A stretch of DNA of 63,127 nucleotides, filler included, from Dugesia japonica (Eukaryota), in the NCBI GenBank assembly GCA_001938525.1. It is 5 parts of 5 records of this genome, joined end to end, with 100 filler letters (N's around TTAATTAATTAA, not from the genome) between each part and the next. Parts side by side here need not be neighbours in the genome. Positions count along the whole stretch, not along the records: positions 1 to 19,451 come from MQRL01531714.1; 4 more parts are not named here. One strand, 5' to 3'. A program made the position numbers and the translations under genes. The notes under the pieces are model-generated. The model had not been told where the DNA came from and made no database searches. It saw only the letters and a list, made by a program, of their open reading frames with translations. This document shows positions 1-63,127 of the stretch, one piece after another. The stretch's first letter is position 1; each line of letters begins with the position of its first letter.

Positions 1-58
<58 letters not shown>

Positions 59-73
59 TAATATTAATAAATA
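1..73. repeat. (TAA)n microsatellite
   Basis: Direct read. Similar tracts occur at 665-727, 2805-3002, 6670-6731, 41720-41970 and 62830-63127. Confidence 0.95.
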
Positions 74-664
74 ACTTTTCATTATTATTTATTGTAATTG
101 GAAGTAGTAATAACTAATCACAAGGCAGATGTATTGTATATCGACATTCTGATACTTGAATGCTTCATTAAATGACATAAAAATCTGTTTCAAACTATCC
201 ATCCATCCATCCATCAATACATATACATCTCGTCTATTATTATTATAAATCTATCGCCAGTAAAGTCGATGCAGACTTATTTTAACACAGGCAATAGGAA
301 GGATGTATTTCAATGTTTCTTTTGAAGTTGTCAGTGGATTCTGTTTGACAATACTATGATAAAATATTTTTACGTATTTCTGATGTAGTAATCTCAAAGA
401 CTAGAGAGACTTTTAATGATTTTGCAAGTCTCCGAATTTCAAAATTATTTTTAAGGTGTTTATTATTATTGATTAATACATTATTTTGTTAATTCTTCAT
501 GAAATAGTCAGCTGGCCAGGTGAAAAATTTGTCTATATAATGGATTAGATAAAAACAAACAAATATNNNNNNNNNNNNNNNNNNNNNNNNNNNNNNNNNN
601 NNNNNNNNNNNNNNNNNNNNNNNNNNNNNNNNNNNNNNNNNNNNNNNNNNNNNNNNNNNNNNNN

Positions 665-727
<63 letters not shown>

Positions 728-1689
728 ATAAAGGTTTTAATTTATCACAGAAAAATAAGTTATCTAAGCACACAACAAATGAAAAATTTTAATTTTAATT
801 TGATATTTTAAAATCAAATTCGATTTTTTTCCATATCAAAATGAAAGTTGAATAAGCGTTTTCACGAATTTTATCAATTTAATTAGCATACTAATTCAGA
901 AAAAATATGAAAAATCTACTTTAAATAATTTCATTAAGTTGTAACGATATATTTGGCTTTTAAATACATTTTAATAAAAATAAACAATTTCTTATTTAGA
1001 TAAAATTAAAATAATTTCAGAATTGAATATAAAATAAACTGAATTTCTGTTTTGTAATTAATTTCCTTATTTTAATTAAAATAAAATGAATAAGTAAATT
1101 TTGGTGTGTAAAAAATTACATTTCAAAACGTTAAAGCTGTCATAAATTAATTTAATTAATTTTTCATCAAAAACGTTAGTAAAATTCGAAATCACTCAAT
1201 TTATTTAATCAATTTAATTTCAACAATTGCTCACGGTATTAATTATTGTTTTTTGACAGAAATATTTTTTTCAGAATTATTATTTTTATTCTTTAATAAA
1301 CTTCTATTATATATCGAAATAACTTTCATTTGATAAATATTTTAATTTAACTTTAATTCTAAACAATCAAAGAAGTTAATCTTTAAATTTGTATTCGATA
1401 ATGTTTTATTGAAATATCCAATTTATGTGCTTGATTTTGATTGGATGCATGCCTCAGTAATATTAAATATGGTCTTCTATGTATAAATGCATCTTTCTTA
1501 ATTTGAAAAATAAGTTGTCTAGAAATATTCTCAAAATTATGAAGTTCATACAAAATAAATTTGAATTACTCTACAACAATCAATCACCGTAATTGAAGCT
1601 TAACTATTTAATCTAATTTTATCCGTTTTAATTCGTTAGAAATTATAATTCCAGATTTTCTATAAAATCTTAAAGAAATTTAAATCAAA

Positions 1690-2260
1690 ATGGTGTTTTA
1701 TTTGTGAATTGATATAATACTAAACGGAACCATGATTTCCATTGTTTACTAGGTGCAGTTTTTCGATTAGTAATAATACAATTAAAGAATTAATTTTTAA
1801 AAATTACACAGAAAAATTTGAAGAAAATATTGGACATATTCTAATGATAAGACCATAGAATAATCGATTTTCAATCTGTTAATTCCTTTAGGTTTATCAA
1901 AAATACAAAAACAACAGACTTTTTTTACTTTTCAGTACAAAGTGATAAAAGTGTTTGAATTTATTTCAAGTATGGTAGAACTGGAATGTTATCGTGATTT
2001 GCGATGTATGTAATTATGCAAATAATATCTTTATTGTCAACAATTAGACCAATTAGATGAAGCACTGAAAATGAATCGCTTAGAATTAAATAAAAGAAAA
2101 TGTGTTACTCTTCTTTAAAATAACGCAAGACCTCAAAATATCAATGAATTGAAATTTCGAAGTGTTGGCTAATTTCACTAATATTTCTGATATAGCACCA
2201 CTAGATTGTCATCTAGTCCGTTCTTTGTAGTATGTTTCGTGAATCGCAGGAAAAAAATTT
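1690..2260 (+). pseudogene. Highly degraded mariner transposase remnant
   Basis: 2041-2230 reads QLDQLDEALKMNRLELNKRKCVTLL*NNARPQ...SDIAPLDCHLVRSL, matching mariner HDNARPH and YSPDLAPSDYHLF motifs. Confidence 0.65.
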
Positions 2261-2804
2261 AGTAACACTTTACAGAAGTTATTATTTCATAATAAATGTT
2301 AACATCAGTGTATCTTTATCTTTCCAGATTCAATATCCTTTTCAACTAACAAATATTGATTAGAATTCCAGTAAGCCTTTCACATGAGAGTTGTATATAC
2401 TAAAAATTAATTTACTATTCTGAAACTCAACAAATTATTAATACTTCCTATCACAGGGGTAAAAATCTACAAGACAAATTTGATCATTATTATAAATTAG
2501 CAAAGATCTTACAAATTTATTAAAAGGATCTAGAGTTCTTCCGAGTTTCCACTGACTACATTTAAGAAACACTAATAATTATTATGTTTTACAAGATGTT
2601 TTTAAAAATATGCTTTCATTTTTAATTCATCAAATTATTGATCAAAAGAATTAATTTCAAATGAAAAATGTATTCGCCAGACGGAAATATTTATTCAGTA
2701 AACAGGTTTTTTGGAAAGTAATATATAACTTTCAATAGTTATTTTGAAGATAGATATTAAAGATTAGTTTCAAGAAGTAAGATTTCCAGGTTATTAATTG
2801 GATA

Positions 2805-2837
<33 letters not shown>

Positions 2838-2943
2838 NNNNNNNNNNNNNNNNNNNNNNNNNNNNNNNNNNNNNNNNNNNNNNNNNNNNNNNNNNNNNNN
2901 NNNNNNNNNNNNNNNNNNNNNNNNNNNNNNNNNNNNNNNNNNN

Positions 2944-3002
<59 letters not shown>

Positions 3003-3004
<2 letters not shown>

Positions 3005-5480
3005 TTGGGGGTTCCACTTGAGTTTAAGGTAGAAAAAATGTGGCTAGGGAAAAGACAGCCTTCAGGGGACCTGTTCAAGAATTTAATCTAACGTCCTTAT
3101 TTAGATTTTCGGTATAGAGCGGTTGACCTCGAACGTTTATTTAAGGTACATGCACGTATACCTTTATTTTGGGTTTGCTATTTTTCCCTTCAACTTAAAA
3201 AAAACTTTAATAACATTCAAGGATTAAATTATATTGTTAATTTACTACATAAAATTTAGAGCACCCGGGTCTAACCACTAAGTTGGCTCTTCCGTAGCAA
3301 AGCCAAAAGCCGCATCATCATCCTCGCTGTTCCAGCGAGTCCACGTCACATTTTCTAGTTGACGGGAAAGGTCGATGATGTATTGTTCAAGTAACGCAAT
3401 TATATGGTTGAGTATCTGTTGAAATTGATCGGCTAGTTCGGCTTATTTCTTTACAATCACATCGAGCTTCTTAATGTCATAATAGAGCGATAAAGCTCTG
3501 AGGTCATTTCTGGATCCTCACTACTCTCTTCTACTTTCTTTTTCGGTGCCGTTGAGCGATTAAGGGATAAGTACACTAAAAATAGAAAGACAATTATATT
3601 TATGCAAATCAAAGTTCTGTAATAGAAATCCGCATAAAAAGGTGACTGTGGATTATATTTCGTTTTAAAAATAAGAAAAGTAGAACAAATAAATACAAGG
3701 TGAAAACTTAATATAACGGAGAGAGTTTTATTAATAACCAAATTAAAATCATGTCACTGTTGAATTTGAATTTTTGCTACTGGTGCTAACGGTGGAGTTC
3801 TCTACTCTACCGCCACTTTCGGTATTACGGATGCTCCATAAATGATCTTGGACGAAATCACTCAAATTAGTAAAAGATGGTAACTGACTAGTAGTGAGAT
3901 CTACAACAGATGAACCTTTGTGCCATGTCCGAATGGTTAGCCGTTCCCCATTGGCGCCCATCTTTTTAGAGGTAACCGCATGGTAAACAGCTTGTGCCCT
4001 ATTAGGCCCCTTCTAATCATAGACGACGCGGCGCTCGGTAGCGTCCCACTGCCGTTCTTCCTCGGCTTCCGTTGTCGGCAAGTTGAATATGTCTACTAGG
4101 TCTCCGGCGTTACGATTATGTGGATTTTTGTAACGCTTCAATATGGTTCTTCAGGTTCAGCGATCAAGTAAAACCTCCCACTTGTGTTCCACTATAATAG
4201 CATTCAAAAGCAATTATTATTTAGTCAAAAAAAGTTTAAAGAAAATCAATACACTAAAAAATGAAATAGGCGATTATGTATTAAAAGAAATAAGCTACAT
4301 TTAGTAAATAAACTAAAACCAATGTCGAAATTTCACGTCAATAATTAATTTTCTGAATAGATTTCTACTAGATATTTCGACGAAACACTGTAGATCGGTT
4401 TCATTGGGATGCTCGATCTTACCGCTGGACCGAATGTGAGCTATTAGCTGCATATTATAGATTCTGCGTCTTTCTCTTCTAATCTTTCTACAAAATATTT
4501 AACAGAATTATGGACATTGCAGCGTGGAACTAAAACCCTGAATGACAAATTCTTAAATAAATAACAAATTTTCTGATCAGCATATTCATCGTTCGTCTGT
4601 TCAACAAATTATCCTTACCCTTAGTCGGCAGTAATTCTCCTAATAATTATAATGATCAATAAAAATTGTCACTTAATAATGACGAAAGAAATAATTATTA
4701 ATGATATCACGACCATAGTAATTACACGGTAAAGCTTAAATCAATATGATAATATTATAAACATATGGAAGGTATTCCGGGGGTAATAATAATAGGATAG
4801 AAAGAATAGTTCTAAGTAGTGTTGGTTTTCCAGTGATAAAACAGGATAGGCAATTTTCAGAAAGATAAAATCATTAAAACCCGTATTACTGTAATGTGAC
4901 GAAGAATTGTATGGAGTCGTTGTCAATAACTATTTGATTCGTAATAACGTGAAAATGAAGGCGGTCAAGTTATGGGAACACTAAGTTTAGTCTTACTAAT
5001 CATGAAGACGAACATAAAAGCTGGTATGGATTACAATTGTATAAACTGGATGAGGAGAAATAATAGGCTGTCTAGAGAAGCTTATAGCGAGGTCATAACG
5101 TTAATAATACTAACCATGATAAGGGTAGTGATGATGTTAATGATACAATGTTGAAAACTTTAATATGATAACATTAATAGTAAGGATCTAATAATAACAG
5201 AATAATAACAATATAATAATAATTTCACAAATAAAAAATTAATGATAATAATAATAGTAGCCATCCCACTGACGACACAAGTAAAAATCATTTTTTTCAT
5301 TACGATATTGTTATTCCTACTAATAAAGATTTTCATAATGTGGTCAACCATTGTGTTTAGCATCGAGGAATAAATATGAGGTATTTAATCATTTATAGAT
5401 AAAACAAACATAACTACCCATAAGAATAATATTTTGTGTGCAATAAAAACAGTAATAATATCATTAACATTAACATTTTG
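3003..5480. mobile_element. LTR-like element starting TGTTGGGGGTTCC directly after an (AAT)n tract; carries decayed minus-strand ORFs; right end not identified
   Basis: The first ~170 bp align by eye with 22565-22735 and 23235-23400 (GAATTTAATCT...TTTAGATxTTC...GGTTGACxCG...CCTTT). Confidence 0.55.
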
Positions 5481-6036
5481 GAACCTAGCGATGTCTGCTA
5501 GAGTAGATTTGAGATGTTTCGGATAGGATTTCAAACTACATCATGTTATAATTTAAGATTCTACAAGGGGTTTTTCAAATGATAAATGTATATTTGAATG
5601 TGAATAACGGTTTGACTTCGGCTTCTGATTCCTTTTAAATGAAATGGAATTTTTTGCTAAATGATGGTAATTTTATCTTGAACTCTTTTGCTTTTCCAAT
5701 CAATTCCTTAAAATTAATTGGTGAACACTTGTATTTTCTGTTATTGATCCGTGGTTAAATTTAATATTAGCTTTAAAAGTATGAACGAAGTTTTCCAATA
5801 CTATAGTTTTCTTGATAAAAGTTTTTGTTGTTGTTTTTGACTAAATTCTGAGGGTTTCTTTTATATATTTTTCGTTACAACCCAACTTTCTTCGTATTGA
5901 GTATCTATTTTTGTTTTTTGATTCTTGGTTTTCATTGGTGTTGGTGCCAATTTTCTGATTTTTTCTTAGAGTTTTTGATTCTCTAATGGTGCCTATTTTG
6001 TCTTATGTTTCTTTTCTGGTCTGTGATTGGCCCATA

Positions 6037-6180
6037 GAGCTTCGATCAAATTTTTTGTTTTTCATAATAATCCGAATGTTTTAAAAAAGTCAATTTCTTA
6101 CGAAGATTAAGTTGAAAAGTCGAATTATTATCAGAAACAAAAAGAAAAATTTTTTATCGAAGCTTTTATTTTAATGAAAT
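6037..6180 (+). mobile_element. Penelope-like pLTR remnant with inverted repeat and degenerate hammerhead
   Basis: AAGTCAATTTCTTACGAAGATTAAGTTGAAAAGTCGAATT...ATCGAAGCTTTTATTTTAATGAA matches the copies at 8051 and 52007. 6037-6075 is an inverted copy of ~6120-6165. Confidence 0.55.
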
Positions 6181-6669
6181 AATGTTTAATTTTTAATGCA
6201 TTTCTGAATGTATTATCTTATTTTTGAATTATAAAATCAATAGGATTACTTATTTTAGTGTAAAAACTTTGTGTTGAATTTAAAATTTCTATTGTATATT
6301 GTATACATAGAATATCTATTAGTAATTTGTATTGCACATGTCCTCAAGGCTTTCAATTAGACAAGTGTTCGTCGCAAAAAATGCATTTACTAAGAATGGA
6401 AAAAAATTCCATTAAATTAAAAAATATTATAACTAAATGCTCATTGATAAAATTCAATACAAAAGATTTTGTGATTTAGTTTTATATGTATTATGANNNN
6501 NNNNNNNNNNNNNNNNNNNNNNNNNNNNNNNNNNNNNNNNNNNNNNNNNNNNNNNNNNNNNNNNNNNNNNNNNNNNNNNNNNNNNNNNNNNNNNNNNNNN
6601 NNNNNNNNNNNNNNNNNNNNNNNNNNNNNNNNNNNNNNNNNNNNNNNNNNNNNNNNNNNNNNNNNNNNN

Positions 6670-6732
<63 letters not shown>

Positions 6733-6989
6733 ATAAAGGTTTTTATTTAAAAAGTGAATTTTATACAATAATGTTAAATGCAAAGATTCATAGTACATAT
6801 CCGGTGAACCATTTTGAATTACACCAAAGACAGAATCTCACTAAAATGTTTATGTTGCCAATATAATGACTTCATAATGGAATTGCATATTATGAATTTT
6901 TACTTGTTAACTATAAAATTGATACAAATTAGTTTTCTCAGAAATTAATGAAAATAAAAAATTCTAGCAACAGAAATATATAAAAATTG

Positions 6990-7373
6990 TAAATTATGGA
7001 GATGTTGTTTTTCATCACGACAACGCAAATCCTGACACATCTTTGAAGACTTCATAAAAATTACTAGAAAATATCTGAGATTTTTTGATACATCCCCCAT
7101 GTAGTCCTGATATGGTATCAACAGATTACTATCTGACTCGGTGTCTCCAAAACTCTTTTGCTAAGAAAATATTTATCTAAGATGACAAAACGTATCTACA
7201 AGTATTTTTTGCTCAGCAAAATTACAAACTTTTGAAAAGAAAATCACAATACTAAGAGATTGCAAAGAATTGTCAAAAGTAATGATCAATAGTTCTAGCA
7301 AAAAAGATTTTCTGTGTTTAAAATTTGCTTTTTATTTCATTGTATAAAATAAAATAACTTTCCGGTTAACCTA
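6990..7373 (+). mobile_element. Mariner 3' remnant with right TIR
   Basis: Reads GDVVFHHDNANPDT...LIHPPCSPDMVSTDYYLTRCLQN and ends AATAACTTTCCGGTTAACCTAA-TTA, a TTAGGTT-type TIR. Confidence 0.75.
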
Positions 7374-7451
7374 ATTAATACAAATTTTTTAATCCTAAAT
7401 ATATTTCTTAAAACTTTAAATGATACGCACACCCATAAATATATATGTATA

Positions 7452-7800
7452 AGTAGTAGTGGAAATACGCTTTTAAGCCAGGAGGTAGCTCCAAATTCGG
7501 GCAAAGGGCATAAACGATACCAGTACAACAGAGTTCAGTACTATCGTAATCGCAAGCGATAACCCCCGAAACAGAAATTAAGCAATGATTACATAGGAAA
7601 AAAGAGGGTAATCATTACCAGGGAACAGAGTTTGGTACTAGTACAACAAACTTAAGAAAAAAAGGGTTTGTTATTTGGCTTGTATTTTGGCTTCGATATG
7701 TATGGGTCAGATTTTTTTTGTAGAAGTTTCTAGCTTTGCGCTTGTTGTGCGCGGCGCTATCGCACATTTTGCGTGAAAATTCTCTGGCTTATAAGCATAT
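7452..7800 (+). repeat. Putative left terminal inverted repeat of the Polinton
   Basis: Abrupt AGTAGTAGTGG start and a non-coding, GC-richer segment upstream of the viral ORFs. The partner TIR is not seen. Confidence 0.6.
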
Positions 7801-7924
7801 TTTCTCTATTACTAGTAATTAGTTTTTTTTCTTGATTTTTTGTATTTTCATTTTATTACTTAAGAAAATGTATTCTAATAATACAAGTGAAGATATACAA
7901 CCTATATCAACTGAAGAAAAATTT

Positions 7925-8305
7925 TATAAACTCTTAAAAAGTTATAATTTTATTGAAAAATTCTGTTTTAGCTTTTTCAAAACAAAATAATGTAAACTAA
8001 AAAACAGTTAGAAAATATTTAAGAGAATTTAATATTCCTTATAATAGGAGAAAAGTCAATTCCTGACGAAGAAAAGGTCGAAATATCGAATTGTTATCCA
8101 ATATCAATAAATAAACCTAAATTTTGATCAAAGATTTTATATTAAACGAAAATGATTAGTAATGAAATAATGCAAAGTGATTTTTTTAAACTCTTAAAAA
8201 GTTATAATTTTTAGAAAATTTTGTTTCAAGTTTAATTAAACAAAATAATGTAAATAATAAAATAATAATAAAATATTTAAAAGAATTTAATATTCCTTAT
8301 AATAA
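7925..8305 (+). repeat. Two diverged ~120-bp direct repeats (7925-8046, 8185-8303) encoding an HTH-like peptide
   Basis: TAAACTCTTAAAAAGTTATAATTTT...ACAAAATAATGTAAA...AAATATTTAAxAGAATTTAATATTCCTTATAATA occurs twice. Peptide: KQNNVN*KTVRKYLREFNIPYN. Confidence 0.75.
8057..8093 (+). ncRNA. Minimal type I hammerhead ribozyme motif (Penelope-type)
   Basis: CAATTC-CTGACGA-AGAAAAGGTC-GAAA-TA-TC-GAATTG gives a perfect 6-bp stem I, the CUGANGA and GAAA cores, a short stem II, a palindromic ATAT stem III and an AUC cleavage triplet. Confidence 0.7.
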
Positions 8306-8709
8306 TATAAAAACATATTAAAATTTCAAAAAGAGATGTTAATGGTCAATATAAATCTTTTATAACACGATTTTCAAAATTCCAAATCCAACGAATGCAA
8401 ATCTCAAAGAGTCGCATTCAAACCCTAAAATAGATTTTCATAAAATGAGTGATTCAGATTTTCTAAAAGTTGTTGAAAATACTGTTCGGAGAAAACTATA
8501 ATGTATCATTTTTTCACTAAAGAAAATGGGAAGTAAAAAACCGGCTATCCTAAAGAACCCCATTCAAAAACCAAAAATACAAGAAGTTTTAGTATAAACA
8601 GTTTGTATAATAGTATAGATAATTTTTCTAAGCTTGAAAATTTTAGTATTAATAAAATTAATAATTTTGCTTAATGTGAAATTACAAATATTTAGCTGTT
8701 TTAAAAGGT

Positions 8710-9180
8710 ATGTATTCTCAAGTTGAGAATTTTAAAGAAAGTGTAAAGTTTAAAACATTATTATTTATAATGCTTACAAAATTTTGTGAATCAGAATGTA
8801 AAGGAGAAATAATAAATAATTTATCTAAACAATCTCTTCAAAATATTGAAATAATAAAAAAATTAGAAAGTAATTATCAAATAAGAAAGAGATGTATGTA
8901 ATGAATTGAGAGAACAATTAAATCTTGAACAAAAACCAAAATTTATTGAATATCCAGGCTTAAAACTTTCTTTAATAAAATATGAAGATGATGATGCAAT
9001 TATTACAAATATGGATTATATAAATATTGCAAACGAAATAAAAAAAATAGTGATAACCTATGTGAAAGATTAATCAAAGTAAAAATACTAAAAGAATATG
9101 AAGATGATATAAAAAGAGTATATGCAGCTAAAAGCGATTTACCAAATTATTTAGTAAAAATTTCTAACTCTAAATATTAA
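8710..9180 (+). pseudogene. Polinton small hypothetical ORF (frameshifted)
   Basis: ORF 8710-8901 plus a coding-like continuation (KPKFIEYPGLKLSLIKYEDDD...). Lies within the element. Confidence 0.35.
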
Positions 9181-9192
9181 ATAAATTCATAT

Positions 9193-9628
9193 TTATTTTT
9201 TATAATAAGGCTCTCTAAATCGATTGTTAAGATTTCTATAAGATTTTGGTTTTTTAATCTTTGAATTTGTTACAAGATCATTCATTTTATCTCTAACAAC
9301 GTGCTCATCAAGAAACATTCTATAAGTGTTTTCATAACAATTATAGAATTCCATAAAATTGGGAAAAGCATCTTTGAATACATTATTAGAAAATAATATT
9401 TTATATTTTTCAAATAATCCTCTTGGATTATAAATACCATCATATTTATCATGTCTCAACTTGTTATATTCTTGTTGTTGCTCTAATTTTAATTCTTTCT
9501 TATTATTGAGTCAAGTCATAATATTCACATTCTTGATCCACAAAATTAAAATATTCTTGTGGACTCATTTTAAAATATCTACTTTCATTTAATAACATAA
9601 TACATTCCTCATTAGTTAAGTTTTCCAT
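9193..9628 (-). pseudogene. Polinton hypothetical ORF
   Basis: ORF 9193-9459 extends upstream, with disruptions, to an ATG near 9628 (MENLTNEECIMLLNES...). Confidence 0.4.
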
Positions 9629-9729
9629 ATTAATAATTAAGTTTATGGTTAAGTTTTTGATTTTATGTTGATTAATTAACCATCTTTAAAGCAGGTGAAA
9701 GCTATTTAACTAAATTATTTATACTTAAA

Positions 9730-12609
9730 ATGTCTAGCCAATTGATTTGTCCAAATAATATTTGCAAAAAGATTTTAAAAACAAATCAGGTCTAACAGCT
9801 CATGTTAGATCTCGGCGCTGTGCGCTACACTGAGCGAGCTTTACTTGTTTAAAATGTCTAAGCACATTTCGATCTATGAGTGGTTTGAGAGAACATGTGA
9901 ATTCTACAATTTGTGGAATTGCACATAATGTTCCGTTGTTTTGTGAAATTTATAATAAAAAGTTTTTATATCAGAACCATGCNAAAACTCATTACAATTC
10001 AAAGAAACATAAAGAAATGGTTAACAAATCATTATTTGATCAACTTCCTGATGAAGAAGCAATTGCTTATGATCCAGAATTTCTTGATATCTTTAGAATG
10101 TACAAAAATTATGAAATTGAATATTTTAAAGATAGTAAAGTGGAATTAACTAAAGAAGTTGAACATGTAATATAAAGACCTATGATTAATGAATCTCAAA
10201 AAGAAATACTCGAAATTATTACCAAGTATCTTACTTATGGTAAAAAGATTATTGTTTGAATGAGTGTCAATTGTAATTATAATAAACAAGTTAACTGTGA
10301 AAACGTTGAGAGAATTTTTAATTCATATTCAAAGAATAGACAATTTACTATTGTAAGTGAAATTAATGATGGTGTTAATGATATTGTAAATGAATTACAA
10401 AGATATATCAAAGATGAAGATCGAAACGAATCTGGTTGGAATTTAATTTATATTGTTGATTATAAAATCGAACTTTCTAAATATAAATCTTTAGCTGGAG
10501 CAACTTATCGGAAATTACCATTCTCAAAACCAGGTGTAATTAATATCCAAAATAAAGATGAAAAATGGTTTCTCTATGCAATGTTAGCTCATAAATATAT
10601 ATTTGATCACCCAACTAAAGTTGAAAAATATGTTCCATACTTAAATGAATTAAAAACCAATAGAATTAAATTTCCTGTAAATATTGATGATGTTAAAAAA
10701 TTAAAAGATTGGAAAATAAATGTATTTACTGTAACCAACTCCAAAATAATTGAACCTTTATATATTTTACATTATGAAACTAAATCTAAATCTGAGGAAA
10801 ATAAATGGAATTTATTAGTTTATACAAAACCCAGTGGGCCCCACCATTTTATTTTATGTAGTATTTTGTAGTATTATCAAGTACCTTATACAACAAATAG
10901 AAATAAAAATTATTTATGTATAAGATGTATGACTTGTTATAATAGTAAAGATTTATTAACAAAACATCAAAAAGAAGGTATTAATCATGAAATATCAAAT
11001 ATAACATTTTCAAAAAAATTTTATTATTATTTTCAAAATTATTATTAGAAAAATAAAAATCCTTTTGTAGTTTATGGTGATTTTGAAAGTTGAACTAATA
11101 TTAACACCAAAAAACAAAACCCTTTATCACTTGAAATTTATGTAGTGAGTAAATATTCACATTTAATACAAAATGAATAAAAAGAATTTTATGGAGAAAA
11201 TATTCATGAACAATTCTTTGAATTTTTAAATGAACTAAATAATAAATTAAAAGATATTAAAGAAAATAAATTAATCTTAAATTATAAAGGAGAGTTTACT
11301 TTCCATCAAAAATTCCCAATACTGAAGTTGCTCACCTAAAATGTAGATATTGTGAAAAATCGATTGGAATAGAGCTCTTTGGGATAACTGAAAATCCAGT
11401 AATTGATCATAATCACTTTAATGGAAACTTTAGACGTTATTCTCATTCAAAATGCAATTTACAAGACAAATTAATAAAGAATTTATTTATTCCATTTTAC
11501 TTTCATAATGCCTCAGGTTATGATAATCATTTATTTTTCAAAGAATTAATTAGTAAATATCCAAATAAAGTTAAAAAGATAATTCCTCATACAGATCAAG
11601 TGTATATTTCATTCCAATATGAAAGTATTAGATTTTTAGATTCAGCAAGAATGTGTCAATTTACATCAATTGAGAAAATGAGTGAAATGTTAAATCAATT
11701 TGGAAAATATAATCACTTAAGAGCATTTAATTTAAATGCAAAGAAAATATCATTTTCATATGAATATGCTAAAAGAGAAAATATAAATGAAGTAATTGAA
11801 TTAATAAAAGGAAGCCCTCTTTGATCAGATCCCATCGGGTCCCATTGAATTCCATCAAAAGAAGATTTTAATAATAAACTAAATCCAAAATGAATATCAG
11901 AAAGTGATTATAATGAATTTGTACAAGATTTTAATCAATTTGGTAATTTATTTGATTACATGATGTATTATATGAAATTAGATGTAATTATTTTAGCAGA
12001 TTTCTTTGAAAGCTTTAGAGAAACATGTTTAAATAATTACCAAATAGATCCTTGTTATTGTTATTCAGGTCCAGGAAAAACTTGGAATTCTGGTATGAAA
12101 TTTACTAAAATAAAATTAAATATGCACAAAAAGAAACTTATGACAGATTTATTAAAATTGAAAGAGGAGTTAGAGGTGAATATTATGAAGTGTGTGGTGA
12201 AACGCAGGTATTTGGAAAAAATAAAAGAAGTAATAAAAAAATAAGTAATGCGCAATATGATGATTTATTAAATTTATTAAAAAATAAACAATATCTTCCA
12301 GATGATTATTTTGAAGAAACATTTCGAAAATATTTAGATGAAAATAGTTTATATGCATCCTGTATGACAAATCCATTATCAACAAGTGAAATTTATGAAT
12401 GTCTTCCAGAGTCAGGTCAGGACTTAAATTATACTCCATCAACAGATAAAATTAATTATATTTATAAAGTTGATTTAGAATATCCACCAGAAATACATAA
12501 AAAGACAAAATATTTTCCTTTACCACCAGATCCAATTAATATAAAAAATGAAATGTTAAGTCCTAATCAATTAAATTTTGATACAAAGTTGAGCAAAAAA
12601 AATATTTAA
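9730..12609 (+). pseudogene. Protein-primed family B DNA polymerase (pPolB) with N-terminal zinc fingers and EndoVII-like insert; frameshifted and 3'-truncated
   Basis: Motifs read across frames: ESGW, VINIQNKDEKWFLYAMLAH, Exo I PFVVYGDFES, EndoVII-like CRYC...VIDHNHFNG...HSKCNL, Exo II YFHNASGYDNH, RFLDSA, Exo III YMKLDVIILADFFESFR, Pol motif A YLDENSLYASCM, and VDLEYPPEIH. Motifs B and C are absent. Confidence 0.92.
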
Positions 12610-12618
12610 TTTAATTAA

Positions 12619-22564: not shown

Positions 22565-25500
22565 TGTTGGGGTTCCATCTAAGTAGCTCAATTTTAAGTT
22601 ATGTCAGGAGTAGGCTGACCTAGTAAAAATCTCAAGAAGAATTTAATCTAGTGTGTATATTTTAGATCTTCAGAATGGAGTCGGTGACTCGTAACCCGTA
22701 GTTTGAGTGTATGCTCGCATTCCTTTGGTTTTGGTCACCACTTCATAATACTCGCTTTAATGAGGTACACTTAACCATTATTGCTTTATTAGTCATTGTC
22801 AATGGTGACAGCTTTTCCATATTTTAGTCGTGCAACTATATCCAGCTATTATTACTCGCGTCCTTACCACATCCTTCATAGTTTATAATTTTGTGAGTTG
22901 GAAAAAACAGAAAATCAAGCCTCTTGTTCATAATTCATTACAATGCTGATTATCGTTTTATTATCATGGACAAGTGTTGGCATCAAGCCATACTCATACG
23001 CTATCCTTATTATCAACATCATCATTAACTATATTCAAGTTAGTTATATACCGCCATTAATTATTATCAGTACCACTTATTATGCAATCTTATTATCGCT
23101 TATCACCTACATTAACTATTAATATTATTTCTCACAGTTGTCATTAATATTATTAATATTATTATTAATATTAATATTATTATTATTATTAATATTAATA
23201 ATATTATTAGTAATATTAATATTATTAATATTATTCTTGAGGTTTATCTAAGTGGGTTGATTTTTTTTGTCATTAAGTCTAGGTTGGTCGGCTTAGTAAA
23301 ATCCCATGAAAAATTTAATCTGGAGTCTTCAATAATCCAGATCTTCGGAATGGAGCCGTTGACTCGGAATCCGAGTACAGACTCGCATTCCTTTAATTTG
23401 AGTTCATATTTCATGATACTTGCTTGATTCTCCAGATAGTCTTAATCCCTTTTGTCTAATAGTCAATGGTGTCAGTGTTTCGCATTGTATGTCTATGTCT
23501 AATCAATGTTTCTTAATATCTATACTCGTTATAATGAGTGGGATTTGAGCATATGATCGAGTAGTTAAAGTGATAATTCATGTGGTTAACTTTAAAGGTC
23601 ATTAGAGAAAGTTAATTGCCATGTGAGCTTAGTATTATCCTTAGGCTCAGATTTTATAACAAAAATCATCAATATACATCCTCGTAGTTAATTAAATATT
23701 ATCAATAATCTGTAATTTATATCAGAACGACTTGTCACTAAGTACATTATTAAATAACCTCCCCCGTTCGCGCCTAATTTTATCATTATTTTGAGTTAAT
23801 AACACTCCACGGGAGGCCCTGCTTACTAGAAAGGAAAAGTTAATCTAGTTGAAAAATCTCTGTTTTAATTTATCATGAGTGGAGAACCATAATATTTAGT
23901 TGTTTTTAGTATGAACGTTTTTAATTTATCATTTTACTTAGTTGCTAAAAAATGAGTTAATTTTAGCTCTAATTACTGGTGTAAGTTTAATAAAAGAATT
24001 TAAATAAAAGAAAATTGCATTAAATAAACAAAATACGGTTATGGAAAGTTATATTATTGTTAGTTCCATCAGTTACACATTAAATTAAAATTACATCAAT
24101 AAAACAAAACTAACATGCATAGTGCATAGGGATCGTTTCATTTGTTACTTCTTCAACCAATCTTCTGTAGATCCTTCTGAATCGGAAATCGTTGTAGGAA
24201 TCAGTTAACTAGAGATTACCTTTAAGTTATAATTTCCCAGTTGAATTTGCTTTACGTTTGTTTTCAGAATTATTTGGATTCAAAACTGACATTAACTAGC
24301 GTATGGTTTAAATTTTGCTTCCGAATATTTTTTATGAGTAACTTTCGTCTGAAATTGAAACGATTATTATACTGTTTTCTCTTTACACTCAGTTCATCTT
24401 ATTGGTTACTGCGCATCGTATGATTTTTCTAACATTTCTTTTGGCTTGATCGTTACATGAGTTCTTCTTATTGGTTGGTATTTTTGGGATTCCAAAATTA
24501 TTGCTCAATCTTCAAACCCTTGTATCTTCTTTCCTAGTCTTGTTATAATTTTTTAACTTGGATTTTCGAAATTTTTTTACCATAATTTTCGTAATTGCTA
24601 ATTTTTCCACCATAGGAAGTCGACATTTTTGCCATATTTTCATAAAATATTTAATTTTCTTTTAAAAATAAATCATTTTAATTCGTATGATTTATTTTAT
24701 TTAAATAAATAAATTACTTATTTTATTTTCTTCTTAATTATTAATTATATGTTCATTTCTTTGTTTTTTCTGATCTAAATTTAATTTAATTTCGCTGTTT
24801 TCTTCTACTAATTAATTCATCTAATTTATTTTCTGTAAGTTCATTATTCATTTCCTGCAACTTTTTTTCTTCCGTTATTAATTGACCTTTCTTTGTTCTC
24901 TTAGTCTGTTTGTGTCTTCCAACATTTCTTTTCTCCTTTTGTGACTCTATAGGTTGCGGATTATCTCCCATATTTAGTTCCTTAATTTCGGTTTTTTCTT
25001 CAATTATTCCTTTCGGTAACTTGGTCTGACTTCTTCTTTTGTCTTCGTTTTCTTTCTTGTGACATTCTTTCGACTTTCGGGTTTGCTTATCGCTAGTTTA
25101 TTTTCTATTTTTCGGTGTTTCACCCCAACATTATTATTACCACTATCATTATCATCATCATTATTATCATTATCATCATTTTTTAGTCTTATCGTTATTA
25201 TTATTGTCTTTAAAAATTACAAATTGCCCCTGAAGATTATTTATTACTGATTACTTCAACAAGGAACAGTGGTTTTATTATTACCTTATTACTATTTTCG
25301 TAACGCCTTGATTTTAAAATTAAAAATCATTATTATTGATCATTATGAATTGAAATTAATGAAATATTAATTAAATATTACTACAACGATTCATTACTAC
25401 AAATTTTAATTAACCATGTTAACCATTAATCAATATTAGTATTTGCAAATTATTATTAATTTATTATTGTTTAATTATAAATATTTCCAATAATTAAATT

Positions 25501-26564
25501 CATTACAATTAAGCAAAAAGAATTCATTAATGAAAGTTATATTAATAATAGTTACTAAAATTCATCGGTTACTATATAATTGATAATTTACACAACTAAT
25601 CAAAACTAACGCGAACTGCATTACGATTTGGAGCAAGCACAGCTCGATTAGAAAATCTCATTGGTAATTTCCCTCACTTTGATTACTCATCAACTCTAGA
25701 ATTTTTTCTCTTCATTTGCACACTAGCGTAATTGGTGTTTCATTTTAATTGAATAAATAAATAGTACACAGTATATTGTTTATCCATTACACACCCCCTC
25801 GTAATTTTTATTAGATTCTTGTAGCCCTGCATATTCCATTCATAGATTTCTGGGTCGGAAACCGTTGCAAGAATTTTCTTCAATTAATTACCTTTTATTA
25901 GTAATTCAATTAATTAATTCGATTGATTTTTTGATTGATCTCTTCTGAAATTTTTCAAAAGTATATATACCAGTTTTCTGGTACGCCTCCATTCTTTCTA
26001 TTAGTTAATAAGCATTGCTCGATTTTTCTATCGGTCTTATTGGCTGAATTATTCAAGTTCTATCAACTGAGTTCTTTTCATTGGTCAATATTTTGGAATT
26101 CCAAAACTGCTGGAATACAATTGGCTAATCTTAAAACCCTTGTTATTACTTTCCTGATCGAGATGTGATTTTTAAGCCTTTCGGAATTCACGACACTTTC
26201 TTGGCTATAATTTTACTTAATAGAAAGTCTTCGTTTTCTTCTATTTTCGTATAAATTTAATTTCTTTTTTATAATAACTCATTTTAATGTGCATGATTTA
26301 TTTTATTTAATAAATTAATTATTTATTTTTCTTTTCTTCTTTGATTTCCTCATTTCCAAGTTGTTTCTTTTTTTGTTTCAAGATTTTACTGGTCATTTCA
26401 TGTTTTAATTCCCTAATCTTGGTTTTTCTTTAATTACTTCTTTCTTTAACTGATCTTTGACTTCCTATTTTCTGGATTCTTCATTTTTCTTTCTTTTATT
26501 TTCCTTTTCGATTTTGTCCTTATCGCTATTATTATTTACCTATACTAGGTGTTATGCCCCAAAA
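22565..26564 (+). mobile_element. Outer LTR-like element (TGTTGGGG...GCCCCAAAA) containing a nested relative
   Basis: Has inverted termini. 25530-26564 aligns by eye with 24040-25130. Confidence 0.6.
23235..25130 (+). mobile_element. Inner nested copy of the same LTR-like family, ending GGTGTTTCACCCCAACA
   Basis: The start resembles 22565-22760. Flanked by AAT/ATT-rich tracts. Confidence 0.6.
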
Positions 26565-27147
26565 ATATTATTATTTATGATATTGATAATTATAATAAAT
26601 AATAACCTTATCTACACTCTTAATATAAAGAATTGTTTGGAGTCAGAAATAATTGTGTTAGTTTCTTAGCTCACGGAATCTAACACTAATAATAATAATA
26701 GATATTTGATCTTAAAATGACAAAATGAAATTGATTTGTGGTTTTAAGTTCTTGTGAAAACAAATATTGTATGTTAGTTTTTTCTAAATTAGATTTTATC
26801 TCTTCCTTGATATCTAGCAAACTCATCATAAATATGATATAATAATATACAAATTCTGAAGACTAATTGCTTAAAATATATTTATCAATAATAAACAAAT
26901 TTACAATTTCAAAAAGATTTACACTAACAATATACTTTTACCTTTTGGTATTAACTGAATTAACGCAGAACGATGTTAGCGTAACATATAAGCACCAAAT
27001 AAATGTGAATTGTTTAAACAAAGCATTTTTCAATAAAAACGAAATTAATAGGTTTTAACAAAATACTTTTTTCAAATTTTCCCTATCTTANNNNNNNNNN
27101 NNNNNNNNNNNNNNNNNNNNNNNNNNNNNNNNNNNNNNNNNNNNNNN

Positions 27148-29311
<2,164 letters not shown>

Positions 29312-30149
29312 TGTAAATTTAAATGTTAATAATTAATACAAATAAATAAATTTGAAGTCGTATTATTTGGATTTTTGCAAATCGTTGTTTAGCTAATATT
29401 TTAATTAATTGAGTAATTATTTATTAAAATATAATAAGCAGAAATATATATTTACAAATTTCTTATTAGAATATAACTAAATTATCTTCGAAGTCAAGTA
29501 TGATTTGTAGATAATGAAAATAAATTGCTTAAATAATACTGAGATTAATTTAATAGTTGTGTTAGATCTTGTGGGTAGAAATAACAATTAACTATTTAAT
29601 CTGACTCCAAATTTTTAACAAGAAAATTATATGCGCGTAAGNNNNNNNATTATAATAATTGAATATGATAATAACAATAAAATAACTAAGAGAACACGTT
29701 ATCTTATATAAAAACTTTATTTCAATAAATCAAATATATATATAAATAAACCAAAATTTATAAAATTTACAATAAATAGCAAGGCGACTGATTTTACGGA
29801 TTGAGCAAAACCGCTCCTATATAATTTTTATTGAAGGATAAATACCGTTATTACAATACCGTCAATTACCATCAATTCAAGATGTGTATTTTAATTGATT
29901 TTTTAACAAACCACAGATAATAAATCAGTGCTTGAACCACTGTATTATTATCTGACAAAATTCAAAAATTTTAAAAGAAACAAATAATAATCTAANNNNN
30001 NNNNNNNNNNNNNNNNNNNNNNNNNNNNNNNNNNNNNNNTTAATTAATTAANNNNNNNNNNNNNNNNNNNNNNNNNNNNNNNNNNNNNNNNNNNNCTTAA
30101 TCTCAGTTATTAATTCAATTTGTTGAAATTAAAAATAATTAATTAAAGC

Positions 30150-30640
30150 TTTAATTTCTTAGTGCCACATGAGGCCTGGTATTGTCTTGCAGAAGAATTA
30201 TCATGTTTCTTTATCACATGGAATGGTCATTTCTTAACCAACTGTTAATTCAACTACCTCGTGTCTATTGAATTGCGAAAAGGAAATGGTGAGTCGGTTG
30301 GCCAGACCCTTCCTGGATAATTTATTAGGAACCCATTTTTTTTCAAAGTTTTTTCTAACTGATGCAAGCATCGAATTACGGTTCACTGATTAACGTGTAA
30401 TCTTCACACGAATTCTTCACTAACGCTTCTAAGTGATCAGAATTCATCTCAAGTAACACCCCGATACGCTCCTTATCTTTTACATCAAAATAGTCACTTC
30501 TAAAACGTCTAAACCACTCATTACATGAATGTTCATTTATTGTTTCAAATGATTATGGTTACTTTGTCGGCTCTTATGCTCTGATTTAATAAAAAAAAGC
30601 ATGCAATGACATATATGCATCGTATTAACTTCCATTTATA
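30150..30640 (-). pseudogene. Internally deleted mariner remnant
   Basis: Reads MEVNTMHICHCML..., CNEWFRRFRSDYFDVKDKER and IILLQDNTRPHVA. Confidence 0.7.
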
Positions 30641-30981
30641 TTATAGTAATTAGGAATCCGGTTTTAATTATTTATCAATAATTAATCAAATATTAATCAA
30701 TAATGGGTTAACTATACTATAATTCATTATGTCATATATATTTTTAAAATCTTAGCGTCAATCACAAATGGTTTTAATACAAAACTTTTTATTACATATT
30801 TTCTTTTGCTAATTAANNNNNNNNNNNNNNNNNNNNNNNNNNNNNNNNNNNNNNNNNNNNNNNNNNNNNNNNNNNNNNNNNNNNNNNNGTTTAATTAAAT
30901 TGAATAATTAATTAAAGCGTAACTTTAAATCTATGTTTTATAAATTAATTTCAGATTATTATAGAATGCACAAAAGATAAA

Positions 30982-31936
30982 ATGTATTTCTTAATTGAAA
31001 CTATTAGACGTAACAACACGAGGCCTTGTGAGGTTTATGAGATCCTTCATAGACCATGGCCGCGGGAATATATAAGTGTTATTCAAATTAGAAGACTTTT
31101 GAGACAAATTCTTACAGGAGAAAGACAAACTTTTCAGCGCCAGAAAGGAAATGTAAGAAGAAAAAGCGAGTAACGTTTACTTAACATTGATAATGTTAAA
31201 AGGTGTATAGAAGAATATTGTAGTATGACTATTGAAGAAATATCCGAATATTTGCAAATAGCCCGTTACCTCATGTTCTTCCAGATTGCAACAAAGCTCT
31301 TCGTATTGAATGATGTAATGAATTAATTGATCTAATACAAAAAAGGTTGTGTTGACTAAATCTTGCAACTGTTGACGAAAAGTTTTTTTATTGCCAAAGA
31401 ATTAAAGAAACTAACAAAATTGATACTTGGTTAACCAAAGAAGCTGTTGCTAGTTTTTATGGTCCTTCTCAGACTCCTGTCAGATCAACAATGGAAAAGT
31501 ACATGGTTATTTATGCTATATCACAAAGGGGGTACCATTACTTTTTAATATTAGAACGGAATGAAACGATCAATGGTGAGAGATATCAAATTTCTTCAAA
31601 ATCTCATTAAATTTCTTCAATAAGAACATCAAAAGTTTCGCCCACAAAATATGTATCTCATGCATGACAACGCTCGATAATGCTCACAATACTTTTGAAT
31701 TCTTACACTCAAAAAAATAAAACTTCTTCGTCAACCTCGCTATTCACCAGATATATAAATATTTCTGTAAATTATCTTTTTAAAAGACTGGAGAGAAAAC
31801 TTTTAAAAGTACAGATTTTAAACATATTGATGAAATAAGAACATTTCTAAACAGTGAGCTACCAAAATTCACAAATATTCGTATGGGTAAACTATTGGAT
31901 GCATCTATTGAAACAATGAAGAAAATTATTGAGGCT
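30982..31936 (+). pseudogene. Divergent mariner-like transposase remnant
   Basis: HTH-like N-terminus followed by TVDEK, MHDNAR and RQPRYSPD motifs. Confidence 0.7.
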
Positions 31937-33675
31937 NNNNNNNNNNNNNNNNNNNNNNNNNNNNNNNNNNNNNNNNNNTTTTTATAATACAGATTTAAAG
32001 TTATGTTTATCTTTTGAATTAATTAAACAAATACATTTAATTTAAAATATTTTTCGAAATTTTAAAACGATCACATTTTTTGATATAGCAAATATTTAGA
32101 ATTAAAGATGATGATAAATCAATGATATTTAATTAGCCATTAATTCAATTTGCATGTAGGATTTGAAACATTAAGCTACATTTTTCGTTGATAAATAATT
32201 ATTTAATTATCATTTTTATGATTGGATAAAAATAATTTTCAAGAAGTTTATCAGTAGTAAGGTTTTTAACTATTTTTCCTTTGATTTTAATTCTTTATCT
32301 CAAGGACAAATAAAATATTGAAAATGTTGTCAATAAAGCATTCTAGACAGATCAATATTCGTGTGAAAAGGAAAAAGGAAAAAAGTAATTTATTATTTAG
32401 TTTCTAATGTTTCTTTAAGTGATTGTGATTCATTTCAGTTTTTGCATGTNTTGATGAAGAATTTTCCCTTAAATTTTAACTGGAGCACATCATGTTTCAT
32501 GTTGAAATAAAGAGAAAAAAAGATTTTAATAAATCAACAATTTCTTGCGATCAATATTTTCTTTTGTATTTTTTTTAAAAATTATTTTACTACTCCTAGT
32601 CGAGTAGCGATTTATTATTTCCATATTATCCTTTCGTAATTAAACAATAAACCATTTGTATTTTCTTATTTTTACTTTTGCTAACAAAATATTTGTAAAA
32701 TTATCTTTTTTTATTAAATTAATTAATTTTAATTGATTTAATCAATTAATTTTAAACAATAATTGGGAATTTAAAATAAAATATTTTTTCTAATTGATAA
32801 TTTTACTTATTTTTTATTATATGAACAAATTAATTTAAGTAATTTAATTAATTAATTTTTAGTACTTTTTAATTTTCTGCCAGGAACACCTATGAGAAGC
32901 TAGAAAAAACAATGAGTGTAAATAAACATGACTAAATGTAATTGAACCAATTTCAGTTCAAATTATTACAACCCAAGAAACCGCTGACTCGCTGATAGCA
33001 CACATTTAATTGATTATTAAGCTATGGAAGATCATATATCAAATGGAATTCAGTTGTTGGTGCCATGCAGATTACAAATATAAAAATAATTCAATAGTAC
33101 CAAATTGTTTGTTTCTTTTTTAAAAATATTTCTAGTTGCTGAAATTAAAATGGTTTTTTATTATTAACCCTTACAAGATCTTCAATAGTCAAGAATATAA
33201 AATGTTTTAATATCACATATGTTACTAAATCTTTTAAATACATTTAGTACTACTTTATGTGGAAATTGATTTAGCTGGAAATGTGAATGTTCTGAAATTT
33301 TTGATATTTGTATATTCACTAGTTGTATTTTATCCGTACCGTTGGAAATGAACTCTGAGATTTGAAGAGATTGGAAAACTTTTATTTTACTACTAGAATT
33401 GGATTTTTTAAAATTTTTTATGACACACTGCAATTAAAGATCTGATCTTGATTTCCTCAAGTCAAGCTGTTAGCTTCTAAAAATGACTTCCAATCGATAT
33501 TTTAAAAGAATTTGTGGTTCTAAAAAAATCATTATTTTTGTTTTAATTTTAAAATTCAATAAATTCTTATTTTTACTACAAAATCGTATTTCTCACATAT
33601 GGACGACCAGTATTTTCTTTATTTTGAATTACGTATATTATTTTTTTAATATCTTTTAGTGCGAAGAAGACATTT

Positions 33676-33826
33676 TTTAACCACTAGATTTATTTTAATT
33701 AAAGTGGTCATGGGTGGTCACCAAATGTCCACTGGTGTACAAGCGGTCCCCAAGTAAAACATGTCTTGTGCCCACCCGGAATGTTTTTAGCGGAGTGACC
33801 CACTGGTCACGTCTTTAACATGTTAA
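33676..33826. mobile_element. Possible piggyBac-type MITE end
   Basis: GC island with repeated GTGGTCAC/GTGACCCAC, ending AACATG-TTAA. TTAACCCTT occurs at ~33165. Confidence 0.3.
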
Positions 33827-34848
33827 TCAGCAACATAATTTTGTGATAAAAATAGAAAAAACATTTAATAAAACAAATATTGCACACAATTTACAGAAAA
33901 TTTGTTATTAACGTTTTTTTATAAAATAATAAAAAAATTCAAAAATATCATTAAATTAACAAATTTTAAAAATATTTAATCAATTATATTTATAAATAAA
34001 TATTAGGGAAAAAATCAAATTGAAACTTTAAAACAAAACTCGGAATTTTTGATAATAAATTTTCATGGATTAATAATAATTTAAATAGCATATATTTGTT
34101 TGAATTAATGGGCATATAAATTATTCTGCTTGAGTATTTAATTGGACTAATGTTATATTTATATTGAATAAATAAAATTTAAAATGAGATTGTTTACATT
34201 TATTTCATACATAACTCATTGTAAAAACATATTTATCAACAAAAAAAAATCCATATATCATTTCCGGTATGTATTTACCCTAATTTATTGACTTTTCAGT
34301 TACTATGAAACATTATATTAAAAAGGTTATTCATAAAAAATCAAAAAAAATCGATATAAATTAAATAGATTACGTAATAATTAAAGTAATAATTACTTAT
34401 TTTAAATAGAAAAACTGACGGTTTTTATTGGCATGATTGGATAAATTATATACTCATGTAGAGAGGATATAGTGGTCAGTTTTCAATGTTGTATAATATT
34501 ATTAGACATCATACACACATGCGCATTTAACATGCATAAAATATTTAAGAAAAGACGATAGGGGTCCTTTTAATTATATGGACAGCATTTGATTGGAGGA
34601 GCTACATTTTACTTTACAGGATCAGCTGTGTATGTTTCAACACTAGAATAGTAACACGCATACAGACACACAATCACAATGACCGCAACTTGCTGGGCAG
34701 TGGTCGAAAGACACTAACGAACTCAAGCAATGGTATAGCATGCTCAATAGAGTGGCTGTATGATATGATATATAGAGCGCCAGTTTAACCGTTATTATTT
34801 TGACCATTTGCTCTTAAATATAATAAACCAAGCTTTGATGAACCTTTT

Positions 34849-34944
34849 ATGACTTCGTTAGATATTTTCAGTAATTATTCAGATGTGTTAGCGCATTGGA
34901 AGAATCAGAATCAATTAACTTCAAGTGACGATCATCAGAAAATG
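34849..34944 (+). CDS. Probable first coding exon of the zinc-finger gene
   Basis: ATG-initiated 32 codons (MTSLDIFSNYSDVLAHWKNQNQLTSSDDHQKM) followed by a GTAAGA donor. Phase 0 matches the acceptor at 37707/37708. Confidence 0.65.
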
Positions 34945-37707
34945 GTAAGATCGAGTTTTATCCATATAATTTTTAAAAATATGTTTTCCAATTCATAAGT
35001 AGTATTATTTTTTTAAAAAAAATTCACCGAAATTAAGTTTTTCTATGAAAATTATTTTTTATCAATCGATCAAATCATAATAAATCTTATTTTTTAAATC
35101 TTNNNNNNNNNNNNNNNNNNNNNNNNNNNNNNNNNNNNTTTTTTATATTTTTAGATTAATTATTTTTAAAAAAATGTCCATTTACATTAGACTTATACAA
35201 ATCCGTTTTTGGTGTTTCTTCTTTTTTTCTCTTATATTTGTTTAAAATTATGTCCAGGAACAAATATTCTAAATATAATAATAATGTTTATCCAGTAAAG
35301 AGGATAGTTGTGATTTAATTAGAACTCGTATTTGTTTAGAGCTGAGATTATTGAGTGTTGGTATTGGGAGATTATTATACTTTGGTCAGTATGATGTTTG
35401 TTCAGCCTCCAACAGAGAATAGAGCAGTGTATTTTCAACTGTGTAAACGCACCAAACTCGGACATTGGTAGCTATCGAATTACTTAACTATCAATTACTA
35501 TTTCTCATTAACTATTTAACATTATCTTACTTCTTTTACCATAGGAAAATTTATTTTTTATTCCAATTATAAATTTCTAGTTGAATTAATTTTTTCGCAT
35601 TTTTTTAAAAATAATAATCATTAATTAATTAACAANNNNNNNNNNNNNNNNNNNNNNNNNNNNNNNNNNNNNNNNNNNNNNNNNNNNNNNNNNNNNNNNN
35701 NNNNNNNNNNNNNNNNNNNNNNAAAAATTAATCAATCAATATTGAATTATAAAATTAATTTTAATTAATTTTCTAAGGAGTATTGATTTATTTTTACAAT
35801 TCTATAATTATTAGTTACCAACGTAATTAATTTAACTACTTGCTCGTTTCGCTACTGCTACTTTTTTTTAATGCTGATGATGTTACCAATATTACTAGTA
35901 GTACTAGTATATGAGTAGTAGATACAGCTTCACGCATTATGCGGGTTCTACTAATACCGTACGTTGATTAAAGTTTCTTTCCCAGCATTGTACAACACTA
36001 GTATTGTTGGTTATTAGAATCGGTATGCTAGGCAGTGAAGAGTTCATTATTATCATTCTTAATTGAGGCGAGAAAATACATATGTAGCGTCCTGCATCTC
36101 TTTAAACTACCGATCGATGACTGAAGAGGACCAGTGGTCAGCGCCAGTCTTTTTAGTGTGCATTATCGGCACTTCGAGTCCACGGTCATGTGCGTGTTCA
36201 GATATGCATGCTATCCATATGATCTGTTGAGTTTGTATGTTAGAACCGGTTGTTATCAAGCATCTTAGGGGAGGGAAGCAGTGCTCTGTAATGCATAATT
36301 GATGAGTACATATGTCAAACACACCTTTTATTCGGCACACCTATGCAAAGAAAACTGTGATAATGTTAATACAAATACTATATCACACATCGCACTCGGA
36401 ATCAATCTGCTGATTATCGTCGTAATAGATTAAAGTTTTTTTCCAGTACTTGATAAACTTTTACTGATTTTTCTCTAAGTAGTCCAACCAAGTCTTTGTT
36501 CTGAGTTCTCTGGGGACTAACACAATGAGACATGATGCTTCTAAAACTGATAAGTTCTCTCTGACTCACTTTACCTTCGATTTTTAGTGAAATTGTCCTA
36601 TCGTATTCCATTGATGAGTTGTTGTTGTTGTAATGAAACTCCTCCTTGCGATTGCTGATGCTTATTGGATTAGCAATGCAAAAATCACTGTGATTTATTT
36701 TAAATACTTATTACTCTGACTAAGCAGCTCAATTCCTAAGCAATACTAATATTAATTATTATTACTATTTATTAATTATTAATAATAATGAATAGAGAAT
36801 TTTTTTTCAAAAAAAAANNNNNNNNNNNNNNNNNNNNNNNNNNNNNNNNNNNNNNNNNNNNNNNNNNNNNNNNNNNNNNNNNNNNNNNNNNNNNNNNNNN
36901 NNNNNNNNNNNNNNNNNNNNNNNNNNNNNNNNNNNNNNNNNNNNNNNNNNNNNNNNNNNNNNNNNNNNNNNNNNNNNNNNNNNNNNNNAAAAAAAAATAA
37001 TGAATTTTAATTTAGAAATACAAGAAAGTGAGTAATTATTGAAAAGATCAAAAATAAATAGACAAACTGATTCATCACACATAAGGGTATAAATATCGCT
37101 TCTACATTTTCTCTATATCGGAATGATACTTGGATAACTCGGTTTAATTGGAAAATACACATGCGATTCATGATGGAATCAGTAGATGATATACCAGAAC
37201 TGATAAGTACTTTAATTGCCAGCAAATTGATTACATTTTTTTTTCTATTAAGTCTTTGTAATTATTTCCATTGAAAGAAAAAAATTGAAAATTTCTCTAC
37301 TTCAATCTCTTTTCCATCTAACACTTATCACAGTTCTATCGGCGGGATCAAACGTTCTTAAAACACTGGAAAATCTTTATTCAAATTACCAAATGATTGA
37401 ATTTAAATACACATATTTATTTATTTATTTATTTATTTTTATAAGAAATACATAATTTAAACAAAAAAAGAAAATAGAGAAACATATTTTAATCGATTAA
37501 AAAAAANNNNNNNNNNNNNNNNNNNNNNNNNNNNNNNNNNNNNNNNNNNNNNNNNNNNNNNNNNNNNNNNNNNNNNNNNNNNNNNNNNNNNNNNNNNNNN
37601 NNNNNNNNNNNNNNNNNNNNNNNNNNNNNNNNNNNNNNNNNNNNNNNNNNNNNNNNNNNNNNNNNNNNNNNNNNNNNNNNNNNNNNNATATTTTTATATT
37701 TATTTAG

Positions 37708-40140
37708 AATAAAATCGAAATTAATGAAGAAGAAATTCCAACAATTAGTAAAAGTTCTATGAAATTAGAATTCGACTATCCGATTACTTCATTGTCAATT
37801 GAAACAGAAAATCCAAATAACATCCGAACTGGATCATTATTGAAGGAAAATGGTTACGATATTAAAAATGTACTCAATATGGATAGCAATGATGAGTTGG
37901 GTTTGAATAATTCATTGGAAGACAATAATATGAAACGAATCAAATGTTTTTGTGAAGAAGAATTTTTCAGTATTTTAGATTTGATTTCCCATTTAAAAAC
38001 TTGTCAACAAGGTCGAGATATAAAATTGAATCCGTTTTTGAAATGGGCAACAGAATCATTAGAGCCTTTATCAGTCGAGGAAAGTCCAATAAAGATACAC
38101 TCGGTGAGTTCTAGTGCATCGGAGGCCTTAGATTTAAGTAAAAAATCCCCAACTGTTGACCATGTAGAACCGATAATAAAAGTAACGAATTTATTAGACG
38201 GAAATCATGAAACAATTAAATGGCATTGTCCAGAATGTAAATTCATTTGCAGCAATAAAATTCTTCTATTAGAACATTTCGACTGTGAACATAAAGAAAG
38301 CGGTTCATTTTCGTGTACATGTGGCCACATTAACGATTGGTTGCCGTCGTTTCTGCGACACTATATTGTCTGTAAAGTTGCAGCAACAGATCTCCAAGAA
38401 GAACATAAAGACGATATCAATTTTCAAACTGAACCGAATTTTCATAATTTCGATGTAGATTTCATTAATAAAATGTCCACAACCCATTCGAACTTTTCGA
38501 AATTATATAATAATAGTAGACTTGATTTGTCATTCGGTCTTTTGTCTGGTTTATCGCATCAATTTCTTAATGGTTGGCTAGAACCTTGTAAATTAGATGT
38601 TCCATTGTCTTTTCAAAATAAATGTCCGTGGTGCCAGCGTACTTTTGCAAATGTAACTGAAGCGTCCAATCACATTAATCAATGCAATATCAAACCTTTA
38701 CTGAAATCATTTGATAAACCATTCGGTATTGATTTTCTAAAATCAACAAATTTGCCATTTTCACACTCATCGATTCCGTTGTCGCCGTTTTCAGATAGGC
38801 ATCTATCAACTAATAATGCAACTATTAATGGACCACCACCAGAAAATTCTCGACATTTTAAGTGCAGTCACTGTATAAAATCTTTCAAATCTAAAGCTTT
38901 ACTTGATCAACATATGCATATACATTACCCACCAAAGTACACTTGCAAATATTGTGGAAAAAAATACAGATGGCCTCCTGTGTTTTATCATCATCAAAGA
39001 ACATGTAAAAAACGACCAGCAGCTTTAATTTCATCAACAACTTCATCATCAGGAGGGTGTCTAACATCACTATCAACAACATCTGCTACAATTACAACAG
39101 CTTCTACTTCCTTTTTAGGAAATACATCCAATCTTTCTAATTCTTTACATACTCAAGTTTCATTACCGCATCCACCAAATAAAACGTCTCCGCCAAACTT
39201 GATAATGAACGGATCAAACCCATTTATGCAACATCCGTTGATTAATTTTCCATCTAAGCCATCTTTCCAGCCACTTTATCCCGGAAATAATGGNNNNNNN
39301 NNNNNNNNNNNNNNNNNNNNNNNNNNNNNNNNNNNNNNNNNNNNNNNNNNNNNNNNNNNNNNNNNNNNNNNNNNNNNNNNNNNNNNNNNNNNNNNNNNNN
39401 NNNNNNNNNNNNNNNNNNNNNNNNNNNNNATAAATCCTTTAAATTTCAAATCCATCAATTCAGGATTGGAACACAATCCATTTCTGCACCCAAATGGTTT
39501 GATGCTGCGGCCACCAATTCAGTCACCGTATTTCAATCCGGGATTCCATCAATCAACAATAAAACCAAAAGTGAGTCCACCAATATCTAATCAAACAACT
39601 TCCATTTCATCAAATTTTCTTCAATCAACAGATCCCATCATGGTGGCCTTCGCATCCCCGATAAATTCACAAAAGAATCCAGCTTTTATGCCAGATGCCT
39701 TCTCATTGAATTTGAATTCCAGCAGCTCGACTTCCAATTCCAATACGAGTCCGAATTCCTCCCTCAATAACAATTTGAATCCGAAAAATACTCTCCTTCC
39801 GGCATTGACTAATTTTGATAGACTACTCTCCCATGAAATGGCTCGGATACCTATGCAAAACAGTCCACCATTCAATCCATCACTTCATCCTCATCACCAT
39901 TTTTTTGGAATTGGTAAATCATGCAACCAATGTGGCAAAGAATTCAGCAGTCGATTATCGTTAAAACAGCACATCGAAGGAAAGCACAGTACTGAAGGTA
40001 AATATCAGTGCCCGAGTTGTAGTAAACGCTACAGATGGGGTGCATCATATTATTATCACAAAAAATCATGTATAGCATCCAAAGATTCTATCAGTTCCCC
40101 AAATCCCAGTCCTACAATGACAGAGATGATATTTGACTGA
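37708..40140 (+). CDS. Multi-zinc-finger transcription factor (C2H2/C2HC fingers, ALDLS CtBP-type motif), main exon
   Basis: Intact ~800-aa frame with one N gap. About 8 fingers, e.g. CSHC...HMHIH / CKYC...HQRTC and CNQC...HIEGKH / CPSC...HKKSC. In-frame TTTAG acceptor 51 nt upstream of the track ATG. Confidence 0.9.
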   Translation, partial: NKIEINEEEIPTISKSSMKLEFDYPITSLSIETENPNNIRTGSLLKENGYDIKNVLNMDSNDELGLNNSLEDNNMKRIKCFCEEEFFSILDLISHLKTCQQGRDIKLNPFLKWATESLEPLSVEESPIKIHSVSSSASEALDLSKKSPTVDHVEPIIKVTNLLDGNHETIKWHCPECKFICSNKILLLEHFDCEHKESGSFSCTCGHINDWLPSFLRHYIVCKVAATDLQEEHKDDINFQTEPNFHNFDVDFINKMSTTHSNFSKLYNNSRLDLSFGLLSGLSHQFLNGWLEPCKLDVPLSFQNKCPWCQRTFANVTEASNHINQCNIKPLLKSFDKPFGIDFLKSTNLPFSHSSIPLSPFSDRHLSTNNATINGPPPENSRHFKCSHCIKSFKSKALLDQHMHIHYPPKYTCKYCGKKYRWPPVFYHHQRTCKKRPAALISSTTSSSGGCLTSLSTTSATITTASTSFLGNTSNLSNSLHTQVSLPHPPNKTSPPNLIMNGSNPFMQHPLINFPSKPSFQPLYPGNNXXXXXXXXXXXXXXXXXXXXXXXXXXXXXXXXXXXXXXXXXXXXXXINPLNFKSINSGLEHNPFLHPNGLMLRPPIQSPYFNPGFHQSTIKPKVSPPISNQTTSISSNFLQSTDPIMVAFASPINSQKNPAFMPDAFSLNLNSSSSTSNSNTSPNSSLNNNLNPKNTLLPALTNFDRLLSHEMARIPMQNSPPFNPSLHPHHHFFGIGKSCNQCGKEFSSRLSLKQHIEGKHSTEGKYQCPSCSKRYRWGASYYYHKKSCIASKDSISSPNPSPTMTEMIFD

Positions 40141-41747
40141 AATTATTATTATATGTTGCTTTAATTTTTAATTATTTAACGAAAATTTAAATTTTCTTAT
40201 ACTTCTGTTTCTTTTCAAATCTAGAATACCAAATAAGAGCTGTACACCAAATCTATAAATTGGTAATAATACAATTATATATATATATATATTTATAAAT
40301 ATATCGTCAATTTAGTATATAATGTGGGTCTCATTATCTTCTGTACATTGTTGATTGACAGTAATAATAAATTATTTGAATTTTCATTTTTTTCTATTTT
40401 CTGAATAAAATAATACCGTTTTTTTTATAAATTTTGCTAAACATTTTACATTTGCATTGTTACTACAATGATCACATCCCAAGAGATGATAATGAAGCTT
40501 TTATTTTATTTTTCCTGAACAAATAGTAAGTAATAATAAATTTTTTGTTTAGAAAATTTAATTTTTTTCAGTAATTATTTATACAATTGAATTCAATTTA
40601 CTTTTTGAAAAATGAATTTTAATTTAATGGCATTTTTATTTTAATTCGAATTTTAAAAAAAACTCATAAAATTGATTATATGAAATCATAATTTTTTTTA
40701 TTTTTAATATTTTAAATAATAGACTTAAATTTAGTTTCTATTGAAATTAAGTTTATGAAAATATTTAAATATAAAACTAACATCTGTTTATAATTTTCAA
40801 ATATTTATTCACAGTAGTGGATATTATTCCGTGTTTTTATAACATGCTCAAATATGACAGAAAATTGAAGGAAGTTCCCTAACGGAAAACACTAATGTTT
40901 TGGAGCGATAAATAATTTTTAATTATTCACGATAATTATACAAAGGAAAATAACGGATTATAAAATTGTTATTTTAATTAAAACTACGTTGTTGGTATGA
41001 TTTAAATAGAAGTGTTGAAAATTTCATTTCTTTTAATATTTGCAGTTTAATTAATGTTTTTTTGTTATCCAATTTAAAAAAAATTTACTTTAATGTTGAA
41101 TTCGAAAATTCTTTGTTTAGTAACTTATGAAAATCGTAATTTATTAATATTTTCCGCATATTTAAATACTAATAATTATATTTGATTTATTTCTCAATTG
41201 AGGCATCCTAATTGGATATCGAAATATAATGATAATTTTAATTAAGAATTCAGATAAAGATTTGTAATTACTTATTAATAGTTTGAGGAAATTATTATAA
41301 AGTTTATTGAAATATGCTATAATGAAAAGTTAATGAATATTTTGTTTTGGATATTTTCATAANNNNNNNNNNNNNNNNNNNNNNNNNNNNNNNNNNNNNN
41401 NNNNNNTTAATTAATTAANNNNNNNNNNNNNNNNNNNNNNNNNNNNNNNNNNNNNNNNNNNNATTATTGATTTTTTATGCATTTAACTTTTGGTAAATCC
41501 TTTTGTGAAATTTATTGTACTTTATTTTTTTTAACTCAAAATATTATAAGCTGTATAACCAAATTACATAAATTCAAAAATTTAAATAATTTATTTTTAT
41601 AATTACTTTTGTTTATATAATTGTTTCATTAATGTTATTATTACATTTAAGTAATTAAAAGCTTATCATTTCTTTTCCATTTACTAAGTTCAATCATGCA
41701 AAAATAAAATATTATTACTATTATAATTATTATTATTATTAATATTA

Positions 41748-41784
<37 letters not shown>

Positions 41785-41938
41785 CATTATTATTATTTTT
41801 ATTACAATACTAATACTAGTACTGATACTAATACAAGTATTACTAATACTACCTCTACTACTACTACTACTACTAATAATAATAATAANNNNNNNNNNNN
41901 NNNNNNNNNNNNNNNNNNNNNNNNNNNNNNNNNNNNNN

Positions 41939-41972
<34 letters not shown>

Positions 41973-42002
41973 TTGTTATTATTTCTTTTAAAATGTTTTT
42001 AC

Positions 42003-42285
42003 CTTTTGTTTTATTGGATTTTGACCTAGAATAAAGATCTTCTATATATTGTGCATGAACTGATGCTGCAGTATTTAGAGAATAAGGACCGACAGATGAA
42101 CCGGTAGAATAAAAACAGGAACGATTGGAATTTAAATTATTTCCTTGTCTTACATTATGATCACAAGTGTCTACTTGTGACAAATAATTGGCTCCCATAC
42201 AGCCGACAGCAGCTTCGTTTAAAGAAGACGCGCCATATAATGGCCATGCTGATGACCACAAATATCGAAAATTATCCATTTCCAT
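42003..42285 (-). CDS. Probable first coding exon of an unidentified host gene
   Basis: GC-richer frame MEMDNFRYLWSSAWPLY...YIEDLYSRSKSNKTK ends at an AAG|GTAAAA donor just before a microsatellite. CCAAT (~42740) and ATGCAAAT (~42776) lie upstream. Confidence 0.55.
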
Positions 42286-43405
42286 GAGTAACCTTCAAGG
42301 GAAAAAATCTTCTTTTCAGATGAATGAATGCCGATATGCTTGGTGACTTTTAGTAAAAGAATGATGGCAATAGCAATGAAGCAGAATACTGTCTCTAATA
42401 ACATCACAGTTGGGTAATTATGTCTTTTATGTAGCCGATACTCAGAGTTATTTTAAGATCCTAAGAAGTCTACAACTTTTCTGCTCCAATAAGGTTATGC
42501 AAGAAACTTGGTAGAAAAAACACACATTCATATCACTGTCATGTGTTGATTATTTAATTCACAATTAATGCTAGGAAAAATCAATTATTAAAACGCACGA
42601 TATTACATTGAGCTCAATTAATTTCATTAAAACCAATAGATTATACAATAGATTTTTCTCGATTCTTATTTGTTACTTTTGTATAGAATGGAAAATTACT
42701 TTTTAAACACACATTTAAAGGACATATTTAGATTTCGATTGGTCAGAGAAACATTATCTGCGCAATTTAGTTGGCATGCAAATGCAGTTTGAAAATAAGA
42801 ATAAATTCAAAAATATAATTATTTAAATTATCCCTATTATTATAATAGTTATTTATATTTATTATTGTTATTATTATTATTATAATTATATTACCGCAAA
42901 AATGTGTTTTATCTCTAATTTTAAATAAGTTCAACTTTCTCACCTTTTTTTATCCGTTTCGGAATTGGCGAGAAAATATAAACTTGGTAAATTTTAATAG
43001 TGTTTTACAAAAATTTTGTTGAAGAAAAAATTCCAAATTTGGTTACAAAATTATGCTTATAATTTTTGAAAATTCCAATTATTTCATAGTTTCTAAGATA
43101 AAGGTATTGAATTATTATGATTCGGAAGGCCAGAATTCGTTCTAAAGCCACCATATACATTATAGGTAGCATAAAAACAGGCGTTTCATTTAGTACATTG
43201 TAAGGGTCATTATGGACGCCTTTGTATATTTCCATTGCAATATTAAATTTTTATTACGTTATTTTCTAGGAACTTACTGATTCAACATCATTCAGCCTAT
43301 GTTTGTTTACACCATACAATTTATCGAATAGATATGTTAATAGAGAGAGGTGGAAGATGAATACTATTTTTAGAAAATTAAATTTGAATGAAATATAGTT
43401 TATAA

Positions 43406-43440
<35 letters not shown>

Positions 43441-44079
43441 GGATGAAGATGCTCATAAATCAATAAATTTATGCAATAGAAAATAAAAATTCAAAAAATA
43501 AAAAAACATTGTTAAAAAAATATTCTACAAAATACTAATTTTAATCAATTAGTATAAATTCAATAATAAAATGAATTTTATTAGTATCGAATATTGTAAA
43601 CGTGTGGTAATAAGCTTATATACTGATATGAATGAAACTAAAATTGTAAATAATATACTAAATAAAAATATTGAAAAGTTGAAGAAACATGTTGAAACTC
43701 AAAAAAATGTTATTTTTGAAAAATGAAATTAATAAACTGCGAAACAATATGAAACAATATAAGTTAATACGGGAATGATGAAATATGAGAATTTCACAAA
43801 CGTGATATAATTAAACGATGAAATAATTAAATTAAAATAGCTGATATTGACATGGTGAGAAATCACTCCAAATAGAGAGTGATAAAATGGACTTAATGAA
43901 AAATTTTAATATTTAAATTCAAATGTAATGATTAGATGATTATTTATGAACTATTTAATAATTACTAATTACGTTGTTATAAATTTTATGATTGAGAACT
44001 AGACATTCTAATTTACAGTGAAAAATTGGAAGTTAGTGCCTGGTGAAACTGGTTTCAGTATAGTTAAATCCAGTACTGG

Positions 44080-44272
44080 TGCGATGATCTTCTTCATACA
44101 CGCCCCATTATTTTTCGATGTTTTGTTACTTGTTATCAACTTATCATAATTAAATGTTATCAGTATGCATAATAATATCAGTAGGTTTAATATTAATTTA
44201 TTTATTGCTTATAACTGCCAAATAATTTTTCAAAGTTTCTCTGTTTTAACTGTAATTATCAGATTGATGACA
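44080..44272 (+). repeat. Dispersed repeat, second copy at 46540-46790
   Basis: Shared GATCTTCTTCA...TACACGCCC...GATGTTTTGT.ACTTGTTATCAACTTATCATAAT...ATCAGATTGATGACA. The second copy ends in a GC-rich terminus (46790-46857) resembling a DNA-transposon end. Confidence 0.75.
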
Positions 44273-44879
44273 ATTCAAATCTGGTTTCAGTCAAATTAAA
44301 TTGTTGCATTTTTGTATAAACCTAAACTTTTTTTACAGCAACTTATCACGTCGTGAATATTTTCATTTTTTGACAATGAACATTGGTAGTCTCGAGACTA
44401 TCGCCAAAGAACTCTAAAAACATCTTATAGATTTGCAAAGCGATTCTATTCTCTTATCACGATGTAGGAAAAACATCAAATTTTTGGATTTGTACTGAAA
44501 AAAAATTAACTTGGAAGAAAACGATCGTTTACTAGATCAATTTTTCAATTAGCTATTTGGTGGGATCCAGTTTAAGTAGACTTAATTATTTGCTTTTCAA
44601 AACACGAAATCGTTTAAATAGTGATGACTAAGACTGCCTTTGATTAAGCTTAATGATTTTAAGCCAAGCTTAGAAAAAATAGATATAAATCATTAACCTC
44701 AAGACTCACTGAATTTGACATATAATATTAATTATTTTAAAAAATGAAATTTTTACAGTCAATTTCATAAATGCTGTGTCAAAAATAAAGTTTAACACAA
44801 AATTTAACAGAAGAGTTAAATCCGCTGAAATTACTAGAAAGAGGCTTTTAAAACAGTTGGCATAAGTTTAACTTCAGAT

Positions 44880-45390
44880 AATATATTTGCTTAAAAAATA
44901 TTGCGTCACCGTAATAAATACATTTTGTTTAAAGATGAAATTGAGTTTAATTTAAATACCTAATTCAATTATTGGTATTCACCAGTTAATACTAAAGCAG
45001 TATTATATCAACCGGCGCCAAGGAGCAAAAATATTCTTATCTGTTCGGTAATTTTCATGACAAGAAATGAATATAACATATTTTCAAAGGGGCTTTTAAC
45101 AGACACATTCTTAGATTTTTAAAATCAATGTTTCAAAAAAGAAATATTAGCCAGTTTATTTGTTGTGGTTGTGGAGAATGAAAGAATTCATCAAAACATG
45201 AAAGAAAGTTTAGATAAAAAATATTATAACAGTTTATTTGCCTATTTCTCCTGATTTGAATCCAAAAAATTTGTTTTTTCATGTGTCAAGACTTAATTGA
45301 ATCCTATTGAACCTCGAATAGTTAACAGCACAATTATTAATCAATGTTCAAGGAGTTATGGATTATATAAAAGAAGATTTATATGTAAAA
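44880..45390 (+). pseudogene. Degraded IS630/Tc1-family transposase remnant
   Basis: Reads VVVENERIH (IVMDNARIH-like) and YLPISPDLNP. Confidence 0.45.
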
Positions 45391-48300
45391 AATAAANNNN
45401 NNNNNNNNNNNNNNNNNNNAAAATGATTTTATTCATCGTTTATGTTTGAATTTAGGTGTTAGAAAATCAGTATAAATATTGATACATTTTTAATTTGTCT
45501 CAAAGGACAAATGCTATCTAAATTGATTATGCAGAATCTAACTAAGTTTTAGCGATGTTCAATAAATTATTGACGAATCAGTTGGTTATTTTACAGATTT
45601 CGAAAGTTGAATTAGAACACAATAAATTAAACTAAATCTTTTCTTAAACAGGCATATTTTAAATAAGAATGCAAGAAATTTTCTTTTTAAACCGACCTTT
45701 ACTTGATAATCAAAGTCAAGTTATTTTCATAAGTTGAATTAAAATTTTATTATAAACTTTTGTATTGGAAGCAGCAATATTATTTTGAAAAGGCGTGAAT
45801 TTATGTTTCAAAAGAATTCAGACAACTGGTTTTTTAATTTTTCGACGAACTTCAGTAATTTATAGTATTCCGAACACTAAATAAAGACAATTCCATACTC
45901 GAAGATTAAATAATTTCCGTTTAATTTTTCAAATCCATATTCAATATAAAATCTTATTCCAATATTTTCATGTTTTAAATCTGATTTCGTAAGCTTTTAA
46001 TGTGAAAATTTAATTTTACAATTTATCATTAATGAAAAGTGATATTATTTAAAAAAAAAATTAAATATTTTGATCATGTAAAAACCTAATGCAGTTTTAA
46101 TTCTGCTAGAAATCAATTCTTTATCTATAAAATATTTTGATACGTTTGCACAAGCTATTTTCGAGTTAATTCTTGTAATTCTATTATTGATTGTGATTGA
46201 AAAAATAAGATAATTATGATTGTTAGATGAGTTTGAGATGATTCCATTTAAACATATTAAACAAAAACAATAGATTTAATTTGGTTATTTTAAGCAAATT
46301 ATATCTGCTAAATAATTTAAATTTTCACTTTAACTTGAAGAATTTTTAAAAAAAAATTAAAACAATCCTTATATTATTTCTAGTTTTATGAAAAATGTTT
46401 TATACAAAAATATTTAATTTAAAATCTCAAAGTTTACCACAATCATTAATCTTTTCTTACAATGATTTCTGCGAATTTATGTATTTAATTTGTATCAAGT
46501 ATTTTTAAAATTAATACACATTGCCTTTTTATAATAACTGGAACGATCTTCTTCACCCGCCTGTATGCTTTGAATACACGCCCAATTATTTTTGGATGTT
46601 TTGTCACTTGTTATCAACTTATCATAATCAAAGGTTCTCAGTATGTATAATAATATCAGTTAGTTTTAACATTAATACATTATTTATTGTTTACAACTGC
46701 TAAATTAATTTCAAAGAGTTTCTCTGTTTAAGTTTTAAATTTTTTATTTTATGACTTATGTAAATAATGTAATAATCAGATTGATGACATGGCGTCCTCT
46801 CCACAATGGCGTCCGCCAGCAACGCAGGCTTTGAAGTCCCGATTACGCCGACCCAGTTAAAGATTCAATATATTTATTAGAAATTATTTTTATTGAATAT
46901 TCATTTTGGATTTAAAAATTGAAACATTTAAAATTAATATAAGAATACTTAATTTATATTCTCAATTTATTAAATAAATTCAATTATTTTAATAATTTCT
47001 TGTTTCTTTCAGCTAACACTCAAAATCCGTATTTAAATCTTTATTTAATTTTAGTTCGAATACTTACAAAAGAAAGAAAAAATATGGTAAAGTAATAAAT
47101 TACCCGTTGTCAATGAAAAATGTAATTAAAGAATGCAAATTATAATAAGAATATCTAAATTCATATTTAATCCTAGAATAATAATTAAAACAGATATATT
47201 TTTAATTTCTAATCCATATAGAATGAAAAAAATGCATACAAAAATTCCGTTTACAAGTAAGATTCACTTTATGTAAAGCTATTATTAAATTGAGAATTTG
47301 TCTGTTTGAATAGTAATTTTTTTAATACATACGTCCAAAGTAATTTTTTTTACAAAAGAGTGTTTTTTATATTTTTTCTGCCATAAAAAAATTTAATTAA
47401 AGAAAAATACCACGAGAATACTTTCAACACTATCAGTAGAACAATCTTCAAATGGTTGGCATTACTTCTGCATTAAAAAATGAAATTAGAAGCATAAATT
47501 GAAAACAGTAGATTTAAAAATAACATCATTCATAATGCAAAAATATAAAATAAAAAAAGCTAATAATTAATGAATATAAATTAAAAAGTTATTCCTAACA
47601 AATATTTTCCACAAATTTTATACTGAATATTGAAATTAATCTTTTGTATCGTTTATTCGAAATATTTAATAGCGTTTTTCCGTAATATATAGACAGTAAG
47701 AAAAAAAATCACTTTCAAAAATACTGAAATATAGGCAAAAAAAGTCCATTTGACGTTATATTTAATTTTTTTGACCGATTCCAATCGCTTTTTTCGATTA
47801 ATTATCAATATGAATGGATTTTTTTATTTAAAAATGTGAATAATATCCACATTCATGCCACTTGTTGCGTATAGTTATGATGAAACATTTACTGTGCATA
47901 ATTTTAATCATATTTAATTTGTTGAAATTATACGAAGGTCTATTGCAGATTTTCAATATTATGATCATCAATATATGTAGTTTTCTTTTTTCTATCATTT
48001 CCATTTTTACTTTCCTAATTACCAGTTTCTTAAGAATTTTTGAGAAATTCATTCTTAATTCCAATTATTAAAATGGACTTTGTGAGGAATTAATTTAATC
48101 TTTTAAAAGCTGATAAGATTATTGTTTTGCTTACTTTTAACTTTCTTGAAGAACATTGTCGAAAATTCGAATATTTAATAACAAAATAAAAACAATATTT
48201 TGATCGAATCTTGTAATTTAATGAAATCTCAAATACGATCAAAGTCCAACAATTATTTTCGCCAGTATAAAATAGCTTTTAAAAAAATGCTTTAAAATAA

Positions 48301-51300
48301 TTTATTTTCACTGTGGAATTAGATTTAAAAAAATAATAAATGTAAATTAAAATGCTAAATTATTGAGCATATTAATGTAACAACTGGTTCCCTATTGTCT
48401 ACAGTTGAATATTCAACTTTAAAACATAATATTAAAAAAATGCAAAAACATAATAAATTATTAAATTCTTATTGTTTTGAATTCTTAATAGTAAAATATT
48501 AAAACCAATGAATTACATTTGTATACTTTTATTGAATACTTCTGTATCAAACAACTTCAGTATTATCTTTTTATTTACTAATAAAATTAATTTTATGCCT
48601 CATAAGAAAATGTCATTATAATACCAATTTCAATTTTCTTCATATCAACTTGCCAATTTTATTAAAATTTTTAAGGAAACAAAACTGTGCTTTTAGAAAC
48701 ACAATAATCAATTTAGGTGTAATTAAAATTTTGTTTTGAGATACATTTTATGAAGAGAGATTAATGTATATTGTCGAACAACATTGAATCGTTTTCAAAT
48801 CACGGCTATGGATGAATAATTTTCAAGATTCGATTGACTGCGTATTTTTGATTACCCCTGAGCTCATATGAATTGGAAAAACCAAGAGAGTAAGTGACAA
48901 CATGCTCGATATACACACATTTACTACTTCGAGCAGATCGATTCAGCAACATTCAATCAGACCATAATCTGAACATAATAAATGATCATTCATTTACAAA
49001 CAATATAACGACGGAAATTCCCAAGATAATTGAAAGAAAACATCAGCATTTATATATATATATTTAAAATTTAAAATTATTTATACATTTAAATATTTAA
49101 CCAAAGCTTACCATTTATTTCATTTGGTTTTAGTTTTCCGTTTTCATTGTCAAGTATTTGATTCTTCTTCGATTTAAAATTTGATCGTCTCATTTTGTAA
49201 ACAAAGAATTTTTATAAATTACTGTAATAATAAAAGTCATTTTAAAAAATGAAAATACTCAAATATATTGAAAATGTATTCTTTATTGGAAATTATTTAT
49301 AAAATTAACTGTTATTAAGAGGTTTTATTTTTTATTTTTCTACAGTCTCAGTTTAGAAGTTACATTTAATTAGAGTATATTCTAATTACTCTATACTAAT
49401 AAGAAATTCTGAGAATATCTCAAGAAATTCTACATATTTGTTATCAAAATAAGTTTTCCCGTTGTAGTTTTATTATTTTGACAAAATATTTTTGTTTAAC
49501 TCTTGTTAAATATTTACATTTTTATACAAATTTTCCAATTAGTATTAATCAACACATATTTGTGCAAATATTTATATCAGAAATAAGCGACTGTAAGACA
49601 TTATTAACTTTACATTTCAGTCCATCACATGATTAACAGTTATTAATAGTAATTNTGTTTAATAGGTAGCCAAAGGCTAAAATTTACTAATTAGAAAAAC
49701 AAAAATAAGAATTTGTTATGAATTTATTTTCAATGTATTAATTAAGTTTAATTATTGTATATAATATAATTATATTGTATATAATATATAAAGTTAGCTC
49801 ATTGTAAATTAATTAAAGTTTCTCAATTTTAGTGGTCGTAAGTTGTAAAAATTTCTTAAATGATAAAATATTTTCAATAAATACGTATGTAGGTAATATT
49901 AATTTTAACTAAATATTAAAAAATTCATGAAACAAAATTTTATTTTCAATTTCTCATTGATTTAAATTTATTGTTTTCGATAATTATCTTATTTTAATAC
50001 TTTTAATAGATAGATGAAATTAACATTTTAAGATGCCAAAAGCTAAAACTTGCAATTCATATTATGAGATAATACAAACAATAAAAATTCACGATAAGCG
50101 ACACTAAAAATATTTTAATATTAACATATCTTAAATGCTCATGTTTTGNNNNNNNNNNNNNNNNNNNNNNNNNNNNNNNNNNNNNNNNNNNNNNNNNNNN
50201 NNNNNNNNNNNNNNNNNNNNNNNNNNNNNNNNNNNNNNNNAAAAAAAAATCAATTTTGTTAATTTAAATACGATATAATACATACTCAGCACAATTGTAT
50301 TTAAATCATTTATAATTTTATGCGATTCATACTAGGTCTAATAGTCCTGTTTAGAATACAATATCAGTGTATAATCAAAATTGTTGGTACGGTACCGATC
50401 ATTGTTTTTCTGCAACAAATTGAAAACTGACAAACTATATTGTTACACACCAATACATTGAGCGTATAAAATGTAATTGCAAATAAACTTGTTGTAACTT
50501 GTTTAATGCAGTCACTATGCTCTTCACGCTACCTAAAAAATATTTTATACTTCACAGCAAAATTGTAATATTGATGTTGAACAATAAAATTTGATATCTA
50601 AATATTATTGTTATGGAAATCATTTAAAATAATATCTTTGTATTACTTTAAATAAAGTTTCATCGAAAATTTAAATTGAGTTTCGTTCTTGATTATCCAT
50701 GTATTATCTATATGTTAAGTTTGTTAACTTTAATAATCTCAGATAAGATAGTAATACAATTTACTGGTAAAATTGTGATAGTTTACTAGAAATAACTTAT
50801 TGTTTATAGGAATTATGTAAAGGTAATTCTTGTTTGATTTACGAAATGAAAACGTTAAAGTTTTATTTATCAGACTTCAACAGATTATATCCAATAATAT
50901 AATAGATGGTATTTAAAATTCATAATTCGATTTGTCGCTTTATAGAATATTCCAAAAATAATTGCTCTTGTAAGTCAAATATTTTTTTTTCTTAATAAAA
51001 TTAGATCCGCATCACTGAATTCGTTACGTTTCTTTTTAATCCAAAATTATTGTTATAATTTAAATATTTTGAAACGCTATTTTAGAGAGTTGTTGAAGTC
51101 CACTATTATTTAAAATTGTACAGATATAATCATTCTCTCCTCCTCAATGGGTGATTTCCAGAGCATTTTCATGGATTATAGATTTTATTACGTTTTCCAG
51201 TCATATAAGTGATAGCTGTTAATTTATCGATGTGTTGAGATAAGTTATAATGGAATTTGTTGGATATTCTAAAGGTAAACGACCACTGAATTGAAAAACC

Positions 51301-51915
51301 AAACGGCAGTAAGAATAGAAAAATGTAAAAAGAGTAAATCCACAAGAGTAATAATAGAACTATTGGGAAAGGAAATATCTTCGATTAAAGAATCAATTGT
51401 TTTAAAGGTTAAAAATAAAGAAATAACATACCAGAAAGAAAACAGAAGTAGCAAAGTAAAAATTACGAATAAAAAATAAACAAAAATAAAATGCGAATAA
51501 ACAAGAGTAAGTCAAAAATCAAATAACTAATTTCGAATAATGAGGAAGTTAAATAATCATTGTCATGATATTATAAGGATAGTGCTGAGAGTATTATTTT
51601 TAGACAAATTGCTGCACTAAATAAAGAAAATTCTGTTGAGTACGGAAGACTCACCTATAATACATGGACTTGAAAGTTACACGTGTAAATAATTATTTGA
51701 GTTGGCGTTCTATGCGTGTCATTATTAAACATTATTTCTTGTTATCTTTTATCGTTTGTTAAGATTCAATATAATCTTGGGAGTTCCTTACATACCCACA
51801 AGCATTTAATCAAGTTTCCCCCTCTTGATTTTCTCAAGAAAGTTGGTGATTCCAAATCTATAAAGTACATGACTTTTTCTCTTTGGTTTTATTTCCATTA
51901 AAGACTACAAATCTT

Positions 51916-52084
51916 ATTAAAATAAAAGCTTTGATCAAATTATTTTTTGTTTTTGATATTATTTAGAATTGTCGACTTAGTCTTCGTTAGGAATTGACAT
52001 TTTTCTATTCCTGACGAAGACTAAGTCGACAATTCGAAATATATACAAAAACAAAAAAAAGTTGATTGAAGCTTTTATTTTAAT
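51916..52084. mobile_element. Inverted pair of Penelope-like pLTR fragments (long hairpin) with hammerhead-like cores
   Basis: Arms of ~75 bp: GAATTGTCGACTTAGTCTTCGTTAGGAAT / ATTCCTGACGAAGACTAAGTCGACAATTC, extending to ATTAAAATAAAAGCTT / AAGCTTTTATTTTAAT. Confidence 0.75.
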
Positions 52085-52810
52085 GAATTCTGGTTACGAC
52101 TATGGAATCCAAATCGGGATTTCGGAATTCCAAAATTCCGCCTTGCTTTTTAAATTCGAAATTCCGAAATTGCAATAAATCGAATTCCGGATTTATTTAT
52201 TTTTGTTTTCTAACAAATTATACAAAATTCCTACGACTATTGACATAAGTACAAAAAAAAATTATTTTTGTAACGATTTTTTAAAAAAAAGTACAAACAG
52301 TATGCCATGAGAAATAAAAATATAAAAATAATGTTGTTAGATGAGTTTGAAGTACTCATCGGGTAATTAATGACAAAACTCGTTTCCATATAAGATTTAT
52401 TTACAAAACAAAACTGTATTCATAACTATTTGTTTATTCAAATGAAAACTCTATGCTTTAATTGGGAATCATTTTTCAATAAATTTAAAATTTTAGATGA
52501 AATTTTCATTGAAAATAATTTCGAAAATTCAAAAAAATAATCAAAATCTCATTTAAAATCTCTCCAAAAATTCAAATAAAATAATCATTTGTATTCAAAA
52601 TCTTATTTAAAATTCTAAAAATCTACAATGAATTGTGTAAAAAATATATAACTATTATAAATATTAACTATTCATAATTTTTTTTACAAAAATTTGATTT
52701 AATTTACTTTAATTTCTTAAAAAATTTCTGACTTTCAATTTTAGAAAAACATTTTAAGAAAATGTTTTCCAACCAAAGCACAAAAATTTTAACTCGCTTT
52801 TCAAAACATA

Positions 52811-54310
52811 CTAACACTCCCCTTTGGGGAATATTTTTGATCTTCTCTACGCTTCTTTCGAGACTTTTTCCGTTTGTATCTTCCAGAATGTAGCGTCTGT
52901 CGTGAACCTTTCCTTTGATCTTATAGGTTCTTCCAAAACGATCTTGGTTTTTGTTTTCTGTTTCTACTTACACTTCATCACCAACTTTGAATTATCTTTT
53001 GGTTAGTATCTCTTTATCTTGATCTTTGTGCTCTTTTTGAGAATCTGTTTTGTACCATTTTCCTTTGCTTACTCTCTTCCGAAATACAATTTCAGCAGAG
53101 CTTTTTCCGATGGTTTTCTCTTTTGGAGCATTCAAGGAAAATTCTATCTCCGGCAATACATTAGCTCAATCTGAGGTTTTCCTTTCTTTAAGTGTTGCAT
53201 TAATTAAACCCCGCATAGTTCTAAACTGTCTCTCAATTTGCCCATTTGTGTTATGACGATATGGACTCAAAAACCTGAGGGTAATTCCATGTTCAGCTGC
53301 AAAATCTTACATTGATTTAGACTCAAATGCTCTTCCACAATCAACTCGACTTTTTCTCGGACAACCGAACTTTAATATGCAATTCTACATTATTGCTTTC
53401 CGTGTGGTATCTTCATCTTGTCTNNNNNNNNNNNNNNNNNNNNNNNNNNNNNNNCATTAGTCTATTATACCAAGAACATATCTTTTTCGACCTCTTGTCT
53501 CCTGCATGGGTCCACAGACATCTATAAATAACAACTTAAAAATTTCGACAGGCTGTGTATTTTCGTTTCTTCCTTCGTTTTTGTTGTCAATACTTTACCT
53601 TTCTGGCATGTTATACTTACTCCTTGTGTATACAAATTCCTTCAGTATAATGACCTTCATTTGTATATTCCAATTTTATATCTAAACTGCTCAAATAATT
53701 AATCCAAGCTTGAAACAATGATATGAACAGTTTCTTGGTATTAAGCATAAATGTGATGGCTTTATGATCTGTTCTAAGGATAAATCTCTTTCCATTTAAG
53801 TAATGTTTGAAATGAATAAAAAAGTAGTAAATTCCGAGTAATTCTTTCCACGTAGTACAATATCTTTTCTCATGACTCGTCATTGCATGTGACCCATAAG
53901 CAAAAACTCTTTCTTGACCATTGTTGTCCCTTTGAAATAGTACTGCACCAATCGTATCGAAACTTGCATCCGTGTTCAAAGTAAATTCGCTCTTTATATC
54001 TGGAACACATAATATTGGAGACATCATTAGTGCTTCTATCATTCCATTAAAAACGTCTTCTAATTCATTCGACCATTCAATCTTCTCGTCACTAGTTGTT
54101 ACAGAAATTTAGCTCTTTTCGAATAATCTTTAATAAATGGGCGATAGTAATTACAAATTCCTAAATATGCTTCTCATCTTCTTAACGTATTTTGGTTTGT
54201 CAAAGTTCTTAATTGCTTCTATTTTAGTTATATCTGCTTTGACACCTTCTTTAATCATAACGCGTCCTAAAAATGTGATCTCGTTTTGTAGGAGTTGACA
54301 TTTTCTCAAG
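52811..54310 (-). mobile_element. Ty3/gypsy pol remnant (RT end, RNase H, integrase, PPT)
   Basis: Reads LGICNYYRPFI, TDASFDTIGAVL, ELLGI, RTDHKA and DCGRAFES...SPYRHNTNGQIERQFRT. Minus-strand AAAGGGGAG-TGTTAG marks the PPT/LTR junction at ~52816. Confidence 0.9.
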
Positions 54311-54721
54311 AGCAAGAGATTGAAACCGGGCGATGTTATCGTAGTAGGAGGAAAACAAAGAAAAGGACTTTGATAAGTTATTTACAAAAATAAGCAGACA
54401 TTGTAATGTGACTGTGATATTCATTACTCAAAATTTNTTCCATCAAAGAGGAAGTCATAGGACACGTAATTTAAATGTACAAAACTTACTTCTTTTTAAA
54501 AAAACCAAGAGATCAAACAGTTGTTGATTTGCTAGTAAGACAGGTCTATTCTAATAATAGACAATTTCTTATTGAATCATTTTAAGATCCAACAATAAAT
54601 CCACATGGTTATATTTTTCTCGATTTTTCACAACAATGTCCAGACGAACTGAGGGTTAGAACCGATATTTTCAATCCTGATAGTGTTACTGTGTATAAAC
54701 AAACTAAGTAATTATTATATT

Positions 54722-54794
54722 TGTTGGGGTGGAACACCCCTAAAGTAGAAAATAAAGCAATGAAAGCCATATTAAAAGAAATAAACATAAAAAT
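54722..54794 (-). mobile_element. Terminus of the AAT-associated LTR-like family
   Basis: TGTTGGGGTGGAACAC...AGAAAATAAA is the reverse complement of the 25085-25130 end. Another end, GGTGTTTCACCCCAACA, lies at 55433-55449. Confidence 0.6.
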
Positions 54795-56334
54795 NNNNNN
54801 NNNNNNNNNNNNNNNNNNNNNNNNNNNNNNNNNNNNNNTTAATTAATTAANNNNNNNNNNNNNNNNNNNNNNNNNNNNNNNNNNNNNNNNNNNNTGGATT
54901 GCTATAGTAAAGAGGTGATGAATATAGACAAAATATCGATGACTGAAATCGAAATAAATGTATCGGGTCTTAAACGATGACCAGAATAAAATAGTGGTTG
55001 TTGAATCCTTGGACTTGATTTTTATGTCGTGAGTGTAATTGTTAATTCGAAAATATCAAGTCCATTTTAGAAGATAAAGTTTAGTCTTTGATTTATTGTT
55101 TTATTATTAATGGCTCATAATAATTTATATGATAATCTAATAGTTNATTTAATAATATTAAAATAACATCATTACATTTATAAATTTCCTCTGATAATGT
55201 ATCTAACAGGAGGATCGCTCATCATCTGGAGGAAATTGGCTACTCACAGACAAAACAGTTTGACGAAAAGAAATATTATCTTCAGGATGCCTCAACAATA
55301 AAATGATAAGCATTGCTAAATAGTAGGCCAACTCCGCCTGGCATGATGAGCGATCGATAGCCTGTTATTTAAAGATCTGATATCTGATGGGTACTATATT
55401 ATTAATGCAAACACAATAGTTGAATTATATCTGGTGTTTCACCCCAACACTACTTACAAATATTAATCAATCAAATTATCTATTAAAAAATTAATTATAC
55501 TGGCAAACATTACTACCAGCATATTTCCCATCACATTACCTCTTTAAAAAACATCATCCACCAAAATCAATCAACTAATAACAAACATACAACTCTGAAA
55601 AAATAGCTTACGATAACTCATACGACAGCGGCAGTAAGCCACCACCCTTCTAGGAAAAAACTTTTATTTCACCCCGTAATTCCTTTAGACAATGTATAGG
55701 CAGTATTTTTGTCCAAACACATCCATATCATAAAACCAACAAAAAAATTATTCCCAAGATCTCCATACCTACCTCGAGTCCAATTTCCTTCTTACACACA
55801 CAACACCTCCACTAAACCTAAAAGAAATTAACCACCTCAACTTTCCAAACACACACAAATTTCAAAAATAAAATTTTCACAAAAACATACCCCCAGGATC
55901 AAAGTTTTCTGATCCCGATAAAAAAAATTGATCCGACCAAAATTTGTTTGATTCTAAAAATCTTACAAAAATATCTGCCACAAAAATACAGCCACAATCA
56001 TGATCAGTTATCAACCCCCGGGAGGGGGGCTCGATTGTGGCAGAGCGCCACTATCTACCACCTTTTTTTGGTTTGAAATCTACTTTTATATTTATTGATT
56101 AAATTTATTTATATATTTATTGTAATTAACTAATTAATTTTCTATTGTTTGAATAAATATTTCAGCTAAATTTTACGTAATAATTTCAAATGAGTGTAGT
56201 CAAATATAGATTCTTCACGAAATAGTTAAACAAATAATAAAAAATAATAATTATGTGTTGATCCTTTGTAAATCAATTANNAAAACATTTATCTTGATTT
56301 TCTAAAATCAAATTAAATAAAATCTAATAATAAA

Positions 56335-56540
56335 TTAAACTTCATCGCAAATATCAAAAATTGAATGATTTAACAAAACATTTGCACTGGGACGCTCCAA
56401 CTGCTCTGGAGTTAACAAATCGTTGATAAATGATTGCATTGTATCTGAAATCGGTGGACAAGGTGTAAATTCTATTTTCTTTGTTGATGCGATTCTATAC
56501 ATGACAGCTTGTAATCTGAGATTATGATACGGCATTTTTC
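56335..56540 (-). CDS. Terminal exon of a Ser/Thr protein kinase (subdomains IX-XI, STE/MAP3K-like)
   Basis: TTCAG acceptor, then (G)KMPY...QAVMYRIAS...FINDLL...ERPSANVLLNHSIF. No upstream exons were recognised in the window. Confidence 0.75.
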
Positions 56541-56639
56541 CTGAATAATTAATTGGTAAAGTTTATTATTTAAATAATAAAATTTTGTGTAAAGTTTTTA
56601 TTATTTTGTCACATTTCCTTTGGGTTTCAAAAATTTGTT

Positions 56640-57300
56640 TTTCGGTTTTGCATCGAATTAGAAAGTTTTGATAATAAGNAGTGGTTCAATTTGTGATTCC
56701 AAACAATCACGGCGGCAATCAGTTAATTTTTTGTTGATGAATCCATTTTATCAATTTTCTTTTAAATAAAGATTCAATAATGTTCGATCAAAACGGTTGT
56801 CAGATCAATAAACCTGCTCACAAGATCTTTTTAAGGTATGGCACGGTGCGCTGGCAAGTGGTAAAATATCATATGGTTCAACTTCATTATAAAAAGCATT
56901 AATCTTTTCTACAAAACATTGATGTATTTATCACTATTCTTGATTCCTTCACAGATGTGGAGTCTTCTTATTTTTATTGCACCGATTCTTCCACATAACA
57001 TCGATTTGATAGGATCCTTATAGGTTTGTCTTTAGAATTGAGATTGTAATGAAAATCTTCAAAAAAGTTGTCCATTATAGCTGATTTTGATCTCGATCAT
57101 GGATTCATCAGAAAATACGAATTTTGTCGAAAATTTCTTTGGGATGTTGTCACATATTCTACAAAGTTTGAGTCTCTTTGAGATCATTTTTTGATCAGAA
57201 AAGGCTTCCTATTCGCAACAAAATAATTTGAATCTCTTGGCGCAAAATTTTTATTTTTCATCTCCAAATGATTCATTAAAATTTGGTTTCGATTTCTCTT
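56640..57300 (-). pseudogene. Tc1 transposase remnant (in the presumed kinase intron)
   Basis: Reads ANRKPFL, FVFSDESMIE, LHICEGIKNSDKYINVL and SAPCH. Confidence 0.7.
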
Positions 57301-59119
57301 AATGTAATAAAAGAATTTTCCATGCATATTTTTGCTAGAGACCTTTCATCNNNNNNNNNNNNNNNNNNNNNNNNNNNNNNNNNNNNNNNNNNNNNNNNNN
57401 CATGCATATTTTTGCTAGAGACCTTTCATCACAATAACTTAGTTATTAGGAGTTTTAGACCTATTTTCCTCATTGGTTTTGATATTGAAAAATATTCTTG
57501 CTATTACGAATTTAAATTTTTTAACCAGAATTTAGCAGAAGTAATTGCAATCTTTCCGTACGATAGTCATTCACTATGCTTTAGCAATTCCATCTCTCTC
57601 TGGCGTGGTGGTAAATTCTTTGGTAGGAGTCATAAACAACAGAAATGAGGAAAATATTAATTTATTACAAAGTGTCCACAATCTTTATCACGGTGAAATA
57701 TTATTATTTTGATAATTTATCAGCAACTAATATAACTTAAAAAGTGATATAAAATCAAGATTTAAACTTTTTCGATACTAATACTTTTCAAATTATTTAA
57801 ATTAATAGGTATGCAACTAAGTAGATATTTTATTTAAAAAACAAAAGTTTTATACGAGTCTACAAACTTTTTCACAGGAATGCACGGCATTAAATAAAAT
57901 AATAAAAAGATTAATTAATACGAAAATAATTTATAAAATAATAAAATAATAATTTATCTATAATCTAGATACTACTGAACTACACCCACCGATAGCCAAT
58001 CAAATTGTGAGATTTTTAAACAAAAGATATTAGTTTAATTTTTTCGGTTTTAATTTTGATAATTTTTTTGTTTGTTTTAACTTTGTCAATTTTTTATTTT
58101 CGGTAAATTTTTTCCATTCAAATTTGAAATGATTAGAAAGAGAATTAAAAACTATCTATACATTACCTAAAAGACTACCACCGAAAAATGCTTCTCATTT
58201 TTCATTTAGTTAATTCATTTTCTTTATTAACTGTATATTATTGGTAAAATACGACCAAGATTCGCGCAGACTAAAAGTCATCTGTTCAATACCTCCTACT
58301 ACTTTCGTTGTTTCCTTAAGCATAATGATTTTTCATTAATATATTCAACTATATAATCGATTATTTTATCTATATATTCAGTTTTTTCATAATAACTACA
58401 TTTCAAATTATTATTTCAAAAATAATCATTGGTTTATTATATTTGCATGTTTTACACATGTGTATGGTATCTATAATATTAGAAATCAGTGTAATTCTCA
58501 ATAAAATTTTAGTAACTTTATTGTTTCTGAATAACCTGGAGTCACAATTATTGTTGGAGGAACTTATCGACTGGATAAACGAAAAAAAATACTTTCCAAG
58601 AAATTGACAATTAGAGGAAATATTTTTATTCATATTACCAAATTTAAAAAATTTGCAGAAGAACAAAAATCGTGAATTATTAAAATGTTTATAAGAAGAA
58701 GCGTTTTTAAAAATCCAGTCAATTTTAGAATTTAAATGCAATAAAGCAAATTACGAATGGCTGAAGACAAAGTTAATTGAATTATATTAGATCAAGTCAA
58801 TCAAGGTAACTCCAATTATTAACATTTTATCATTAACCTTTCATAGGACAATGATTGAAATTAGGTAATATATTAACCAGTCGCTTTAAGGTCTATATAT
58901 CTAAAAGCGCCCACATAAATGTCAACCTTAGTACTTTAATACGTTAAATATTATATATTTAATACGTTATTTATTTATTGAATTCATTTTATGTGAGTAA
59001 TAAGTATTTTAAAATGTAATAGGTGATATTAAAATTAAAAAATAATTAATTTTCTCTATAATGGGTTAAAGCAGTAAGATATAATTCTTATACATAATCT
59101 AACGGCCAGCAGAATTGCT

Positions 59120-60875
59120 GGAATTTAAGAAATGCCAGATTATGATACATTTGATAGAGAAGATTCTTTTATCAATATTTTTGAAAGGTTAAGATTTTTT
59201 TTTCAGCCGGAGCTACGAAATTTTGAAACCAAACGCTCTTGAAGAGGCTTTTTATTTCATGAAAAAGATAAACTAGATATAATGATAAATTCGAAATTAT
59301 TACTAATAACGTAAACCGGAAAAATAGCATAAAATGGAAATCTAAAAACGGAGAATTATTGAGTTTGAACATCGTAAAAAGTATTTGGGAAGAAACAATG
59401 AAATAGATTCTCCAAAATATCCAGTTAAAAAGATCAAACAAGAAATAAAATTTTATAATTGCAATTAAAAGGTTATATTGCCTAAAATTGTAACAAACTA
59501 TTAATATGAAGAAACTATAACAAATCCGGACATATATCTCGATTTTGTTTTGCGACAAAAAGACTTAATTTTCAGAAAGAAGCTTTCAGAAGATTTAAAG
59601 AAATGAATGACAATTCGAATATTGAAAATGATGAAGCCAGTTGTGATTATGAAAAAGAATCTGAAGGTAATAATGAATTTTTCAAAATTGTATTCAAATA
59701 AATGAAAATTGAAAGATACAAGGAAACAAACAGAATTATCAATTATTCAGATGATATTATAAATTTGGACGAGTTTATTCGAGGTTTAAGACACATTTCC
59801 AATTCATAAAGGATAAAGAATAATGACATCAGACACAAAATGCGAACCCGCAGCAAACCAACTAATAATTAAAAGAAAAGTAGAACAAGAGAAAGTTTAT
59901 ATGGATTCAGGAGCAGAGAAAAGCATCATGGAGTAGAACTTTCAAATGATCCAAGTAAAAGAAGAATTAAGCTGTTTCGATCAAATAAGACGTTAATATG
60001 TGCAAATTGCTAATAGATTATGGTAATTAGATATTCACTTTTTAAATGTAACTATAGGACATAAAACTAATGAAAGTAGGATGATTATTATGGATAAATT
60101 ATTTCCAAAAGTCACAAAAGAAATATGAGATATGAAAAAGCCGAACATCTCAATTTACCAAACATAGATTGTGTGACTGAAGATGAAATAAAAGTACCTT
60201 TCATATTCAAAATAAGAAAGAACAGAAAACTAAAGAACACTGTATGCAAAGATCCAAATAATAGTAAAAAAAAGTGTGAAGGGGGCTAAAATGTCTACAG
60301 TGACAGTATTATTAGACGACACAGTTACAATTTTGGATCAAGAGGAAGTAACTGTCTTAGTGAGTGTAGATAGTGATATTTTTTCTTTGAAGGAAGATTT
60401 ATATCAGGGTACTAGTATAGGGCATATCCAAGGTATAAAGGATGCGAATATGAATAGACATTCACTTGATATCGATAAAAACGCAAAAAGATAATAAAGA
60501 TAATAACATAATTTAAGTTATATTTATTAAAGATAATTATGACAATAAACATTGTCCAATATATAAAAATGAAATAAATTTCATTGATCCCTAACCTATT
60601 GCTCAAAAATTACAATGAGCTCCTTTCATCAAGAGAGTAAAATCGATGGGATGATCAAAGAGCTTGAAAACGAAATAATACGCGCGAGTTCAAGTCCATG
60701 GTCTTCACCAATTGTGATTATCCAAAAGAAATCTGAGGAAATTATATTATGTATAGACTATAGAAAATTAAACTCAGATACTAACAGAATTATACACTCT
60801 ATTCCAGATAACTAGCAGTTGTTTGATTCATTTACGGAATCAAGATTCTTTAGTGCACTTAATTTATCTAAGAAG
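59120..60875 (+). mobile_element. Ty3/gypsy gag-protease-RT remnant
   Basis: Decayed zinc knuckle FYNCN*KGYIA*NC (~59450), protease YMDSGAEKS (~59900) and RT SSSPWSSPIV...LCIDYRKLN. Confidence 0.85.
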
Positions 60876-60916
60876 AAAATTGAAAATATACCATCAATTC
60901 TTCTCAATAGCAATAA

Positions 60917-62740
60917 TGTTGGGATGAAACACACCACTAAAGAAAAGGCAAAGCCGCCACAAATTATAAGGAAAAAAAAGAATCATAGATACAGATGAAA
61001 AATACACCAAAGATGGTTAAAATAAGAAGAAGAATAAAACCAGGTGAGAAATCAATTAGTGGATGAACAAAAATACGAAAAGCCAGTACTCAAAACCAGC
61101 ATTCATCCATTTTAAATCAATAAGAAAAAATTATAAATTATTATAATAAGAAGAAAAGAGAATATCCAATAAAACATTTAATTATATGAAAAATATTAAT
61201 TAATTAAGTGTTAAAATAAATGAAAATTAAATTCAAATCCATTTTTTCAAAATATCCTTGCTCCAGAAAATCCGAGGANTTCAGCGTAAGGAAATTCCGG
61301 AAGGATTCAGAAGTGTTCATCGGTACTTTACCAGAAAAAAACCTTACCATCATTCAGAATGCTGTGGCCCCCCTTGAAAACTGGACCAATGAAATACCTA
61401 AAAAAATAAATAAAACAAAGACACAAGTATCATGTGCCATTCCAAAAATAACTGCCAATTGAGATTCCAAAACTCTGAAGAAATTTTAGAAAATTGGCAG
61501 TAAAACCAATAAGAAGCGGTGAACCATAAACTAAAAATAACTAGCAAATATGAACGAAGTTGGGGTGTGAAGAAAATCCTATAAAAGGACCCCTGAATTT
61601 AGCAGAAAAATAACAATTTTTCTCTACAACCGAACTATTTGAAAATTCTAATTTATTGTAAGAAAATTTATTACGCTGATTATCCGTTGGAATAAAAGAA
61701 GTGAATACTTATTATTATTGGAAAAGAAGCGAGAAGTTAAAGTAAAATCGAAAATTCTGTTATCGTTAATTAATTGTCATATCTACCAAGGAAAAACAAT
61801 TCGAGGCCAATACATTGTTCGCATTACGATTCACTAATCTGTTCACATTCTACCCATTACAGGATTCAGATCCAAATTATTAGTAAGTAATTAATTATGA
61901 GTTGTCTTTAATGATGATTTAAAACATTGTTAAATGAATAAATATTCAATTCTAATTTTAATTATTATTTTTCATAAAATGTATATATAACAATCATAGT
62001 TCAGGGCATTTTATTCAGTAGATTAAAAAGAGAGAATTCCGTACTTATAATTTAACACACTCGTTCCATTCCACGTGTGGTCGATCTCCCCGGCGATGCA
62101 GTAATAAAAAATTGTATCCTCAGAATACACATGCTTTTATCATCATTAGTGGTTCAATTTATGAAATCTAAAGCAAATCCATTGAGATAAACACGTCATA
62201 AAAATTCACTTTGATGCACCGGAGATATAATTATTTAACCCTGTTATCGGTAACACTCATTTGGCTGTTATATATCGGGAGTGGGATTTCAAGTTAATCA
62301 GTCAGACATGCAGTAGGTAAGGCAACAATCGATGTAATACCATTTATTTTTCTACACACTGGTCTACTTTCTCTATACGTGTCTACTATCACACAGGTGT
62401 GTTGGTGTGTATTCAGTCAACAAGATGGTTGATGCAGTCATAGTATCATAAGTGTAACTAGGCAATCAATAGGCGCGGTAAATCAAACCCCAAAATTAGT
62501 ATTAAAATAATAGTTAATAACAAATAAATTAAACAGTAAGATTCGCACTTATATATTTTTCGGCGGAACCATATTATAATATTATTTGTGAGATTGGCTT
62601 TTGCGATGATCTTAATATCCCAGCAGCCTGATTATAAACATCTTCAAGAGCAAATTAATTATAAAAAAAACAGTGGCGCTTTGATTAGTATAGGATTACA
62701 AATATAAAATTTGATTATACGCTTATCGTGTAGCAATTTA
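60917..62740 (-). mobile_element. Reverse-orientation copy of the LTR-like family, truncating the gypsy RT; far end uncertain
   Basis: AATAA|TGTTGGGATGAAACAC terminus. Internal CAGTAAAACCAATAAGA and GATTCCAAAA match the 24400-24500 region. Confidence 0.5.
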
Positions 62741-63061
62741 CCTTCTTGTACGATTATTATCATTAATGCTCTTCTCATTATTGTTACGATTATTATTAAC
62801 ATTAATATTATTTACCCTCATGTATATGATTATTGTTAATATTATTGGTATTATTATGATTATTATTATTATTATTATTGTTATTGTGATTATTATTATT
62901 GTTATTATTAATAATATTATCATTATCAGTATTATTATTACTTTGATTATCATTATTATTAATTCGGCTATTATTCTTATTGTCACTATTATTATTATCA
63001 TTAGTATTATTATCGTTATTATTATTGGTATTATTATGGTTGTTTTGCTTATCATAATCTC

Positions 63062-63127
<66 letters not shown>

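What the first reader, a model, noticed from the sequence alone, without database searches (positions are those of the whole stretch)
8051..8150. Hammerhead ribozyme with intact core inside the provirus
Seen: a minimal type I hammerhead with a perfect stem I and conserved cores, predicted to cleave after C8087. It sits in a ~100-bp segment shared with repeats at 6083, 19552 and 52007 and is the best-preserved of the copies. Known: Penelope-like elements carry such minimal, dimer-dependent hammerheads. Inferred: it is either a post-integration Penelope insertion or a ribozyme captured by the virus near its left end.
Basis: partly seen in the sequence, partly recalled or inferred. Interest (0 to 1): 0.7.

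Follow-up and report, generated by a model that had tools for sequence, protein, structure and literature searches.

The report
Host retroelement hammerhead inside decayed Polinton
The hammerhead-ribozyme motif is real, but it belongs to a very abundant ~120-base host repeat, likely the end piece of a Penelope-like retroelement, that sister copies of the surrounding Polinton lack, so it is likely an ordinary later insertion and not a viral ribozyme.

Summary
The motif is there: 6-bp helix I (8057-62/8088-93), intact cores, an unpaired base before G10.1-C11.1, a 2-nt palindromic helix III, and a predicted cut after C8087. A relaxed descriptor hits only this site; 4 of 500 shuffles give a hit. 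Helix II has only 2 pairs, so this copy fails the published minimal-hammerhead descriptor. Its base at 8073 is a minority variant (~2% of family depth). The segment 8051-~8174 is a host repeat: six copies at five loci in the window, two loci with inverted arms, and about 70-180 times the summed contig depth of its flanks. Sister Polinton contigs jump across it with a net loss of ~259 bp, lacking both the repeat and a ~130-bp flanking duplication. Best reading: a decayed solo or 5'-truncated Penelope pLTR inserted into an already integrated Polinton. No Penelope ORF was found and cleavage is untested. A Penelope hammerhead inside an integrated DNA virus is already published (Cotesia bracovirus). 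Ordinary; interest low.

The parts
8051..8174 (+). One copy of a high-copy ~120-bp host repeat (hammerhead at its 5' end, A-rich tail); likely a solo or 5'-truncated Penelope pLTR. The 5' edge is sharp; the 3' edge is uncertain between ~8146 and ~8174.
   Evidence: depth jump in bins 8030-8151; 209, 301, 293 and 73 contigs with unrelated flanks ending at 8051, agreement 0.44-0.45; alignment to the 6085 copy
8057..8093 (+). Minimal type I hammerhead motif: helix I 8057-62/8088-93, CUGACGA 8063-69, unpaired A8070, helix II 8071-79 (2 pairs, third mismatched), GAAA 8080-83, palindromic 2-nt middle 8084-85, UH 8086-87, predicted cut after 8087
7922..8050 (+). Left copy of a ~130-145-bp duplication of Polinton sequence flanking the repeat; it lies in the element's first ORF remnant (ATG at 7868)
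   Evidence: 82% identity over 133 nt
8182..8308 (+). Right copy of the duplication
   Evidence: sister contigs carry one copy only (joints)
7452..7460 (+). AGTAGT-type left terminus of the Polinton-like element (motif recalled as a Polinton end); no matching right terminus in the window
10203..12579 (+). Fragmented protein-primed PolB-like gene with an endonuclease VII insert, the main evidence for the Polinton/adintovirus-like context
   Evidence: Atlas 0.96; relatives of 1,055-1,375 aa align in pieces; PF02945 in 3 of 8 scanned
6038..6200 (+). Family copy (6085 onward, core broken) preceded by an inverted tail-only arm (6038-6075); it lies outside the Polinton
19555..19595 (-). Family copy cut by an assembly gap; core and helix II broken; on the next contig, not a terminal-repeat partner of 8051 (the match covers 8051-8091 only)
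48142..48229 (+). Degenerate family copy
51914..52089 (.). Two family copies head-to-head (arms 90% alike); 3-bp helix II intact, GAAA broken in both

Best explanation
The motif is a minimal type I hammerhead in one copy of a very abundant ~120-bp host repeat, likely a solo or 5'-truncated terminal repeat (pLTR plus tail) of a Penelope-like retroelement, which likely inserted into the first ORF of an already integrated Polinton and has since decayed. Shown: motif anatomy, the dispersed family, its abundance, inverted pairs, and its absence from sister Polinton contigs. Inferred: a Penelope RT/GIY-YIG protein encoded elsewhere copied an uncleaved RNA (the copy keeps sequence on both sides of the cut site), starting about 60-90 nt past the cut site, into AT-rich DNA; the ~130-bp duplication would be a long target-site duplication. 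In the parent family the ribozyme would cut after C17 only as a dimer through the palindromic helix III, or with protein help. This copy is predicted to be weak or inactive: helix II has 2 pairs, and the nearest same-strand copy is 1,966 bp upstream with a broken core.
For: All published min-HHR hallmarks except helix II length are met: a base between positions 9 and 10.1, G10.1-C11.1, palindromic 15.2-16.2, GAAANNUH (against 45). The middle dinucleotide is palindromic in 4 of 5 parsed copies and occurs as both TA and AT. The family majority base at 8073 (97.6-98.4% of depth in 4 of 4 runs) pairs with 8077, giving a 3-bp helix II like the C. briggsae PLE motif. Inverted arms lie at 2 of 5 loci, and head-to-head inverted pLTRs and solo pLTRs are described for Penelope. 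Summed depth is 66-184 times that of the neighbouring bins. Sister Polinton joints 7959->8237, 7959->8238, 7959->8240 and 8047->8329 each net 259 bp, and 8031->8329 and 8052->8318 net 266 and 245; the repeat period is 258-260. RT starts internally, just downstream of the hammerhead, on unprocessed RNA in an Anolis PLE. New Chlamydomonas PLE insertions have a median length of 128 bp.
Against: No Penelope RT or GIY-YIG fragment among 169 window fragments scanned in Pfam, and no related locus in viral or metagenome contigs, so the partner is unseen. The sharp shared 5' edge at 8051 fits a defined unit better than random 5' truncation. Penelope target duplications reported in the passages read are 8-10 bp, not ~130 bp, and no shared 7-mer flanked three other loci. 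There is no covariation across the six window copies (0 compensatory pairs, 477 of 500 shuffles score as high). No listed contig bridges the Polinton-repeat junction, though the tables were cut and the runs hold at most 41% of the stretch's words.
Confidence: 0.72

Rival explanations
1. A stand-alone non-autonomous retroelement (a 'hammerhead SINE') with a fixed 5' end set by its own promoter. It is mobilised in trans by a PLE or LINE and is no longer a piece of any autonomous element's pLTR.
For: Sharp 5' edge at 8051 in hundreds of contigs; uniform ~120-bp length; no ORF partner in the window; long flanking duplications are known for LINE-type insertions (126 bp for R9, median 900 bp for Dualen).
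Against: Inverted pairs and the min-HHR hallmarks are typical of pLTRs; no tRNA head; no tandem array here as in non-LTR retrozymes (region 5900-8600).
Confidence: 0.17
2. A foldback or MITE-type DNA transposon whose arms contain a chance or fossil hammerhead; the single-arm copies are deletion products.
For: The 51914-52089 locus is a near-perfect 175-bp palindrome (-91.8 kcal/mol); no covariation.
Against: Single units have no terminal inverted repeats and no shared TSD; contigs leaving the repeat at 8051 disagree with one another (0.44), so most copies have no conserved left arm; all core and PLE-specific positions are met together.
Confidence: 0.07
3. The duplication and insert are a join of two sister Polintons that each carried a repeat copy (ectopic recombination or mis-assembly), not one insertion with a long target duplication. 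This changes the history of the locus, not the nature of the repeat.
For: The two flanks differ by 18-20%; no listed contig bridges the junction.
Against: It needs two same-strand insertions ~140 bp apart in two sisters; sister contigs differ from the window by roughly 5-17% (table 8), so an old duplication can also differ this much.
Confidence: 0.15
4. A ribozyme captured and used by the Polinton near its left end.
For: It lies 600 bp from the left terminus and is the best-preserved core in the window.
Against: Sister contigs in 4 of 4 runs cross the site without it; one such joint has depth 124 (X1) and 232 (X4) against about 6-10 for single contigs. It interrupts an ORF remnant, carries a minority helix II variant, and the family lies mostly outside the element.
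Confidence: 0.02

Closest known systems
Minimal hammerheads (min-HHR) in pLTRs of metazoan Penelope-like elements (Cervera and de la Pena 2014, PMC4209133)
   Same: Type I topology, CUGANGA plus one unpaired base, G10.1-C11.1, GAAANNUH with a palindromic NN, short helix I, dispersal mostly as single motifs, and occasional close pairs on opposite strands.
   Different: Helix II is at the short extreme (3 bp with a 3-nt loop in the 52004 copies; 2 bp in this copy, below the descriptor minimum of 3). No PLE ORF linked here. This family's sequence is not among the 56 motifs listed in supplementary figure S3 as far as I could read it.
[quoted passage not shown] S4A)
   Same: A Penelope-type hammerhead lying inside an integrated large DNA virus sequence, with a second motif on the opposite strand.
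   Different: There a 1.1-kb partial RT-EN remains; here only ~120 bp, inside a Polinton.
PAc (Poseidon) of Anolis carolinensis (Frangieh et al. 2024, PMC11167929)
   Same: Gives a mechanism for short pLTR-plus-tail copies that keep an uncut hammerhead: internal RT start on unprocessed RNA, AT-rich targets, protein-assisted cleavage.
   Different: PAc is an autonomous element with a known protein; no protein is known for this family.
Non-LTR retrozymes (PMC7229834; bioRxiv 10.64898/2026.07.22.740005)
   Same: Non-coding, type I hammerhead, high copy, probably PLE-derived.
   Different: Retrozymes are tandem 200-400-bp units with canonical hammerheads; this unit is ~120 bp, dispersed or inverted, with a minimal hammerhead.

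Membership tests
PLE minimal hammerhead (min-HHR) | CUGANGA and GAAANNUH cores intact | tested here: met
PLE minimal hammerhead (min-HHR) | Unpaired base between positions 9 and 10.1, and G10.1-C11.1 pair | tested here: met
   A8070; G8071-C8079 (criteria)
PLE minimal hammerhead (min-HHR) | Palindromic 15.2-16.2 / helix III | tested here: met
   palindromic in 4 of 5 parsed copies, including 8051
PLE minimal hammerhead (min-HHR) | Helix I of 3-7 bp | tested here: met
   6 bp here; 0-5 bp in the other four parsed copies
PLE minimal hammerhead (min-HHR) | Helix II of 3-7 bp, in this copy | tested here: not met
   2 bp; 0 hits with the published descriptor. This copy is a damaged member; the next row covers the family.
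PLE minimal hammerhead (min-HHR) | Helix II of 3-7 bp, in the family | tested here: met
   3 pairs in 3 of 5 parsed copies; the majority base at 8073 pairs with 8077
PLE minimal hammerhead (min-HHR) | Compensatory changes in the helices | tested here: inconclusive
   none in 6 decayed copies; too few sequences
PLE minimal hammerhead (min-HHR) | Self-cleavage as a dimer or with protein | not testable with these tools
   needs an in vitro assay; no RNA-read evidence was obtained
Penelope-like element | RT plus GIY-YIG ORF bounded by the repeat as pLTR | tested here: inconclusive
   none in 169 window fragments; no whole genome held
Penelope-like element | Solo and inverted (head-to-head) pLTR arrangements | tested here: met
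   2 of 5 loci have inverted arms, the rest are single (description)
Penelope-like element | Short, variable or absent target duplication | tested here: inconclusive
   no shared 7-mer at 3 loci; ~130-bp duplication at this one
Non-LTR retrozyme | Head-to-tail tandem units, each with a hammerhead | tested here: not met
   no tandem unit in 5900-8600; copies are dispersed or inverted
MITE / foldback DNA transposon | Terminal inverted repeats and a fixed TSD on each copy | tested here: not met
   3 single units lack TIRs; no TSD at 3 loci
Polinton-encoded feature | Present at the same site in sister copies | tested here: not met
   joints across the site in 4 of 4 runs
Polinton/adintovirus (host element) | Protein-primed PolB gene | tested here: met
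   (in pieces)
Polinton/adintovirus (host element) | Paired TIRs, integrase, capsid genes | tested here: inconclusive
   left terminus only; no integrase or capsid hit in Pfam; the contig ends at a gap at 19452

The most novel reading that the evidence does not exclude
The repeat is a free-standing ~120-nt hammerhead-headed SINE with a fixed 5' end and tens of thousands of copies. It carries one of the smallest natural hammerheads (3-bp helix II, 3-nt loop, 4-5-bp helix I) and can make target duplications over 100 bp. Because it is so dense, any long transcript would carry two copies able to pair through the palindromic helix III, making it a genome-wide source of RNA cleavage sites.
Probability: 0.15. 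Interest if true: 0.55.

Novelty: new member of a known kind. Interest (0 to 1): 0.2.

Why it matters
As a viral ribozyme it does not hold up. What remains is a decayed copy of a known kind of retroelement motif that gives the order of events: the Polinton came first, the insertion later. The family is of modest interest for its abundance (5 loci in 61 kb here, about one per 12 kb), its very short helix II, its sharp 5' end and the long flanking duplication. These features could test the internal-initiation model of Penelope insertion.

Tried and rejected
Whole-window Rfam scan: no hammerhead among 5 weak hits; the local scan gave only a sub-threshold RAGATH-1 match. Motif scans for relatives: 0 loci in viral contigs and 0 in metagenome contigs with two patterns; these collections are not animal genomes, so the blanks say little. 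No whole genome is held. No RNA holder was listed for 7400-10400, and RNA-read evidence on expression and cut ends was not obtained. X7 is only guessed to be RNA, and its repeat-to-flank ratio (89-184) resembles the DNA runs, so it is not used as evidence of expression. The idea that the 19595 copy is the partner in a right-hand TIR was rejected: the match is limited to 41 nt and there is no second terminus. The joint 7863->8051 has only 21 letters on one side and is treated as another copy's AT-rich flank. Joints with unknown letters between (for example 8052->8433) were not counted. A splice acceptor at the start of helix I, as in D. virilis, was considered and dropped: there is no pyrimidine tract. 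No tRNA head. The word-indexed protein search and the PDB sequence search gave nothing significant for the polymerase pieces. The earlier-findings look-ups by place and by sequence were empty. Literature searches: hammerhead+Polinton gave 5 papers, 4 listed; hammerhead ribozyme+Maverick+endogenous+DNA virus gave 1; no title or abstract start reports a Polinton-borne hammerhead. The host was only guessed from base composition for two searches, which showed no description of this family. The host is not established, and subscription papers and Repbase were not searchable.

Full report
Observation. The sequence at 8051-8100 parses as a type I hammerhead: helix I 8057-8062 with 8088-8093 (six Watson-Crick pairs), CUGACGA at 8063-8069, an unpaired A8070, helix II 8071-8079, GAAA 8080-8083, two bases, then U8086 and C8087. 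A strict descriptor of my own finds only this site on both strands, and 0 of 300 block-wise dinucleotide shuffles give a hit. The descriptor published by Cervera and de la Pena (supplementary figure S7) needs three pairs in helix II and gives 0 hits in the window. Relaxed to two pairs it gives this one site, and 4 of 500 shuffles hit. So the motif is not chance, but this copy has a mismatch at the third pair of helix II. The hammerhead fold is not favoured as a monomer (helix I pair probability about 0.08; z = 0.12). Rfam gives only a sub-threshold RAGATH-1 hammerhead match.

The family in the window. Six related copies lie at five loci: 6085+, 8051+, 19595-, 48142+, and a head-to-head pair at 51914-52089 whose arms are 90% alike. 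The 6085 copy is preceded by an inverted tail-only arm. Five copies were parsed by position; the degenerate 48142 copy was left out. Only 8051 keeps both cores, three keep a 3-pair helix II, and four have a palindromic middle, as TA or AT. The sixth pair of helix I is found in 1 of 6 copies, and no pair shows a compensatory change. That is what a few neutrally decaying copies would give, and it is no support for structure.

The family in the genome. No whole genome is held, so I laid contigs of four public runs of the same coded organism on 7420-9220 at 80% likeness. Summed depth in bins 8030-8151 is 0.48-1.14 million in the three DNA-type runs, 66-184 times the neighbouring Polinton bins across all four runs. 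Single contigs have depths of about 6-20. The tool warns that summed depth is no copy number, and overlap between short contigs can inflate it. The window density (5 loci in 61,354 called bases; 26-190 per Mb at 95%) points the same way: thousands to tens of thousands of copies if the genome is several hundred Mb (inference). In the four runs 209, 301, 293 and 73 contigs leave the repeat at 8051 into unrelated flanks (agreement 0.44-0.45), which marks a sharp 5' edge and many insertion sites. At 8073, 97.6-98.4% of depth shows another base, one that pairs with 8077, so the window's mismatch is a minority variant. The tables were cut (392 variant rows, 42 joints, 1,663 loose ends and 25,534 pieces not shown).

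The surrounding element. An AGTAGT-type terminus lies at 7452 (motif recalled as a Polinton end). A broken polymerase gene at about 10200-12580 matches PolB/endonuclease VII clusters (Atlas 0.96) and aligns in pieces with relatives of 1,055-1,375 aa. A PLA2-like fragment lies at 18300-18854 and a mariner has inserted at 15359-15919. No right terminus, integrase or capsid was identified before the gap at 19452. The element is heavily decayed. The repeat interrupts its first ORF remnant (ATG 7868) and lies between two copies of about 130 bp of that ORF, 7922-8054 and 8182-8312, 82% alike.

Sister copies. Of the joints shown with letters between that cross the site, four (7959 to 8237, 8238 and 8240; 8047 to 8329) remove a net 259 bp and two remove 266 and 245 bp. 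The duplication period is 258-260. Such joints occur in all four runs, and one has depth 124 in X1 and 232 in X4, far above single contigs. No listed contig bridges the flank-repeat junction itself, and the runs share at most 41% of the stretch's words. The junction is therefore unconfirmed outside the assembly, and a join of two sisters through two repeat copies is not excluded.

Mechanism. Shown: motif, family, abundance, inverted pairs, empty sites. Inferred: the unit is the terminal repeat and tail of a Penelope-like element, copied by an RT-endonuclease made elsewhere. In an Anolis PLE, reverse transcription starts inside the RNA shortly after the hammerhead, uses unprocessed RNA, targets AT-rich DNA, and the ribozyme cuts only with protein (PMC11167929, parts 1-2 of 4 read). 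That would give short copies retaining both sides of the cut site, as here. Solo and head-to-head pLTRs are described in Adineta (PMC3846280, passages). New PLE insertions of median 128 bp, and long target duplications made by LINEs, are described in Chlamydomonas (PMC9977147, passages). In the parent family the palindromic helix III would allow dimer cleavage, which is weak in vitro (PMC4209133; PMC6765202, passages). This copy is predicted weak or dead. Against the Penelope reading: no RT or GIY-YIG among 21 + 148 fragments scanned, a sharp 5' edge, and a duplication far longer than the 8-10 bp in the passages read.

Comparison with what is known. All four hallmarks of PLE min-HHR consensus families that can be read from one copy or a few are met except covariation, and this copy misses the helix II minimum (PMC4209133: main text parts 1-2 of 4 and supplementary file 2 whole; supplementary file 1 could not be searched). 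The same paper reports thousands of single min-HHRs per genome, close pairs on opposite strands, and a Penelope hammerhead inside the Cotesia bracovirus proviral locus, so a PLE hammerhead within an integrated DNA virus has precedent. It is not a tandem retrozyme (PMC7229834 passages; bioRxiv 2026.07.22.740005 part 1 of 5) and not a TIR-bounded MITE. Canonical hammerheads are reported near PLE 3' ends generally (PMC8557442, passages). The Lunse et al. paper on dimer cleavage was not held and is known to me only from a reference list and recall. Searches (listings only, except the papers named) showed no Polinton-encoded hammerhead and no description of this family; Repbase and subscription journals were not searchable.

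Verdict. The motif is real and of a known kind, this copy is damaged, and it belongs to the host rather than the virus. New member of a known kind; interest 0.2. Expression and cleavage in vivo remain untested.

Noticed in passing
window 51914-52089: Near-perfect 175-bp palindrome made of two head-to-head copies of the hammerhead repeat; both share the same break in GAAA, so one arm was probably copied from the other or from the same template. It explains the spurious MIR7996 Rfam hit.
   Followed up: partly
window 6038-6075: The inverted tail-only arm begins within about 8 nt of the position equivalent to the cut site; it could derive from a cleaved template or be chance.
   Followed up: no
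window 7922-8054 / 8182-8312: A ~130-bp duplication (82%) flanking the repeat, unusually long for a Penelope target duplication; origin unresolved.
   Followed up: partly
window 7481-7724: The left-terminal region of the Polinton has raised contig depth (up to ~3,300) and back-joints near 7518-7612, suggesting many sister termini or internal tandem units.
   Followed up: no
window 15359-15919: Mariner transposase remnant inserted in the Polinton (PF01359, E 1e-20); a second mariner-like remnant by eye at ~6950-7300, just left of the terminus.
   Followed up: partly
window 18300-18854 (-): Parvovirus/adintovirus-type PLA2-like fragment (PF08398 below cut-off; Atlas 0.91 with low recognition).
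   Followed up: partly
window 27300-29289 (-): hAT-type transposase remnant in pieces (PF05699, weak).
   Followed up: no
window 37708-40140 (+): Host C2H2 zinc-finger gene, long open frame with an assembly gap inside.
   Followed up: no
window 53620-54108 (-): Gypsy-type RT-RNase H remnant (PF17919, E 7e-28).
   Followed up: no
window 44096-44246 and 46574-46729; 22554-22757 and 23224-23425: Two other repeat pairs (87% and 69% alike), not classified.
   Followed up: no
window 665-744 and 6670-6749: Near-identical sequence after two gaps (TAT microsatellite plus ~20 nt), possibly a microsatellite-headed repeat or an assembly duplication. Several gaps also contain a TTAA-repeat spacer, so neighbouring contigs may not be truly adjacent.
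   Followed up: no
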